DNA from: Alphaproteobacteria bacterium | GTDB lineage: Bacteria; Pseudomonadota; Alphaproteobacteria; UBA828 | Direction of reading: 5' to 3' | Length of the DNA stretch: 64,000 nucleotides | Assembly: GCA_965221125.1 (NCBI GenBank) | Contig: CBDCRW010000005.1 | Location: 480,001 to 544,000 of the forward strand | Part shown: positions 1 through 64,000 of the stretch, piece after piece | How positions within the stretch are numbered: position 1 is the first letter of the stretch | Layout: each line of letters opens with the position of its first letter | Notes under the pieces: generated by a model | The model's input: the letters and a program-made list of their open reading frames with translations, nothing else | What the model was told of the DNA's origin: nothing | The model's database searches: none | Translations under genes and position numbers: made by a program

Positions 1-198
1 CCCTGCAACCCCTGCGGGCCATGCAATCCCTGCGCGGCGGCGAACCCGTGCAACCCGTGTGCGCCCTGCAATCCGTGCGCGGCTGCCTGTGCGCCCTGCA
101 ATCCCTGTGGGCCGTGCAATCCTTGCAATCCGTGCGCGGCAGCAAACCCGTGCGCCCCGTGCAATCCCTGCGGCGCCTGCAACCCGTGCAACCCATGC
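1..198 (+). repeat. Coding low-complexity (C-x-P)n / CNPC repeat
   Basis: Repeated tgcaacccg/tgcaatccc-type 9-mers with synonymous variation; 20 Cys in 66 codons. Confidence 0.95.
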
Positions 199-714
199 GC
201 GGCCGCCGAGGAGGTCGAGCTGACCGCCGACGAGGCGAGAGACGCCTACGCCTGCATCAGTGCGACCATGGCCGAGGGCTACGCCAAGTCGGGCAACCAA
301 TGGGCCGCGTCCTACCGGAACTGGAGGAACGTCGCAGCCCAGCCCTACGTCTCCGACACCCACGGCGCGCGCTACGTCAACAACTACGCCAACGACATCG
401 GCGCCGACAACTACAGCCTCTTCGAGGACGCGGGGCCGTCTCCTGCCGGAACCGTGCTCGCGAAGGACAGCTTCGTGGTGAGGCCGAACGGCAACGTGGG
501 CGCCGGGCCGCTCTTCCTGATGGAGAAGATGGAAGCCGGCTTCGACGCCGACACCGGGGACTGGCGCTACACGCTGATCATGCCCAACGGCAAGCTGATC
601 GGCACCACCGGCGGCAAGGGCGCGAAGAACGTCGTCTTCTGCGCCGAGTGCCACCTCGGCGTCGCGGAATATGACAGCCGCTTCTTCCTCGACGAGGAGT
701 ACCGGGTCCAGTAA
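1..714 (+). CDS. Cytochrome P460-family c-type cytochrome with N-terminal Cys-Asn-Pro repeat region (5'-truncated by window edge)
   Basis: Frame 1 is open from base 1: [20 protein letters not shown]...[28 protein letters not shown]..., continuous with track ORF 268..714. C-terminal CAECH heme motif at 640-654; [19 protein letters not shown] and GDWRY motifs typical of the P460/c'-beta fold. Confidence 0.8.
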
Positions 715-847
715 GCACCCACCGGCGGCGCGCCGCCCCCCGGCACAGCGCGCCGCCGGCTTTATCGCCTTCTTGATCGCGGGAGCGAACCCGGCCTATG
801 TTCGCGCCTGTACCGCCTCGGCGGTGACCAGACCCAAGGAGATACCC

Positions 848-1237
848 GTGCGCGCACGACACGTTCTCGCCATCGCCCTCGCCACCGCCATGATGGCGGC
901 GAGCGCCTCCGCCATTGCCGCCGATGCGAAGAAGGGCAAGAAGGTCTTCAAGAAGTGCAAGGTCTGCCACACCGTCAAGGAAGGCGGCAAGCACAAGGTC
1001 GGCCCCAACCTCTACGGCGTCTTCGGCCGCGCGTCTGGCACCGCCGAGGGCTTCAAGAAGTATTCGAGCGCGATGAAGGACGCGGCGATCGTCTGGGACG
1101 AAGAGACCATCGACGCCTACATCGCCGACCCCAAGGGCTACATCCCGAAGAACAAGATGGCGTTCAAGGGAGTCCGGAAAGAGAAGGACCGGGAGAACCT
1201 GATCGCCTATCTCAAGGAAGCCACCGGCACCGAGTGA
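848..1237 (+). CDS. Cytochrome c2 (class I c-type cytochrome)
   Basis: AAGGAG RBS then GTG at 848; signal peptide; CKVCH; GPNLYG; PKNKMAF distal Met. Confidence 0.92.
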
Positions 1238-1278
1238 CCCCGGTGGACGAAGCCGCCCTGCGCTGACCGGGGGCAGCC

Positions 1279-1803
1279 ATGTCCGCCATCGACCTGCGTG
1301 ACCACATTCGCGCGATTCCCGACTTCCCCAAGCCCGGCATCCTCTTCTACGACCTCTCGACCCTGCTTGCCCACGGGCCGGCATGGAGCGAAACCGTGCA
1401 CCGCCTCGCCGACGTGGTGCACGAGCACAAGCCCGATTTGCTCGCCGGGATAGAATCGCGGGGCTTCCTGGTGGCCGCACCCCTTGCGCACGCGCTCGGC
1501 TGCGGCTTCATCATGGTGCGCAAGAAGGGCAAGCTGCCGGGCGAGACCGTGGCGCACGAGTATGCGCTTGAGTACGGCACTGATCAGGTCGAGGTGCAGG
1601 CCGACGCCGTGGCTCCCGGCCAGCGGGTCGTCCTCCTCGACGACCTGCTTGCGACCGGCGGCACGGCGGCCGCGGCGCATGCGCTGCTCCGCCAGGTGGG
1701 CGCCGAGGTGGTGGCGGCGGCCTTCATCATCGAGCTGACCTTCCTCGGCGGGCGCTCTCGCCTCGACCTGCCGATCACGTCCCTCGTCGCCTACGACGCA
1801 TAG
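1279..1803 (+). CDS. apt: Adenine phosphoribosyltransferase
   Basis: [43 protein letters not shown] motifs. Confidence 0.96.
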
Positions 1804-1835
1804 CGGCGGCACCGGGACAAGCGGGAGAGTTTTTC

Positions 1836-2504
1836 GTGGCAATCGCCTTGATCGGAGGCACCGGCCCGCAAGGGCGGGGCCTGGCGCAGCGCTGCGCGCT
1901 CGCCGGCATCGACGTCGTCGTGGGCTCACGCGATGCCGCCCGCGCGGCGGACATCGCAGCCGATCTGCGGGCCGGCGTGCCCGGCGCGCCGGGCGCGATC
2001 GAAGGCGCCGCCAACGCCGATGCAGTGGCGCAGGCCGAACGCATCGTGGTGCTCGCGGTGCCGTGGGGGGCGCACCAGGTGACGCTGGCCTCGCTCACGC
2101 AAGCGCTGCAGGGAAAGATCCTGGTCGACATGGCCGTGCCGCTCGCGGAGGGCAACCCCCGCAAGGCCGCCATGCCGCCGGAAGGCTCGGCGACCGAAGC
2201 GGCGCAGGCCATGCTGGGCCAGAGCGTCGCCGTGGTGGGCGCGCTCCACAACGTCTCCGCCCATGTGCTGGCCGCGCTCGATCAGCCGATCAACTGCGAC
2301 ATCCTCGTCTGCGGCAACGACCTGGAGGCGAAGCGCGCGGTCATGGAACTGATCGAGACGATCGGCGCCCGCGCCTACAACTGCGGCCCGGCCGAGAGCG
2401 CGCGCTGCATCGAGGCGCTCACCCCGCTGCTCATCCGCCTCAACATGTCGAAGGCGATGGGCTTCAAGCACGCGGGCGTGAAGATCTGGCCGGAAGCCGA
2501 GTGA
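1836..2504 (+). CDS. npdG: NADPH-dependent F420 reductase (Fno/NpdG)
   Basis: [31 protein letters not shown] and [12 protein letters not shown] motifs. Confidence 0.88.
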
Positions 2505-2515
2505 GGGAGACGACC

Positions 2516-3535
2516 ATGGAATTCGCGATTACCTTCCGCGGCGATCTCGAAAAGGATCGCGTCGTCGCCATCTGCCGGCAGGCCGAGGCGGCCGGCTTCG
2601 ACTACGCCTGGTTCTTCGACAGCCACGCGCTGTGGCGCGACCTCTACCCGCAGATGGCCGTCGCCATCGACCACACGCGGCGCTTGCGCGTCGGCCCCTG
2701 CGTCACCAACCCGATGACCCGCGAGTGGTCGGTGGCGGCGAGCCTCTTCGCGGCGATGGCGGTGCAGTCCGACGGCCGCTTCGACATGGGCGTCGGGCGC
2801 GGCGACAGCGCCGTGCGGGCAATCGGCAAGCGGCCGGCGACGGTAGCGCGCCTGGAAGAGTTCTGCCGCGCCATGAAGGCGCTGGTCCGCGGCGAGGCGG
2901 TGCGCTACGAGGGCGTGCCGGAGCCGGTGCAGTTCGACTGGACCGGCGGCTACGAGATGCCGGTCTGGGTCGCGGCCTACGGGCCGAGGGCGCTGGCGGC
3001 GGCGGGCCGCGTCGGCGACGGGCTCATCGTGCAGCTCGCCGATGTCGGGCTCTGCCAGTGGATGGGGGACCAGGCGCGGGCTGCCGGCAGTGCGGCGGGG
3101 CGCGACATGGCGGGCTATCGCGTCATGGCCTGCGCGCCCGTCTGGGTCGGCGACCGCGAGACCGGGATCGCGCAGACCAAGTGGTTCCCGGCGCTGGTGG
3201 GCAACCACGTGGCCGACATCGTCAAGCATCACGGCGCCGGCACTGACCTCGTGCCTCAGAGCCTCACCGCCTACATCGCCCGGCGCGAGGGCGTCGGCGC
3301 CGACGAAGGCTATGACTACCGCCAGCACACCGCGCTGGAGTCAGACAACAGCGCCTACGTCACGCCCGCGATCACCGACGATTTCTGCGTGATCGGACCG
3401 GCCGAGGCCCACGTCGAGAAGATCCGTGCGCTGGAAGCCGCCGGCGTCACCCAGTTCAACATCTACCTCACCAACGGCGGCGAGGAGCAGATCGTCGCGG
3501 CTTACGCCGACCAAGTCCTCCCGCACTTCCGGTAG
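2516..3535 (+). CDS. LLM-class F420-dependent oxidoreductase (TIGR03842-like)
   Basis: GAGGGAG RBS, ATG 2516; WFFDSHALWRD, GPCVTNPMTR, GRGDSA, AAYGP, LVGNHVAD, YDYRQH; follows npdG. Confidence 0.85.
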   Translation: MEFAITFRGDLEKDRVVAICRQAEAAGFDYAWFFDSHALWRDLYPQMAVAIDHTRRLRVGPCVTNPMTREWSVAASLFAAMAVQSDGRFDMGVGRGDSAVRAIGKRPATVARLEEFCRAMKALVRGEAVRYEGVPEPVQFDWTGGYEMPVWVAAYGPRALAAAGRVGDGLIVQLADVGLCQWMGDQARAAGSAAGRDMAGYRVMACAPVWVGDRETGIAQTKWFPALVGNHVADIVKHHGAGTDLVPQSLTAYIARREGVGADEGYDYRQHTALESDNSAYVTPAITDDFCVIGPAEAHVEKIRALEAAGVTQFNIYLTNGGEEQIVAAYADQVLPHFR

Positions 3536-3561
3536 ACGCCGGCAGGACCGCGCCTGCCCGC

Positions 3562-4911
3562 TCAGTACAGCTCGATGTATTCGTCGCGCTCCCACTGGGT
3601 GACGTAGGCGTTGAAGCGGGCGAGCTCCGCGCGCTTCATCGTGGTGAAGACGGCCACGAACTCCTCGCCCAGCAGATCGACCATCGCTTCATCTGCCTCG
3701 AGTGCCGCCAGCGCCGCCTCCAGGTTGGCGGGGAAGGGCGGCAGGCTCGGGTCATCCTCGCTGGGCCCGTCCGACTGCGAGACGAGGTCGCGCTTCTCGC
3801 TCATCCCCAGCAGGCCGCAGGCGAGCGTGCCGGCGGCGCAAAGATAGGGATTGCTGATCGCCGACGACGCCCGCATCTCCACGTGCATCCCCGGCGCGCC
3901 CGGCTGCTTGATGCGCACCATCGCGCTCCGGTCCTCCTCGCCCCAGCTCACGTTCGACGGCGCGAAGGTGTGGGGCGTGAGCCGGCGGTAGCAGTTGGGC
4001 GTCGGGTTGAAGAGCGCCATGCAGGCGGCGCCGTGGTCGATGATGCCTTGTACGAAGTGCCGGAGCGTCGCCGTCATTTCTCGTGGATTATCCGGGTCGT
4101 AGAAGGCGCTCCGCCCGCTCTCCCGCTCGAACAGGCTGATGTGGTAGTGGCAGCCGGAGCCCGCCGAGTCCGCCGACGGCTTGCCCATGAAGGTCGCGGT
4201 CAGCCCCGCGTGCTGCACGATCTCCTTCACCCCGTTCTTGAAGGTGAACGCGTTGTCGATTCCGGCCATGCCCTCGGCGTGGCTGTAGACCAACTCGTAC
4301 TGGGAGGGCGCGTATTCGGCGTTCGCCGTCAGCATGGGAATGCCGGCCGCGCGCAGGCCGTCGACCACGTCCCGGATCGCGGGAATGTGGTCGTTGCGCA
4401 GGTTGTTGAAGATGTGGACGCCGCCGAAGAGCGGCTGATGCGTCTCGCTGTCGAGCACGTAGAACTCGTACTCGTGGGCGCTCTGGATGCCGAAGCCGAG
4501 CGCTGCAGTCCTCTCCAGCAGGCGGCGGGCGACATTGCGGGGCGCCGCGTGCAGCGGCGTGCCGTCCTCCCACTCGGTATCGCAGATGACCTTCGCCATG
4601 CCATCCAGCCACGGCACTGCTGCGAGGGTCGAAAGGTCGGGGCGCAGGGTCTGGTCCTTGTACTTGACCTCCTCGTTGTAGCGGGTCCCCGGAATCACGT
4701 GGGAGGCGCTGTCGAGGGCGACGATGCCGCCGTACATGTTGACGCCGTCCCGGGCGAAGGCCCCGAACTGCTCGATCGGCACCTGCTTGGAGCGGGCGGA
4801 GCCGTGCATGTCCGGCAGCTCGAACCGGACGTGCTGGATGCCGTCGCGCTCGAGCCTTGCCAGCGCTTCGTCTACCTGATCGCGGGCGCCTTGCCCTCCG
4901 TTGTCGGCCAC
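3562..4911 (-). CDS. Glutamine synthetase-family protein (probable gamma-glutamyl-amine ligase)
   Basis: DMHGSARSK, HEYEFY, EYAPSQYE, ATFMGKP, GSGCHYH, EMR...SNPY; 449 aa PuuA/GlnA4-type rather than GSI. Confidence 0.85.
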   Translation of the reverse strand: MADNGGQGARDQVDEALARLERDGIQHVRFELPDMHGSARSKQVPIEQFGAFARDGVNMYGGIVALDSASHVIPGTRYNEEVKYKDQTLRPDLSTLAAVPWLDGMAKVICDTEWEDGTPLHAAPRNVARRLLERTAALGFGIQSAHEYEFYVLDSETHQPLFGGVHIFNNLRNDHIPAIRDVVDGLRAAGIPMLTANAEYAPSQYELVYSHAEGMAGIDNAFTFKNGVKEIVQHAGLTATFMGKPSADSAGSGCHYHISLFERESGRSAFYDPDNPREMTATLRHFVQGIIDHGAACMALFNPTPNCYRRLTPHTFAPSNVSWGEEDRSAMVRIKQPGAPGMHVEMRASSAISNPYLCAAGTLACGLLGMSEKRDLVSQSDGPSEDDPSLPPFPANLEAALAALEADEAMVDLLGEEFVAVFTTMKRAELARFNAYVTQWERDEYIELY

Positions 4912-5008
4912 GGCTGCCTCCTCTCGCCAACGCTGCCCTCGCCCGCCTTGCGGGCGGCCTGAATTCGCGGCGTCGAGCGCCGCGAGTCAAGGGCGGATGG
5001 TATACCCG

Positions 5009-6025
5009 CTATCCTGCGGCCGCCTTCGCGTCTTCGAGAAGCGGGCGGCGGCTGAGATCGACCTTGCGCGCGACGTGGGCGCCAGACGTGATGGTCCCGT
5101 AGCGGGGCGGGTTGGCTGCGTCGGTGCAGCTCGGCAGGCACTCGATCACGGCGTCGTAGTTGGGCTGGTGGAAGAAGAGGAGCGAGAGCCGGCTGCTGTC
5201 GGCCTCCTCGCGGGGCGGGTTGACCACGCGGTGGAGCGTCGAGCACCAGCGGTCGTTGGTCCACTCCGCCATCAGGTCGCCGAGATTGATGACGAAGGTG
5301 CCGGGGATGCAGGGCACGTCGGACCAGGCGCCGTCCTTGGCCAGAACCTGCAGGCCGCCCACGGGCGTATCGGACGAGACGATCGTGAGGCTGCCGTAGT
5401 CCGCGTGCGCGCCGCAGCGGAGCTGGCCGGGGAGTGGTGGCGTCGTCTGCGGCGGGTAGTAGGAGGCGATGAAGTTGGTGATGTGCCGGTCGATCTTGTC
5501 GGCGAAGAAGGTCTCGGGCAGGCCGAGAGCGCAGGCGAAGATCCGCATCAGGTCGCCCGCCAGGCGTTCCATCTCCCGGTAGTAGGCCTCCCACAGCGGG
5601 CGCATCCCCGCCGGCCGGTCGGGCCAGAGATTGGCGGCGAAGAAGCGCCAGCCAGCGGGGCCGTAGTGATACTCGTCGTAGTCGTGGTCGTGCGGACCGA
5701 TGACGAAGCTCTCGCGCCAGTCGGGCGCGTTCTCTTCCTCGTCCATGCTGTAGGCCGTGTCCTCGCTGCCGACGGTCATCAGCCCGCGGTAGCGGTCGGG
5801 CGGCATCTTGACCCGGAGCTTCTCCCAGTGCGGCAGCTCGAAGAAGGCACGGGTCACGCGGCGCATCTCGTCGATCTGCGCCTGGGCCACGCCGTGGCCC
5901 GCGATCACGAGGAAGCCGATCTCGCGGCAGGCGGCGTCCACCTCGGCGGCGATGCGCGCCTTGTCTTCAGCATCGCCCGCGAGAAACGGCGCGATGTCGA
6001 CGACCGGGACCAGGGACTGTGCCAT
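5009..6025 (-). CDS. 2OG-Fe(II) dioxygenase, isopenicillin N synthase family
   Basis: VPVVDI, ACREIGFL, HADYGSLT, NLGDLM, STLHRV and RLS motifs; ATG at 6025. Confidence 0.9.
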   Translation of the reverse strand: MAQSLVPVVDIAPFLAGDAEDKARIAAEVDAACREIGFLVIAGHGVAQAQIDEMRRVTRAFFELPHWEKLRVKMPPDRYRGLMTVGSEDTAYSMDEEENAPDWRESFVIGPHDHDYDEYHYGPAGWRFFAANLWPDRPAGMRPLWEAYYREMERLAGDLMRIFACALGLPETFFADKIDRHITNFIASYYPPQTTPPLPGQLRCGAHADYGSLTIVSSDTPVGGLQVLAKDGAWSDVPCIPGTFVINLGDLMAEWTNDRWCSTLHRVVNPPREEADSSRLSLLFFHQPNYDAVIECLPSCTDAANPPRYGTITSGAHVARKVDLSRRPLLEDAKAAAG

Positions 6026-6211
6026 CGTCAGCGCTCCACCAAGTGGCCCTTCGGCGCGCGACTTTAGCAGCCGCAGCGCCAGCCACGCGAGTGGACCGGT
6101 TGACGCGGCCGGGATCGCGCCCAGATTCTCCGGGAGAATTCGGGCGCCCTCGCGTAATATGCGGCGTGGCGTGCGGCTCTGGAGCCGCCGCGCGCCCGCG
6201 GAGTGGAAACC

Positions 6212-7204
6212 ATGCTGATCGACCCGTTCGAGCGCCACGTCACCTATCTGCGCGTCTCCGTCACCGACCGCTGCGACTTCCGCTGCGTCTATTGCATGTC
6301 GGAGCACATGAGCTTCCTGCCCAAGGCGGAGCTGCTGACGCTGGAGGAGCTGGATCGCCTGTGCAGCGCCTTCGTGGGGCTCGGCGTGCGCAAGCTCCGC
6401 ATCACCGGCGGCGAGCCGCTGGTGCGCAAGGGCGTCATCGGCCTCTTCGAGAGCCTGGGCCGCCACCTGAGGAGCGGCGCGCTCGACGAGCTCACGCTCA
6501 CCACCAACGGCAGCCAGCTGCCGCGCCATGCGGAGCGGCTCTATGCCGCGGGCGTGCGCCGGGTGAACATCTCCCTCGACACGCGCGACCCTGACAAGTT
6601 CACCGAGATCACCCGCTGGGGCCGGCTAAGCCAGGTGATGGCGGGCATCGACGCGGCCCGCGCCGCCGGCCTCAAGATCAAGATCAACACCGTGGCGCTG
6701 CGCGGCGTCAACGAGGACGAGATCGAAGACCTCGTCGCCTGGTGCGCCGCCGAAGGCCACGACCTCACCTTCATCGAGACCATGCCGCTCGGCGAGATCG
6801 ACGGCGACCGCACCGATCAGTACCTGCCGCTCTCCCTGGTGCGCGCGAAGCTCCGCAAGCGCTGGGCCCTGGACGAGAGCGACCACCGCACGGGCGGGCC
6901 GGCGCGCTACGTCACGGTGCGCGAGACTGGCCAGCGCCTGGGTTTCATCACGCCGCTCACCCACAACTTCTGCGAATCCTGCAACCGGGTGCGGCTCACC
7001 TGCACCGGCACGCTCTACATGTGCTTGGGCCAGGAGGACGCGGCCGACCTGCGCACGCCGCTCCGCCGCAGCGAGAGCGACGAGGCCCTGGTCGCGGCGA
7101 TCCACGAGGCGATCGGGCGCAAGCCCAAGGGCCACGACTTCATCATCGACCGCCGCCACACGCGCCCTGCGGTCGGCCGCCACATGAGCGTGACCGGCGG
7201 CTGA
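6212..7204 (+). CDS. moaA: GTP 3',8-cyclase (molybdenum cofactor biosynthesis)
   Basis: [17 protein letters not shown] radical SAM motif, [10 protein letters not shown]-terminal MSVTGG. Confidence 0.96.
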
Positions 7205-7264
7205 GCCGCCGCCCGGCCCGCTTTCCGTATCGCGCCGCGCCGGCGCAGCCCATCGGGGGATTTC

Positions 7265-8032
7265 ATGCGCTACCGGAGGATGGCCGCCGTCGCCTCGACC
7301 GCCGCCGAGGCGCAGGCCGCGCTCGCCGACGTCGCCGCCCGCTATCCCCTGGTCGAGCCGGACGAGGCCGACGTCATCATCGCGCTCGGCGGCGACGGCT
7401 TCATGCTGGAGACGCAGCACCGCCTGCTCCGCCAGGGCAAGCCGATCTACGGCATGAGCCGGGGCACGGTCGGCTTCCTGATGAACGAGTTCTCCTTGGA
7501 CGACCTGCCCGCGCGGCTTGAGCAGGCCCATGCCACGACCCTGCACCCGCTCAGCATGCGGGCGGAGACGATCCACGGGGCAACGCAGGAGGCGCTCGCC
7601 ATCAACGAGGTCTCGATGCTGCGCGAGACCCGCCAGGCCGCCAAGGTCAGGATCAGCGTGGACGGCGTCGTGCGCGTGCCGGAGCTCATCTGCGACGGCG
7701 TGCTGGTGGCGACGCCCGCCGGCAGCACCGCCTACAACCTCTCCGCCCACGGCCCGATCATCCCGCTCGGTGCCAACATCCTGGCGCTCACGCCGATCAG
7801 CGCCTTCAGGCCGCGCCGCTGGCGCGGCGCCCTGCTGCTGCACGAGGCGACCGTGCGGTTGGACGTGCTCGAGCACGACAAGCGCCCGGTCAGCGCGGTC
7901 GCCGACTACACCGAGGTGCGCGACGTGGCGTCGGTCGAGGTCGCAGTCGATCACGCGACCGCGATCCGCCTCCTTTTCGACCCTGAGCACAGCCTGACCG
8001 AGCGCATCCTCACCGAGCAGTTCACCCCTTGA
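7265..8032 (+). CDS. nadK: NAD kinase
   Basis: [29 protein letters not shown]. Confidence 0.95.
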
Positions 8033-8099
8033 GGGGGCGCGGCCAGCGCACCGCGGGTCTCGCGTGCCGGGCCGGCCGCCTCCCGCGCCGGCCTGGCCG

Positions 8100-9197
8100 A
8101 TGAAACGCCCGGCAGCACTGTTCGTCGACGGATTCCGCGCGGCGCGGCTCCGCGTCGGCGCGCTCCGGTTCGCCCTCTCGATCGGGCTCGGCGCCGTGGG
8201 CGGGGCGGTCTTCTTCGCGCTCGCCCTGCCGCTCCCCTGGATGCTTGGCGCCATGACGGTGGCGACGGGAGCAGCGCTCGCCGGTGCGCCGCTCGCGGTC
8301 CCGGCCCAGATCCGCAACGCCATGATCGCGATCCTCGGCGTGCTGCTCGGCAGCCAGTTCACCATCGACCTCTTCGACCGGATCGCGGAGTGGTACGTCG
8401 GCCTCTCGGGCGTGGTTCTCTCCACGGCGGCGGCGGCGGGCATGGCCTACGTCGCCTTCCGCAGGCTCGGCGGCTACGACCGGGTGACCGCCTACTTCGC
8501 GTCCATGCCGGGGGGCTTGAGCGAGATGATGGTGCTGGGCGAGACCTTGGGCGGCAACGGGCGCACCATCTCGCTCACCCACGGCACGCGCATCCTCGTC
8601 GCCGTCTTCCTCATCGCGTTCTACTTCCGGCTGGTGGAGGGGGTGGCCCCGGTCGGCCTGCCGGTCCCGGCCGGCCCGGCGGCGGCGTCCTGGATCGATC
8701 TCATGGCGCTGGTCGCCTGCGCGCTCGTGGGCTACCCGGCGGCCAAGGCGCTCCGCGTGCCGGCGGCACAGCTCGTGGGCCCCCTGGCGCTGAGCGCGGC
8801 GCTGCACCTGAGCGGGGTCGTCGCCGCGCACCCGCCGGGCGAGCTGATCGCCGCCGCCCAGGTCGTGCTCGGCGCCGCTATCGGGGCGCGGTTCGTCGGC
8901 ATGGCGTTCAGCGAGCTGCGGCGCATCGTCCTGCTGGCGGCCCTGGTCGCGGTGTTGATGGTGCTGGTGACAGCCGGCGCGGCCTACGGCCTTTCCGCCG
9001 CGACCGACCAGTCCGGCCCGGTCCTGTTCCTTGCGTTCGCACCCGGCGGGCTCGCGGAAATGAGCTTGATCGCGCTCACGATGGGCAGCGCCGCCGCCTT
9101 CGTCTCCACCCATCACATCGCGCGGATCATATTGATCGTGATTGCGGCACCCCTGCTTTTTCGTCTCGCCCGGGGGCGGCGGCACTCGCTAAGTTAG
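8100..9197 (+). CDS. AbrB-family membrane protein
   Basis: Two internal repeats with [15 protein letters not shown] and APGGLAEM; highly hydrophobic. Start uncertain (8064 or 8100). Confidence 0.85.
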
Positions 9198-9204
9198 GCG
9201 GGCC

Positions 9205-10344
9205 ATGGATTTCACCCTCTCGGAAGAGCAACAGGCGTTCCGCGAGCTGGCTGAGAGCTTCGCCGAGAACGAGCTTGCGCCCTATGCCGCGGCATGGGAC
9301 CGGGACTGCACCTTCCCGGTGGACACCCTGCGCAAGGCCGCGGCATTGGGCTTCGGCGGCATCTATGTGGGTGACGACGTCGGCGGATCGAACCTGACGC
9401 GCCTCGACGCCGCCCTGATCTTCGAGGGGCTGGCGCGGGGCTGCGCCTCGACCGCGGCCTACATCTCGATCCACAACATGGCGTCCTGGATGATCGACCG
9501 CTTCGGCGGGGACACCCAGCGCAGGCGCTTTCTGCCCCGGCTCGCGAGCATGGAGTACTTCGCGAGCTACTGCCTGACCGAGCCGGGCGCGGGCTCCGAC
9601 GCCGCCTCGCTCAAGACCAGCGCGCGGCTGGAGGGCGAGCGCTACGTGCTGAACGGCACCAAGGCCTTCATCTCCGGCGGCGGCTTCGCGGATGTCTACG
9701 TCTGCATGGTGCGGACCGGCGGACCGGGACCGAGCGGAATCTCGTGCATCGCGGTGGAGCGCGACACGCCGGGTCTCAGCTTCGGCGCACAGGAGAAGAA
9801 GCTCGGCTGGCACAGTCAGCCGACCGCGATGGTGATCTTCGAGGACTGCCGCGTGCCGGCAGAAAACCTCATCGGCGCGGAAGGGCAGGGCTTCAGGATC
9901 GCCATGGCGGGCCTCGACGGTGGGCGCATCAACATCGGCGCCTGCTCGCTCGGCGCCGCCCAGGCGAGCCTTGAGATCGCCCGCGATCACCTGCTCCAGC
10001 GCCAGCAGTTCGGCCGCAAGCTCGCGGACTTCCAGGCGCTGCAATTCACGCTCGCCGACATGGCGACGAACCTCGAGGCCGCCCGCCTGATGATCCACCG
10101 TGCCGCCGCCGCGCTGGACGCGCACCAAGACGGCGCCACCGCCACCATCGCCATGGCCAAGCGCTTCGCCACCGACGCGGGCTTCGAGGTCTGCAACCAG
10201 GCGCTCCAGCTCCTCGGCGGCTACGGCTACCTGATGGATTTCCCCGTCGAGCGTCACCTGAGAGACCTGCGCGTTCACCAGATCCTCGAAGGCACCAACG
10301 AGATCATGCGCCTCATCATCGCCCGCCGTCTTCTTGCTGAATGA
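9205..10344 (+). CDS. Acyl-CoA dehydrogenase (isobutyryl-CoA dehydrogenase-like)
   Basis: [44 protein letters not shown]. Confidence 0.92.
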
Positions 10345-10422
10345 GGCTGGCGCGGCCCGCCAGCTATTTCCCCGCCGGGGGCTAGTCCTTAGGATGCGCC
10401 GGCACGATCTGGAGGGCGTGGC

Positions 10423-11967
10423 ATGAGAATTGGCGTCGATGTCGGCGGGACCAATACGGATGCGGTGCTGATGGACGGCGCCATTGTCGTGGCGTCCATC
10501 AAGGCGCCGACCACCGCCGACGTGGGCGCAGGCGTGGTGGCCGCCATCGAAGGCGTGCTCAAGCAGTCGGCGGTGGCGCCGGAGACCATCACCGGCGTGA
10601 TGATCGGCACCACCCAGTTCACCAACGCGATCGTCGAGCGCAGGCGGCTCGTGCCGGTGGCCATCGTGCGCCTCGCGCTGCCGGCGACCGAGAGCCTTAA
10701 CCCCCTGATCGACTGGCCGCGCGACCTGGTGGATGCCATCGGCCGCAACGTCTACATGGCGAAGGGCGGCTACGAGGTGGACGGGCGCGAGATCTCGCCG
10801 CTCGACGAGGCCGAGGTCGCCCGCATCGCCCGCGACATCGCGGTCAAGGGCCTCGAATCCATCGCCATCTCCTCGGTCTTCGCGCCGCTCAACAGCACGC
10901 AGGAGGACCGGGCCGCCGAGATCATCCGCGCCGAGCACCCGGAGGCCCAGATCACGCTCTCCAACGAGATCGGCCGCGTCGGGCTGATCGAGCGCGAGAA
11001 CGCGGCGGTGATGAACGCAGCCCTGGTTCAGCTTTCCGCACGTGTCGTGGGCGCATTCCGCGACTCGTTGAAGGCGCTCAAGATCGACGCGCCCTTCTTC
11101 ATCAGCCAGAACGACGGCACGCTGATGAGCGCGGCTTATGTCGAGCGCTATCCGGTGCTGACATTCGCCTCCGGCCCCACCAACAGCATGCGCGGCGCGG
11201 CCTTCCTCTCCGACCAGGAGAACGCCGTGGTGGTGGACATCGGCGGCACCACCACCGATGTGGGCGTGCTGGCCCGGGGCTTCCCACGGGAATCGGCGGT
11301 CGCCGTCGATGTCGGCGGGGTGCGCACCAACTTCCGCATGCCGGACGTGCTGGCGATCGGGCTCGGCGGCGGCAGCCTGGTGCGGGGCGACGAGGTGGTG
11401 ACCGTCGGCCCCGATTCCGTCGGCTTCGAGCTGACGGAGAAGGCGCTGGTCTTCGGCGGCGACACGCTGACCGCCACCGATGTCGCCGTCGCCGCGGGCC
11501 TCGCCGATATCGGCGACCGCGGGGCCGTGGCCGGGCTCGACGGCGCCGCCGTGAAGCGCGGGCTCGATACCATCCACACCATGGTCGAAGACGCCATCGA
11601 CCGCATGAAGACCAGCGCGGAGCCCGTGCCCGCGATCCTGGTGGGCGGCGGCAGCATCCTGGTCGAGCGCGATCTGGCCGGCGTCTCGAGCTTGAGCATC
11701 CCCGACCACTCGGCCGTCGCCAACGCCATCGGCGCCGCCATCGCCCAGGTGGGCGGCGAGGTCGACCGCGTGTTCTCCTACGAGCAGGAGGGCCGCGAGA
11801 ACGCGATTCAGCAGGCCAAGGACGAAGCAAAGGCTAAGGCGGTCGACGCCGGCGCCGAGGCCTCCAGCATCGAGATCATCGAGGTCGAGGAGATCCCGTT
11901 GGCCTACCTGCCGGGCGCCGCCTGCCGGGTGCGGGTGAAGGCGGTGGGCGATCTCGCCGAAGGCTGA
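10423..11967 (+). CDS. Hydantoinase/oxoprolinase A-family ATP-dependent protein
   Basis: IGVDVGGTNTDAV, SGPTNSMRGA, DIGGTTTDVG, VANAIGAA. Confidence 0.9.
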   Translation: MRIGVDVGGTNTDAVLMDGAIVVASIKAPTTADVGAGVVAAIEGVLKQSAVAPETITGVMIGTTQFTNAIVERRRLVPVAIVRLALPATESLNPLIDWPRDLVDAIGRNVYMAKGGYEVDGREISPLDEAEVARIARDIAVKGLESIAISSVFAPLNSTQEDRAAEIIRAEHPEAQITLSNEIGRVGLIERENAAVMNAALVQLSARVVGAFRDSLKALKIDAPFFISQNDGTLMSAAYVERYPVLTFASGPTNSMRGAAFLSDQENAVVVDIGGTTTDVGVLARGFPRESAVAVDVGGVRTNFRMPDVLAIGLGGGSLVRGDEVVTVGPDSVGFELTEKALVFGGDTLTATDVAVAAGLADIGDRGAVAGLDGAAVKRGLDTIHTMVEDAIDRMKTSAEPVPAILVGGGSILVERDLAGVSSLSIPDHSAVANAIGAAIAQVGGEVDRVFSYEQEGRENAIQQAKDEAKAKAVDAGAEASSIEIIEVEEIPLAYLPGAACRVRVKAVGDLAEG

Positions 11968-11999
11968 GCGGGACGCGAGCGGGAAGGGAAGCCAAGGAC

Positions 12000-13103
12000 A
12001 TGCCGACGATGAAGATGCACCTCGACCTGCTGCCGGATTTCCTGCGCGGCACGGCCTTTCTCGGCACCGGCGGTGGCGGCGATCCCTATGTCGGCGGGCT
12101 TATCCTCAGGCAGAAGCTGGAGGAAGGCGCCGACATCACGATCATGGACCCGATGGAATTGGACGACGACGACTTCGTCGTCTCGGTCGCCAACATGGGC
12201 GCGCCGACGGTGATGGTGGAGAAGATCCCGAGCGCGCTCTCCATGGTGAAATGCCTGCGCTCGCTGGAGCGCGAGAAGGGGCGCAAGGCGGACGCGCTCA
12301 TCGCCGCCGAGGCCGGCGGCATCAACGGCACGCTGCCCATGGTGATCGGCGCCTTGACCGGGCTTCCCGTGGTGGATGGCGACGGCATGGGCCGCGCCTT
12401 CCCGGAGCTGCAGATGTGCACCTTCGGCGTCTACGGCGTGCCCGCGTCGCCCATCGTGCTCCGCGACGAGCACGACAACGAGGTCATCGTCCGCGCCCGC
12501 AGCAATCTCGAATCCGAGTGGTTCGCGCGCGTGGTGTGCACCCGCATGGGCACCAAGTCGGAGATCGCGCTCTATTCCATGTCCGGCAAGCAGGCAAAGG
12601 AGACCGGCGTGCTCTACACCACCACCCTCGCCATGGAGATCGGCCGCTCGATCCGCGAGGCGCGGGAGACCCAGAGCGACCCCTTCGCCGGCCTCCAGCG
12701 CTACTTCGCGACCTCGCGGGACAAGCGCTTCTGCAAGGTGCTGTTCGAAGGCAAGGTGGTGGACCTGTTGCGCGAGACCACGCGCGGCTGGGCCATCGGC
12801 CGGGTGAAGTTCGAGGGGATCGGCACGAGCACCGGGGAACAGCTGGAGGTGCGCTTCCAGAACGAGTTCCTGGTGGCGCAACAGGGCGAGCGCATGCTCG
12901 GCATGGTGCCGGACCTCATCTGCATCCTCGATCAGGAGAACGCCGAGCCCATCACCACGGAGGGTCTCAAGTACGGCCAGCGCGTGCGCGTGGTCGGCGT
13001 CAGCGTGCCGCCTGTCATGCGCACGCCCGAGGCGATCGAGGTCTTCGGCCCCAAGTATTTTGGCATCTCGGACGTCTACACGCCGATCGAGGAGCTGGTC
13101 TGA
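12000..13103 (+). CDS. DUF917-family protein (S-methyl thiohydantoin desulfurase-like)
   Basis: LGTGGGGDP, GAPTV, EAGGING, VDGDGMGRAFPELQM, FQNE, VPDLI, EGLKYGQRV. Confidence 0.88.
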   Translation: MPTMKMHLDLLPDFLRGTAFLGTGGGGDPYVGGLILRQKLEEGADITIMDPMELDDDDFVVSVANMGAPTVMVEKIPSALSMVKCLRSLEREKGRKADALIAAEAGGINGTLPMVIGALTGLPVVDGDGMGRAFPELQMCTFGVYGVPASPIVLRDEHDNEVIVRARSNLESEWFARVVCTRMGTKSEIALYSMSGKQAKETGVLYTTTLAMEIGRSIREARETQSDPFAGLQRYFATSRDKRFCKVLFEGKVVDLLRETTRGWAIGRVKFEGIGTSTGEQLEVRFQNEFLVAQQGERMLGMVPDLICILDQENAEPITTEGLKYGQRVRVVGVSVPPVMRTPEAIEVFGPKYFGISDVYTPIEELV

Positions 13104-13127
13104 GGGTTCGGCCGCAGCCGACCCTGA

Positions 13128-14198
13128 TCAGTCGACGAGCAGCTCGCTGCTCGCCACGGTCCAGCCGATTATGGCCTCTGCGCCGTCGGCGAGAACCGGC
13201 TGATCCGGCCGGTTGGGCACTTCCGCCACGATCTCCTGGCCTTCGAGCTGCAGCCGGTAGCGGATGATCGCGCCCTGGTAGCTGCGATCGACCACGGTCG
13301 CGGTAGCCTTGGGGCCGTCGACGGCCTCTGCGTCGGGGCCGATCAGCACGCGCTCCGGCCGCACCACGAAGCCGACCGCTTGGCCGGTCTCGATCCCGTC
13401 CCGCCTGGGCGCTGCGAACTCGACACGGCCGACGGCGACGCGGCACTCATCCCTGCTCACCGCCGCGACGCGCGCCTCGAGGATGTTGGATTCGCCGATG
13501 AAGTCGGTGACGAAGCGATCGGCCGGATGCTCGTAGATCGTGTCAGGCGCGCCGATCTGCACCACCTTGGCCCGGTTCATCACCGCGATCCGGTCCGACA
13601 TGGTGAGCGCCTCGCCCTGGTCATGGGTGACGTACACCGTGGTGATGCGCAGCGAGTGTTGCAGCCCCTTGATCCAGTACTTCATCTCCTCCCGGAGCTT
13701 CTTGTCGAGCGCGCTCAAGGGCTCGTCGAGGAGCAGGATCTTGGGTTCGGTGATGAGCACGCGGGCGAGCGCCACGCGCTGCTGCTCGCCGCCCGACAGT
13801 TCGCGCTGGTAACGGCGTTCGTAGCCGTCGAGATTGACCTGTTCCAGCGCCTTGCCGACGCGGCCGCGGATCTCCCGCTTCGGCACCTTCCGCATCCTCA
13901 GGCCGAAGGCGATGTTGTCGAACACCGTCATGTGCGGAAAGATCGCGTAGTTCTGGAAGACGATGCCGATGCCGCGCCTCTCCGGCGGCAGCAGGGTCAT
14001 GTCGTCGCCGCCGATGAAGACCTGGCCCTCGTTGGGCCTGACGAAGCCCGCGATCATGCGGAGCGTCGTCGTCTTGCCGCAGCCGGACGGGCCGAGGAGG
14101 GAGAAGAACTCCCCCTCCTCGACCCGGAGCGACACGTCGTCGACCGCGAGCGTCTCGCCGTAGCGCTTCGTCAGGCTCGAAAGCTCGACGTCAGACAC
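13128..14198 (-). CDS. ABC transporter ATP-binding protein (PotA-like)
   Basis: GPSGCGKTT, LSGGEQQRVALAR, LLLDEP, VTHDQ; C-terminal TOBE-like region. Confidence 0.95.
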   Translation of the reverse strand: MSDVELSSLTKRYGETLAVDDVSLRVEEGEFFSLLGPSGCGKTTTLRMIAGFVRPNEGQVFIGGDDMTLLPPERRGIGIVFQNYAIFPHMTVFDNIAFGLRMRKVPKREIRGRVGKALEQVNLDGYERRYQRELSGGEQQRVALARVLITEPKILLLDEPLSALDKKLREEMKYWIKGLQHSLRITTVYVTHDQGEALTMSDRIAVMNRAKVVQIGAPDTIYEHPADRFVTDFIGESNILEARVAAVSRDECRVAVGRVEFAAPRRDGIETGQAVGFVVRPERVLIGPDAEAVDGPKATATVVDRSYQGAIIRYRLQLEGQEIVAEVPNRPDQPVLADGAEAIIGWTVASSELLVD

Positions 14199-14237
14199 GC
14201 GCGGTCTCCCTCAGGCGCCCGGCCCGGCGACGATGGA

Positions 14238-15359
14238 TCAGGACGCGAAGATCTCGTTGGTGATCTCGACGATGTCGTCCTCGTTGTCGACATACCAGTT
14301 CCAATCCGGGATCCAGAGCCCGTCCATGGCATTGGCCGTGTTGACCACACCCTTGCTAGCCACGTTTTCCGACACCTCCGCCTTGCTGTTGGTCGGGCGC
14401 AGATAGAATATCGAGCCGGCCTTCGACTGGTAGCCGGGGTCGAGCGCCTCGTTCATCAGCGCATAGCCGAGCTTCTTCTGCATCGGCTCGGAATAGCGGC
14501 TGATGGTCTTGGTCTGGGTCAGGATCGGCTTGGCGTCCCAGATGACGGGAGCGACGGAAATCCCCTTGTCCATCTGCAGGTAGACCTCGCCTTCCCACTG
14601 GACGCCGATGTGCACCTCGCCGCGCTCCACCAGGGTCTGCATGTTGCCGGTGAAGTCGCTGATCTTCATAGGCATGGCGCGGCGCATGGCGTCGAAGCCC
14701 GCCTCCATGTCCTTCGGCCCCTCGCCCCAGGCGGCGCTGGCGGTCATGAAGAAGACCATCTGCAGGGAGTTGACGGTGATGTAGGTCGCCCGGTTGCCGG
14801 CGAAGCGGTCCTCCCAGAACGACTTGAAGTCGGTGGGCGCCGGATCGACCAGGTCGGTCCGGTAGACGTAAGCGTACTGGCCGAAGGCCCAGGTCACGCC
14901 GATGCCGTTGCCGAAGGCGAAGTCCCAGCAGTCGGCTGCGTTCGGCACGTTGGCCCTGATGTCGTCGATCGGCAGGAAGTAATCGCCCGCCCGCGCGGTC
15001 TTCGTCATCTCGGACAGGTTCCAGTTGCACATGTCGAAGGCCGGATCCTGCGGCCCGCTGGCGACGTATTTCGGGAACCACGGCCACGACCCGTCGTAGG
15101 CGATCTTGCAGTTGTAGGTCTTCTCGAACTCGTTCAACTGCGCTTCGCGGACGAACTCCTCCCAGAAGCCGGGCCACTCGCCGAGGGTGAAGGTGGCGCC
15201 GCCCGCATCGAAGGGCTCGCCGTCCCAGTGCACGTCCTGCGACCAGGAATGGTTGATGTTGAAGAGGCCGAACTTGGTGGACGCCGCTGCAGCGCCGCCC
15301 GCCGCAAGACCCTTGAGGACGGTGCGCCGCGAGGGCTTGGAAATGCGCTTATCGGTCAT
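14238..15359 (-). CDS. ABC transporter substrate-binding protein (PotD-like, Tat signal)
   Basis: SRRTVLK twin-arginine motif; position within the ABC operon. Confidence 0.88.
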   Translation of the reverse strand: MTDKRISKPSRRTVLKGLAAGGAAAASTKFGLFNINHSWSQDVHWDGEPFDAGGATFTLGEWPGFWEEFVREAQLNEFEKTYNCKIAYDGSWPWFPKYVASGPQDPAFDMCNWNLSEMTKTARAGDYFLPIDDIRANVPNAADCWDFAFGNGIGVTWAFGQYAYVYRTDLVDPAPTDFKSFWEDRFAGNRATYITVNSLQMVFFMTASAAWGEGPKDMEAGFDAMRRAMPMKISDFTGNMQTLVERGEVHIGVQWEGEVYLQMDKGISVAPVIWDAKPILTQTKTISRYSEPMQKKLGYALMNEALDPGYQSKAGSIFYLRPTNSKAEVSENVASKGVVNTANAMDGLWIPDWNWYVDNEDDIVEITNEIFAS

Positions 15360-15380
15360 CGTTCATTCTCCCTGTGTCGA

Positions 15381-16268
15381 TTACGAGAACTTGATTCCGG
15401 CGAAGCGCCGGATGTTGATGAGCCGCGAAGTCAGCAGCATCGAGACCACGACCAGCGCGATCGCGAAGATGCCCGCCGCCGCCGCCGTCGGCTCGAACGT
15501 GTACCTGAGCGAAATATAGAGGGCGATCGGCAGCGGCGTATAGTTCGGCGTGCTCAGGAAGAGCGAGACGTCGAACTGCCCGAAGGACACGATGAAGGCG
15601 AAGATCGCACCGGCGGCGACGCCCGGCCCGATGATCGGCAGCGTCACCTTGCGGAACGCCGTGAACGGGCCGGCGCCGAGGCTGCGGGCGGCCTCCTCCA
15701 GCGCGATGTCGAAGTTGAAGAGCGCCGCTGAGACCGTGCCGATCACGTAGGGCGCCGTCACCAGCACGTGGCCGATAATGAGCCCCGGCAGGGTACGCGA
15801 CAGCCCGATGCCGCTAGAGACGTAGAAGACGTAGAGCGCGAGCCCCAGCACGATCCCCGGCAGGATCAGGGGCGAGAGGAAGTAGGCCCGGAGCAGGTTG
15901 CGGCCGGGGAAGGTCATGCGCGTGAGGAAGATCGCCGCCATGGTGCCGAGCGTGGTCGAGATCACCATGACCACCACGGCCAGCCAAAGGCTGAACACGT
16001 AGGCGTCGAGGAACTCGCTCGCCTCGAAGAACGCGAAGATCCAGCGGGGCGAGAGCCCCTCCGGCGGCCAGGTCAGGTGATCGCCGGAGTTGAGCCCGGC
16101 CAGCACCACGATGACCAGCGGCAGCAGCAGCACCACGAAGGCGATCCAGGCGCCGATCTGCAGCGGCAGCGCGACCGCCGGCTCCTCCCTGGGTCCGTTC
16201 CGTTTATGGAAGGGCCTCCAGCCGCCGTTGCGCGGCTCCGGCGCGGCATCCGTCACCATCTCCGCCAT
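15381..16268 (-). CDS. ABC transporter permease (PotC-like)
   Basis: LEEAARSLGA EAA motif; TM helices. Confidence 0.93.
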   Translation of the reverse strand: MAEMVTDAAPEPRNGGWRPFHKRNGPREEPAVALPLQIGAWIAFVVLLLPLVIVVLAGLNSGDHLTWPPEGLSPRWIFAFFEASEFLDAYVFSLWLAVVVMVISTTLGTMAAIFLTRMTFPGRNLLRAYFLSPLILPGIVLGLALYVFYVSSGIGLSRTLPGLIIGHVLVTAPYVIGTVSAALFNFDIALEEAARSLGAGPFTAFRKVTLPIIGPGVAAGAIFAFIVSFGQFDVSLFLSTPNYTPLPIALYISLRYTFEPTAAAAGIFAIALVVVSMLLTSRLINIRRFAGIKFS

Positions 16269-16269
16269 C

Positions 16270-17184
16270 TCAGGCCCGCCCGCCTGCGGTCCGCGCCGCG
16301 AAGCGCTGATAGACGTAGACCGCGATTATGCTGGTGACGAAGAGCACCACCGCGATGGTTGCGCCGAACTGCCACTTACCCATCTCGGCGATCTGCTGAT
16401 AGATGTGAAGCGGCATCACGATCACCTTCCAGCCGCCCATCAGCGCCGGCACGACGTAGGACGAGATCGAGAGCGCGAAGACCAGCAGCGTGCCGGCGAG
16501 GATGCCCGGCATGCTGAGCGGGAAGGTGATGCGCCAGAAGGTGGTCCAGCGGTTGGCGCCGAGGCTTCGCGCCGCCTCCTCCAGCGACGGGTGGATGCTT
16601 CGGATGATGCCGATCAGCGAGAGCACCATGAAGGGCAGCGTGAACTGCACCAACCCCACCACCGAGCCGAAGAAGTTGTACATCAGCGGCAGCGGATCGC
16701 GGATCGCGCCGATGTCGCGCAGGACGCCGTTGATGATCCCGTTGTCGCCCATCAGCACCATCAGGCCGAAGAGGCGGATCACCATGTCGAGCTGCATCGC
16801 GCTCAGCACGAGGATCATGTAGAAGGTGTTGCGCCCGGGATGCTTGGTCTTGGCGACGAAGTAGGCCAGCGGGTAGCCCAGCGCCAACGTGACGACCGAG
16901 ACGATCGCCGCCAGCCCGATCGAGCGTATCGCCGCCTCGTAGTAGAGCGAGCGGTTGAAGAAGCGGATGTAGTTCTTGAGCGTGAAGTCCCACTGGATGT
17001 CGACCACGCCCGCGACAGATTTGTCGAAGGAGATCAGGAACAGCGAGACGGTCGGGATGACGAAGAAGATCAGGAAGAAGACGAAGGCCGGCAGGACCAG
17101 CCAGTAGAGCTTGGAATCGGCCATGATGCGCCTGAGGTCGGGCAGCTGGGGCGTGCGCGCCGCCTGGGCCTCGGCAAGTGCCAT
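16270..17184 (-). CDS. ABC transporter permease (PotB-like)
   Basis: LEEAARSLGA EAA motif; LGYPLAY. Confidence 0.93.
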   Translation of the reverse strand: MALAEAQAARTPQLPDLRRIMADSKLYWLVLPAFVFFLIFFVIPTVSLFLISFDKSVAGVVDIQWDFTLKNYIRFFNRSLYYEAAIRSIGLAAIVSVVTLALGYPLAYFVAKTKHPGRNTFYMILVLSAMQLDMVIRLFGLMVLMGDNGIINGVLRDIGAIRDPLPLMYNFFGSVVGLVQFTLPFMVLSLIGIIRSIHPSLEEAARSLGANRWTTFWRITFPLSMPGILAGTLLVFALSISSYVVPALMGGWKVIVMPLHIYQQIAEMGKWQFGATIAVVLFVTSIIAVYVYQRFAARTAGGRA

Positions 17185-17272
17185 CTATCCGTCCGATCCC
17201 TGATCTCTTGAAGAGCCGATGTTGCCCTAACGCCCGCCTCGCGCCAACCCGGCGCGCGCCGGCCAGCAAGAA

Positions 17273-18295
17273 TCAGGTGGTGACGACGACCTTCCCCCGC
17301 TGCACGTTGGACTCCATGTAGCGGTGCGCGTCGACGATCTCCTCGAGCGGGAAGGTCCGGTCGACGATCACCTTGAGCGCGCCGGACGCCACCTGGTCAT
17401 GCACGAAGGCGAAGCAGGCGGCGCGCTTCTCCGGCAGGCGCATCGTGTCGTAGAGGCTGTGGAACTTGAAGAAGAGCCGCTTGGCCAGCATCGGCAGGAC
17501 CGGGATGTCGATGGGCTCGGTGCGGAGGTTGCCGTAGTTGACGATGAGCCCGTAGGGCTGCGCCGCGGCAACGAGGTCGCCGATAAATTCGCCGCCCACC
17601 GGGTCGTAGGCGATGGTGAAGCCCTGGCCGCCGGTGATCGCCTTCACGCGTGTCTCGAGATCCTCCTCCTCGGTGGCGACCACGTGATCGGCGCCGGCGC
17701 CAAGCAGAAAATCCGCCTTGTCCGACCTGCGCGTCGCGGCGATCACCATGGCGCCGGCGTTCTTCGCGATCTGCAGCCCGGCGAGCGCGGCGCTGCTGCT
17801 CGCCGCCGTGACCAGCACGATGTCGTCGGACGAGACGTTAGCGTGGTCCACCAGCCCGCCCCACGCGGTGCCGTACTGGCACCAGATCGCGCCGGCGTCG
17901 ACCGCCGATATGTTGGCGGGATTGCGGGCGACGGCGAACGCGGGCACCACCGCGCTCTCGCCATACATGCCGTACTTGGTGACCGAATCGCTGGTCCAGT
18001 TGCCCCACTGGTCCCACGAGTTGAAGGGAACCGCGCCGGCGCGCTCGCCGATGGAGAAGCCGGAGACGCCCGGCCCCACCGCATCGATCGTGCCGCTCGC
18101 CTCGATCCCGATGCGCGACGGGAAGGTGGGGTTCGCGATGTAGGCGCCGCTCCGGAACATGATCTCGGCCCGGTTGAGGCCGATCGCCTCGATCCTGAGG
18201 CGGACCTCGCCCTCCCCCGGCTCCTGCAGCGGCTCGTCGCGAACTTCGAGAACCTCCGGGCCGCCGTGTCTGGCGAAGCGTACGATGCGTGGCAT
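17273..18295 (-). CDS. MDR-family (quinone oxidoreductase-like) NADPH oxidoreductase
   Basis: GGPEVL, AIGLNRAE, AASSS, YDPVGG, AHRYMESN..GKVVV; ATG at 18295. Confidence 0.88.
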   Translation of the reverse strand: MPRIVRFARHGGPEVLEVRDEPLQEPGEGEVRLRIEAIGLNRAEIMFRSGAYIANPTFPSRIGIEASGTIDAVGPGVSGFSIGERAGAVPFNSWDQWGNWTSDSVTKYGMYGESAVVPAFAVARNPANISAVDAGAIWCQYGTAWGGLVDHANVSSDDIVLVTAASSSAALAGLQIAKNAGAMVIAATRRSDKADFLLGAGADHVVATEEEDLETRVKAITGGQGFTIAYDPVGGEFIGDLVAAAQPYGLIVNYGNLRTEPIDIPVLPMLAKRLFFKFHSLYDTMRLPEKRAACFAFVHDQVASGALKVIVDRTFPLEEIVDAHRYMESNVQRGKVVVTT

Positions 18296-18331
18296 GGTGG
18301 TGACCTTTCCCGTTCCTGGAGCCGAGCCGAT

Positions 18332-18369
18332 CGAGCGTTTCCGGTCTCGATCTTTACCCGGAAATCTCG
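18332..18369. repeat. Solo hairpin matching the right end of the miniature element
   Basis: cGAGCGTTTCCGG...CCGGAAAtctcg resembles the 18523-18555 hairpin. Confidence 0.55.
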
Positions 18370-18406
18370 GCGCGGTCATGGGCCGCGCGCTGCGGCTTCT
18401 GGAGCT

Positions 18407-18555
18407 TGGAGCGCGGCCGTGGTTGACGGACGCGCGACAGGCCGCGACCGCGGCCCGCCGCGAATGCGGCGCGCCCGCGCAGGCGCCGGCCAACGGCCGG
18501 CTGCCGTGAGCGACAAAGAGTCAGAGCGTTTCCGGTGCAAACCGGAAACGCTCTA
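18407..18555 (+). repeat. Palindromic miniature element, copy A
   Basis: 57 nt (18457-18513) identical to the reverse complement of 61764-61820; ends in hairpin GAGCGTTTCCGG-TGCAAA-CCGGAAACGCTCTA overlapping the XRE stop codon. Confidence 0.85.
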
Positions 18556-19410
18556 TGCGCCCTTGTTCAGTTCCCGCCGCAGATCGCGCAGAAAGTCGCC
18601 CGCCGCATGGGCCGGGACCGTCGAGGCCCGCACCAGGGCGTCGAAATGCCGCGTGAGCACGCGGATGTGCTGCAACGTGTTGAAGGCGAAGAACATCTGG
18701 CCGACGTAGACCGCCGCCCGCTGCGGCCCGAACACCGTGTAGGGCACAGAGAAGTGGGTGAGGCCGTCGAAGAAGAACATGCGGAGCGTCGGGTAGAGCT
18801 CGTCGATCAGCCCGATCATGTGATCGAGCTGCGCGCGCCTGGCCGGCAGCGACAGATCGCGCCAGATGCTCTCGCCGCGCGCGAACGTTTCCAGGGACTG
18901 GCGCGACTGGCAGATCTCGATGTCCGTCTCCGGCAGCCGCACGTAGGCGAGGCGGCCGTGGGAGGCGGCAATGGCCCGGTCGGCGGACCGGGCGGCGAAA
19001 TCGCGATACTCGTGGTCCAGCACCTCTTCGGTCTTCATGAGGTCCGGCAGGGTCGCCGGCACGTGGCGGATCTTGTAGCCCGCCGCCTCTGCGTACCAGG
19101 CGGCGAGGCTCTCATCCGCCGGCTCGTCGGCGCTCTCCCGCACCTCCACCGATTCCAGCAGGATGTCGGCGCCGACTTTCTGCTGCTGGCTGAGACCGAG
19201 CAGCCAGTCGAGGCTCACGTGGAGAGCGGACGCGATTGCCGCAACGGTGTCGGCGCGCGGCAGGCGGTCGGCCTCCGGCGTCAGAAGCTGCGAGAGGGTG
19301 GAGCGGTCGACGCCGATCTGCGCCGCGAGGGTCGAGCGGTTGACCCGCGCGGTCGCCATGGCCTCGGCCAGCCGCTCGCGAAAGCGTTGCGCCGTATCGC
19401 GCCTGTCCAT
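18553..19410 (-). CDS. XRE-family HTH transcriptional regulator
   Basis: N-terminal NRSTLAAQIGVDRSTLSQLL HTH and VSLDWLLG; about 200-aa C-terminal domain; divergent from the desaturase. Confidence 0.85.
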   Translation of the reverse strand: MDRRDTAQRFRERLAEAMATARVNRSTLAAQIGVDRSTLSQLLTPEADRLPRADTVAAIASALHVSLDWLLGLSQQQKVGADILLESVEVRESADEPADESLAAWYAEAAGYKIRHVPATLPDLMKTEEVLDHEYRDFAARSADRAIAASHGRLAYVRLPETDIEICQSRQSLETFARGESIWRDLSLPARRAQLDHMIGLIDELYPTLRMFFFDGLTHFSVPYTVFGPQRAAVYVGQMFFAFNTLQHIRVLTRHFDALVRASTVPAHAAGDFLRDLRRELNKGA

Positions 19411-19606
19411 GCACCTTCTCCCGCGGATGCGAGGCGTACTCAACTAAATGCGTACTACATCACCAAACGCGGAACTATTGCGGACATTATGACCTAGCGC
19501 GCGAATTCGCACGTTGTTTCATCGGTTGGCGGGTCGCAGTGTGGACTCTCGCTGCCGTCACAGCCGGGTCAATTCGTTGCAGAGCACCGATAACTCCCTC
19601 GCACGA

Positions 19607-20521
19607 GTGGACCTCCCTGCCCTCTGGCGACGTGCCGAGGGGCCGACCTGGCTCGTGGCGGCAGCGGTCTACGGCGGATGGTTCGTGCTCACCTGGTACC
19701 ACCATGCCCTGCCGTGGTGGCTGGTCCTGCCGCTCGGCGGTTGGCTGATCGGCTGGCACGGCGGCCTGCAGCACGAGGTGATCCACGGGCACCCGACGCG
19801 CCGGCCTGCGGTCAACACGGCGCTCGCCATGGCCCCGGTCGCGCTGTGGCTGCCCTATCCCCTCTACCGCAGCCGCCACCTCAGCCACCACGCCACGCCG
19901 CACCTCACCGACCCGCTGGCCGATACCGAGAGTTTTTACGTCGAACCGCGGCGGTGGCGGCGGCTGGGGCCGGTCCGGCGGGCTCTGCTGCGAGTCCACA
20001 ACACGCTGGCAGGCCGGCTGCTGCTCGGACCGGCGCTCACGATCCTCGCCTTCTGGCGGGAGGAGGGCGCCCGGCTGCTGCGCAACGAGCCAGGGTGCGT
20101 GCGCATATGGACGGAGCACGCGGTGCTGACGGCTGCGGTGCTGATCTGGGTGCTCTGGGTCTGCGGCATCCCGCTCTGGGCCTACGTGATGCTCTACGTC
20201 TATCCGGGCGTCGCGCTCATCCTGCTGCGCTCCTACACCGAGCACCGCCCGGCGGCGGACCAAGCCGGGCGCACCGTCATCGTGGAGGCCGGGCCGCTGA
20301 TGAGGCTGCTCTTCCTCGGCAACAACTTCCACGCCCTCCACCACGAGCGGCCCGGCATCGCGTGGTATGACCTGCCCCACGTCTACCGCGCCGAACGGCA
20401 GCGGGTGCTCGCCGACAATGGCGGCTTCCTGTTCACCGGCTACGGCGATATCGTGCGGCGGTTCCTGTGGCGGGTGAAGGATTCGCCGCTGCACCCCGGC
20501 CCGGCCGGCCAGGAGACATAG
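19607..20521 (+). CDS. Membrane fatty acid desaturase-family di-iron enzyme
   Basis: His boxes QHEVIH, HLSHH, RSYTEH and FHALHH; start uncertain. Confidence 0.88.
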   Translation: MDLPALWRRAEGPTWLVAAAVYGGWFVLTWYHHALPWWLVLPLGGWLIGWHGGLQHEVIHGHPTRRPAVNTALAMAPVALWLPYPLYRSRHLSHHATPHLTDPLADTESFYVEPRRWRRLGPVRRALLRVHNTLAGRLLLGPALTILAFWREEGARLLRNEPGCVRIWTEHAVLTAAVLIWVLWVCGIPLWAYVMLYVYPGVALILLRSYTEHRPAADQAGRTVIVEAGPLMRLLFLGNNFHALHHERPGIAWYDLPHVYRAERQRVLADNGGFLFTGYGDIVRRFLWRVKDSPLHPGPAGQET

Positions 20522-20534
20522 GGAGGGCTGCCTC

Positions 20535-21593
20535 ATGACCGACGCCACCGTGGCTGGCGGACCGGGCCTGCTCGAACGGCTCGACACGGGGCCGGTCATC
20601 TGCGCCGAGGGCTATCTGTTCGAGATCGAGCGCCGGGGCTACCTCTCCGCCGGCGCCTACGTGCCGGAAGCCGTGCTCGAGCACCCCGACGCGGTGGCGC
20701 GGCTGCACCGCGACTTCCTGCACGCGGGCTCCGAGGTCATGCTCGCCTTCACCTACTATGCCCACCGGGAAAAGCTCCGCCTGATCGGCAAGGAGGGCGC
20801 GCTGGAGGAGATCAACCGCACCGCGCTCCGCCTTGCGCGCGAGGCGGCGTTGGAAGGCGATGCGTTGGTCGCCGGAAATGTGTGTAATTCCAATATTTTC
20901 GTCCATGGCGACCCTGAATCTGCGCGGACGGTCCGCGCCATGTTCGACGAGCAGGTGGGCTGGGCCGTCGACGAGGGCGTGGACTTCATTGTCGCCGAGA
21001 CCATCTCGTTCGCGAGCGAGGCCCGGCTCGCGCTGGACGCGATCAAGGCGGCCGGGGTGCCGGCGGTCATCAACATCGCCATCCACCGCGAGCCGCACAC
21101 GCGGGACGGGCTGACCCCGGCCGAAGCGGCGAAACGCCTGGAAGACGCGGGCGCCGACGTGGTCGGGCTCAACTGCGCGCGCGGGCCGGCCTCCATGCTA
21201 CCGCTGCTGGGCCCCATCTGCGAGGCGGTGAGCTGCCATGTCTCGGCACTCCCGGTGGCCTACCGGACGAGCGCGGACGAGCCCACCTTCCAGTCGCTCA
21301 GCGATCCCAATTGCGGCTGCCTGCCCGACGGGCGCCCCTTCCCGGTCGCCCTCGACCCCTTCACGGTCAATCGCTACGAGATCGAGGAATTCACCCGAGA
21401 TGCGCACGCGCTCGGCGTGAACTACCTCGGCGTCTGCTGCGGCGCCGGGCCCCACCACGTCCGCGCCGTGGCCGAGGCGCTCGGCCGCCGCCCGCCCGCA
21501 AGCAAGTACTCGCCCGACATGTCGCGCCACGCCTTCTACGGCACGTCCGACCAGGTCCCGTCCGCATACAAGGACTTCTCGAAGAACCTGTAG
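20535..21593 (+). CDS. Homocysteine S-methyltransferase family (BHMT-like), paralog 1
   Basis: ICAEGYLFEIERRGY, AFTYYAH, Zn ligands GLNC and GVCCG. Confidence 0.9.
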   Translation: MTDATVAGGPGLLERLDTGPVICAEGYLFEIERRGYLSAGAYVPEAVLEHPDAVARLHRDFLHAGSEVMLAFTYYAHREKLRLIGKEGALEEINRTALRLAREAALEGDALVAGNVCNSNIFVHGDPESARTVRAMFDEQVGWAVDEGVDFIVAETISFASEARLALDAIKAAGVPAVINIAIHREPHTRDGLTPAEAAKRLEDAGADVVGLNCARGPASMLPLLGPICEAVSCHVSALPVAYRTSADEPTFQSLSDPNCGCLPDGRPFPVALDPFTVNRYEIEEFTRDAHALGVNYLGVCCGAGPHHVRAVAEALGRRPPASKYSPDMSRHAFYGTSDQVPSAYKDFSKNL

Positions 21594-21665
21594 CGCGGGT
21601 CTCACCCGCAAATTGTGGCGAGCCTCGCCGACCCGAGAGGCCGGCGCGAGCGAGGAGAATTCTCG

Positions 21666-22724
21666 ATGGACGACCCTTCAGCGACCGACGTGCCGGGGCT
21701 TCTCGAACGGCTCGAAGCGGGGCCGGTCATCTGCGCCGAGGGCTACCTGTTCGAGCTCGAGCGCGCCGGCTACGTCACCGCCGGCCCCTACGTGCCCGAA
21801 GCGGTGCTCGAACACCCCGATGCGGTGGTACGCCTGCACCGCGACTTCCTGCGCGCGGGCTCCGACGTCATGCTGGCGTTCACCTACTACGCCCATCGGG
21901 AGAAGCTAAGGCTGGTCGGCAAAGAGGATGCGCTGGAGGAGATGAACCGCACCGCGATCCGCCTTGCGCGCGTGGTGGCGCAGGAGGGCGGCGCGCTGGT
22001 CGCGGGCAACGTGTGCAACTCGAACATCTACGTGGACGGCGAGCCCGAGTCCGCGCGGACGGTGCGCGCCATGTTCGACGAGCAGGTGGGCTGGGCCGTC
22101 GACGAAGGCGTGGACTTCATCGTCGCCGAAACCATCGGGTATGCCAGCGAGGCGCTGCTCGCGCTCGACGCGATCAAGGAATCCGGCCTGCCGGCGGTGA
22201 TCAATCTCGCCATCTTCCGGGATCCGCTGACACGGGAGGGGCTGACCCCGGCGGAGGCCTGCAAGCGGCTCGAGGATGCGGGCGCCGACGTGGTCGGGCT
22301 CAACTGCGCGCGCGGGCCGGCGACCATGCTGCCGCTGCTGCGCTCCATCCGCGAGGCGGTGAGCTGCCACGTCGCGGCGCTGCCCGTGGCCTACCGCACC
22401 AGCGCAAACGAGCCGACCTTTCTCTCCATGAGCGATGCGGACTGCGGCTGCCTGCCGGAGGGGCGCGCCTTCCCCACCGCGCTCGACAACCTCGCCTGCA
22501 ACCGCTACGAGATCGCGGAGTTCACCAAGGCAGCGCGGGAACTGGGGGTGAACTACCTCGGGGTCTGCTGCGGCGCGGCTCCCCACCACATCCGCAGCAT
22601 GGCGGAGGCGCTCGGCCGCCGCCCGCCGGCGAGCAAGTACTCGCCCGACATGTCGCGCCACGCCTATCTCGGCACCGTCCCCGAGATTCCGGCGGCCAAC
22701 AAGGCGTTCGTGAAGGGCATGTAG
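21666..22724 (+). CDS. Homocysteine S-methyltransferase family (BHMT-like), paralog 2
   Basis: AGGAG RBS then ATG 21666; same motifs; colinear with paralog 1. Confidence 0.9.
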   Translation: MDDPSATDVPGLLERLEAGPVICAEGYLFELERAGYVTAGPYVPEAVLEHPDAVVRLHRDFLRAGSDVMLAFTYYAHREKLRLVGKEDALEEMNRTAIRLARVVAQEGGALVAGNVCNSNIYVDGEPESARTVRAMFDEQVGWAVDEGVDFIVAETIGYASEALLALDAIKESGLPAVINLAIFRDPLTREGLTPAEACKRLEDAGADVVGLNCARGPATMLPLLRSIREAVSCHVAALPVAYRTSANEPTFLSMSDADCGCLPEGRAFPTALDNLACNRYEIAEFTKAARELGVNYLGVCCGAAPHHIRSMAEALGRRPPASKYSPDMSRHAYLGTVPEIPAANKAFVKGM

Positions 22725-22746
22725 CCCGCGCCGGCGCGGGCCTCTC

Positions 22747-24357
22747 TCAGCCGCCCACCCCGCCGTAGGCGACGCCGGAGAGGCGCGCCATGTCCTCCTT
22801 CCAGGTCACGAGGTCGTCGAGCGCGAATTCGCCGAGGTGCGTGTGCCCGCAGGCGCGCGCCATGATCTTCATCAGCTCGACGCTCGCCTCGAAGAAGCTC
22901 GCGAGCCGCCGCGCCGACTTCTCCACCTCGATCCGCGCGGCAAGATGAGGCTTCTGCGTCGCGATGCCGACCGGGCAGTTGTTGGTGTGGCAGGCGCGCA
23001 TGCCGAGGCAGCCGATGGCCTGAATCGCGGCATTGGAAACCGCGACCGCATCGGCGCCGAGCGCCAGCGCCTTGGCGAAATCGGCGGGCTTGCGAAGGCC
23101 GCCCGTGATCACCAGCGTCACGTCCCGGCGCCCGGACGCGTCGAGATGGCGGCGGGCGCGCGCCAGCGCCGGGATCGTCGGCACCGAGATGTTGTCGCGG
23201 AAGATGAGCGGCGCCGCCCCGGTGCCGCCGCCGCGGCCATCCAGGATGACGTAGTCGACGCCCACGTCCAGCGCCGCGTCGATGTCCTTCTCGATGTGCT
23301 GGGCCGAGAGCTTGTAGCCGATGGGGATGCCGCCGGTGCGGCTGCGCACCTCGTCGGCGAAGTCCCGCACCTGGCGCCAGTCCGTCCAGTCCGGGAAGCG
23401 AGGCGGCGAGACCGCGGGCGTGCCTTCGGGCAGCCCCCGCACGTCGGCGATCTTGCCCATCACTTTGTGCCCTGGCAGGTGCCCGCCGGTGCCTGTCTTG
23501 GCGCCTTGCCCGCCCTTGAAGTGGAAGGCCTGCACGTGCTCGAGCTTGTCCCACGAGAAGCCGAAGCGGCCGGAGGCATACTCGTAGAAGTAGCGGCTGC
23601 AGGCCTGCTGCTCCTCCGGCAGCATGCCGCCCTCGCCCGAGCAGATGCCGGTGCCGGAAAGCTCCGCGCCGCGCGCGAGCGAAACCTTGGCGGGCTCCGA
23701 GAGCGCCCCAAAACTCATGTCGGAGACGAGGAGCGGAATCTCCAGCGTGAGCGGCTTCTGCGCATTGGGCCCGATCACCACCTCGGTGCCGACCGGCTCG
23801 TCGTCCAGGTGCGGCATGCGGTGAAGCTGCGCCGTGATGAACTGGATGTCGTCCCAGCTCGGCAGGTCCTGGCGCGGCACGCCCATGGCCACGACCACGC
23901 CGTGGTGGCCGGTCTTGGCAAGCCCGTCCTTCGCGTAGCCCTGGATGAGGCCCACATGGGGCTCCTCGGCTGCCGGGTGCGTGTCGGCGTAGAGGCCGAG
24001 ATACTCGTCCCGCTTGAAGGGCTGCGGGTGCTCCTCCTCCCAGGTGCCGATCTCGTCGGCGTCCACCAGAATCTGCCCGTCCTCGATCCACGAGGCGAAC
24101 CTGGGCAGGACCTCCGCGTTGTTGTACTCGCTGACGCCGGTATCGAGGCGGTAGTCCCAGTCGTGCACGCCGCAGATCAGGTTCTCGCCGTCGACGTAGC
24201 CGTCGGACATGAGCGCGCCCCGGTGCAGGCAGCGGCCGTAGAAGACGGACACGTTGTCGTCGTAGCGCACGACGCAGAGATCGACGTCGCCGACCAGCGC
24301 GTAGGCCGGCTCGCGGTCAGCCAATTCGTCGAGCGTCTTGATCGCGATCTTGTTCAT
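22747..24357 (-). CDS. Rieske [2Fe-2S] + FMN-binding glutamate synthase-family fusion
   Basis: CLH...CGVH Rieske motif; DMSFGALS, SGEGG, GQGAKTGTGGHLPG, DGRGGGTGAAP; CLGMRACHTNNCPVG 3Fe-4S motif. Confidence 0.88.
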   Translation of the reverse strand: MNKIAIKTLDELADREPAYALVGDVDLCVVRYDDNVSVFYGRCLHRGALMSDGYVDGENLICGVHDWDYRLDTGVSEYNNAEVLPRFASWIEDGQILVDADEIGTWEEEHPQPFKRDEYLGLYADTHPAAEEPHVGLIQGYAKDGLAKTGHHGVVVAMGVPRQDLPSWDDIQFITAQLHRMPHLDDEPVGTEVVIGPNAQKPLTLEIPLLVSDMSFGALSEPAKVSLARGAELSGTGICSGEGGMLPEEQQACSRYFYEYASGRFGFSWDKLEHVQAFHFKGGQGAKTGTGGHLPGHKVMGKIADVRGLPEGTPAVSPPRFPDWTDWRQVRDFADEVRSRTGGIPIGYKLSAQHIEKDIDAALDVGVDYVILDGRGGGTGAAPLIFRDNISVPTIPALARARRHLDASGRRDVTLVITGGLRKPADFAKALALGADAVAVSNAAIQAIGCLGMRACHTNNCPVGIATQKPHLAARIEVEKSARRLASFFEASVELMKIMARACGHTHLGEFALDDLVTWKEDMARLSGVAYGGVGG

Positions 24358-24421
24358 CGGCTTGTGCCTTTCGCCGCCGCGCGCGGCCCGCACGGCGCCC
24401 TGTCGATGCTCAGGCGCCGCC

Positions 24422-24661
24422 TCAATCGCCTGGGTCGGCGAGGGAAACGCCGCGTCTGCGCAGCAGGAGTTCGGCTCGCCTGAAGACGATGTGGGCGACG
24501 CACAGCAGGGCGAAGGCGCCCATGACGCCGGCGAAGATGCCGAAGCCGGAGATGAGCGTGCCGCGAATCTGCTGCTGCACCTCCAGATAGACCCAGTAGG
24601 AGGCGTAGCCCAGGCCGGCGGTCACGATTGCGCCGATAACGATCCAGGCGGCGTTGCGCAT
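24422..24661 (-). CDS. Small two-TM membrane protein
   Basis: 79 aa with two hydrophobic segments; starts 3 nt after the upstream stop. Confidence 0.65.
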   Translation of the reverse strand: MRNAAWIVIGAIVTAGLGYASYWVYLEVQQQIRGTLISGFGIFAGVMGAFALLCVAHIVFRRAELLLRRRGVSLADPGD

Positions 24662-24664
24662 GGC

Positions 24665-25453
24665 TCAGAGCACCTTGGCCTTGTCGATGTCGACCTTGAA
24701 GACGAGCAAGTCGTCGAGGCGCTCGACCTCGCCTTCGAGCTGGACGAGGACCGCCACGTAGTCGCCGAAGTTGTCGGGGAGCGGCCCGCCGTCCTCATCG
24801 GCCATCAGCAGGAAGGTCTCGCCGGCGACCGCGCCTTCCTCTTGCGTGACGAAAATCGGCGGCGCGCCGGAGGAGATGCAGAGGTTGGCGCAGGCCTTGT
24901 GCGCGAGCCCGTCGCCCGGCCGCATCGCGCCGAGATGGCACTTGCTGTCGCAGATCTCGCCGATCAACCGCCAGCGCCCGAGGGGCTCGGCCGGGGCCGG
25001 GGTGAACGTCGGCGGCGGCTCGCCCTCGCCCGCCTCGGTCGCCTTGAGGGACTTCTTGCCCTGGACCTGCAGCATGTCGATGTCGCCGCGCTGAAACATG
25101 AAGCCCTTCACGTCGACGAGCTGGCCGAAAAGTTTTCTGCCGCGGCGCTTGACGCTGCGCTTGCCGGGCACCGTGAGCATGACCGTCCGGGCTTCGGGAT
25201 TCTTGGCGTCCGGGCGCACGCGCAGGATCGGATAGGGCTTCTCCAACAGCACCCCCGTCATCTCCTGCTTGCCGAGCTTGCGCGCGAACGCGCCGTCGCC
25301 GGGGTCGTTCGCGTTGGTGCCGAGCGCGTAGCCGAGGCCCGCCATGCTGCCCACGAGCAGGGCGGCGACCGCCACGAGGAAGATCGCGAGCGGGCGCGGC
25401 ACCGTGTTCAGGTAGCCGATGAAGAAGCCGGAATCGGGTGCGCGGCCTGCCAT
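24665..25453 (-). CDS. Membrane-anchored hypothetical protein with Cys/His motif
   Basis: N-terminal TM helix; GEICDSKCHLGAMRPG..AHKACANLCISSGAPP. Confidence 0.8.
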   Translation of the reverse strand: MAGRAPDSGFFIGYLNTVPRPLAIFLVAVAALLVGSMAGLGYALGTNANDPGDGAFARKLGKQEMTGVLLEKPYPILRVRPDAKNPEARTVMLTVPGKRSVKRRGRKLFGQLVDVKGFMFQRGDIDMLQVQGKKSLKATEAGEGEPPPTFTPAPAEPLGRWRLIGEICDSKCHLGAMRPGDGLAHKACANLCISSGAPPIFVTQEEGAVAGETFLLMADEDGGPLPDNFGDYVAVLVQLEGEVERLDDLLVFKVDIDKAKVL

Positions 25454-25454
25454 G

Positions 25455-26525
25455 TTACGCCTCCGTCACGTCTGCGGGAGCGATGCGCACCGGCTCGACA
25501 CGGGTGCCGGGCTCGTTGGCCCGCGGGTCGAGCAGGATGCGCCGGCCGTCGAGCTTGAGCCGGTAAGTCGCGACCTTCTCGGTAAACGGCGGCGGCGCGC
25601 GGCCGTCCTCCGGCCGGTACTGGAAGCCGTGCCACGGGCAGGTCACGCAACCGTCCATGATGCGCCCCTCGCCGAGCGGCCCGTTCTGATGGGCGCAGAC
25701 GTTGGCGAGCGCCGACAGCTTGTCGTCGTAGCGGAAGATCGCGACCCGCTCGTCCCCGTCCAGCGGCACGACGATTCCGCGCCCGTCCGGCACCTGCTCC
25801 ACATAGCCGGCGACGACCCAGGGCGCCTCCTCGGCGTCCTCGGCCGCGTTCCGGTCCTTCTGCCGCTCGATGCGCCCCGCGACGAGGTGCAGGCCGGTGA
25901 CCAGCACCACGCTGAGCCCCACGATGGCGGCGAGGATCGGGCTCTGCTTCGACTGCAGGGAGCCGAGCACGATATGGCAGACGATCGCCGCATAGGCGAC
26001 GTAGACCGAGATGTGAATCGCCTTCCAGATCGACGGAGTCAGGAACCTGAGCCAGAAGTCGTGGCTCGTCGCCGCGAGCACCAGCAGCAGGAAGAGCGCG
26101 AAGATGCCGAAGGTCTCGAAGGGGAAGCCGAGGAAGCGATCGTAGCTCGTGTTGCTTGCCAGCACGGCGACGTACTTGTTGAGCGGGCTGAACGAGTAAT
26201 AGATGCTGACGATGCTGGCCGCGTGGGTGAACGCCACCGCGCAGGTGATCACGCCGAAATGCCGGCGGTTGTAGAGCAGCGGCAGGAAGCGCGTATCCAG
26301 CCGCGCGAGCGGCCCGATACAGAGGACGAACGTCAGCATCAGGAAGGCGCAGGTGCCGAAGGCCTGCGACCTGAGGATGACTCCGGTGGTGGGCTTGGTG
26401 ACGTCCTGAAAGCTTGGCGCGATCTTGATGTAGAGCAGAATGAATGCGACGACGGCCGCCAGCAGCACGACGTCGTAGATGATCTTGTTGCGGTTCCAGC
26501 CGACCGGCGCGTAGCGCACGCTCAT
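25455..26525 (-). CDS. Ferric reductase-like TM domain + C-terminal Rieske fusion
   Basis: YNRRHFG, AATSHD, WKAIH..VY and intramembrane His residues; CAHQNG...CPWHG. Confidence 0.87.
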   Translation of the reverse strand: MSVRYAPVGWNRNKIIYDVVLLAAVVAFILLYIKIAPSFQDVTKPTTGVILRSQAFGTCAFLMLTFVLCIGPLARLDTRFLPLLYNRRHFGVITCAVAFTHAASIVSIYYSFSPLNKYVAVLASNTSYDRFLGFPFETFGIFALFLLLVLAATSHDFWLRFLTPSIWKAIHISVYVAYAAIVCHIVLGSLQSKQSPILAAIVGLSVVLVTGLHLVAGRIERQKDRNAAEDAEEAPWVVAGYVEQVPDGRGIVVPLDGDERVAIFRYDDKLSALANVCAHQNGPLGEGRIMDGCVTCPWHGFQYRPEDGRAPPPFTEKVATYRLKLDGRRILLDPRANEPGTRVEPVRIAPADVTEA

Positions 26526-26540
26526 CGCTCCAGCGCCCCC

Positions 26541-26720
26541 TTACTCGTCCGCCGTGGCGGCGGGCGCGGCGGCCTCGGCCGCGGGCTTCTCGATCTGGAC
26601 CGCGGATTTCTCCGTCGGCCCGTGCTGGCGAATGGCGAGCGCCGCGATCAGCATCGCGGGCAGGAAGATGGCGAGCACCTTCCACATGTAGGCGTGGGTC
26701 TTGCGGTGGCGGCGCAGCAT
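26541..26720 (-). CDS. Small single-TM protein (59 aa, not in ORF track)
   Basis: MLRRHRKTHAYMWKVLAIFLPAMLIAALAIRQHGP...ADE*; fits between the neighbouring operon genes. Confidence 0.7.
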   Translation of the reverse strand: MLRRHRKTHAYMWKVLAIFLPAMLIAALAIRQHGPTEKSAVQIEKPAAEAAAPAATADE

Positions 26721-26730
26721 GGCGAAGCCG

Positions 26731-26943
26731 TCAGCCGCGCTGCCGCTCGACCGCGACCCAGCGGGCGATCACCAGCGGCCAGAGCACGATGCAGCCGGGG
26801 ATCAGCAGTGGGCGGAAGGCATAGGTGCGGCGCGCGCGCGGGTCCACCCGCTCGATGCCGTAGAGCAGGAACGCGGCGGCAACGGCGAGCCCGATGTAGC
26901 CGTAGTACTGCAGAATTTCGATGACGATGCGTGCCGCGTCCAC
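26731..26943 (-). CDS. Small two-TM membrane protein
   Basis: 70 aa; YGYIGLAVAAAFL..RVDP..AFRPLLIPGCIVLWP; GGGGG RBS-like run before GTG. Confidence 0.75.
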   Translation of the reverse strand: MDAARIVIEILQYYGYIGLAVAAAFLLYGIERVDPRARRTYAFRPLLIPGCIVLWPLVIARWVAVERQRG

Positions 26944-27132
26944 GCTTCACCCCCCTGAAGAGCGGGCGCCGCCCATGGCCCCCGCCGGAGATCGTGTCCC
27001 GTCGCCCACCCCTGTCCTCGGCGCGGCTGAACGATACGAACGTTCGCGGCCCGTGCCAACCCAAAGTGCGATCAACAATGCGCGAGGCGCATATCAGGAG
27101 GGCCGGGCTTCGCGTAACCGGGAGCCGGCGTG

Positions 27133-27471
27133 TCAGCCGGCGAGGACCTCGAGCGCGGCGGCCCTGGTCGGGTGGACCGCGATGAGCCTGTCCGCGCCGC
27201 TCCCCGCGAAGACCGCGGCGACGACCCCCTGCGGCGCGCAGATGGCCAGGCTCACGTCGCGGTCCCGCAGGATCCGGGCGGTGATCCGAAGCGCGCGCAG
27301 GCCGACGTTGCCGATGTAGGCGAGCTGCTCGAAGTCCAGGACCACGGCGCGGTCGCCTCCCTGAAGCGCCCCGGTAATCGCTGTCTGGAGCGCGCTGGCG
27401 CTCTTCGGATCGATCCGCCCGCTCACCGCCGCGATCAGGACATCGCCGCGCCGCTCCGTGCTCACTTCCAT
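27133..27471 (-). CDS. STAS-domain protein (anti-anti-sigma-like)
   Basis: SGRID..VVLDFEQLAYIGNVGLR; GGAGG RBS. Confidence 0.85.
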   Translation of the reverse strand: MEVSTERRGDVLIAAVSGRIDPKSASALQTAITGALQGGDRAVVLDFEQLAYIGNVGLRALRITARILRDRDVSLAICAPQGVVAAVFAGSGADRLIAVHPTRAAALEVLAG

Positions 27472-27702
27472 CGCCCGCCTCCCCGCGCAAACAGCGCGCG
27501 GCTATACCACGCGCGCAGGCTGCCCCGCCAGCCTGGGCAGCCGGCTACACGTTACCGCATGCAACTGGAGTGGAGCGGCATAGGGGAAGTGCTGGAATTC
27601 GCCCGCCATCCTCCCCATGATAGGAGCGAGCGGCGGCACCCCACGGCCCGGCCAGGGACGCGACACGAACGGGCGGGGAACCCGACCGCAGAGGGCTGGG
27701 AG

Positions 27703-29199
27703 ATGGCCACCTCGACGATACCGATGGCGCGGGGCCTGCCGGTCGTCGGCAGCGTCTTCGACTTGGCGCGGGACGTGCGCGCCTTCATGACCGACAACTA
27801 CCTGGAGCACGGGCCGGTCTACGGCATGCGCCTGTTCAACCGGCGCTTCACCGTGCTGGCCGGGATGGAGGCCAACCGCTTCCTCGCGCGCGAGGGCACG
27901 AAGCACGTTCGCTCGTTCGAGTTCTGGAGCGGCTTCAACGCCTGGTTCGGCGCGGCACGGTCGACGCTGAGCGCCGACGGGCCGGAGCATGCGGCGTTCC
28001 GGCGCACGCTGAAGCGGGGCTATTCGCGCGAGTACGCCGTGGAGCACATCGACGGCCTCGTCGACATCGCCCGCCGCGAGATCGCGGCGTGGCCAGAGGG
28101 CAAGCCGATGCCCGCGCTGCCGGCGCTGCAGCGCATCGTCACCGACCAGGTGGGCACCCTGGTGGCCGGCGTCTCGCCCCGCCCCTACAACGACGACCTC
28201 GTCCGCTACGTCCACGGGCTGCTCTCGGCCACCATGGTCCCCGGCCCCTACGTGCGCTGGTCGCCCCGCTTCCGCCGTGCGTCCGCACGCGTGGACAAGC
28301 TCTACCACGAGGTGATCGAGCGCCATTCCGGCACGATGCGGGAGCGGCACGGCGCAGAGCCCGACCTGATCGACGACCTGCTGGACATGCACGAAGCGGA
28401 CCCGAAGTTCTTCCCCGAGGCGGACCTGAAGATCGCGGCGATGGGCCCCTTCGTCGCGGCGCTCGACACGGTGGCGGGCACGACCGCCTTCATGCTCTAC
28501 GCGCTGCTGCGCAACCCGGACGTGCTGGAGCGCGTGCGCGACGAGGCCGACGCCCTGCTTGCCGGCGACGTGCCGGCGGAGCAGGCGCTGCGCGAGATGG
28601 ATGCCACCCACCGCGCGGCCATGGAAACCATGCGGATGTATCCGGTGACCCCGATGCTCATCCGCACCGCCGCCAATTCCTTCGAGTTCGCGGGCCATCG
28701 CATCCCCGCCGGCGCGCGGCTGATCGTCGCCACCGCCGTGCCGCACTACCTGCCTGAATACTTCCCCGAGCCCGAGCGCTTCGACATCGACCGCTACACG
28801 CCGGAACGGGCGGAGCACAAGCAGGCTTACGTCTATGCGCCCTTCGGCCTCGGCCCCCATCGCTGCCTCGGCAGCGGCTTCGCCGAGGTGCAGATCGCCG
28901 CGACCATGGCGACCATCCTGAACGAGGTCGACCTCGACCTCGATCGGGCCGGCTACAGCCTGAAGACCACGCAGTTCCCCGTGCCCGCGCCGGCCGAATC
29001 GTTCAAGATCCGCGTCAGGGGCCGGCGCGGGGCCGCGCAGCCGCTCGCGGAGGGCAAGCCCTGGGGCGCGACGGGCGCCGTGCTCGGCAGCGCGCTGCTC
29101 GGCGGCGCGCTCTGGGGCGCGCTCGGCGCCGAGGCTGCGCGGGAAGCCTTTCGTTCGATAACGCCGGCGCAGCTCGGCCGGCGTCCGCTCATCCGATAA
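27703..29199 (+). CDS. Cytochrome P450 with C-terminal Gly-rich hydrophobic extension
   Basis: GLPVVG, AALDTV (I helix), ETMR (ExxR), PERF, FGLGPHRCLG heme Cys. Confidence 0.93.
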   Translation: MATSTIPMARGLPVVGSVFDLARDVRAFMTDNYLEHGPVYGMRLFNRRFTVLAGMEANRFLAREGTKHVRSFEFWSGFNAWFGAARSTLSADGPEHAAFRRTLKRGYSREYAVEHIDGLVDIARREIAAWPEGKPMPALPALQRIVTDQVGTLVAGVSPRPYNDDLVRYVHGLLSATMVPGPYVRWSPRFRRASARVDKLYHEVIERHSGTMRERHGAEPDLIDDLLDMHEADPKFFPEADLKIAAMGPFVAALDTVAGTTAFMLYALLRNPDVLERVRDEADALLAGDVPAEQALREMDATHRAAMETMRMYPVTPMLIRTAANSFEFAGHRIPAGARLIVATAVPHYLPEYFPEPERFDIDRYTPERAEHKQAYVYAPFGLGPHRCLGSGFAEVQIAATMATILNEVDLDLDRAGYSLKTTQFPVPAPAESFKIRVRGRRGAAQPLAEGKPWGATGAVLGSALLGGALWGALGAEAAREAFRSITPAQLGRRPLIR

Positions 29200-30025
29200 G
29201 GGCGGCGTAGCGGTCGAGCAGCGGCATCACCCCGTCGCGCCCTTCGGAGGGCAACAGCAGCAGGGCGCGGTCCATCCCCGCCGCACGGCAGGCGTCCAGG
29301 TAGCCGGCTTCCGCCGCCGCCCCGAAGACCGTGGCGGAGACCGTGGCCGGATCGCGCCCTGCGGCCTCGGCGGCGGCCCTGAGCCTCGCCATGCCTTCCG
29401 CCGGATCGGGCAGCAGCGCGCCGCGCGGGAACCAGCCCGAGCAGAAGTCCATCACGCGGCGCATGGTGTGCACGGTCTCACCACCCAGCAGGATCGGCGG
29501 ATGCGGCTTCTGCACCGGCTTGGGCCACGACCAGCTCGGCTCGAAGGCGGTGAACTCGCCCTCGTAGGCCGCCTCGTCCTCGGTCCAGATCGCCTGCATC
29601 GCCTTGACCCGGTCCTCCATCAGGCGGAAGCGCATCTCGAAGCGCGTGCCGTGGTGCTCCATCTCCTCGGCGTTCCAGCCGGCGCCGATCCCGAAATCGA
29701 AGCGCCCGCCGGAGACGAGGTCGAGGCTCGCCACCGCCTTGGCGGTGACGATGGGGTCGCGCTCCGTCACCAGGCAGATGCCCGTGCCGAGCCGGAGCGT
29801 GCTGGTCACCGCCGCTGCCGCAGAGAGGCTCACGAAGGGGTCGAGCGTGTGGGAGTATTCCGGCGGCAGCTCCGCCCCGCCCCGCCAGGGCGAGCGCCGG
29901 CTGGTGGGGATGTGGGTGTGCTCCGGCACGAAAAGCGCCGCGAAGCCCCGCTCCTCCAGCGCCGGCGCAAGCTCGGTGAGCGCAATGGAATAGTCGGTGG
30001 CAAAGATGGTGACGCCGATTTGCAT
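29189..30025 (-). CDS. LLM-class F420-dependent oxidoreductase (Rv2161c/TIGR03619-like)
   Basis: PEHTHIP, LDPF, SLDLVSGGRF, GAGWNAEE, PKPVQKPHPP. Confidence 0.88.
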   Translation of the reverse strand: MQIGVTIFATDYSIALTELAPALEERGFAALFVPEHTHIPTSRRSPWRGGAELPPEYSHTLDPFVSLSAAAAVTSTLRLGTGICLVTERDPIVTAKAVASLDLVSGGRFDFGIGAGWNAEEMEHHGTRFEMRFRLMEDRVKAMQAIWTEDEAAYEGEFTAFEPSWSWPKPVQKPHPPILLGGETVHTMRRVMDFCSGWFPRGALLPDPAEGMARLRAAAEAAGRDPATVSATVFGAAAEAGYLDACRAAGMDRALLLLPSEGRDGVMPLLDRYAALIG

Positions 30026-30163
30026 GGGTGTCTGCTCCGAATGGGGTGGCGGATCGCGGCGGGGCCGGCGCGGCGGAAGCTCTCACGCCCCGCACGCCTT
30101 GACAAGGCGCCGGGGTGCGCGGAGCCTGCCCGCGCTGTCTCCGCCACCGCCCCGAGTAGCGCC

Positions 30164-31015
30164 ATGACCGAGGACACCTCCGCCGTAACCCCGGCCCCTT
30201 GGGAAAGCCCGACGCTGAGCCTCAAGGGCAGGGTCGCCATCGTGGCCGGCGCCGGCCAGACGCCGGGGCCGGTGATCGGCAACGGCCGGGCCACGGCCAT
30301 GCTCTTCGCCCGCGCCGGCGCGCACGTGATAGCCCTCGACCGCGACCGCGCCTCCGCCGGGGAAACCGCCGCCATGATCAAGGAAGACGGCGGCAGCGCC
30401 GAGGCCATGGTCGTCGACGTGACCGAAGAGGCTGCGCTGGTCGAAGTCGTGGAGGCCGTCGTCACCCGCCACGGGCGCATCGACGTGCTGCAGAACAACG
30501 TGGGCGTCGCCTACACCGGCGGGGATTCGCCGCTGGCAGACCTCGACGAAGCGAGCTTCGACCGGGTCATGGCGATCAACCTGCGCGGCACGGTGATGGC
30601 CTGCAAGCACGTCGTCCCGGTCATGCGGAGCCAGGGCGGCGGCGTCATCACCAACATCTCGTCCATCGCGGCGGTGGTCGACTACAAGTCGGTCACCTAC
30701 AAGACGAGCAAGGCCGGCATGATCGCCTTCTCCCGCCAGCTCGCGCTCGACTGCGCGCCGGACGGCGTGCGCGTGAACGCCATCCTGCCGGGCTACATGG
30801 ACACGCCCATGGCGGTGGACACGCAGGCGCGGCGCTACGGCAAGCCGCGCGAGGAGATCGCCGCCACCCGCGACACCTGGCAGCCGCTCCGGGGCGGTAT
30901 GGGCAGCGCCTGGGACGTGGCCCAGGCCTCGCTCTTCCTCGCTTCCGACGCCGCCCGCTTCATCACCGGCATCGCCCTGCCGGTCGACGGCGGCGTCATG
31001 GCGCGGATCGGCTGA
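30164..31015 (+). CDS. Short-chain dehydrogenase/reductase
   Basis: AGAG..GNG, NNVG, NISS, YKTSK, VNAILPG, LPVDGG. Confidence 0.92.
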   Translation: MTEDTSAVTPAPWESPTLSLKGRVAIVAGAGQTPGPVIGNGRATAMLFARAGAHVIALDRDRASAGETAAMIKEDGGSAEAMVVDVTEEAALVEVVEAVVTRHGRIDVLQNNVGVAYTGGDSPLADLDEASFDRVMAINLRGTVMACKHVVPVMRSQGGGVITNISSIAAVVDYKSVTYKTSKAGMIAFSRQLALDCAPDGVRVNAILPGYMDTPMAVDTQARRYGKPREEIAATRDTWQPLRGGMGSAWDVAQASLFLASDAARFITGIALPVDGGVMARIG

Positions 31016-31031
31016 CCGGCGCGCGCGGTAC

Positions 31032-31715
31032 TCACCCGTTCCAGATCGGGTCCTTCAGGGTGGCGACGAAGGCGGCGTGCGCCGCTGCCTCGGCCTCCGA
31101 GGGCGGCGCGGGCGGGCGCGGCGTCCTGGTGCGCCTCGGCCCAGCGCCCGGCGCCGGTGCCGCGACAGCTGCCGGCGCTGCCTGCTGCAGGCCGAGCGCC
31201 GGCTGCCGGCCGCCGGTGAGCTCCAGGTAGACGTCGGTGAGCAGCTCGGCGTCGAGCAGGGCGCCGTGCTTCTCGCGCATGGAGCGATCGATCCCGAAGC
31301 GCTTGCAGAGGGCATCCAGGCTCGCCGGCGCGCCCGGATACTTTCGGCGCGCGATGACCAGCGTGTCCACCGTCCGCTCCGGCGGGATCGGGGGCCTCTC
31401 GATGCGCTCCAGCTCGGCGTTGAGGAAGCCCAGGTCGAAGGGCGCGTTGTGCATGACGAGCTTGGCGTCGCCGATGAATTCGAGGATCGCGTCGGCCTCG
31501 TCGGCGAAGCGCTTCTGCTTCGCGAGGAAGTCGCGGGTGAGCCCGTGCACGCGCTCGGCGCCCTCCGGCATGTCGCGCTCGGGGTCGAGATAGCGCTGGA
31601 AGCGGCGGCCCGAGGGGATGTGATTGACGAGCTCCACCGCGCCGACCTCGACGATCCTGTGGCCCGCCGAGGGGTCCAGGCCGGTGGTCTCGGTATCCAG
31701 CACGACTTCACGCAT
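31032..31715 (-). CDS. dnaQ: DNA polymerase III epsilon subunit
   Basis: LDTETTG, HNAPFD, HGALLDAELL..VYLEL. Confidence 0.96.
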   Translation of the reverse strand: MREVVLDTETTGLDPSAGHRIVEVGAVELVNHIPSGRRFQRYLDPERDMPEGAERVHGLTRDFLAKQKRFADEADAILEFIGDAKLVMHNAPFDLGFLNAELERIERPPIPPERTVDTLVIARRKYPGAPASLDALCKRFGIDRSMREKHGALLDAELLTDVYLELTGGRQPALGLQQAAPAAVAAPAPGAGPRRTRTPRPPAPPSEAEAAAHAAFVATLKDPIWNG

Positions 31716-32376
31716 GATCGCCCTGCCCTTCCTGCGTCAGCGCCCCGGCCCAGCACTTGGGCCAGCGCGTGCCCCGCATGGCGCCGAGCCGGGCCGCGAG
31801 CCGCCGGGCCGCGAGCCGCGAGACCCGCCTGTCGAGGCCGGTTCGGATCACGAAGTCCGCCCGCCGGCGCTTCTCGGCATCCGGCATCTGGCGCGCGAGG
31901 ATGGCGGCCAGCCGTTCCTCGCTCATCCTCGCCCGGCCCAGCACCCGCGCGCGCTGCACCGCGGCCGGGGCGGAGACCACCAGGGTGGCGTCGCAGCGGG
32001 CCTCGCCGCCCGTCTCGAAAAGGAGCGGCATGTCGAGGACCGCGAACCGGCAGCCCCGGCGCTGGCTCGCCGCGAGGAAGCGCCGCTCGCCCGCACGGAC
32101 GAGGGGGTGAAGGATCGCCTCCAGCGCGGCGAGCGCGTCCGGGTCGCCAAAAACCTGGGCGCCGAGCGTCCCACGGTCGACCGCTGGCGCGTCACCCTCG
32201 CCGGCGGCGGCATCGGGAAAACGCGCGAGCACCGGCGCCACGGCGGCCCCGCCGGGCCCGAGCAGCCGGTGGACCGCCGCATCGGCGTCGTAGACCGCAG
32301 CACCCGCGGCCTTGAGCGCGCCGGCCACGGTCGTCTTGCCCATGCCGATCGAGCCGGTGAGCCCAAGGACGACCAC
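31708..32376 (-). CDS. coaE: Dephospho-CoA kinase
   Basis: GLTGSIGMGKTT, DAD, LHPLV, PLLFE. Confidence 0.95.
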   Translation of the reverse strand: MVVLGLTGSIGMGKTTVAGALKAAGAAVYDADAAVHRLLGPGGAAVAPVLARFPDAAAGEGDAPAVDRGTLGAQVFGDPDALAALEAILHPLVRAGERRFLAASQRRGCRFAVLDMPLLFETGGEARCDATLVVSAPAAVQRARVLGRARMSEERLAAILARQMPDAEKRRRADFVIRTGLDRRVSRLAARRLAARLGAMRGTRWPKCWAGALTQEGQGDHA

Positions 32377-32389
32377 GGCCCGCCCTCCG

Positions 32390-33229
32390 TCAGAGCCCGT
32401 CTGCGGCGAAGGCGCGAAGCGCCGCCGTCGCCTCGGCCTCGGCGCCGAACCAGGCCGCGAAACCCGGCCGCGCCTGGTGGATCAACATGCCGAGGCCGTC
32501 CACCGCCACGTTGCCGCGCGCCCGTGCCGCCCGCAGCAGCGCCGTCTCCAGCGGCGCGTAGACGAGATCGTAGACCACCGCGCCGGCCGGCAGCCGCCCC
32601 AGATCGAGGTCGAGCGCAGGCTTGCCCCCCTGGCCGAGTTGCGTGGTGTTGACCAGCAAGCCGCAGCCCTCGAGCGCCGCCTCGCGCTCTTCCCACGGAC
32701 AAGGACGGACGGCGTCGCCGGCCGCCGCGGCGAGCGCCGACGCCCGCGCGCGCGTTCGGTTGGCGACGCGGATTTCCCGAATCCCTTCGGCCTGCAGCGC
32801 ATCCACCACGGCGCGTGCCGCGCCGCCGGCGCCGAGCATCGCCACGGGCGCCCCAGAATTCCAGCCGGGCGCCTCCTGGCGCAGGTGGCCGATGAATCCG
32901 AAGCCGTCGGTGTTGTCGCCGTGAAGCGCGCCGCCCTCGCCCACCGTCACGGTGTTCACGGCGCCGATACGCCGCGCGGTCTCCGACAACGAGGCCATGT
33001 GCGCGAGCGCCGCCTCCTTGTGGGGCGCGGTCAGGTTGCAGCCGCGAAAACCCAGAGCCGGCAGCCCGGCAAGCGCCGCGCCGAGGGCCTCGGGCCGGAC
33101 CGCGAGTGGCACGTAAGCGCCGTCGATCCCCTTCTCCTCGAGCCAGTAGCCGTGAATGCGGGGCGAGCGCGAGTGCGCGACCGGCCAGCCCATGACACCC
33201 GCAAGCCGTGCCCCGCCGGTGAGGATCAT
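32390..33229 (-). CDS. aroE: Shikimate dehydrogenase
   Basis: HSRSPRIH, NLTAPHK, GAVNT, NTDG, GAGGAA, NRT, GLGML. Confidence 0.95.
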   Translation of the reverse strand: MILTGGARLAGVMGWPVAHSRSPRIHGYWLEEKGIDGAYVPLAVRPEALGAALAGLPALGFRGCNLTAPHKEAALAHMASLSETARRIGAVNTVTVGEGGALHGDNTDGFGFIGHLRQEAPGWNSGAPVAMLGAGGAARAVVDALQAEGIREIRVANRTRARASALAAAAGDAVRPCPWEEREAALEGCGLLVNTTQLGQGGKPALDLDLGRLPAGAVVYDLVYAPLETALLRAARARGNVAVDGLGMLIHQARPGFAAWFGAEAEATAALRAFAADGL

Positions 33230-33867
33230 GTCTCCGCGAGTCCGTGCTCGCGGAGGAAGGCGAGCAGCGGCATCAGCGGCAGGCCCAGCACCGAGAACCA
33301 GTCGCCCCTGATCTCCGCCAGCAGCTGCGCGCCCAGGCCCTCCGCCTCGTAGCCGCCGACGCAGGCGAGGATGCCGTCGCCCGCGCGCTCCAGGTAGCGC
33401 TCCAGAAAGGCGTCGGAGAAGGGCCGCATGGTGAGCTGCGGGCAGGCCACGTCGCCCCAGATCTCGGCGTCGTCGCGGGCCACGCAGACCGCCGTGACCA
33501 GCGTATGGCTGCGGCCCCGGAGCCGCCTGAGCTGCCCGCGCGCGTCGTCCACGTCCACCGGCTTGTCGAACCACTCGTCGCCGCAGACCAGGAGCTGGTC
33601 GGCGCCGATGACGAAGGCGCCGGACGCGCCTGCGCTCACCCGCCGTGCCTTGAGGCCGGCCAGCATTCGCGCGGTCTCGCGGCCGTCGGGGTCCTGGGCC
33701 CGCATGGCCTCCTTGACAGCGCCCTCGTCCACCCGCGCCGGCTGCACGGTGAAGGAGAGCCCCGCCGCCCGCAGCATCGAGGCCCGCACGGTCGCCTGGG
33801 AGGCGAGCACCAGGCGCCTCTCGGCGGCCTCTCCGTGCGCGCTCGGGCCCGCCTCGGCGATTGCCAT
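33226..33867 (-). CDS. maf: Maf-family nucleotide pyrophosphatase
   Basis: LVLASQ, IGADQ, KP, VLGLPL. Confidence 0.93.
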   Translation of the reverse strand: MAIAEAGPSAHGEAAERRLVLASQATVRASMLRAAGLSFTVQPARVDEGAVKEAMRAQDPDGRETARMLAGLKARRVSAGASGAFVIGADQLLVCGDEWFDKPVDVDDARGQLRRLRGRSHTLVTAVCVARDDAEIWGDVACPQLTMRPFSDAFLERYLERAGDGILACVGGYEAEGLGAQLLAEIRGDWFSVLGLPLMPLLAFLREHGLAET

Positions 33868-33939
33868 GCTCACCGCTTCCTCTTGCCTTCCGTCCCGGGT
33901 GCGCTGAAGCATATACGCTTCGTGCGCCGCGCCAACCGC

Positions 33940-34755
33940 TCAGCCGGCCTGGGCACGCCGGTCGTGCAGCTGCAGGATTGCGGCCGCGGTTTCCTCGATC
34001 GAGCGCCGCGTCACGTCGATCACCGGCCATCCGCGCCTGGCGAAGAGCCGCCGCGCCTCCCTCACCTCCTCCTCGACCTGGAGAGGATCGACGTAGCCGG
34101 TCTCGCCGACATCGCCGATCATGCGCATGCGGCTGCGGCGCACGTCGATGAGCTGCTCCGGGTGGCAGGTGAGGCCGACCACCAGCGCACTCCTGAGCGC
34201 CTCCAGCTCCTGCGGCAGCGGGCAGGCGGGGACGAACGGCACGTTCGCGGCCTTGAGGCCGCGGTTGGCGAGGTAGAAGCAGGTGGGCGTCTTCGACGTT
34301 CGCGACACGCCGACGAGGACGATGTCCGCATCGCCGAGCGTCGCCGGCGAGCGGCCGTCATCGTGGCCCAGCGCATAGTTCATCGCTTCGATGCGCTTCA
34401 GATAGGCCGCATCCATGACATGCTGGCGGCCGGGCTGGTTGCGGCTCTCCGCGCCGAGGAAGCCGCTCAGCGCGGCGATCGCGGTATCCAGCAGCGGAAT
34501 GCAGGGAACGTCGATGCGGCTGCACTCGTCGAGCAGCAGAGCGCGAAGCGGCGGGTCGACCAGAGTGAACATGACGACGCCGGGTTCGGCCTCGACATGA
34601 GCGAGGACGCGCCGGAGCTGGCTCTCGGTCCGCACCAGCGACCACAGGTGCTCGACCGCATCCACGTCCTGGAACTGCGCCGCCGCTGCGCGGGCGATGG
34701 TGATGCAGGTCTCGCCGGTGGCGTCGGAGACCAGGTGCAGGTGGAAGTTCCGCAT
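33940..34755 (-). CDS. ppsR: Pyruvate,water dikinase regulatory protein (DUF299)
   Basis: HLVSDATGET, HDDG, GVSRTSKTP, VTRRSIEETAA. Confidence 0.95.
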   Translation of the reverse strand: MRNFHLHLVSDATGETCITIARAAAAQFQDVDAVEHLWSLVRTESQLRRVLAHVEAEPGVVMFTLVDPPLRALLLDECSRIDVPCIPLLDTAIAALSGFLGAESRNQPGRQHVMDAAYLKRIEAMNYALGHDDGRSPATLGDADIVLVGVSRTSKTPTCFYLANRGLKAANVPFVPACPLPQELEALRSALVVGLTCHPEQLIDVRRSRMRMIGDVGETGYVDPLQVEEEVREARRLFARRGWPVIDVTRRSIEETAAAILQLHDRRAQAG

Positions 34756-35168
34756 GACGTCGCTCGGGTTCCCCGTTTGCACGGCCGCGGCTACGCATTG
34801 TTCAACACTCGCCTCTGGAAAAGCCGTGGGCAACGCGGCCGCAGGCGATATCCTACAGACTATCCCCAGCTTGCCGGCTCAACCAATATGCAGGGCCGGC
34901 ATAGCGGGGATAACGGTGGAGTCACCGGCGCGCTCCCTCTCTGTCCCCGCTGTCCCCACGTTTCCCAGCCTGCTGGAACGCCTCGAAGCAGCGCCGATCG
35001 GCCGCTTTTCCACCGGCGCCGCCGCGTGCCGGAGCCCCGCTTCACGACCCGGCCCACAGCCGGGATGAACGGGATAATCCCTTCTTCCCGGCCTGCAACA
35101 TCAACCATCCTTATCTATAAAGGATTAATTGAAGATAGTCTGACGAAGCCGGGGACAGAGGTCGAGCC
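34756..35168. other. Probable chromosomal replication origin (oriC)
   Basis: Divergent DUF299/hemE intergenic region, the known origin location in Caulobacter and rhizobia. DnaA-box-like 9-mers TCTGGAAAA 34814, CTATCCCCA 34860, CGGGGATAA 34905, TTTTCCACC 35006 (each 7/9 to TTATCCACA or its complement); AT-rich tract 35096-35138; GANTC at 34919. Confidence 0.8.
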
Positions 35169-36227
35169 GTGGGCGAAGGCAGAGACGACAAGCCGCTCCT
35201 CGCGGCGCTCAGGGGGGAGGTACGCCAGCCGCCGCCGCTCTGGCTCATGCGCCAGGCGGGGCGCTACCTGCCGGAGTACCGCGCGCTCCGGGCGAGGGCC
35301 GGCTCCTTCCTCGATCTCTGTTACGACCCGGCGCTGGCGACGGAAGCCAGCCTCCAGCCGTTGAAGCGCTTCGCCCTCGACGGCGTGATCCTCTTCTCCG
35401 ATATCCTGGTGGTGGCTGAGGCGCTCGGGGTGAAGCTCTGGTTCGAGGAGGGGGAAGGTCCGCGGCTGGAGCCGGTCCGCGAGGGCGGTGCGCTCCCGGT
35501 TTTCGATCGGGGGCGCCAGCGGCGCCATCTCGCGCCGGTCTACGCGGCGATGGGCCAGGTCGCCGCAGCAGTGCCGGCCGGGGTCACGGTCTTGGGCTTT
35601 GCCGGCGCGCCGTGGACACTCGCGACCTACATGGTGGGCGGCGGCAGGAGCAGAGATTTTTTGGCCGTGAAGGGCTGGGCCTATCGCGATCCCGAAGGTT
35701 TTTCGCGGCTGATCGCGACGCTGCAGGAAGCGGTCGCGGACCACCTGATCGCCCAGCTCGACGCCGGCGCCGATGCGGTCCAGATCTTCGACAGCTGGGC
35801 CGGCGCGCTGCCCGAGAGCGAGTTCCGCCGCTGGTGCATCGTGCCCGTGGCGAAGATCGTGCGCGCGGTGAAGGCGGCGCACCCGGATGCCCCGGTGATC
35901 GGCTATCCGCGCGGCTCCGGCCTCGCCTACGAACGCTTCGCCGAAGAGACCGGCGTGGATGCGATCTCCATCGACAGCACGGTGCCGCCGCACTGGGCGG
36001 CCAGGCACCTGCAGCCCTTGTGCGCGGTGCAGGGCAACCTCGACCCCGCGGCCCTGGTGGCGGGGGGCGAGGCGCTGCACCGGGCAGCCGGCGCCATCCT
36101 GGATGCACTTGGGCATGGCCCCTTTGTGTTCAACCTCGGCGAGGGCGTCGTGCCCCAGACCCCGCCGGATCACGTCGCGGCGCTCTGCGACGTCGTCCAT
36201 TCCTGGCGAGGCGGGGCGACGCGATGA
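35169..36227 (+). CDS. hemE: Uroporphyrinogen decarboxylase
   Basis: WLMRQAGRYLPEYR, FSDIL, GFAGAPWTLATYM, QIFDSWAG, QGNLDP. Confidence 0.96.
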   Translation: MGEGRDDKPLLAALRGEVRQPPPLWLMRQAGRYLPEYRALRARAGSFLDLCYDPALATEASLQPLKRFALDGVILFSDILVVAEALGVKLWFEEGEGPRLEPVREGGALPVFDRGRQRRHLAPVYAAMGQVAAAVPAGVTVLGFAGAPWTLATYMVGGGRSRDFLAVKGWAYRDPEGFSRLIATLQEAVADHLIAQLDAGADAVQIFDSWAGALPESEFRRWCIVPVAKIVRAVKAAHPDAPVIGYPRGSGLAYERFAEETGVDAISIDSTVPPHWAARHLQPLCAVQGNLDPAALVAGGEALHRAAGAILDALGHGPFVFNLGEGVVPQTPPDHVAALCDVVHSWRGGATR

Positions 36228-37258
36228 GTCGCGTCGCGGTGGTCCTGTTCAACCTCGGCGGGCCGGATTCGCTCGATGCCGTCGAGCCCTTCCTGCGCAA
36301 CCTGTTCCGCGATCCGGCGATCATCCGGGCGCCTGCGCCGCTCCGCCACTTGATCGCCCGGCTGATCGCGCGCCGGCGCGGCCCAAAGGCGCGGGACATC
36401 TATCGCGAGATCGGCGGCCGCTCGCCGCTCCTGCCGGAAACCGAGGCGCAGGCGGCCGCGCTGGCCCAGGCCCTGGACGATCTCGGCGCGGTTTCTGTCA
36501 CCGTCGCCATGCGCTACTGGCAACCCATGAGCGCGGCGGCGGCGCGGCAGGTGGCCGCCTTCCGGCCGGAGCGGATCGTGCTGTTGCCCCTCTACCCGCA
36601 GTTCTCGACCACGACCACGGCATCCTCGCTCGCGGCTTGGCGCAGGGCGGCGGCGAGCGCCGGCATCGCCGCGCGCACGCACGCCGTCTGCTGCTACCAC
36701 CGGGCCGACGGGCTGATCGCGGCTCATGCGGCGCTGATCGAGCCGGTCCTGGAGGCAGCGGCCGAGACGGGCACGCCGCGTGTGCTCTTCTCCGCCCACG
36801 GCCTGCCCGAGAGCGTGGTCGCGCGGGGCGATCCCTACCAGTGGCAGGTGGAGAACACCGCGCGCGCGATCGTCGATCGCCTGGACCGCGAAGAACTCGA
36901 CTGGACGGTCTGCTATCAGAGCAGGGTAGGACCCATGGCCTGGCTCGGACCTTCGACCAAGGACGAGCTGGACCGTGCCGGCCGCGACCGGGTGCCTGTC
37001 GTGGTGGTCCCCATCGCCTTCGTCTCCGAGCACAGCGAGACCCTGGTGGAGTTGGACATAACCTATCGCGATCACGCCCGTGGGGCGGGCGTCCCCGCCT
37101 ACCACCGCGTGCCAGCCCTCGGCACCCAGCCTGCGTTCATCGCGGCCCTGGCCCAACTGGTGCGCGCTGCGCTGGAGCGCGACGCCGGCCTCGACTCTGG
37201 CGAAGGCGGGCGGCTCTGCCCGGCCGCTCATCGCTGCTGCCCGCTGGCGGGGACGTAA
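36224..37258 (+). CDS. hemH: Ferrochelatase
   Basis: NLGGP, GGRSPL, PLYPQFS, FSAHGLP, YQSRVGP, FVSEHSETL; ATGA overlap with hemE. Confidence 0.96.
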   Translation: MSRVAVVLFNLGGPDSLDAVEPFLRNLFRDPAIIRAPAPLRHLIARLIARRRGPKARDIYREIGGRSPLLPETEAQAAALAQALDDLGAVSVTVAMRYWQPMSAAAARQVAAFRPERIVLLPLYPQFSTTTTASSLAAWRRAAASAGIAARTHAVCCYHRADGLIAAHAALIEPVLEAAAETGTPRVLFSAHGLPESVVARGDPYQWQVENTARAIVDRLDREELDWTVCYQSRVGPMAWLGPSTKDELDRAGRDRVPVVVVPIAFVSEHSETLVELDITYRDHARGAGVPAYHRVPALGTQPAFIAALAQLVRAALERDAGLDSGEGGRLCPAAHRCCPLAGT

Positions 37259-37701
37259 TGGCCGACGACCTCTACACCTGGCTCCGCGCGCTCCACGTGA
37301 TCGCGGTGATCGCCTGGATGGCGGGGATGCTCTACCTCCCCCGGCTCTACGTCTATCACGCCCGCGCCACGCCGGGCTCCGAGCTCTCGGAGACACTGAA
37401 GGTCATGGAGCGCCGCCTGCTCAGGATCATCGTCAACCCCGCCATGGTGGCAACCTTCGCCTTCGGCGGCGCCCTCCTGGCGCAGCCCGGCGTCATCGAC
37501 TGGTCGAGCGACATCTGGGTCTACCCCAAGCTCGCCCTGGTGGTGCTGCTCGCCGCCTACCACGGGCTGCTTGCGCGCTGGCGCCGCGACTTCGCCGCCG
37601 ACCGCAACCGGCGCAGCGAGCGCTTCTTCCGCAGGATGAACGAGGTGCCGACGCTCGCCATGATCGGCATCGTGATTCTGGTTATCGTGAAGCCCTTCTG
37701 A
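37258..37701 (+). CDS. hemJ: Protoporphyrinogen oxidase HemJ
   Basis: LHVIAVIAWMAGMLYLPRLYVYH, MERRL, NEVPT, VKPF; TAATG coupling. Confidence 0.96.
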   Translation: MADDLYTWLRALHVIAVIAWMAGMLYLPRLYVYHARATPGSELSETLKVMERRLLRIIVNPAMVATFAFGGALLAQPGVIDWSSDIWVYPKLALVVLLAAYHGLLARWRRDFAADRNRRSERFFRRMNEVPTLAMIGIVILVIVKPF

Positions 37702-37721
37702 GCGGGCGGAGAGCGTGAGCA

Positions 37722-38831
37722 ATGGCTGAGCGAGCAGGCGTCCTCTCGAGCACGGCGATCGCGGCGCTGATCGCCGAGGGCGGGGTCTCGGCGGGCACGC
37801 GCGTCGCCGCGGCGCAGATCCAGCCGGCGAGCCTCGATCTCCGCCTGGGGCCCGTGGCCTACCGCGTGCGCGCGAGCTTCCTGCCGGGGCGCGAGAGCGT
37901 GAGCGCGAAGATCGCGCGCCTCGGCATGCACGAAATCGACCTCGGCCAGAGCGCCGTGCTGGAGCGTGGCTGCGTCTACATCGTCCCCCTCATGGAGACG
38001 CTCGCGCTGGCGCCCGACGTCTCGGCGCACGCCAACCCAAAAAGCTCCACCGGGCGGCTCGACATCTTCACCCGGCTCATCGCCGACGAGGCGCACGAGT
38101 TCGACCGCGTCCAACCCGGCTATCGCGGCCCGCTCTATGCCGAGGTCTCGCCGCGCACCTTCAGCGTCGTGGTCCGCGCCGGCAGCCGGCTCAACCAGAT
38201 TCGCTTCAAGCGGGGCGATCCCGGCTACTCGGAAGGCGCGCTCGAGCGCCTGCATGCCGAGCGGCGCCTGGTCGAGGGCGAGGTCGCGCGCGGCGGCTTC
38301 GCCGGCGGCCTGCCGCTCTCCGTCGATCTCGCGGGCGACGGCGGCGGCCTCGTCGGCTGGAAGGCGAAGCGCCACACCGACCTGATCGACCTCGACGAGG
38401 TCGGCCGTTACGAGCCCGGCGACTTCTGGGAGCCGATCGCGCGCCCCAGTACCGGCGGCGTGATTCTCAATCCGGACGACTTCTACATTTTGGCGTCGAA
38501 GGAGGCCGTGCGCATTCCGCCGGACCACGCTGCCGAGATGGTGGCCTACGACACCCTGGTCGGCGAGTTCCGCGCGCACTACGCGGGCTTCTTCGATCCC
38601 GGCTTCGGCCACGACGAGGCCGGCGGCGGCGGCACGCGCGCGGTGCTCGAGGTCCGCTCCCACGACGTGCCGTTCATGATCGAGGACGGCCAGACCATCG
38701 GCCGTCTCCTCTTCGAGCCGCTCACCGAGCGCCCGGCGGCGCTCTACGGGCGCGGCATCGGCTCGTCTTACCAGCGCCAGGGTCTGGCGCTCGCCAAGCA
38801 GTTCAGGCAGCCGGCTCCGGACGGCGCCTAG
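37722..38831 (+). CDS. dcd: dCTP deaminase (long alphaproteobacterial type)
   Basis: QPASLDLRLG, NPKSSTGRLDIF, HYAGFFDPGFG, LEVRS. Confidence 0.9.
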   Translation: MAERAGVLSSTAIAALIAEGGVSAGTRVAAAQIQPASLDLRLGPVAYRVRASFLPGRESVSAKIARLGMHEIDLGQSAVLERGCVYIVPLMETLALAPDVSAHANPKSSTGRLDIFTRLIADEAHEFDRVQPGYRGPLYAEVSPRTFSVVVRAGSRLNQIRFKRGDPGYSEGALERLHAERRLVEGEVARGGFAGGLPLSVDLAGDGGGLVGWKAKRHTDLIDLDEVGRYEPGDFWEPIARPSTGGVILNPDDFYILASKEAVRIPPDHAAEMVAYDTLVGEFRAHYAGFFDPGFGHDEAGGGGTRAVLEVRSHDVPFMIEDGQTIGRLLFEPLTERPAALYGRGIGSSYQRQGLALAKQFRQPAPDGA

Positions 38832-38870
38832 AAGGCATGACCACCAGGCATGACGTCATCGAATCTTCGT

Positions 38871-38900
38871 TTGACACGGCGGAACGGCAGCCGATAGGGT
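38871..38900 (+). promoter_or_regulatory. Putative sigma70 promoter of rho
   Basis: TTGACA (38871) - 18 nt - TAGGGT, followed by a C-rich leader of about 150 nt. Confidence 0.55.
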
Positions 38901-39049
38901 AGCGTTCACGTCCGCCGCAGCGGGCGGGCTTCCTGTCCGCCGACGGCGCACCCTCTCATAAAAGCCGCTCGCCGCCCTCACCAGGTTTGCGCCCTTCACG
39001 TGCCGCCGTCCGGCGGTGCGGCTCTCCTTCCACAACGGCAGCTCCCGCC

Positions 39050-40306
39050 ATGCATTTGCAAGAGCTCAAGACCCAGACCCCGACCCAGCTGATCGACTAC
39101 GCCGAGGAGCTCGAGATCGAGAACGCGAACTCGATGCGCCGGCAGGACCTGATGTTCGCGATCCTGCGGCAGCTTGCGGAGAACGATCAGGCGATCTTCG
39201 GCTCGGGCGTGCTGGAGACGCTGCAGGACGGGTTCGGCTTTCTGCGCTCGCCCGAGGCCAACTACCTGCCGGGGCCCGACGACATCTACGTGAGCCCGAG
39301 CCAGATCCGCCGCTTCGGGCTGAGGACCGGCGACACCCTCGAGGGCCAGATCCGCGCGCCCCGCGACGGCGAGCGCTACTTCGCCCTGCTCAAGCTCAAC
39401 AACATCAACTTCGACCCGCCGGAGAACCTGCGCCACAAGGTCAACTTCGACAACCTCACGCCGCTCTACCCCGAGCAGCGCTTCAGCATGGAGGTCGCCG
39501 ACCCTGCGCGGAAGGACACCACCAGCCGCATCCTCGATATCGTGGCGCCGCTCGGCAAGGGCCAGCGGGCGCTGATCGTGGCCCCGCCGCGCACCGGCAA
39601 GACCATGATGCTGCAGAACATCGCGCACTCGATCGAGGAGAACCACCCCGAGGCCTATCTCATCGTGCTGCTGGTGGACGAGCGGCCCGAGGAGGTGACG
39701 GACATGGACCGCTCGGTGCGGGGCGAGGTGGTGAGCTCCACCTTCGACGAGCCCGCGTCCCGCCACGTCCAAGTGGCGGAGATGGTGATCGAGAAGGCCA
39801 AGCGCCTGGTGGAGCACAAGCGGGACGTGGTGATCCTGCTGGATTCCATCACCCGCCTTGCGCGGGCCTACAACACGGTGGTGCCGTCGTCGGGCAAGGT
39901 GCTGACCGGCGGCGTGGACGCCAACGCCCTGCAGCGGCCCAAGCGCTTCTTCGGCGCGGCGCGCAACATCGAGCACGGCGGCTCGCTCACGATTATCGCG
40001 ACCGCGCTGATCGACACGGGGTCCCGCATGGACGAGGTGATCTTCGAGGAGTTCAAGGGCACCGGCAACTCGGAGATCATCCTGGACCGCAAGCTCGCCG
40101 ACAAGCGCACCTGGCCCAGCATGGACATCGCGCGCTCCGGCACCCGCAAGGAGGAGCTGCTGGTCGACCGCGCGACGCTCGCCAAGATGTGGGTGCTGCG
40201 CCGCATCCTCTCGCCCATGGGCACGGTGGACGCCATGGAGTTCCTGGTCGACAAGCTCAAGGCGACCAAGACCAACGAGGAATTCTTCGCCTCGATGAAC
40301 ACGTAA
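39050..40306 (+). CDS. rho: Transcription termination factor Rho
   Basis: [47 protein letters not shown]. Confidence 0.98.
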
Positions 40307-40310
40307 GTCG

Positions 40311-40375
40311 CGCACGCCCGCAGGTTCGTGCGCGCGCAATCAAGAGGTCCGCACGCCCGCAGGCTCGTGCGCGCG
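40311..40375. repeat. Two direct copies of a 26-bp REP-like hairpin between convergent genes
   Basis: CGCACGCCCGCAGG(T/C)TCGTGCGCGCG at 40311-40336 and 40350-40375; stem CGCACG/CGTGCG. Confidence 0.8.
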
Positions 40376-40405
40376 GCATCCCGAGCCGGAGTCTGACCAC
40401 GGCGC

Positions 40406-41239
40406 TCATACCCAGTAGGCGATGCGCCAGCGGTAGCGGCGGAAGAACGCGAACGTCACGAGCCACCCGCCGAACGTCAGGCTCAGCACCACGATCCAGG
40501 AGAGCAGTCCCGGCGTCTGTCCCAGCAGGGGCGCCCGCACCACCTCGATGAAGTGGTAGAAGGGGTTGACGTCCAGCACCATGGGGCGGGTCGGTATGAG
40601 GTCCGGCGTCCAGATGATCGGGGTCACGAAGAAGCAGATCCGCAAGACGCTCGACACGATCGGCGGCACGTCGCGAAACCGGGCCGAGACGATGCCGAAG
40701 AGCAGCGCCACCCAGAGGCCGGTGAGGCACAGGAGCACGAGACCCGGCAGCGCGAGAAGCCCGTTCCAGCCCGGCCACACCCCGAAGACGATCGCCACGA
40801 CGACGAAGACGACGGCGTTGTGCACGAGGGTGAGCAGGTTGCGCCAGAGCAGCCGATACACGTGGACGGAGAGCGGCAGACCGACCTGCTTGATGATGCT
40901 TTCCGAAGCGATGAACGCGTTGCAGCCGTCGCGGATGATGTCGGATATCAGCGTCCAGACGATGAAGCCAAGCGCGAGGAACGGCATGTATTCCGCGATG
41001 TCCGCGTCGAACAGCAGGCCGTAAAGCGCGCCCAACGCTCCAACAAACGCACCCATGCTAAGGGTTAGCCAGAACGGGCCGAGCACCGAGCGCCGATACA
41101 GCTGCCGCATGTCCTGCCAGCCGAGCCGTCCCCACAGGTAGCGCGCCCGTGCGCCTTGCACGAGATCGAGCAGGGCCAGACGGGCTTGCGACGGCGGCGG
41201 CGCGGACTCCGGCGTACCGCCCTGGGCGCCGGCAGCCAT
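40406..41239 (-). CDS. ABC-2 polysaccharide export permease (Wzm/RfbD-like)
   Basis: YRRSVLGPFWLTLS, RFRDV, FFVTPIIW, NPFYHFIEVVRAPLL. Confidence 0.9.
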   Translation of the reverse strand: MAAGAQGGTPESAPPPSQARLALLDLVQGARARYLWGRLGWQDMRQLYRRSVLGPFWLTLSMGAFVGALGALYGLLFDADIAEYMPFLALGFIVWTLISDIIRDGCNAFIASESIIKQVGLPLSVHVYRLLWRNLLTLVHNAVVFVVVAIVFGVWPGWNGLLALPGLVLLCLTGLWVALLFGIVSARFRDVPPIVSSVLRICFFVTPIIWTPDLIPTRPMVLDVNPFYHFIEVVRAPLLGQTPGLLSWIVVLSLTFGGWLVTFAFFRRYRWRIAYWV

Positions 41240-41320
41240 GTCGTCGCCCGCCGCAGTAGATCGAGACTCCGCTCTCACTCTAGCCCGCATTTCTCCGTTT
41301 TGCAGGGAAGGGCACTAAAG

Positions 41321-41444
41321 CGGTCCATTCCGGTCTATGCCGGCCCAAAGTGGTCCAAAGTGGCCGAAGGTGGTCCAAAACGAGCGGCCCAAAGTGGCCC
41401 AAAGTGGCGCAAGGCGGCTCATGGTGGCCCAAGCTGGCCCGTCC
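41321..41444. repeat. Array of twelve 10-bp phased direct repeats (YGGYCCAAAG)
   Basis: 6 units 41321-41380, 4-nt insert CGAG, 6 units 41385-41444. Confidence 0.9.
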
Positions 41445-41705
41445 CGGCGGCGGCAGGGGGCCGCGGGACGAGCGCCCGGCGACGAGCCAGCTCCCCCGAG
41501 CCGCTCCGGCCCGACTCCCCCTGACGTGCGACGGTCTGCGCGCTGCATCCGCAGAGCCTGCCCCCACCAAGCGGCCCTGTGCACCGCACCATGGTCCGGG
41601 GTATCGGAGAGTGCCGGGCACGGAGCTCATTAGTTAGCACGACATCTAATCGTGAGGAGATAGCGCTAACACATTGAAATACCTGCGGAAAGGCGCGCCC
41701 AGTCC

Positions 41706-42625
<920 letters not shown>

Positions 42626-42629
<4 letters not shown>

Positions 42630-43489
42630 GCTGCGCTCTCCCTCTCGCTTCGCTCGCGGCGCAGCAGCTCGCCCGCGAGGTGGGCGTAGGCCTGCGCGCC
42701 GGGGCAGCGGAAATCGTGGAGCAAAACAGGAACGCCGTAGGACGGCGCCTCTGAAACCCGCACGTTGCGCGGGATGATGGTCTCGTACACCGCATCGCCC
42801 AGGTGGGTCCGCACGTCGTCCCGCACCTGGGCCGAGAGATTGTTCCGCTTGTCGTACATGGTGAGCACCACGCCCTGGACCCGGAGCGCCGGATTGAAGG
42901 CGATGCGCACGCGGTCGACGATGCTGAGTACCTGGCTCAGGCCCTCCAGCGCCAGGAACTCGCACTGCAGCGGCACCAGCACCGAATCCGCCGCGACCAG
43001 CGCGTTCACCGTCAGCATGCCGAGAGAAGGCGGGCAATCGATCAGCACGTACTCCGGCCCGTCGCCCTGCGCGAGCGCCGGCGCCAGCGCCAGCGCCTCC
43101 TTCAGGCAGTGCTGCGGGCGCGGGCTCTGGGACAGCTCGATCTCGGCGGCGGCGAGGTCGCGGGTCGCCGGCACGACCGCGAGCCCCGGAACGGGCGTCG
43201 TGCGCCGGGCCTCGGCAAGTGGTGCGCCCTGGAGCAGCCCGTAGCTGCCGGGCACGCGGTCCGCTTGCGCGATGCCGAGGCCGGTGCTGGCGTTCCCCTG
43301 CGGATCGAGATCGAGGAGCAGCACCGGGTGCCCGGCGGCGGCGAGCGCCGTGCCGAGGTTGATGGCGGTGGTGGTCTTGCCGACGCCGCCCTTCTGGTTC
43401 GCGACCGCGATGATGCGGGGCCGCGCCGCCGGGGCCGCCACGTCCTCCGCCTCCGCTATGCCGGTCTCAAGCGCGGCGGCGTTCGACAT
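42626..43489 (-). CDS. parA: Chromosome partitioning ATPase ParA
   Basis: [38 protein letters not shown]. Confidence 0.97.
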
Positions 43490-44093
43490 CGCTGATCCTC
43501 AATATGCGCGCCTCCGCCGCTGTGCGGCTGGGGACGATCTCCGCCCGGAAATCCCACCGGCGTCGCGCCTCCTCCAGCTCGCTCCGGTAGCGGCGCCCCT
43601 TCGGGAATATACAATATGTATGGGGTTCCAGCACGGGGAAAACCAGACCTAGCAATTCCACCAGCGGCGCGCAGGCGCGGGCGACGATCGTGCCGGCCGG
43701 GCTAAGCGCGGCCTGCACCTGCTTGTCTTCGAGCCGGCCCTCGATCACGTCGACGGCGGTGCCCGTGGCGTCCGCGACCTCGCGGAGGAAGGCGCAGCGC
43801 TTGCCGTTGGCCTCGACGAGCGAATAGCGCCGCCCGCCGTCCATGATCGCAAGCACCATGCCGGGAAACCCGGCGCCGCTGCCGACATCAACCGTGTGGC
43901 CGCTCGAATCGTCGGCGAGCAGGGGGGCGAGCTGCGCGGAATCGAGGAAGTGCCGGGTCCAGAGCGCCGGCAGAGAGGCGGCCGAGACCAGGTTCGTGCG
44001 CCGCTGCCGGCGCCGGAGCAGGGCTTCGTAGATCTCGAGCCGCTCGCGTGTTTCACGTGAAACATCGCGCCGGAAGGCCTCGCCCGGCTCCAT
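43467..44093 (-). CDS. rsmG: 16S rRNA m7G527 methyltransferase
   Basis: [31 protein letters not shown]. Confidence 0.95.
44049..44064. promoter_or_regulatory. parS centromere site
   Basis: Perfect palindrome TGTTTCACGTGAAACA within the rsmG 5' end. Confidence 0.95.
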
Positions 44094-44098
44094 CCGGC

Positions 44099-46000
44099 CT
44101 AGCCGCGCCCGGCCTCCGCCGTGTTCTTGCGCACATCCGCCTTGCGCACGTGGGCGAGCAGCGCCGTCAGCGCCGCCGGGGTCACGCCCGGCACGCGCCC
44201 CGCCGCCCCCAGCGTCGCCGGCCGCGCGGCGGAGAGACGCTGGCGCATCTCGTGGGAGAGGCCCCCCACCCGGTCGAAGCGGAGGTCGCCCGGCAGCCTC
44301 AACGCCTCGTCCCGGCGGAAGGCGGCGATGTCCGCCTCCTGCCGCTCGACGTAGCCCCGGTAGTGGGCGTCGTTCTCCAGCGCCTGGGCGATCTCCGGCG
44401 GGAGCGCGCCCACCGCCGGCCAGAGCGCCGCGAGCGTCTCCAGCGTCACGTCGGGATAGCCGATCAGCGCGCGCGCCGTCCGCCTGCGCCCGTCCCGGTT
44501 CGCCGCGATTCCGTGGCGCCGCAGCACGTCGGGCGTGGCGTCGAGGGAATCAAGCAGGCGCTCGGCCTCGGCCAGCGCCGCGCTCTTGGCGGCGAAGCGC
44601 CGCGCCCGTTCGCCGCCGACGCAGCCGGCCTCGATCCCGCGCCCGGTGAGGCGGCGGTCGGCATTGTCCGGGCGCAGCCGCAGCCTGTATTCGGCACGGG
44701 AGGAGAACATGCGGTAGGGCTCGCTCACCCCCTGCGTGACGAGGTCGTCGATCAGCACGCCAATGTAGCCCTCGGTCCGGTCGAGCGTGAACGGCCCGCT
44801 GCCTGCCGCCGCCCGCGCGGCGTTGATGCCGGCGACGATGCCCTGCGCCGCGGCTTCCTCGTAGCCGGTGGTGCCGTTGATCTGGCCTGCGAGATAGAGG
44901 CCGCGCGCCCGTACTGTCTCCAGCGCTGGGCTCAGCTCGCGCGGGTCCACGTGGTCGTACTCGATGGCGTAGCCGGGCCTAAGGATCGCCGCCCGCTCCA
45001 GCCCCGGAATCGTCGCGACCAGCGCCCGCTGCACGTCCTCCGGCAGCGCGGTGGAGATCCCGTTGGGATAGACCGTGTGGTCGTCAAGCCCCTCCGGCTC
45101 AAGGAAAATCTGGTGCGAGGCGCGGTCCGCGAAGCGCACCACCTTGTCCTCGATGGAGGGGCAGTAGCGGGGCCCGCGGCTCTCGATCGCGCCCGAGTAC
45201 ATGGGGGAGCGCGAAAGGTTGCGGCGGATCAGGTGGTGGCCCTCGGGCCCCGTCGCCGTGATGTGGCAACGCACCTGCGTGCGCCGGATCGCGCCGGTCA
45301 AGAACGAGAACGGCTCCGGCGGCCGGTCGCCCTCCTGCGCTTGCAACCCTGCCCAGTCGATGGTGCGGCCATCGAGCCGGGGCGGCGTGCCCGTCTTCAG
45401 CCGGCCGAGGCGGAAGCCGAGCCGTTCCAGCGTGAGCGCGAGGCCCGTCGCCGGCGCATCGCCGACGCGGCCCGCCGGGATCTGCCGCTCGCCGATGTGA
45501 ATGAGCCCGCGCAGGAAGGTGCCGGTGGTGAGCACCACCTGCGAAGCCGGGATGAGCGTGCCGTCCCCCAGCGCCACGCCCCGCACGCAGGGCTTGCCGT
45601 CCGCGCCCTTCTGGAGCGCCAGGTCCTCGACCGTGCCCTCGCGGATCGTGAGGTTGGGCTGGGTTGCGAGCGCCGCCTGCATGGCCGCGCGGTAGAGCGC
45701 GCGGTCCTGCTGCGCCCGGGGCCCGCGCACCGCCGGCCCCTTGCTGCGGTTGAGCACGCGGAACTGGATGCCCGCCTCGTCGGCGATGCGGCCCATCAGC
45801 CCGTCGAGCGCGTCCACCTCGCGCACCAGCGTGCCCTTGGCGAGCCCGCCGATGGCGGGATTGCAGGACATCGCGCCGATGGTCTCGCGCTTCTGGGTGA
45901 CGAGCAGGGTCGCCGCGCCCACGCGCGCTGCCGCCGCTGCCGCCTCGCAGCCTGCGTGGCCGCCCCCGATCACGATGACATCGAAACGCTCGCGGCCCAT
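44099..46000 (-). CDS. mnmG: tRNA uridine-34 modification enzyme MnmG (GidA)
   Basis: [47 protein letters not shown]. Confidence 0.97.
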
Positions 46001-46082
46001 GGCCGCCCTCCCGGCCGTCATCCCGGCCCGGCTCCAACGAACGCCGCACCCTATAGGGCAGACGCGCGCGCCCGTAAAGCGC

Positions 46083-47417
46083 CTACTTGCCGATGCAGAA
46101 GTCGCGGAAGACGAGGTCGAGCACCGCCTCGACGTCGACCCGCCCGGTGATGCGGCCAAGCGCGCAGGCCGCGAGCCTGAGCTCTTCCGCCAGCCGCTCG
46201 TCCGCCGGGCCGTCGATGGCGCGCACCAGCGCGTCGCGGCATTCCATGACCGCCGCTCGGTGCCGGGCGCGGGTCATCGTCGGCGCGCCGCCTGCCGGGT
46301 AGCGCCGTGCGATCTCGTCGGTCAGCGCTTCGAGCAAGCCGTCGATGCCGGCGCCGGTGAGGCAGGAGACCCCGCGCGCCGGATGGTCCGCGATGACGGC
46401 AGGGGCGGGGCCTGCGAGGAGGTCGGTCTTGTTCAGCACCGCGAGCGCGCCCGCGCCCAGCAGCGCGACGCTCTGCGGATCGGCGTCGGGCCAGCGCGCG
46501 CCGTCGAAGACCACCAGCGAGAGGTCCGCGCTTGCGGCACGCGCCAGCGCGCGGCGCACGCCTTCGCTCTCGATCTCGTCGCCGCTCTCGCGCAGGCCCG
46601 CGGTATCGGCGAGGGTGAGAGGCCAGCCGCCAAGGTCGAGCCGCACCTCGACCACGTCGCGGGTGGTGCCCGCGCGGGTCGAGACGATGGCCGCGTCCCG
46701 TCCCGCCAACCTGTTGAGAAGGCTTGATTTTCCCGCATTCGGCGCGCCCACGATAGCGATGCAGAAGCCCTCCCGCAGGCGCTCGCCCCGGCGCGCGTCG
46801 TCGAGGTGCGCCGCGATCTCGCCCGCCAGCGCCGCAAGGCCCGGCGCCGCCGCCGCCATCGGGTCCTCGCCCAGCTCCTGGTCGGAGAAATCGATGGCGG
46901 CCTCGACGTTGGCCCGGAGCGCCATCAACCGCTCGCGCCAGCCGTCGTAGAGCCGATGCAGCCCGCCATCCATCTGGGCCAGCGCCTGGCGCCGCTGGGC
47001 CTCGGTCTCGGCCGCCACCAGGTCGGCGATCCCCTCGGCCTCGGTGAGGTCGAGCCGGCCGGCCTCGAAGGCGCGCCGGGTGAACTCGCCGGGCTCGGCG
47101 GGGCGCAGGCCGGGCACGCCTGCGAGCGCGTCGGTGAGCGCGGCGAGGACGGCAGGCCCGCCGTGGACGTGGAATTCCGCCATGTCCTCGCCGGTAGCGC
47201 TGCCCGGCGCCGGCAGCCAGAGCGCGAGCCCCCGGTCGATGGCCTCGCCCGTCTCCGGCCGGCGGAAGCGGCGCAGCGCAGCCCGGCGCGCCTCAGGCAG
47301 CGGCACGCCGCCGATCCGCGCGAGCGCGTCGCCGGCAGCGGGGCCCGAGACCCGGACCACCGCGATGGCAGCGCGAGCGCCCCCGCTCGACAGCGCGAAG
47401 ATGGTCTCGCCGGTCAT
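46083..47417 (-). CDS. mnmE: tRNA modification GTPase MnmE
   Basis: [34 protein letters not shown]. Confidence 0.97.
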
Positions 47418-47466
47418 GGTCTGGGGATCTCCGCCGCACGAGGCCCTGCGGCAGGCCGGCGCCGGA

Positions 47467-47862
47467 TCAGGAGGCGGCGACCGCCGCCTGGCCGGGTCCC
47501 TCGGAATCCTCGGCCTCGTCGGGGAACGGCTGGTCCGGCATCAGCATGAGCCGCTCGACCCGGCCGCCCCTCACCAGGTGGGTCTCGATGATCTCGTCCA
47601 CGTCCGCCACCGTCTTGACCGCGTACCAGACGCCTTCGGGGTAGATCACCATGGTCGGCCCGAACTCGCAGCGGTCGAGGCACTGGCTCGCGTTGATGCG
47701 CACGTCGGAAAGGCCGCGCTGCTTGGCTCTGGCCTTCATGTGGGCGCGGAGCTTGACCGAGTCCTTCGCGCTGCAGCAGCCGCGCGGGTGGCCCGGCGCG
47801 CGCTCGTTGACGCAGCAGAAGACGTGGCGCCGGTAGTAGAGCGGCGGGTCCGCCCGGCTCAT
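47467..47862 (-). CDS. Thioredoxin-like [2Fe-2S] ferredoxin
   Basis: HVFCCVNER..RGCC..CLDRCEFGP..YPEGVWY. Confidence 0.9.
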   Translation of the reverse strand: MSRADPPLYYRRHVFCCVNERAPGHPRGCCSAKDSVKLRAHMKARAKQRGLSDVRINASQCLDRCEFGPTMVIYPEGVWYAVKTVADVDEIIETHLVRGGRVERLMLMPDQPFPDEAEDSEGPGQAAVAAS

Positions 47863-48131
47863 CCCCCGCCGCCTCCGCTTCTCTCCTTGGGCGCGCCGCC
47901 GCTGGCCTGCCCAAAACCTTCCCAGAAGGCCTGCTGCATGGCCTCGAAGCCCTTGAGCCCGCCCGGCAGCCACGTCTTCATCAAGGTCTCTGCGTCGATG
48001 CTGCCGACGGCGTCGGCGATGCGGTCTTCCAGGCCCTTGGCCATGGCCGCGTGCGCCGCCGTCAGGTCCGGCATCCCGCAGAAGGCCCGCGCTTCCTCCG
48101 GCGTGCAGTCGATCTCGATCTTGACCTTCAT
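47859..48131 (-). CDS. DUF6489-like small conserved protein
   Basis: MKVKIEIDCTPEEARAFCGMPD; overlaps the ferredoxin start. Confidence 0.8.
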   Translation of the reverse strand: MKVKIEIDCTPEEARAFCGMPDLTAAHAAMAKGLEDRIADAVGSIDAETLMKTWLPGGLKGFEAMQQAFWEGFGQASGGAPKERSGGGGG

Positions 48132-48305
48132 GGTGGCCTCGCTCGCAGCGCCTCTCTCGGTCGCCCGACGGCCGCGACCATACTCCGCTGCTAGGCGCTT
48201 GAACAGCTTCCATCTTCCCGTGGTGGGTTACTTTGAAATCGCCCATTTGCGATGAGTGACCGGACGCTCGGTCTTGCCATCAAGCTGTTCATGCATCATA
48301 TGCTG

Positions 48306-48339
48306 TTGACAACCGACCAAGCATCAATTATTATTTGAT
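48306..48339 (+). promoter_or_regulatory. Near-consensus sigma70 promoter of the Fic gene with overlapping inverted repeat
   Basis: TTGACA 48306-48311, 17 nt, TATTAT 48329-48334; ATCAA (48323) / TTGAT (48335) bracket the -10. Confidence 0.7.
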
Positions 48340-48356
48340 TGTACATCAGTTGCACA

Positions 48357-49538
48357 ATGGAAATGATCATGCTGTTCACATATCGTTCTCTGGATGACGA
48401 AGAGAAGCGGGTTGAGGAGGCGACGGCTCACCTGCGAGTAGACCTACGCAGATACGTCACAACGGAACCGCGACGTTGGACGGGTTTGCTCGCCCGTATG
48501 ACTCGGGCGCGCGCCCTTGCTGCATCGAACAGCGTGGAAGGTATCAATGTGTCTGATGATGATGCCATCGCCGCAATCGATCGTGAAGACCCGGCCAACA
48601 CTGACCGTGAAACATGGCAGGCTGTCACGGGCTACCGGGAGGCAATGGACTACATCCTCCAGCGCCGCCAGAGCCCAGCCTTTAGGATCACAGAGGACGT
48701 GCTCCTGACCGTCCATTTCATGATTTGCCAGTCAGATTGGAATGCAAATCCGGGTCAGTATCGCCCGGGATGGATTGGCGTGAGAAACACCAGCACCGGT
48801 GAATTGGTACATGAAGGAGTAGATCGCGACGACTTAGAGGCCCTTATCGATGAGCTTCTTCACTACGTAAATGATGGCGAGGTCGAATCGACCTTCCTAC
48901 GCGCGGCTATGACGCACCTAAACCTGACATTGCTGCATCCGTTCAAGGACGGCAACGGTCGAACCGCTAGGTGCATCCACACCGCAGTGTTGGCAAGCGA
49001 TGGGATTGTCGCGCCAGCGTTTTCGTCAATTGAGGAATACATCGGCCGCAATCAACAGGGATATTATGACGTTCTGACGGAGGTCGGCGGGGGCTCGTGG
49101 CAACCCGTGCGCAATGCCAAGCCATGGGTACGTTTCTGCCTGACCGGTCACTATGTGCAAGCGCGAACCCTTGTTCGCCGGATGCGAGAGTTGGAAAGGC
49201 TTTATACGGAGCTGACAGAACTAGTAACCACAAACGGGCTTCCCGACCGCATGGCCATGGCACTACTCCAGGCCGCCTTTGGTACGCGAGTTAGAAACTC
49301 CTCGTATCGGGTGAGCGCTGACTTGTCCAAGAATCTCGCCAGCCGAGATCTAAAGGAACTCGTAGACGCCAAGTTTCTCGTCCCGGAAGGTCAAAAGCGT
49401 GGCCGCTTCTACAATGCGGCTCCCATAGTGGCAGAGATTCGCCAGAAGGTACGTCTTCCCAAGAATATAGAAGATCCTTTTGGGAAAGATGGGCCGGCTC
49501 GGGCTCCTCAGAGCAGCCTTTTCCCGGAGATTGATTGA
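48357..49538 (+). CDS. Fic-domain protein with C-terminal HTH (class II)
   Basis: HPFKDGNGRTAR; inhibitory motif SNSVEG; ASRDLKELV HTH; visibly lower GC than the flanks. Start uncertain (48357/48363/48369). Confidence 0.92.
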   Translation: MEMIMLFTYRSLDDEEKRVEEATAHLRVDLRRYVTTEPRRWTGLLARMTRARALAASNSVEGINVSDDDAIAAIDREDPANTDRETWQAVTGYREAMDYILQRRQSPAFRITEDVLLTVHFMICQSDWNANPGQYRPGWIGVRNTSTGELVHEGVDRDDLEALIDELLHYVNDGEVESTFLRAAMTHLNLTLLHPFKDGNGRTARCIHTAVLASDGIVAPAFSSIEEYIGRNQQGYYDVLTEVGGGSWQPVRNAKPWVRFCLTGHYVQARTLVRRMRELERLYTELTELVTTNGLPDRMAMALLQAAFGTRVRNSSYRVSADLSKNLASRDLKELVDAKFLVPEGQKRGRFYNAAPIVAEIRQKVRLPKNIEDPFGKDGPARAPQSSLFPEID

Positions 49539-49820
49539 GTGTGCGTCTCCTGCGGCCAGCATTTCTCGATGCACGGTCCGCCCATTTGCGTGGCGAGTCG
49601 GTCCATGGGGCGGGGTCGTCTCGGTCCTGCGGTATTTTGAGTGGGGTCCGGCATACCCCTAGCCGTTAGACACGAGTCTAGTACCGGAAGATTCGAACTG
49701 ACTTAATTCCTCGCTCACCGGGACCTCCCCCCGCACTGGCGGCGCGGCACGCCCCGCCCTATGCTCGGGCCCCACGGCCGCTCCCTTGCCACGCGCGGCC
49801 CGAACCAGACGGGAAGGGCC

Positions 49821-51857
49821 ATGAGCGAGAACCTGCTCGGCGCGGAAACCAGCCCCTATCTCATCCAGCACGCCGACAACCCCGTGCACTGGCGCCCCTG
49901 GGGGCCGGAGGCGCTGGCCGAGGCGAAGGAGGTCGACAAGCCGATCCTGCTCTCGGTCGGCTATTCCGCCTGCCACTGGTGCCACGTCATGGCGCACGAG
50001 AGCTTCGAGGACGACGAGACGGCGCAGCTGATGAACCGCCTCTTCGTTAACATCAAGGTGGACCGCGAGGAGCGCCCCGACCTCGACACCATCTACCAGC
50101 GCGCGCTCGCGCTCATGGGCCAGCAGGGGGGCTGGCCGCTCACCATGTTCCTCACGCCCGACGCCGAGCCCTTCTGGGGCGGCACCTACTTCCCGCTGGA
50201 GCCCCGCTTCGGCCGCCCCGGCTTCAAGGACGTGCTCCGCCTGATCGAGCAGACCTACCGCGGCGACCGCGAGAAAGTGGACAAAAACAGAACGGCGCTA
50301 GTTGAAGCGCTCCAGGGACTCGCCCGCAGCAAGCCCGGCGAGGCCATCGACGCGGCACAAATCGAGAACATGGCGCGCGCCTTGCTGCGCGAGGTCGACG
50401 GACGCCACGGCGGCATCGGCGGCGCGCCGAAGTTTCCGCAATGTTCCATGCTGGAGCTGCTCTGGCGCAGTTATCTCCGCTCCGAGTCGCAATTGATGAA
50501 AACCGCCGTCCTGCTCAGCATGGAGCGCATATGCCAGGGCGGCATCTACGACCACCTTGGCGGCGGCTTCGCCCGCTATTCCACCGACGAGCGCTGGCTC
50601 GCGCCCCACTTCGAGAAGATGCTCTACGACAACGCCCAGCTTCTCGACCTGCTCTGTCACGTCTGGCAGGAGACGGGCGAGCCGCTCTTCGCCGCCCGCG
50701 CGGCCGAGACCGTGGCCTGGGTGCTGCGCGAGATGCGCACGGGCGAGGGCGCGTTCGCGAGCGCGCTCGACGCCGATTCCGAGGGCGAGGAGGGCAAGTT
50801 CTACGTCTGGGACGAGGCCGAGATCGACGAGGTGCTGGGCGCGGACGCGGCCGACTTCAAGGCTGTCTACGACGTGACGCCGGGCGGCAACTGGGAGGGC
50901 AGGACGATCCTCAACCGGCTGCTCCCGCCCGGCACCGAGGACGCGCCGGACGAGGCCCGCCTCGCGACGCTCCGCGCGCCCCTGCTGGCGCGGCGCGCGG
51001 TCCGCGAGCGCCCCGGCTGGGACGACAAGGTGCTGGCCGACTGGAACGGCCTGATGATCGCGGCGCTCGCCAACGCCGCCATGGTATTCGGCGCGGACGC
51101 TTGGCTCGATGCGGCGGCCCAAGCCTTCGACTACGTCGCAGGCCCCATGGCGGCGGGCGAACGGCTCCGCCACGCGGCCCGCCACGGCCGCTCGAAGGAC
51201 GTGGAGTTCCTGGACGACTATGCGGAGATGGCCCGCGCCGCGCTGACGCTGGCGGAGGCGACGGGCGAGGGCGCTTACGTGGAACGCGCGCGCGGCTGGG
51301 TCGCGGTCCTCGACGCCCACTACTGGGACGCGGCCGAGGGCGGCTACTTCTACGCGCCGGACGACGGCGAGACCGCCATCAGCCGCACCAAGACCGCCCA
51401 CGACGCGGCGACGCCCGCCGGCAACGGCACCATGGTGGGCGTGCTCGCCCGCCTCCACCATCTCACCGGCGAGGCCGCCTACCGCGACCGGGCCGAGGCG
51501 CTGGAGAAGGCGTTCTCCGGCGAGCTGGAGCGCAACTTCTCGCCGCTCGCGACGCTCGCCAACAACAGCGAGGTGCTGCGCCGCGCGGTGCAGGTGGTGG
51601 TCTGCGGCGTGCGCGAGGACGCGGGGACGCAAGCGCTCGTCGATGCCGTCTACGCGACCAGCCTGCCCGACCGCGTGCTGACCCGGATCGCGCCCAAGGA
51701 TGCGCTGCCCTTGGGTCATCCCGCCTTCGGCAAGGGGCAGCACGAGGGCAAGGCCACGGCCTATGTCTGCGTGGGCCCGGTCTGCTCGCTGCCGGTGACC
51801 GATGCGGAGGCGCTCAAGGCCGCGCTCGCCGCCGCCCGCGCGCCGGCGGAAGGCTGA
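49821..51857 (+). CDS. Thioredoxin-domain protein, YyaL/DUF255 (SPATA20-like)
   Basis: [41 protein letters not shown]. Confidence 0.93.
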
Positions 51858-51862
51858 GGCCG

Positions 51863-52336
51863 ATGGCCGCCGCCCGCTGCACCATCGAGAGCCCCGTCGG
51901 CCCGCTCACAATCACCGCCACCGACGAGGTGATCACCCAAGTCGATTTTGGCGCTGGCGGCGGCGCCCGTCCCAACGCGGGCGTGCTGGCGGAGGCCGCG
52001 CGCCAGCTCACGGAGTATTTCGCCGGCGAGCGCCGCGAGTTCGCGTTGCCGCTTGCGCCCTCCGGCACGCCCTTTCGCCTCCGGGTGTGGGCGGCGATGC
52101 AGGCCATTCCCTACGGCCAGACGCGGAGCTACGGCGACCTCGCCCGTGCGCTCGACAGCGCGCCCCGCGCCATCGGCGGCGCCTGCGGGGCCAACCCCAT
52201 CCCCCTCGTCATCCCGTGCCACCGGGTCGTGGGCGCAGGCGGGGCGCTCGGCGGGTTCTCCGGCGGCGCCGGCTGTGATACCAAGCGCCAGCTTCTCGCG
52301 CTGGAACGCGCGCTTCCGCCGGCGGCTCCGGCCTGA
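51863..52336 (+). CDS. ogt: Methylated-DNA-protein-cysteine methyltransferase
   Basis: GTPF, IPYG, NPIPLVIPCHRVV. Confidence 0.93.
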   Translation: MAAARCTIESPVGPLTITATDEVITQVDFGAGGGARPNAGVLAEAARQLTEYFAGERREFALPLAPSGTPFRLRVWAAMQAIPYGQTRSYGDLARALDSAPRAIGGACGANPIPLVIPCHRVVGAGGALGGFSGGAGCDTKRQLLALERALPPAAPA

Positions 52337-52382
52337 GCCGGACGCGGCCGGGCGGGCACCCCCGAACAGGAAAGGGAGACAC

Positions 52383-53360
52383 ATGGTCAAGGCGGTTCGG
52401 ATGCACGAGGCCGGCGGGCCCGAGGTGCTGCACTACGAGGATGTGGCGCTGCCCGAGCCCGGCCCCGGCGAGGCGCTGGTGCGCCACGAGGCGATCGGCC
52501 TCAACTATATCGACGTCTACCACCGCACTGGCCTCTACCCGGTGCCCTCGCTTCCCTGGCCTATCGGCATGGAGGGCGCAGGCACGGTCGAGGCCGTGGG
52601 CGAGGGCGTCACCGAGGTCGCGCCCGGTGCGCGCGTCGCCTACGCCAGCCCGCCGCCGCCCGGCGCCTATTCTGAGGCCCGCGTGATGCCGGCAGGCTCG
52701 CTGGTCGAGCTGCCGGCCGACATCAGCTTCGAGCAGGGCGCGGCGATGATGCTGCAGGGCATGACGGTCGAGTACCTGATCCGCCGCACCTACCCGGTGA
52801 AGGCGGGCGAGACAGTGCTGGTGCACGCCGCCGCCGGCGGGGTCGGGCTGATCCAGTGCCAGTGGCTGAAGCACCTGGGCGCGACGGTGATCGGCACCGT
52901 GGGCTCGGAGGAGAAGGCGGAACTCGCCCGCGCCCACGGTTGCGACCACCCGGTTCAGTATCGGACCGAGGATTTCGCCGCGCGCGTGATGGAGATCACC
53001 GACGGGCAAGGCGTGCCGGTGGTCTACGATTCCATCGGCGCCGACACGCTGGAGGGCTCGCTCAACTGCCTCGCGCGGCTGGGAACGCTCGCGAGCTTCG
53101 GCAACGCGTCCGGCCCCATCACCGACTTCAACCTGGCCCGTCTTGCGCCCAAGAGCGCGTACATCACGCGGCCCACCCTCTTCGGCTACAACGCGACGCG
53201 GCCGGAGCTTGAGGAATCGGCCGGCGCGCTCTTCGACGTGGTGCGCTCGGGCGCGGTGAAGATCGAGATCCACCAGACCTACCCGCTGGCCGACGCCGCC
53301 CAGGCGCACCGCGACCTGGAGGCCCGCAAGACCACGGGCTCGACCATCCTGACCCCCTGA
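52383..53360 (+). CDS. qor: NADPH:quinone oxidoreductase
   Basis: GLNYIDVYHRTG, HAAAGGVG, YDSIG, RKTTGS. Confidence 0.92.
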   Translation: MVKAVRMHEAGGPEVLHYEDVALPEPGPGEALVRHEAIGLNYIDVYHRTGLYPVPSLPWPIGMEGAGTVEAVGEGVTEVAPGARVAYASPPPPGAYSEARVMPAGSLVELPADISFEQGAAMMLQGMTVEYLIRRTYPVKAGETVLVHAAAGGVGLIQCQWLKHLGATVIGTVGSEEKAELARAHGCDHPVQYRTEDFAARVMEITDGQGVPVVYDSIGADTLEGSLNCLARLGTLASFGNASGPITDFNLARLAPKSAYITRPTLFGYNATRPELEESAGALFDVVRSGAVKIEIHQTYPLADAAQAHRDLEARKTTGSTILTP

Positions 53361-53391
53361 CCGGCGGCGGAGCGCCGCGCCGCAGCGGCCG

Positions 53392-54717
53392 GTGAGCGCG
53401 TCCGCCGACCGGGCGGAGGGCCGGGGCGCCTTCCGCGATCCCGCCTTCATGGCCAACCGGGACGCGCCGGTGCACAGGTGGGTTCCCTGGATCGCGGGGT
53501 TCTCGCGGCAGTTCGTGCAAGACGCGCTGGCCCGCCACCTGCCGGAGCCGGGAGAAGGCGTCGTGCTGGACCCTTTCGCCGGCGTCGGCACGACGCTGAT
53601 CGAGGCCGATCTCGCCGGCCACGAAGCGGTCGGTTTCGAGATCAATCCCTACGCTGCCTTTGCCGCGCGAACGAAGCTGGGCGCGCACCGGCTGGAGCCC
53701 GTGCCGCTAAGGGCGGCCATCGCTGAATTCGAGGCGTTCATGGAGGAAGCGGGGCGTAAAGGCCGCACCCCGCAATCGCAACCGCCCCATGGATTTCGGT
53801 CGCGCGCGCCGTTCTACAGCCCGGCGGTGGAGCGCAAGGTCTTGCTGGCCTTCGATTTCATGGCGACGCCGGAGGTGCCCGCCGCCAACCTCTTCCGGCT
53901 CGCCTTTGCGGCGACCATGGTGGGCTACTCCAACTACTCCTACGAGCCCAGCCTCGGCCGCAAGGCATCGGTCGGGCGGCCCGAGGTGGACGACGACGAC
54001 GTGGCCGGCGCCATCGCGGCCAAGCTCCGCCAGATGGCGGACGATGCCGCGTGGTACCGCGCCTCCCGCGCGAACCCTGCGCGCGACGACGGGCGGGTCT
54101 TCGAGCGTTCCTTCTTCGATGGCCACGACGCGCTCGACGAGGGCAGCGCGGACCTGCTCGTCACCTCGCCGCCCTACCTCAACAACTACCACTACAACCG
54201 CAACACGCGGCCGCACCTCTACTGGCTGGGGTTCTGCACCGCCCCCGGCGACCTCAAGCGGCTGGAGGCGCTCAACGTCGGCACCTACTGGCAGAACGCC
54301 CGCGACGAGGAGCGCATCGACCTCGATTCCTCCATCGAGGACGCCGAAATTGGAGAAGCAATCGACGCCGTGCGGCGGAAGAACCCCGAGAAGGGCATCT
54401 ACGGCGGCAACGGCTGGGCCAACTATGCGGCGCGCTACTTCAACGACTGCGCGCGCTTCGCGGACGGCGCGGCCTGGTGCCTCCGGCCGGGGGCGACGGC
54501 GCTGGTGGTGATCGGCAACTCCATCCTGCAAGGGGTGCCGATCCCGACCGACCGCTTCCTCGCCAGCATCGCGGAAGCGCGCGGGTTCCAAATTGCGGAC
54601 ATCCACGTTCCCCGTGAAACGCGCGTCGGCAGCAGCATCGTCGAGTCCAGCGTCCGCGCCGGCAAAGCGGCGGGCAGCACGCTCTACGAATCCGTGGTGG
54701 AGCTGCGCCGGCGCTGA
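53392..54717 (+). CDS. Orphan amino-DNA methyltransferase (SPPY, probable N4-cytosine)
   Basis: Motif I LDPFAGVGTT precedes motif IV VTSPPY by a long spacer (alpha-type order); no restriction endonuclease gene adjacent. Confidence 0.87.
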   Translation: MSASADRAEGRGAFRDPAFMANRDAPVHRWVPWIAGFSRQFVQDALARHLPEPGEGVVLDPFAGVGTTLIEADLAGHEAVGFEINPYAAFAARTKLGAHRLEPVPLRAAIAEFEAFMEEAGRKGRTPQSQPPHGFRSRAPFYSPAVERKVLLAFDFMATPEVPAANLFRLAFAATMVGYSNYSYEPSLGRKASVGRPEVDDDDVAGAIAAKLRQMADDAAWYRASRANPARDDGRVFERSFFDGHDALDEGSADLLVTSPPYLNNYHYNRNTRPHLYWLGFCTAPGDLKRLEALNVGTYWQNARDEERIDLDSSIEDAEIGEAIDAVRRKNPEKGIYGGNGWANYAARYFNDCARFADGAAWCLRPGATALVVIGNSILQGVPIPTDRFLASIAEARGFQIADIHVPRETRVGSSIVESSVRAGKAAGSTLYESVVELRRR

Positions 54718-54870
54718 GTCCGGTATGCGTCGCGGGCCGTGTTCGTTCGGTCAGCGGATGGGATCGGCGACTGCCAATCGCAGAGAAGCGATCCAGCGCC
54801 AGCGCTGGCAAGATGCGGTTAGCGGGACGGCCAAATTCTGTAGCCAGAAGGGGGGAATCTCGACCGGGTG

Positions 54871-55767
54871 TTATTGCCGCTTCACGCCGAAGGCGCCCAC
54901 GATGTCGGACTGCTCGAAGATGCCCCCCGCCTCGGCGTGGTCGGGACCGTAGAAGCCGCCCTGGATGCGCGCGCCCGACTGGCCTCGCGAGAACGTCCCG
55001 TCCGCGCCGACCTCCAGGTCGGAGAAGATAACCGCCTCGACGCTATGCGCCGTCCCGCGGTCGATGTTCTTGATGCCGCTGAACCCGGCATCGAGCACGC
55101 CGGCGGTCATGTCGTAGTTCAGAGCCGCCGTCCCGACCAGCCGGTCGCCGCGATCGTCCCCGGCGATGGGCGTTCCCACCATGATGCCGAGCCACGAGGC
55201 AGACCCGGTCAGCGGAAGATCGGTGAGATCTCCCAGGGCCACCGCGTGCAGGGTATTGCTCTGGGAGTCCTCGTCGACCGCGCGCAGACCGTTGAGCATG
55301 AACGCGCCGTGCTCCATCCAGGCACCGAGCGAGGACGCGTCAGCGCCACTCTGCTGCCCGCTTTTCGACACCAAGGTGATGCCATGCGCAGAGCCGATGG
55401 GTTCCGCATCGCCAAGCTCGACCACCGCCGTGTCGAGGCCGGCTGTCTCGGTCTCGCCGGTTATGGGGTTGAGCAGCTGGCACTCGGCCCCGGAGCATTC
55501 CGCCACCTGCCGGATCGTGAGGGTCTCGTCCGGGAGCGCGAGCTCCATGTGCACCGTGGAAACGACCAGGGAATCGGCGCGCGCGGATATGTCTTGATGG
55601 CGCGCCTGCTGCGTGGCCGCGGTCTCGACGGGCGCCGACAGGCCGGTCAGCTCCCTGATGTCGTCGGGGGTAAGAGCCGGCCTCGAATTCGAGTCGCCGC
55701 CCCCGCCACAGGCCGCGAGGGAGAGGATGGCTGCCGCCGCCAGGACGCAAGCAACATGGAATCTCAT
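54871..55767 (-). CDS. Surface lipoprotein with TbpB-like C-terminal beta-barrel
   Basis: Lipobox LAAC followed by GGGG; C-terminus GGFYGPDHAEAGGIF..VGAFG. Confidence 0.8.
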   Translation of the reverse strand: MRFHVACVLAAAAILSLAACGGGGDSNSRPALTPDDIRELTGLSAPVETAATQQARHQDISARADSLVVSTVHMELALPDETLTIRQVAECSGAECQLLNPITGETETAGLDTAVVELGDAEPIGSAHGITLVSKSGQQSGADASSLGAWMEHGAFMLNGLRAVDEDSQSNTLHAVALGDLTDLPLTGSASWLGIMVGTPIAGDDRGDRLVGTAALNYDMTAGVLDAGFSGIKNIDRGTAHSVEAVIFSDLEVGADGTFSRGQSGARIQGGFYGPDHAEAGGIFEQSDIVGAFGVKRQ

Positions 55768-56151
55768 GTCGGTATTCTCCAGACAAAGCGATCAACAAGG
55801 CGGACCGCCGCATCGACGGTCGATGTCGTGCCAGCCGACTCGGCGAGCCGCCCGCGGCATAGGCAAGAACTGCTCTAATAGCGGCTCCAACATCGGAAAG
55901 ACAATGCTGCATCGGTCGAAGCGTATGTCATCCGGGGCATGGATCGGCGCATCCCGCCGGATCGCGGCTGCGCGTGCGCGCCATCCCCGGGGAACACGCA
56001 TATCGAAGTGCGTTCGTTCACAGGGCGAAGACGATGAGGGCATCGATGGCGAATCCGTGTTCCTCCGCTCCGGCACTCTTTAGGCGAACGCTTACCGCCG
56101 GCCACAGGGGCCGGGGTTGTTGGCCCTCCCGGCAGGTGGGATAAGGGCGCC

Positions 56152-58332
56152 ATGAGCGAGCCCGCCACCACCGAGCGCCGCTACCGCACCCGCGGCGGCA
56201 TCGCCGTCCACCGCAGCGACCGCGAGACGGCGATAGGCCCCGCGGCCGCGGCCCTGGTCGAGCGGCTGGACCGCTACCCCGGCGTCTTCATGTCGTCCTG
56301 CTTCGAGTTCCCCGGCCGCTACACGCGCTGGGACTTAGGCTTCGCCGCGCCGCCGCTCGCCATCACCTGCCGCAGGCGCGAATTCGAGGTGAGCGCGCTG
56401 GATCCGCGCGGCCGGGTGCTGATCGAGCCGATCCGCGCCGCCATCGAGCCGCTCGCCGCCGTCGCCTCCCTGGAGGCGGAGGTCGATCGCCTACATGGGC
56501 AGATCCACCCGCCGACGGAGATCGTGCCCGAGGAGCAGCGCAGCCGGCAGCCCTCGATCTTCAGCCTGCTGCGCGCGGTGATCGACCTCTTCGGCAACGA
56601 CGAGGACCAGCATTTTGGGCTCTACGGCGCCTTCGGCTACGACCTCGCGCACCAGTTCGAGCCGGTGGAGCTGCGCCTGGAGCGTCCGGCCGACCAGCGC
56701 GACCTGGTGCTCTTCGTGCCGGACGAGATCCTGGTCGTCGATCACATGTCGGAGAGGGCGGTGCGGCACCGCTACGACTTCGTCACGCCCACAGGCGACA
56801 CGCGCGACATGCCCCGCGCGCCGGTGGAGGACGCCTACGCCCCCGCCAGCGCCAACCCGCCCGCCAACGACCACCAGCCGGGCGCGTACCCGGCCACCGT
56901 CGAGCGCGCCAAGGATGCCTTCCGCCGCGGCGACCTCTTCGAGGTGGTGATGAGCCAGCAGTTCAGCGAGGCCTGCGCCGACGCGCCCTCCGTCGTGTTC
57001 GACCGCCTGCGCACGCTGAATCCCGCGCCCTACTGCGCGCTGATGAACTTGGGCGCGGGCGAGTTCCTGGTCGCCGCCTCGCCGGAGATGTACGTGCGGG
57101 TCGAGGGCCGGCGCGTCGAGACCTGCCCCATCTCGGGCACCATCGCGCGCGGCCAAGATGCGCTGGGCGACGCCGCGCAGATCGCGAAGCTGCTCAACTC
57201 GGCCAAGGACGAAGCCGAGCTCACCATGTGCACCGACGTCGACCGCAACGACAAGTCGCGCATCTGCGAGCCGGGCTCGGTCCGCGTGATCGGCCGCCGC
57301 CAGGTGGAGCTCTACTCCCGCCTGATCCACACGGTCGACCACGTCGAGGGCATCCTGCGGCCCGAGTTCGATGCGCTCGACGCCTTCCTCAGCCACACCT
57401 GGGCGGTCACGGTCACCGGCGCGCCCAAGCACTGGGCGATCCGCTTCATCGAGGCGAACGAGCGCTCGGCGCGGCGCTGGTACGGCGGCGCCATCGGCCG
57501 CATCGGCTTCGACGGCGCGATGAACACCGGGCTCACGCTGCGCACCGTCCGCATGCAGGACGGCATCGCCGAGATCAGGGCCGGCGCCACCCTGCTCTAC
57601 GACAGCGATCCGGAAGCCGAGGACGCGGAGTGCCGCCTCAAGGCGTCCGCGCTGTTCGCGGCCGTGCGTGCGGAGGCGGCGCCCGCGCCGGCGCGCGCGC
57701 CCTCCGCCCGGCCGGGCGCGGCCAGGCGCGTGCTCCTGGTCGATCACGAGGATTCCTTCGTCCACACCCTCGCCAACTACCTGCGCCAGACCGGCGCCGA
57801 GGTCGAGACGCTGCGGCCCGCGCCCGCGCGCCGGATGCTGCAGGAGGCGGCGCCCGATCTCGTCGTGCTCTCGCCCGGCCCCGGCCGGCCCGGGGACTTC
57901 GGCACCGCCGAGACCATCCGGCTGGTGCTGGCGAAGGGCGTGCCGCTCTTCGGCGTCTGCCTCGGCCTCCAGGCCGTGGCCGAGTATTTCGGCGGCGAAC
58001 TGGGCCAGCTCGACGAGCCGGTTCACGGCAAGCCCTCCGAGGTCACGGTGCAGGCCAGCGCGCTCTTCCGGGGCTTGCCGCAGCGCTTCCGCGTGGGCCG
58101 CTACCACTCGCTCTACGCCCGGCGCGTGTCGCTCCCCGACGACCTGCTGGCGGTCACGGCCGAGACCGACGACGGCGTCGTCATGGCGCTGGAACACCGC
58201 GAGCGCCCCATCGCGGCCGTGCAGTTCCACCCGGAATCGATCCTCTCGCTCGACGAGGGCATCGGCATGCGGCTGATCGACAACATGGTGACGGTGCTGA
58301 CCGGAAACAGAGGCCCGGCGGTGGAAGAGTAG
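56152..58332 (+). CDS. trpE: Fused anthranilate synthase components I+II (TrpEG)
   Basis: PGRYTRWD, SPE, CPISGT, DVDRND, GAPK; GATase DHEDSF, GVCLG, QFHPES. Confidence 0.95.
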   Translation: MSEPATTERRYRTRGGIAVHRSDRETAIGPAAAALVERLDRYPGVFMSSCFEFPGRYTRWDLGFAAPPLAITCRRREFEVSALDPRGRVLIEPIRAAIEPLAAVASLEAEVDRLHGQIHPPTEIVPEEQRSRQPSIFSLLRAVIDLFGNDEDQHFGLYGAFGYDLAHQFEPVELRLERPADQRDLVLFVPDEILVVDHMSERAVRHRYDFVTPTGDTRDMPRAPVEDAYAPASANPPANDHQPGAYPATVERAKDAFRRGDLFEVVMSQQFSEACADAPSVVFDRLRTLNPAPYCALMNLGAGEFLVAASPEMYVRVEGRRVETCPISGTIARGQDALGDAAQIAKLLNSAKDEAELTMCTDVDRNDKSRICEPGSVRVIGRRQVELYSRLIHTVDHVEGILRPEFDALDAFLSHTWAVTVTGAPKHWAIRFIEANERSARRWYGGAIGRIGFDGAMNTGLTLRTVRMQDGIAEIRAGATLLYDSDPEAEDAECRLKASALFAAVRAEAAPAPARAPSARPGAARRVLLVDHEDSFVHTLANYLRQTGAEVETLRPAPARRMLQEAAPDLVVLSPGPGRPGDFGTAETIRLVLAKGVPLFGVCLGLQAVAEYFGGELGQLDEPVHGKPSEVTVQASALFRGLPQRFRVGRYHSLYARRVSLPDDLLAVTAETDDGVVMALEHRERPIAAVQFHPESILSLDEGIGMRLIDNMVTVLTGNRGPAVEE

Positions 58333-58490
58333 AGCGCGTCCGTCCATGACGGACGCGCCAGGCCGCGACAGCGGCGCGCCCGCGCAGGCGCTGGCCGATC
58401 GCGCCGATAGGCGCGCGCAAGCGCAGGCAGGCCAGCTGCCGTGAGCGACAAATGCCGAGAGCGTTTCCGTGCAAAGCGGAAACGCTCTAG
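58330..58490 (+). repeat. Palindromic miniature element, copy B
   Basis: Begins TAGAGCGCGTCCGTC-CAT-GACGGACGCGC at the trpEG stop codon and ends GAGCGTTTCCG-TGCAAAG-CGGAAACGCTCTAG. Confidence 0.85.
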
Positions 58491-58523
58491 GATCGCGGCC
58501 ACGATTCCGGGGAGGACGCAACG

Positions 58524-59828
58524 GTGGACATCGCGGCGCTGCGCGCGGCCGGCGCGCGTCATCTGATTCAGGGCGAGCTGCTCTCGGACGTGGTTGCGGC
58601 AGCGGACGGGCCGGTCTTCGTCCGCGCCGACGGCGCCGAGATCTTCGATTCCGAAGGCCAGGCCTACCTCGACTTCAACTCGGGCCAGATGTGCTCCGCC
58701 ATCGGCCACAACAACCCGCGCGTGACCCAGGCGGTGCGGGACGGGCTCGGCACGCTCACCCACGCGAGCTCGGTCTACTTCAACGCGCCCCAGCTTCGCC
58801 TTGCCGCGCGGCTCGCGGAGACCTTCGATGCGCCGCTCAGCCGCTCGCTCTTCATCCAGTCCGGCGCCGATTCCAACGAGGCGGCGGTGCTCTTCGCCCG
58901 GCGCGCGACCAGGCGGAACGGCATCGGCGCGCTGCACCTGAGCTTCCACGGCTACACCGACGTGACGCGCGGCATGAGCTTCGCCGCGACCACGGCCGGC
59001 AACGGCCCCTCCATCCCCGACGTGCACGCGATCCCGGCGCCCTACGCCTACCGCTCGCCGGTGGGCGCCGAGGGCGAGGACTGGTGGGCGCCGCTGCTCG
59101 CCATCGCCTTCGACCTGCTCGATCGCGAATGCCCGAACAATCTGGCGGCCGTCATCGCCGAGCCGCTCATCAGCGCGGGCGGCGTGATCGAGATGCCGCC
59201 GGGCTACCTCAAGGCGCTCAAGGCGGGGCTCGCGGCGCGCGGCGCGCTGCTCATCCTGGACGAGGCGCAGACCGGGCTCGGCAAGCTCGGCACCCTCTAC
59301 GCCTACCAGCAGCATGGCGTGGTGCCGGACATCATGACGCTGTCGAAGCACTTCGGCGGGGGGCTCCCCATCAGCGCCATGGTGACGACCGACGATATCG
59401 CCGCGCGCGCGCTGGAAGGCGGGCTCACCTTCGGCCATTCGCACTCCTCCGATCCCATCGCGTGCACGGCGGGCTTGGCCAGCCTCGAGGAAATCCTGGC
59501 CGAGGACCTGCCGGCGAAGGCGCGCGCCATCGGCGGCCATTGGCGCGGGCGCATGGAGGCCCTGCAGCAGCGCTTCCCCATGATCGGCGACCTGCGTGGC
59601 AAGGGCTGCCTGCAGGGGGTCGAGCTGGTGCGCGACCGGGCCACCAAGGAGCCCGCGAGCGCGGAGGCCAAGGAGATCTACCGCGACTGTCTCGCCGACG
59701 GCCTCCTCTTCTCGGTGCGCGGCCAGCACGGCAACGTGCTCCGCTTCGTGCCGCCCTTCTGCACCAGCGAGGCGCAGATCGACCGCGCCGCCGCAATCCT
59801 GGAGCGCGCGCTCGCGCGCCACGGCTGA
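58524..59828 (+). CDS. Class III PLP aminotransferase (dialkylglycine decarboxylase-like)
   Basis: DFNSGQM..IGH, AEPLISAGGVIE, DEAQTG, LSKHFGGG. Confidence 0.88.
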   Translation: MDIAALRAAGARHLIQGELLSDVVAAADGPVFVRADGAEIFDSEGQAYLDFNSGQMCSAIGHNNPRVTQAVRDGLGTLTHASSVYFNAPQLRLAARLAETFDAPLSRSLFIQSGADSNEAAVLFARRATRRNGIGALHLSFHGYTDVTRGMSFAATTAGNGPSIPDVHAIPAPYAYRSPVGAEGEDWWAPLLAIAFDLLDRECPNNLAAVIAEPLISAGGVIEMPPGYLKALKAGLAARGALLILDEAQTGLGKLGTLYAYQQHGVVPDIMTLSKHFGGGLPISAMVTTDDIAARALEGGLTFGHSHSSDPIACTAGLASLEEILAEDLPAKARAIGGHWRGRMEALQQRFPMIGDLRGKGCLQGVELVRDRATKEPASAEAKEIYRDCLADGLLFSVRGQHGNVLRFVPPFCTSEAQIDRAAAILERALARHG

Positions 59829-59882
59829 GGCGGCGATGGCTTTCATTCAATACCCGGCCCTAGGGGTCGGCAGGACACGCAC

Positions 59883-61085
59883 ATGAGCCGGCCTGCCGTC
59901 AACGTTCTCGCGCTCGTTCTCTGCGCGGCGCTGGTGCTGACCATCAGCAACGGAATCCGCAGCAGCTTCGGCCTCTTCCTCACGCCGATGAGCCTCGACA
60001 TCGGGGTCTCGCGCGAGACCTTCGCGCTGGCCATCGCGATCCAGGGCCTGGTCTGGGGGATCAGCCAGCCGGTCTTCGGCGGGCTCGCCGACCGCCACGG
60101 GGCGATCCCGGTCGTCCTGCTGGGCATCGTGATCTACGTCGCGGGCCTGCTGTGGATGGCATGGGCAGGCGATGCGGTCGGGCTGCACCTGAGCCAGGGC
60201 GTGCTTGTCGCCCTCGGCATCAGCGCCACCGGGTTCGCGGTGGTGCTTGGCCCGGTGGGCCGCGCGGTGCCGCCGGAGAAGCGCAGCATGGCGCTCGGCA
60301 TCGCAGCCGCCGGCGGCTCCTTCGGGCAGCTCGCGCTGGCCCCGGTCGGCGGCGCCCTGATCGACGGCGTCGGCTGGTCCATGGCGCTCATCGCCTACTG
60401 CGGGATCGCGGCGATGATGCTGCCCTGCCTCATCGGCATGCGCGGCAGCCACGTGCCGCCCGAGGGCAGCGCCCAGTCGCTCGGCGAGGCGCTGGTGGAG
60501 GCCCGCGCCCACAGCGGCTTCTGGCTGCTCTGCGCCGGCTTCTTCGTCTGCGGCTTCCACGTCTATTTCATCGCGACGCACCTGCCGCCGTTCCTCACGG
60601 ACGCGGGCCTCGCGCCGATGATGGGCGCCACGGCCATCGCCGTGATCGGGCTCGGCAACATCGTCGGCACCTTCGCCGCCGGCTGGCTCGGCGACCGGCA
60701 CCGCAAGAAGTACGTGCTCTCGCTCTTCTACCTCGGCCGGGCGGCGGTGTACGGCGGCTTCCTCGTGGTGCCGGTGACCGAGGCCAGCGTGCTCGTCTTC
60801 TCCGCCCTGATGGGGCTGCTCTGGCTCGGCACCGTGCCGCTCACCAGCGGCCTCGTCGCCCAGATCTTCGGGCCGCGCTACCTCGGCGCGCTCTTCGGCA
60901 TCGTCTTCTTCAGCCACCAGCTGGGCTCCTTCCTCGGCGCCTGGCTCGGCGGCTACCTGTACGACACCACCGGCTCCTACGATGCGGTGTGGCTGATCGC
61001 CGTGGCGCTCGGCGTCGCGGCCGCGGTGATCCATTGGCCGATCCGCGACCAGCCGCTCGTGCGCCGGCAGCTCGGCGCGCAATAG
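59883..61085 (+). CDS. MFS transporter
   Basis: About 12 TM segments; GGLADRHG, GWLGDRH, FFSHQLG. Confidence 0.92.
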   Translation: MSRPAVNVLALVLCAALVLTISNGIRSSFGLFLTPMSLDIGVSRETFALAIAIQGLVWGISQPVFGGLADRHGAIPVVLLGIVIYVAGLLWMAWAGDAVGLHLSQGVLVALGISATGFAVVLGPVGRAVPPEKRSMALGIAAAGGSFGQLALAPVGGALIDGVGWSMALIAYCGIAAMMLPCLIGMRGSHVPPEGSAQSLGEALVEARAHSGFWLLCAGFFVCGFHVYFIATHLPPFLTDAGLAPMMGATAIAVIGLGNIVGTFAAGWLGDRHRKKYVLSLFYLGRAAVYGGFLVVPVTEASVLVFSALMGLLWLGTVPLTSGLVAQIFGPRYLGALFGIVFFSHQLGSFLGAWLGGYLYDTTGSYDAVWLIAVALGVAAAVIHWPIRDQPLVRRQLGAQ

Positions 61086-61150
61086 AGCGGACGGGGCCGG
61101 CGGCAACGAAGACGCTTGGCGCAGGGGCCGCCCCAGGTTTACCCTGTCGC

Positions 61151-61729
61151 ATGATGTCCTGGAGCCGCTGCCTGCGCTCTCTGCCTGCGCTGGTCTTGGC
61201 GCTGACGCTGGCGCTCGGCACGACGGGGACTGCCTTGGCCGATCAGACCGACCCGGCGCTGGACGGGCTCTTCCGCGACCTCAAGGCCGCAGAGAGCCCG
61301 CAGGAGGTGCGCCGGATCGAGTTGCAGATCTGGACCCTCTGGTTCGATACCGGCTCGGAACAGATGGACCGGATGCTGCTCGCCGGCGACAGGGCGATGT
61401 CGGCGGGCCACTTCGACCAGTCCTACGCAATCCTCAACGGGGTCATAGAGCACCGGCCGGACCTCTCCGAGGGCTGGAACCGCCGCGCGACGCTGCGCTA
61501 CCTGATGGGCGACTACGACGGCTCGATCGCCGATATCGAGGAGACGCTCAAGCGCGAGCCGCGCCACTTCGGCGCGCTTTCGGGGCTCGGCCTCTGCAAC
61601 ATCGCGCTCGGCAACGAGGAAGAGGCGCTCGCGGCGTTCGAGCGGGCGCTGGTCCACAACCCGCACATGCCGGGCGTCAAGCGGCGGGTGAAGCAGCTTC
61701 GCGACCGGCTCGGCCGCCACGCGATCTGA
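61151..61729 (+). CDS. Exported TPR-repeat protein
   Basis: Signal peptide; WNRRAT, EPRHFGALSGLG. Confidence 0.85.
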   Translation: MMSWSRCLRSLPALVLALTLALGTTGTALADQTDPALDGLFRDLKAAESPQEVRRIELQIWTLWFDTGSEQMDRMLLAGDRAMSAGHFDQSYAILNGVIEHRPDLSEGWNRRATLRYLMGDYDGSIADIEETLKREPRHFGALSGLGLCNIALGNEEEALAAFERALVHNPHMPGVKRRVKQLRDRLGRHAI

Positions 61730-61748
61730 GTGCTCCGGCCAAAGCCGT

Positions 61749-61854
61749 CGCTCGAGCCTTTTTTCGCTCACGGCAGCCGGCCGTTGGCCGGCGCCTGCGC
61801 GGGCGCGCCGCATTCGCGGCCTGTCGCACGTCCGTCGAAGACGGACGCGCTCTA
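61749..61854 (-). repeat. Palindromic miniature element, copy C
   Basis: On the minus strand begins TAGAGCGCGTCCGTC-TTC-GACGGACG at the deacylase stop codon; shares a 57-nt identical core with copy A. Confidence 0.85.
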
Positions 61855-63294
61855 CCGTCTGAGTGCCCGGCCGGGCCGGTTGCCGGTAACCCGGCCCCCT
61901 TCGCGCACGATGGCGCCGTTCACCATGACGACATCGATGCCGGCGGCGGGCCGGGTCGGCTCGTCGAAGGTCGCCCGGTCCGCGACGGTCTCCGCGTCGA
62001 ACATCACGAGATCGGCGTAGGCGCCCGCGCGCACCTCGCCGCGGTCGGTGAGCCCGAACCGGGCGGCGGTGAGCCCGGTCATGCGGCGCACCGCGTCCTC
62101 CAGCGTGAGCAGGCCGAGCTCGCGCGCGTAGTGGCCGAGCACGCGCGGGAAGGTGCCCCAGAGCCTGGGGTGCGGGTGGCGGTCGTGGGGCAGGCCGTCG
62201 GAGCCGATCATGCTGTGCTCGTAGGCGATGATGCGCTGCACGTCCGCCTCGTCCATCATGAAGTAGATGCCGCCGGCCGGGAGCAGTCTCTGCGCGGCGG
62301 CGATCGGATCGAGGCCAAGCTCCGCGGCGACGTCCGCGAGGTCGCGGCCGGTATGCTCGGGGTGCGGCTCGGACCAGCTGACGATCACGCGCTCCGCCTT
62401 CTCCGCCATTTCCGGCATCAGCACCGTGGAGCCTGCGGTGTAGGGATAGACGTCGAGGCCGATGGACTGGCGCTCGCGGGCCTTGTCGAGCAGCGCGAGC
62501 GTGTCGCGGCTGCGCCCGAAGTTCTGGCGTCCGGCGCACTTGTGGTGGGAGATGACGACGTCCGCGCCGGCGCGGCGGCCGATCTCGAAGGCTTCCTCCA
62601 TCGCCTCCTCGACGCCGTCGTGCTCGTTGCGCATGTGGGTGACGTAGAGGCCGCCGGCGGCGCCTGCCACCTCGGCCACCGCCGCCACCTCCTCGGTGCT
62701 CGCCGCCTTGTTGGGGCCGTAGATGAGCCCGGTGCTGAAGCCCAAAGCCCCGGCTCCCATCCCCTCGGCGAGGCGGTCCCGCATGGCGTCGATCTCGCCT
62801 GCCGTCGCCGGGCGGTCCACGTCGTCCATGGTGTCCAGGCGGAGCGCCGAATGGCCGACGAGGAGCCCGGCATTGGCGGCTGGCGGGGCCTCGTCGAGCG
62901 CCGCCACGTAGTCGGCGAAGCGGGGATAGCGGAAGTCGGCAGGCCCGCCCAGCAGGTCGAGCGGCGGCGGCACCGGGCGCCCCGGCCCGAGCGGCGCGAG
63001 GCTCACCCCGCAATTGCCGGCGATCACCGTGGTGACGCCCTGGCTGGTCTTGGGCGTCATGTCGCGATCGACCAGCAGCAGGTTGTCGTCGTGGGTGTGG
63101 GCGTCGATGAAGCCCGGCGAGACGATGCGCCCGGTCGCGTCGATGCTCCGCCCGGCCTGCACGCCGGCGAGGTCGCCCACGGCGGCGATGCGATCGCCCG
63201 AGACGGCGACATCGGCCCGCGCCCGCGGCGCGCCCGTGCCGTCGATCACCGTCCCGCCCGCAAAGAGGACGTCGTAGTGCCCGTCCGCCGCCAT
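61852..63294 (-). CDS. N-acyl-D-amino-acid deacylase
   Basis: PGFIDAHTHDD, GNCG, THMRNE, SHHK, GSDG, HPRLWGTFPR. Confidence 0.92.
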   Translation of the reverse strand: MAADGHYDVLFAGGTVIDGTGAPRARADVAVSGDRIAAVGDLAGVQAGRSIDATGRIVSPGFIDAHTHDDNLLLVDRDMTPKTSQGVTTVIAGNCGVSLAPLGPGRPVPPPLDLLGGPADFRYPRFADYVAALDEAPPAANAGLLVGHSALRLDTMDDVDRPATAGEIDAMRDRLAEGMGAGALGFSTGLIYGPNKAASTEEVAAVAEVAGAAGGLYVTHMRNEHDGVEEAMEEAFEIGRRAGADVVISHHKCAGRQNFGRSRDTLALLDKARERQSIGLDVYPYTAGSTVLMPEMAEKAERVIVSWSEPHPEHTGRDLADVAAELGLDPIAAAQRLLPAGGIYFMMDEADVQRIIAYEHSMIGSDGLPHDRHPHPRLWGTFPRVLGHYARELGLLTLEDAVRRMTGLTAARFGLTDRGEVRAGAYADLVMFDAETVADRATFDEPTRPAAGIDVVMVNGAIVREGGRVTGNRPGRALRR

Positions 63295-63448
63295 TGCCGC
63301 CTCCCGCTTTCGCCCGTGAATGCCGGGTGGACCATGAACGCGGCAGCGGGCCGTGACAACAGCTTTGGCCGCGCCCGCGGCGACGGGTAAGGTGATCCTC
63401 AAGGAAGAACCGCGCGCAGGATGTGCGCGGCCCAGGCGGGAGAGGACG

Positions 63449-64000
63449 ATGAGCGAGAACGAGAGCGGCGCGGGCGCCGATCTCGCGGCGCTGCAGTTCG
63501 GCGACAGCTTCTTCCCGAGCGGCGCGGTATCGTTCTCGCTCGGGCTGGAGACGCTGCACGCGGACGGCATCGTGGCCGACGCGGCCTCGCTCGAAGATTT
63601 TCTTGCCGACCAAGTGACGGAGCGCTGGGCCACGGCGGAGCGCGCCTTCTTCGCCGCCGCTCACCGCGCCTCTCCCGACTGGCCGGCGGTCGCCGAGATC
63701 GACGCGCTGCAGGAGGCGATGACGTTGCCGCGCGAGCTGCGCGAGGGCTCGCGCAAGGGGGGCGCCGCGCTGCTCGGCGTCCACGCACGCATGAAAACGC
63801 CCGGCGCCGCGGACTATCGCGCGCGCCTTCGCGCCGGCGAGGCGCACGGCCATCTCGCCGTGGTGCAGGGGCTGGTGCTCGCGGGCTCCGGTCTCGATCT
63901 CCCCCGCGCCGAGGCGGTGAGCCTGCACGGGCTCTGCGCCACGATCCTGGGGGCCGCGCTCAGGCTCGGCTTGATCGGCCACCTCGACGGGCAGATCATG
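63449..64000 (+). CDS. ureF: Urease accessory protein UreF (3'-truncated, not in ORF track)
   Basis: GAGGA RBS, ATG 63449; LQFGDSFFPSGAVSFSLGLE, ELREGS, GAALRLG..GHLDGQ. Confidence 0.85.
   Translation, partial: MSENESGAGADLAALQFGDSFFPSGAVSFSLGLETLHADGIVADAASLEDFLADQVTERWATAERAFFAAAHRASPDWPAVAEIDALQEAMTLPRELREGSRKGGAALLGVHARMKTPGAADYRARLRAGEAHGHLAVVQGLVLAGSGLDLPRAEAVSLHGLCATILGAALRLGLIGHLDGQIM

Follow-up and report, generated by a model that had tools for sequence, protein, structure and literature searches.

The locus studied here raises the question of why genes for three small membrane proteins, a haem-b membrane protein, a membrane-anchored protein with no family in Pfam and a glutamate synthase-like flavoenzyme should lie side by side. 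The six minus-strand open reading frames, here termed g1 to g6, are tightly packed between positions 22747 and 26943 of the window (the whole 64,000-nt stretch of DNA analysed), with gaps from g1 to g6 of 10, 15, 1, 3 and 64 nt. Their GC3 is 0.86-0.95, including g2 (0.95; 0.90 for g1 and 0.86 for g5), and counterparts of all six are present in other genomes, which excludes chance ORFs; the six-gene arrangement described in the first-pass annotation, g2 included, is thus upheld. A consensus scan for promoters gave one site, TTGGCA-17-TATCGT (27031-27059, minus strand), against 0.3 expected; it is a lead only, lying approximately 90 nt upstream of g1 inside the 189-nt gap that follows a STAS gene. 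Metatranscriptome contigs from relatives, about 91% alike, cover g6 (22876-24331) in one case and span g5, g4 and most of g3 (24335 to 26364) in another. Such contigs, which may contain DNA and leave a single transcript unproven, weakly suggest that the genes of the locus are expressed.

The product of g3 (25455-26525, minus strand, 356 aa) matches the Pfam families Ferric_reduct (PF01794, residues 57-181, E 6e-12, 46 bits against a cutoff of 28) and Rieske (PF00355, residues 236-320, E 1e-14), in agreement with its initial description as a ferric-reductase haem-b domain fused to a Rieske domain. The ferric-reductase-domain (FRD) superfamily, to which NOX, STEAP and MsrQ belong, is defined by two pairs of histidines on helices 3 and 5, spaced 12-14 residues apart, which serve as haem ligands. 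In g3 the candidate haem-b ligand pairs are H89/H171 and H101/H184, and all four residues are invariant in 21 sequences, as are the Rieske ligands C277, H279, C296 and H299. With the Ferric_reduct match, the two predicted histidine pairs and a six-helix modelled fold (AF2 model, pLDDT 80.8), g3 has the attributes of this superfamily. The membrane part of the predicted model aligns with STEAP4 and STEAP1 (Z 16.9, 208 and 198 residues respectively, rmsd 4.1), with the NOX5 membrane domain (Z 15.3) and with SpNOX (Z 10.8).

The predicted six-helix, two-haem core of g3 therefore resembles those of NOX and STEAP proteins (5o0t, 8qq7, 6hcy and 6y9b, Z 15.3-16.9). As in these, a cytoplasmic entry domain would be fused to a membrane core from which electrons flow outwards; the charge distribution and the even number of helices indicate that the Rieske domain of g3 should be cytoplasmic. 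Where NOX and STEAP have an FAD/NADPH or F420-type entry domain, g3 has a Rieske 2Fe-2S ferredoxin, which implies that the electron donor is another protein and not a pyridine nucleotide. No FAD_binding_8 or NAD_binding_6 match was found in g3 with Pfam, and its identification as an NADPH oxidase was rejected because the C-terminal domain is a Rieske domain instead of an FAD/NADPH dehydrogenase. The modelled Rieske domain is most similar to the shuttle ferredoxin BphA3 (TM 0.87, rmsd 1.9, 30% identity), and CarAc is also similar. These belong to three-component Rieske oxygenase chains (BphA4-BphA3-BphA1 and CarAd-CarAc-CarAa), in which a reductase passes electrons to a Rieske ferredoxin and thence to a Rieske oxygenase, a precedent for transfer from flavin to Rieske to Rieske. 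The present system differs from such chains: it has no oxygenase component, and its Rieske domains are parts of a membrane cytochrome and of flavoenzymes that belong to other families.

A further comparison is with MsrPQ (YedYZ) of E. coli, in which an FRD-family haem-b protein, MsrQ, feeds the periplasmic reductase MsrP; g3 likewise has, encoded next to it, a partner that is predicted to face the periplasm. Unlike MsrQ, however, g3 is fused to a Rieske domain on the predicted cytoplasmic side, and its four invariant histidines fit two haems; g4 is no molybdoenzyme but an OB-like protein with a Cys/His/Met motif; and the g1-g5 set has three additional small membrane subunits. Membership of MsrPQ was rejected, as g3 matches the MsrQ model NF003831 only weakly (E 1e-9; 38.3 bits, the cutoff being 130) and no MsrP-like molybdopterin enzyme is found among the six genes or in the flanks. 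The combination of FRD and Rieske domains was recorded in a 2013 survey, the available parts of which mention the conserved haem-binding histidines in TM3 and TM5 of FRD proteins and give no function for this architecture (PMC3591440).

The product of g4 (24665-25453, minus strand, 262 aa) is modelled with a membrane anchor at its N terminus and, after it, two OB-like beta-barrel domains (AF2 model, pLDDT 81, pTM 0.72). The motif C-x3-CH..H-x2-C-x3-C reported at first pass is real, but conserved only in part: across 22 sequences E166, D169, C172, M177, P179, H185, C188 and C192 are invariant and C168 is present in at least 90%, whereas the histidine directly after C172 varies. The motif is better written E-x2-D-x-K-C-x4-M-x-P-x5-H-x2-C-A-x2-C, and g4 carries no recognised cofactor motif. 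None of the 22 members has a meaningful match to any Pfam family, in a family that comprises 2300 clusters, and the Atlas label 'DUF5666' (score 0.96) is unconfirmed. As possible relatives, OB-fold proteins that handle metal or haem in the periplasm (CusF/SilF, CcmE and NlpE) were considered. Foldseek returned no match at E <= 0.001, and structural comparison reached only the grey zone (PriB, Z 7.8; NlpE, 6.7; SilF, 6.4), with no thioredoxin-like fold among the matches.

Several observations tie g4 to g3. The two genes are 1 nt apart. Of the g6-centred loci, 38 contain g3, and in 35 of these g4 adjoins it; in loci centred on the membrane genes the count is 76 of 80. Single polypeptides of approximately 624-675 aa with FRD and Rieske domains exist in Myxococcota, Acidobacteriota, Planctomycetota, Verrucomicrobiota and others, and both such fusions compared match g4 in their C-terminal part (P0244, residues 367-617, E 3e-25; P0310, E 1e-20). 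The order of these fusions, Rieske then helix then g4 domain, places g4 and the Rieske domain on opposite sides of the membrane; together with charge bias and the structural model, it predicts that the soluble part of g4 faces outwards. A modelled g3-g4 complex passed with a score of 0.82, against 0.00 for the best of three controls; among solved complexes this mark is attained by 116 of 157, and among mismatched pairs by 2 of 215, rough counts for which our own alignments were used. At least 82% of the contacts are common to the runs and the partner pLDDT is at least 80. In the modelled interface, residues 177-195 of g4, which hold the motif, meet g3 loops 39-50, 109-137 and 187-201, and the Rieske domain is not involved; the motif site is hence predicted to sit at the outer face of g3. 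This would be a further departure from NOX and STEAP, as the acceptor side of g3 would be capped by g4. From the natural fusions and the model it is concluded that g3 and g4 are one unit; they also support g4 as the periplasmic partner postulated for the cytochrome at first pass.

The remaining membrane genes are small. g1 (26731-26943, minus strand, 70 aa) has two predicted membrane helices, the conserved motif F-R-P-L-L-I-P-G..W-P-L-V..R-W and 16 invariant columns in an alignment of 12 sequences; its homologues are found upstream of g3 in other loci, and searches of Pfam and NCBIfam gave no family match. For g2 (26541-26720, minus strand, 59 aa), with one predicted helix, tblastn matches in other loci range from 36 to 92%, and in Rhodobacterales it forms the C-terminal half of fused g1-g2 ORFs of about 120 aa. 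g5 (24422-24661, minus strand, 79 aa) has two predicted helices with an R-G-T motif between them; homologues of this small ORF follow g4 in three subfamilies, with W23, F50 and L53 invariant in 11 sequences. Pfam searches assigned neither g2 nor g5 to a family.

The last gene, g6, extends from 24393 to 22747 on the minus strand if read from a GTG (548 aa), although its likely start is the ATG at 24357 (536 aa), because homologues begin near residue 13. It was initially read as a Rieske and FMN/3Fe-4S protein resembling GltB, and Pfam bears this out with Rieske (PF00355, residues 17-88, E 2e-11) and Glu_synthase (PF01645, residues 207-516, E 1e-87) matches. The three 3Fe-4S cysteines, C-x5-C-x4-C-P, coincide in alignment with those of the GltB structures 7mfm and 2vdc and are present in 70 of 70 orthologue ORFs; the FMN domain and most signature motifs are likewise shared with GltB and Fd-GOGAT (1ea0, 2vdc, 1ofd and 7mfm). 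Unlike these enzymes, g6 lacks the amidotransferase, central and GXGXG domains: no GATase_2 or GXGXG match was found with Pfam, and Glu_syn_central gave E 0.0045 and 16.9 bits, below the cutoff of 22.8. Against the GltB model NF008730 it scores 121 bits with a cutoff of 1047, and a canonical GltB-type ORF of 1575 aa is present elsewhere in the genome, so that the first-pass view that this is not a normal GOGAT stands. The family signature QGAKTGTGGHLPG, found in 65 of 70 orthologue ORFs, replaces the QGAKPGEGGQLPG of the same genome's GltB, two loop residues differing between g6 and GltB (E to T and Q to H). The Rieske ligands are kept in 65 of the 70 ORFs, and identity is about 80% across orders and 62-94% among orthologues across phyla.

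Homologues of g6 in four genomes have two zf-CDGSH 2Fe-2S domains in place of the Rieske domain, confirmed by Pfam in the three scanned; they are 66-73% identical to g6 in the FMN domain, and three of the four keep its signature loop. This replacement in close homologues implies that the N-terminal domain of g6 is an exchangeable electron carrier. CDGSH with Glu_synthase has been noted as an architecture only, in the available part of one study (PMC5859297). A lysine and an arginine, which presumably have their roles in the active-site region of GltB, are conserved in the corresponding loop region of g6, and on this basis we infer that its substrate is glutamate or similar. According to the accessible part of a 2026 preprint, the N-methylglutamate synthase MgsABC combines a GltB-like subunit with amidotransferase-like and GXGXG subunits. 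Mgs-type genes are absent among the six genes and in the flanks between 13 and 36 kb of the window, as the first-pass annotation had remarked for MgsA and MgsB, and the candidate identity of g6 as an Mgs subunit was rejected.

The level of association between these genes was studied within 7 kb of 75 g6 genes, close kin of the studied locus having been left out. In 38 of these loci g3 is nearby, in 53 a thiamine (TPP) enzyme with an N-terminal Rieske domain, and in 33 both; 20 have the Rieske-TPP enzyme without the membrane genes, and 17 have neither, some of them limited by contig ends. At least five gene orders of g6 with the membrane genes occur, in Alpha- and Betaproteobacteria and Verrucomicrobia. 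The first-pass annotation had proposed a neighbourhood survey for conservation of all six genes, and the genes do co-occur elsewhere, but not as a unit of six: neither client is found within 7 kb in 62 of 80 loci centred on the membrane genes, while a g6 orthologue (62-73% identity) is adjacent in 13 of the 80, in Bacteroidota, Planctomycetota, Acidobacteriota, Balneolaceae and others. Hence the conserved unit is a five-protein membrane module, g1-g5, with optional clients, and this module is far commoner than g6 and often stands alone. Among 301 evenly drawn alphaproteobacterial genomes, 14 have g6 and 13 have g4; the 7 that have both compare with an expectation of about 0.6 (Fisher p 1e-7, which is overstated as kin are not independent). 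In three genomes with both, the genes lie apart, by about 40 kb, by about 19 kb or on different contigs. Six of the 13 g4-bearing genomes lack g6, and in g4-only genomes the g3-g4 pair lies among unrelated genes.

The Rieske-TPP enzyme, the most frequent neighbour of g6, co-occurs with it in 9 of the 14 g6 genomes of this sample, three of these being without g4. It is nearest to pyruvate oxidases such as PoxB (E 7e-117 in NCBIfam, 2e-68 in the PDB, 3ey9 and 3eya), flavin/thiamine enzymes that pass electrons to the membrane, but differs from PoxB in its N-terminal Rieske domain and scores under every NCBIfam cutoff. This Rieske domain is 37-43% identical to that of g3 (P0337 and P0338). No orthologue was found in the genome studied here, the best matches being 31-32% identical and leaving the Rieske part uncovered. 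Among 98 long g3 homologues, no FRD-Rieske-GltB fusion was detected.

Regulatory genes were also seen in some neighbourhoods. At four loci (L015, L023, L033 and L070) a small zf-HC2 (ZAS-type) protein is encoded upstream of antiporter-g6 genes, and in L070 an ECF sigma gene adjoins it. Of 80 g6-centred loci, 12 have ECF sigma matches no more than 7 kb away, and such genes recur near the module in other phyla.

On balance, it seems somewhat probable that five of the proteins form a membrane redox module and that the sixth, g6, is a cytoplasmic client enzyme which oxidises its substrate and feeds electrons outwards. The reading starts from the computed domain content, conserved ligands, g3-g4 fusions and complex model, and the recurrence of g6 near the module and in the same genomes; the cofactors bound, a g6-g3 contact, the substrate, the flow direction and the acceptor would follow from it by inference. 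g3 would be a two-haem transmembrane cytochrome b of the NOX/STEAP/MsrQ type, entered through a Rieske ferredoxin instead of a flavin/NADPH domain. g4 would be fixed in complex with it, its membrane helix against helices 1 and 2 of g3 and its beta-barrel domains capping the periplasmic loops, so as to hold a putative Cys3/His/Met site beside the outer haem; g1, g2 and g5 may be small accessory membrane subunits. g6, whose Rieske domain would be wired to a glutamate synthase-type 3Fe-4S/FMN site, probably plugs into this module. Its substrate, which would be glutamate or a related alpha-amino dicarboxylate, would be oxidised to the 2-imino or 2-oxo acid, and electrons would run from FMN through 3Fe-4S, the Rieske centres of g6 and then g3, the inner haem and the outer haem to the g4 site, and from there to a periplasmic acceptor, which may be a metal ion, O2 or an oxidised protein. 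Outward flow would be favoured by the membrane potential. In most other lineages the Rieske-fused, pyruvate oxidase-like thiamine/FAD enzyme may act as a second client, oxidising the 2-oxo acid product likewise. The flow could also be reversed, with Rieske-type ferredoxins feeding the 3Fe-4S/FMN site for reductive amination.

The last possibility leads to an alternative that appears unlikely, namely that g6 is a true ammonia-dependent glutamate synthase in which the Rieske domain replaces ferredoxin or GltD. In most lineages the Rieske-TPP enzyme would be the donor, the pair converting a 2-oxo acid, 2-oxoglutarate and NH3 to an acid, CO2 and glutamate; in this genus the membrane module would supply the electrons. 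The adjacency of the two enzymes in 53 of 75 loci, 20 without the module, and their shared presence in 9 of 14 g6 genomes fit such an arrangement. The pair would make a self-contained circuit for two electrons. Conservation of the FMN/3Fe-4S site and of the Lys and Arg in the GltB loop region also fits. However, as the Rieske-TPP orthologue was not found in this genome, the module would here have to drive electrons inwards, in opposition to the membrane potential, starting from donors whose potential equals or exceeds that of quinol and ending at a couple near -140 mV. Two further points speak against this alternative: known glutamate synthases draw on donors that are stronger reductants than Rieske ferredoxins usually are, and the genome already has a canonical GltB. 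That g6 is simply a ferredoxin-dependent glutamate synthase or an N-methylglutamate synthase subunit is extremely improbable: the strong Glu_synthase match and conserved 3Fe-4S cysteines agree with it, but the missing amidotransferase and GXGXG domains, the sub-cutoff central domain and GltB scores, the lack of Mgs-type or GltD-type genes alongside, and the family-wide N-terminal Rieske domain and altered signature loop do not.

It is quite unlikely that g6 and the module are functionally independent, with separate redox partners, and are neighbours through shared regulation or joint horizontal transfer. Each does occur without the other in many genomes, unrelated genes surround the g3-g4 pair in g4-only genomes, and neither module nor TPP enzyme was found in the genomes with CDGSH-type g6 homologues. 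Adjacency in so many gene orders and in distant phyla would nevertheless be unexpected without selection, the overlap between genomes is far above chance, and g3, g6 and the TPP enzyme have the same kind of Rieske ferredoxin domain in common. A repair or stress system resembling MsrPQ, in which g3 exports electrons to g4 and so to oxidised periplasmic thiols, sulfoxides or metal ions while g6 serves as a stress-time electron source, is very unlikely in itself; it is compatible with the preferred reading, of which it refines the acceptor end. The FRD fold common to MsrQ and g3, the weak MsrQ match, the zf-HC2 and ECF sigma genes near g6 or the module in some loci, and the invariant Cys-rich site of g4, which is modelled as facing the outer haem, are consistent with it. 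Set against these are the absence of an MsrP-type molybdoenzyme from the operon, the MsrQ score of 38 bits against 130, the lack of a thioredoxin-like fold in g4, and the restriction of the sigma/anti-sigma link to a minority of loci that excludes the window.

A literature search found no publication on the module or its function, in keeping with the first-pass suggestion that the system is undescribed. The g1-g5 set constitutes an unstudied but widespread membrane electron-transfer module.

The six tightly packed minus-strand genes claimed by the first-pass annotation are borne out as open reading frames spanning 22747-26943: g1 (26731-26943, 70 aa), g2 (26541-26720, 59 aa), g3 (25455-26525, 356 aa), g4 (24665-25453, 262 aa), g5 (24422-24661, 79 aa) and g6 (22747-24393, 548 aa counted from a GTG). 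Because g6 homologues begin near residue 13, the true start of this last gene is likely to be the ATG at 24357, giving 536 aa. The gaps from g1 to g6 are 10, 15, 1, 3 and 64 nt, and GC3 is 0.86-0.95 across all six genes, in surroundings of about 70% G+C. A consensus scan places one promoter-like site around 90 nt upstream of g1 and finds no convincing terminator inside the operon, with four weak matches against 2.1 expected. Locus comparison indicates that the flanking genes are not part of the unit in other lineages. Upstream are a STAS-domain gene (27133-27471, minus strand) and a P450 gene (27700-29199, plus strand). The plus-strand frame holding the latter (27130-29199) overlaps the STAS gene; its Pfam match runs from about 27700, and the P450 probably starts well inside this long frame. 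Downstream, convergent with g6, are two tandem homocysteine S-methyltransferase paralogues (PF02574; 20535-21593 and 21615-22724, plus strand), which are about 78% identical; the pair is kept within the genus (loci L011-L013 and L060) and is not found beside g6 elsewhere. Genes for a fatty-acid desaturase and an HTH regulator follow beyond it. On the other side, genes for a DnaQ-like exonuclease, CoaE, Maf, a kinase/pyrophosphorylase and HemE are grouped at 31032-36227, a neighbourhood typical of Alphaproteobacteria.

As judged from its sequence, g3 is a two-haem protein of the ferric-reductase-domain (FRD) type, with predicted haem sites and a Rieske domain that would serve as a cytoplasmic entry point for electrons. 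Pfam recognises a Ferric_reduct transmembrane domain and a Rieske domain. Across 21 sequences H89, H101, H171 and H184 are invariant (two pairs, spaced by 12 residues on predicted helix 3 and by 13 on predicted helix 5), as are H155 and the Rieske ligands C277, H279, C296 and H299. In the AF2 model (pLDDT 80.8), the membrane region is similar to STEAP4 and STEAP1 (Z 16.9, 208 and 198 residues aligned, rmsd 4.1), as well as to the membrane domain of NOX5 (Z 15.3), DUOX1, NOX2 and SpNOX, while the Rieske domain is similar to shuttle ferredoxins from Rieske oxygenase systems, BphA3 (TM 0.87, rmsd 1.9, 30% identity) and CarAc. From the six helices, the positive charge of the N-terminus and of the loop between helices 2 and 3, and the lack of a twin-arginine motif, we infer that both termini, and hence the Rieske domain, are cytoplasmic. 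In the excerpted text of a 2013 superfamily survey (PMC3591440), the FRD-Rieske combination is listed merely as an architecture. One architecture in that excerpt names both 'FMN' and 'Rieske', which prompted a search for a natural g3-g6 fusion; none was present among the 98 long g3 homologues listed, a weak result since long proteins crowd such searches. Nearly all of these 98 are FRD-Rieske proteins of about 624-675 aa, found in Myxococcota, Acidobacteriota, Planctomycetota, Verrucomicrobiota, Thermoanaerobaculia and other groups.

The membrane-anchored protein g4 has at least 1087 homologues, of which those listed are all named 'hypothetical protein' and carry no Pfam domain; clustered at 50% identity, the family comprises 2300 clusters at E ≤ 0.001 and 1126 at E ≤ 1e-30. 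No Pfam or NCBIfam family was found for g4 itself, and the label 'DUF5666', an Atlas cluster name, could not be reproduced with Pfam. Its AF2 model (pLDDT 81, pTM 0.72) places a single membrane helix (20-46) ahead of two beta-barrels. Searches with this predicted model gave no Foldseek match at E ≤ 0.001, and VIA-align returned generic OB folds in the grey zone of similarity (PriB, Z 7.8; NlpE, 6.7; SilF, 6.4). The Cys/His motif described in the first-pass annotation is conserved in its core, E166-x2-D169-x-K-C172-x4-M177-x-P179-x5-H185-x2-C188-A-x2-C192, but the first cysteine of that description, C168, is replaced in some members and in the fused forms, and the histidine following C172 is variable. 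The invariant Cys3/His/Met/acidic site could hold a metal or haem, or could work through thiols.

Adjacency, natural fusions and a complex model together tie g4 to g3 as its fixed outer partner. The two genes, 1 nt apart here, are adjacent in 35 of the 38 g6-centred loci where g3 occurs, as well as in 76 of 80 loci centred on the g1-g5 module. In both of the single polypeptides joining g3 and g4 that were compared (P0244 and P0310), the C-terminal part matches g4 (E 3e-25 and 1e-20), and the motif is invariant in all 13 aligned fused proteins. With these two, about 95 further long homologues are read as g3-g4 fusions of about 630 aa. The modelled g3-g4 complex scores 0.82, against 0.00 for the best of three controls; 116 of 157 solved complexes attain this value, as do 2 of 215 mismatched pairs, figures that apply only roughly here since our own alignments were used. 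Contact agreement between runs was at least 82%, with partner pLDDT of at least 80. The g4 helix packs against helices 1 and 2 of g3, and g4 residues 47-55, 96-99, 177-195 (the motif), 230-235 and 261 contact g3 loops 39-50, 109-137 and 187-201, which lie opposite the Rieske side. The fused proteins run in the order Rieske, helix, g4 domains and therefore imply the same topology. Model and fusion order support, rather than prove, a periplasm-facing g4 with its Cys/His/Met site above the outer haem. No common partner was found in genomes with g4 only, the neighbours of g3-g4 being mutually unrelated (malate synthase, PPK2, a TRAP transporter, a histidine kinase and others).

The three small membrane proteins have only chance-level matches to Pfam and NCBIfam families at up to E ≤ 1, yet their recurrence argues that g1, g2 and g5 are real subunits of the module. 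In many loci a homologue of g1 stands upstream of g3, and an alignment of 12 sequences has 16 invariant columns; a single ORF of about 120 aa combines g1 and g2 in Rhodobacterales loci (L018, L021, L029, L031, L038, L056 and L087); and a g5-like ORF of 80-90 aa follows g4 in three mutually alignable sequence subfamilies.

For g6, Pfam identifies a Rieske domain followed by the FMN domain of glutamate synthase (PF01645, E 1e-87). Three cysteines align with the 3Fe-4S cysteines of GltB in solved chains and are present in all 70 orthologue ORFs. No amidotransferase or GXGXG domain was detected with Pfam, the central-domain match fell under the cutoff, and the GltB equivalog model gave 121 bits against a cutoff of 1047, while a canonical GltB-type ORF of 1575 aa lies elsewhere in the genome. 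Hence the earlier statement that this is no normal GOGAT holds, and on these domain tests both a plain GOGAT and an N-methylglutamate synthase were rejected. A signature loop, QGAKTGTGGHLPG, occurs in 65 of the 70 orthologue ORFs, the other five not fitting the pattern; the corresponding loop in the genome's own GltB is QGAKPGEGGQLPG. The lysine and arginine of this region of GltB, which we take to be its 2-oxoglutarate ligands, are retained in g6; a full-text literature search found no source for the roles of GltB active-site residues. Of 20 other genomes in the genus, 16 have a g6 at 91-94% identity, one has a partial match and three have paralogues only. Further afield, identity is about 73-80% in Roseibium, Rhodobacterales, Hyphomicrobiaceae, Beta- and Gammaproteobacteria and Gemmatimonadota, 67% in a MAG of Verrucomicrobia, and 62-73% in Bacteroidota, Planctomycetota, Acidobacteriota and Balneolaceae.

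The association of g6 with other genes was studied in the best 80 loci of 561 relatives, with 7-kb flanks, from a one-genome-per-species collection; five are close kin sharing the arrangement seen here, and counts refer to the other 75. Since some contigs end within the flanks, these are lower bounds: g3 lies within 7 kb of g6 in at least 38 loci, 35 of them also with g4; a Rieske-fused thiamine/FAD enzyme (the Rieske-TPP enzyme) in at least 53; and both g3 and this enzyme in at least 33. Neither was seen in 17, some of which are cut by contig ends. The Rieske-TPP enzyme, of about 660 aa, is nearest to pyruvate oxidase and PoxB, and adjoins g6 in most lineages, in L067 (8544-10619, plus strand) and 52 other loci of L011-L090. 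With the query used, no orthologue was found in the genome studied here, where the best matches are 31-32% identical and have no Rieske part. Gene order varies: g1-g5 then g6 in this genus; g6, module, TPP in Rhodobacterales; g6, TPP, module in Roseibium; g6, TPP, g1, g3, g4 in Verrucomicrobia; and, elsewhere, the module upstream and set apart from g6, or on the opposite strand (Betaproteobacteria). When the best 80 of 581 relatives of the module, mostly from other phyla, were taken as the centre, g6 was within 7 kb in 13 loci, the TPP enzyme in 8, both in 7 and neither in 62.

Several further genes recur around these loci. In a sub-group, a gene of the Na+/H+-exchanger family is often found ahead of g6 and one for DUF5996 after the TPP gene, and in four of the loci with this antiporter-g6-TPP-DUF5996 set a gene of about 100 aa for a ZAS-type anti-sigma factor (zf-HC2, H-x3-C-x2-C) lies upstream (L070, 4533-5521, minus strand; L015, 4584-4892; L023, 4588-4902; L033, 4686-5012), adjoined in L070 by an ECF sigma gene. 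Of the 80 g6-centred loci, 12 have an ECF sigma match no further than 7 kb away; this minority pattern, not seen in the window, hints at oxidative or thiol stress control in some lineages. In several Rhodobacterales loci, 5-oxoprolinase-type (LamB/YcsF) genes lie directly downstream of g6-TPP (L026, 10835-11650 and 12626-13441, both minus strand; also L034, L043, L045, L040, L041 and L087), with a CT_C_D gene too in four loci; this may be a tie to glutamate supply, or mere local synteny. Outside the Proteobacteria (L112-L191) the recurrent neighbours of the module are GNAT (Acetyltransf_5), VTT/DedA, DoxX, TANGO2-like, SDR, aquaporin and GMC oxidoreductase genes, glycogen-debranching and MGH1-like glycoside hydrolases and ECF sigma factors, among which no clear functional theme was found.

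Among 301 alphaproteobacterial genomes sampled evenly, the one studied here included, matches to g4 were found in 13, to g6 (E ≤ 1e-150) in 14 and to the Rieske-TPP enzyme in 13. All three were present in six genomes, g6 and the TPP enzyme only in three, and g6 and g4 only in one, that of the window; g4 was alone in six, the TPP enzyme in four and g6 in four. These overlaps far exceed the approximately 0.6 expected (Fisher p 1e-7 to 3e-11, overstated as related genomes are not independent). The first-pass annotation had named a failure of the genes to co-occur elsewhere as grounds against its reading; co-occurrence is seen both in distant loci and in this sample.

Three of the genomes with g6 alone, and one genome of the window's family, match g6 only from around residue 139. 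These homologues (L108, 4776-6440, minus; L109, 4292-6049, plus; L110, 2545-4275, plus; L111, 813-2321, minus) are 66-73% identical in the FMN domain, three of the four have the signature loop, and two zf-CDGSH 2Fe-2S motifs replace the N-terminal Rieske domain, as confirmed by Pfam in the three ORFs scanned (E 2e-14 to 1e-19). The three class-sample genomes concerned yielded no match to g4 or to the Rieske-TPP enzyme. The excerpted text of PMC5859297 mentions CDGSH with Glu_synthase merely as an architecture. Because one His-ligated 2Fe-2S domain is swapped for another, the sequences argue for the N-terminal domain of g6 acting as an exchangeable electron carrier to or from the 3Fe-4S/FMN site.

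The first-pass interpretation, a six-gene redox chain, is right in outline and is restated here: the conserved unit is a five-protein module, often present without a client flavoenzyme, as in the 62 module-centred loci with neither. Our verdict is of a widespread, autonomous membrane module whose flavoenzyme clients, tagged with Rieske or CDGSH domains, are optional; this genus retains one of them. The module would work like an exporter of the NOX/MsrQ type, but stands outside the MsrPQ, NOX and GOGAT systems. In the best-supported picture the Rieske ferredoxin domain would be the entry port, the donors would be flavoenzymes bearing a matching 2Fe-2S tag, and oxidation of a cytoplasmic substrate would lead to reduction at g4. 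This outward direction is favoured because every characterised FRD protein, to our knowledge, exports electrons, because the membrane potential helps electrons to move outwards, and because real glutamate synthases have donors that are usually more reducing than Rieske-type ferredoxins.

The frequent adjacency of g6 and the PoxB-like enzyme makes attractive a conjectural sequence in which g6 would convert glutamate to 2-oxoglutarate and the PoxB-like enzyme would convert this to succinate and CO2. The main rival turns the same pair into a closed loop, with the PoxB-like enzyme reducing g6, which would make glutamate; this fits the 20 of 75 g6 loci that have the TPP enzyme and no module, but fits poorly the genome studied here, where no TPP enzyme was found. 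Taken to its full extent, the export reading would be a widespread and unrecognised respiratory-type system of plug and socket, in which cytoplasmic flavoenzymes with Rieske or CDGSH tags oxidise glutamate and then its 2-oxo acid, docking on the Rieske 'socket' of the NOX-like g3, with electrons exported to a new periplasmic OB-fold Cys/His/Met protein; in this complete form we consider it improbable. If true, bacteria would possess an analogue of NADPH oxidase or STEAP driven by amino acids, which could underlie the enzymatic formation of extracellular superoxide, or the reduction of metals, in marine and host-associated heterotrophs.

A published function had also been named as grounds against the first-pass reading. 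A full-text search of openly available main texts found no study of the g1-g6 system; the matches were the two architecture surveys, as excerpted (PMC3591440 and PMC5859297), and papers on unrelated proteins. Much of the operon is represented by contigs (88-99% alike) from four metatranscriptome libraries: a 2017-nt contig spans 24335-26364 (g5, g4 and most of g3), and a 1456-nt contig covers g6. These contigs come from relatives, may include DNA, and indicate presence rather than strand, ends or a single transcript, uncovered parts carrying no meaning. The best-matching DNA runs may be the source sample itself; others, labelled as sponge metagenomes, contain approximately 0.34-0.42 of the words sampled from the stretch.

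Proteins of the FRD family (NOX, STEAP, ferric reductases and MsrQ) are the main known route by which electrons cross a membrane to an outside acceptor. Compared with these, the module, present in more than ten phyla, represents a branch whose entry domain, obligate outer partner and small subunits are all new. Between orders its frequent clients share about 80% identity, which ranks them with the best-conserved proteins of these genomes, and no reaction is known for them. Knowing the substrate and acceptor would give a function to several thousand 'hypothetical' genes, would test 2Fe-2S tags as general docking modules for flavoenzymes, and may uncover a path linking amino-acid catabolism to redox chemistry in the periplasm of marine and sponge-associated bacteria.
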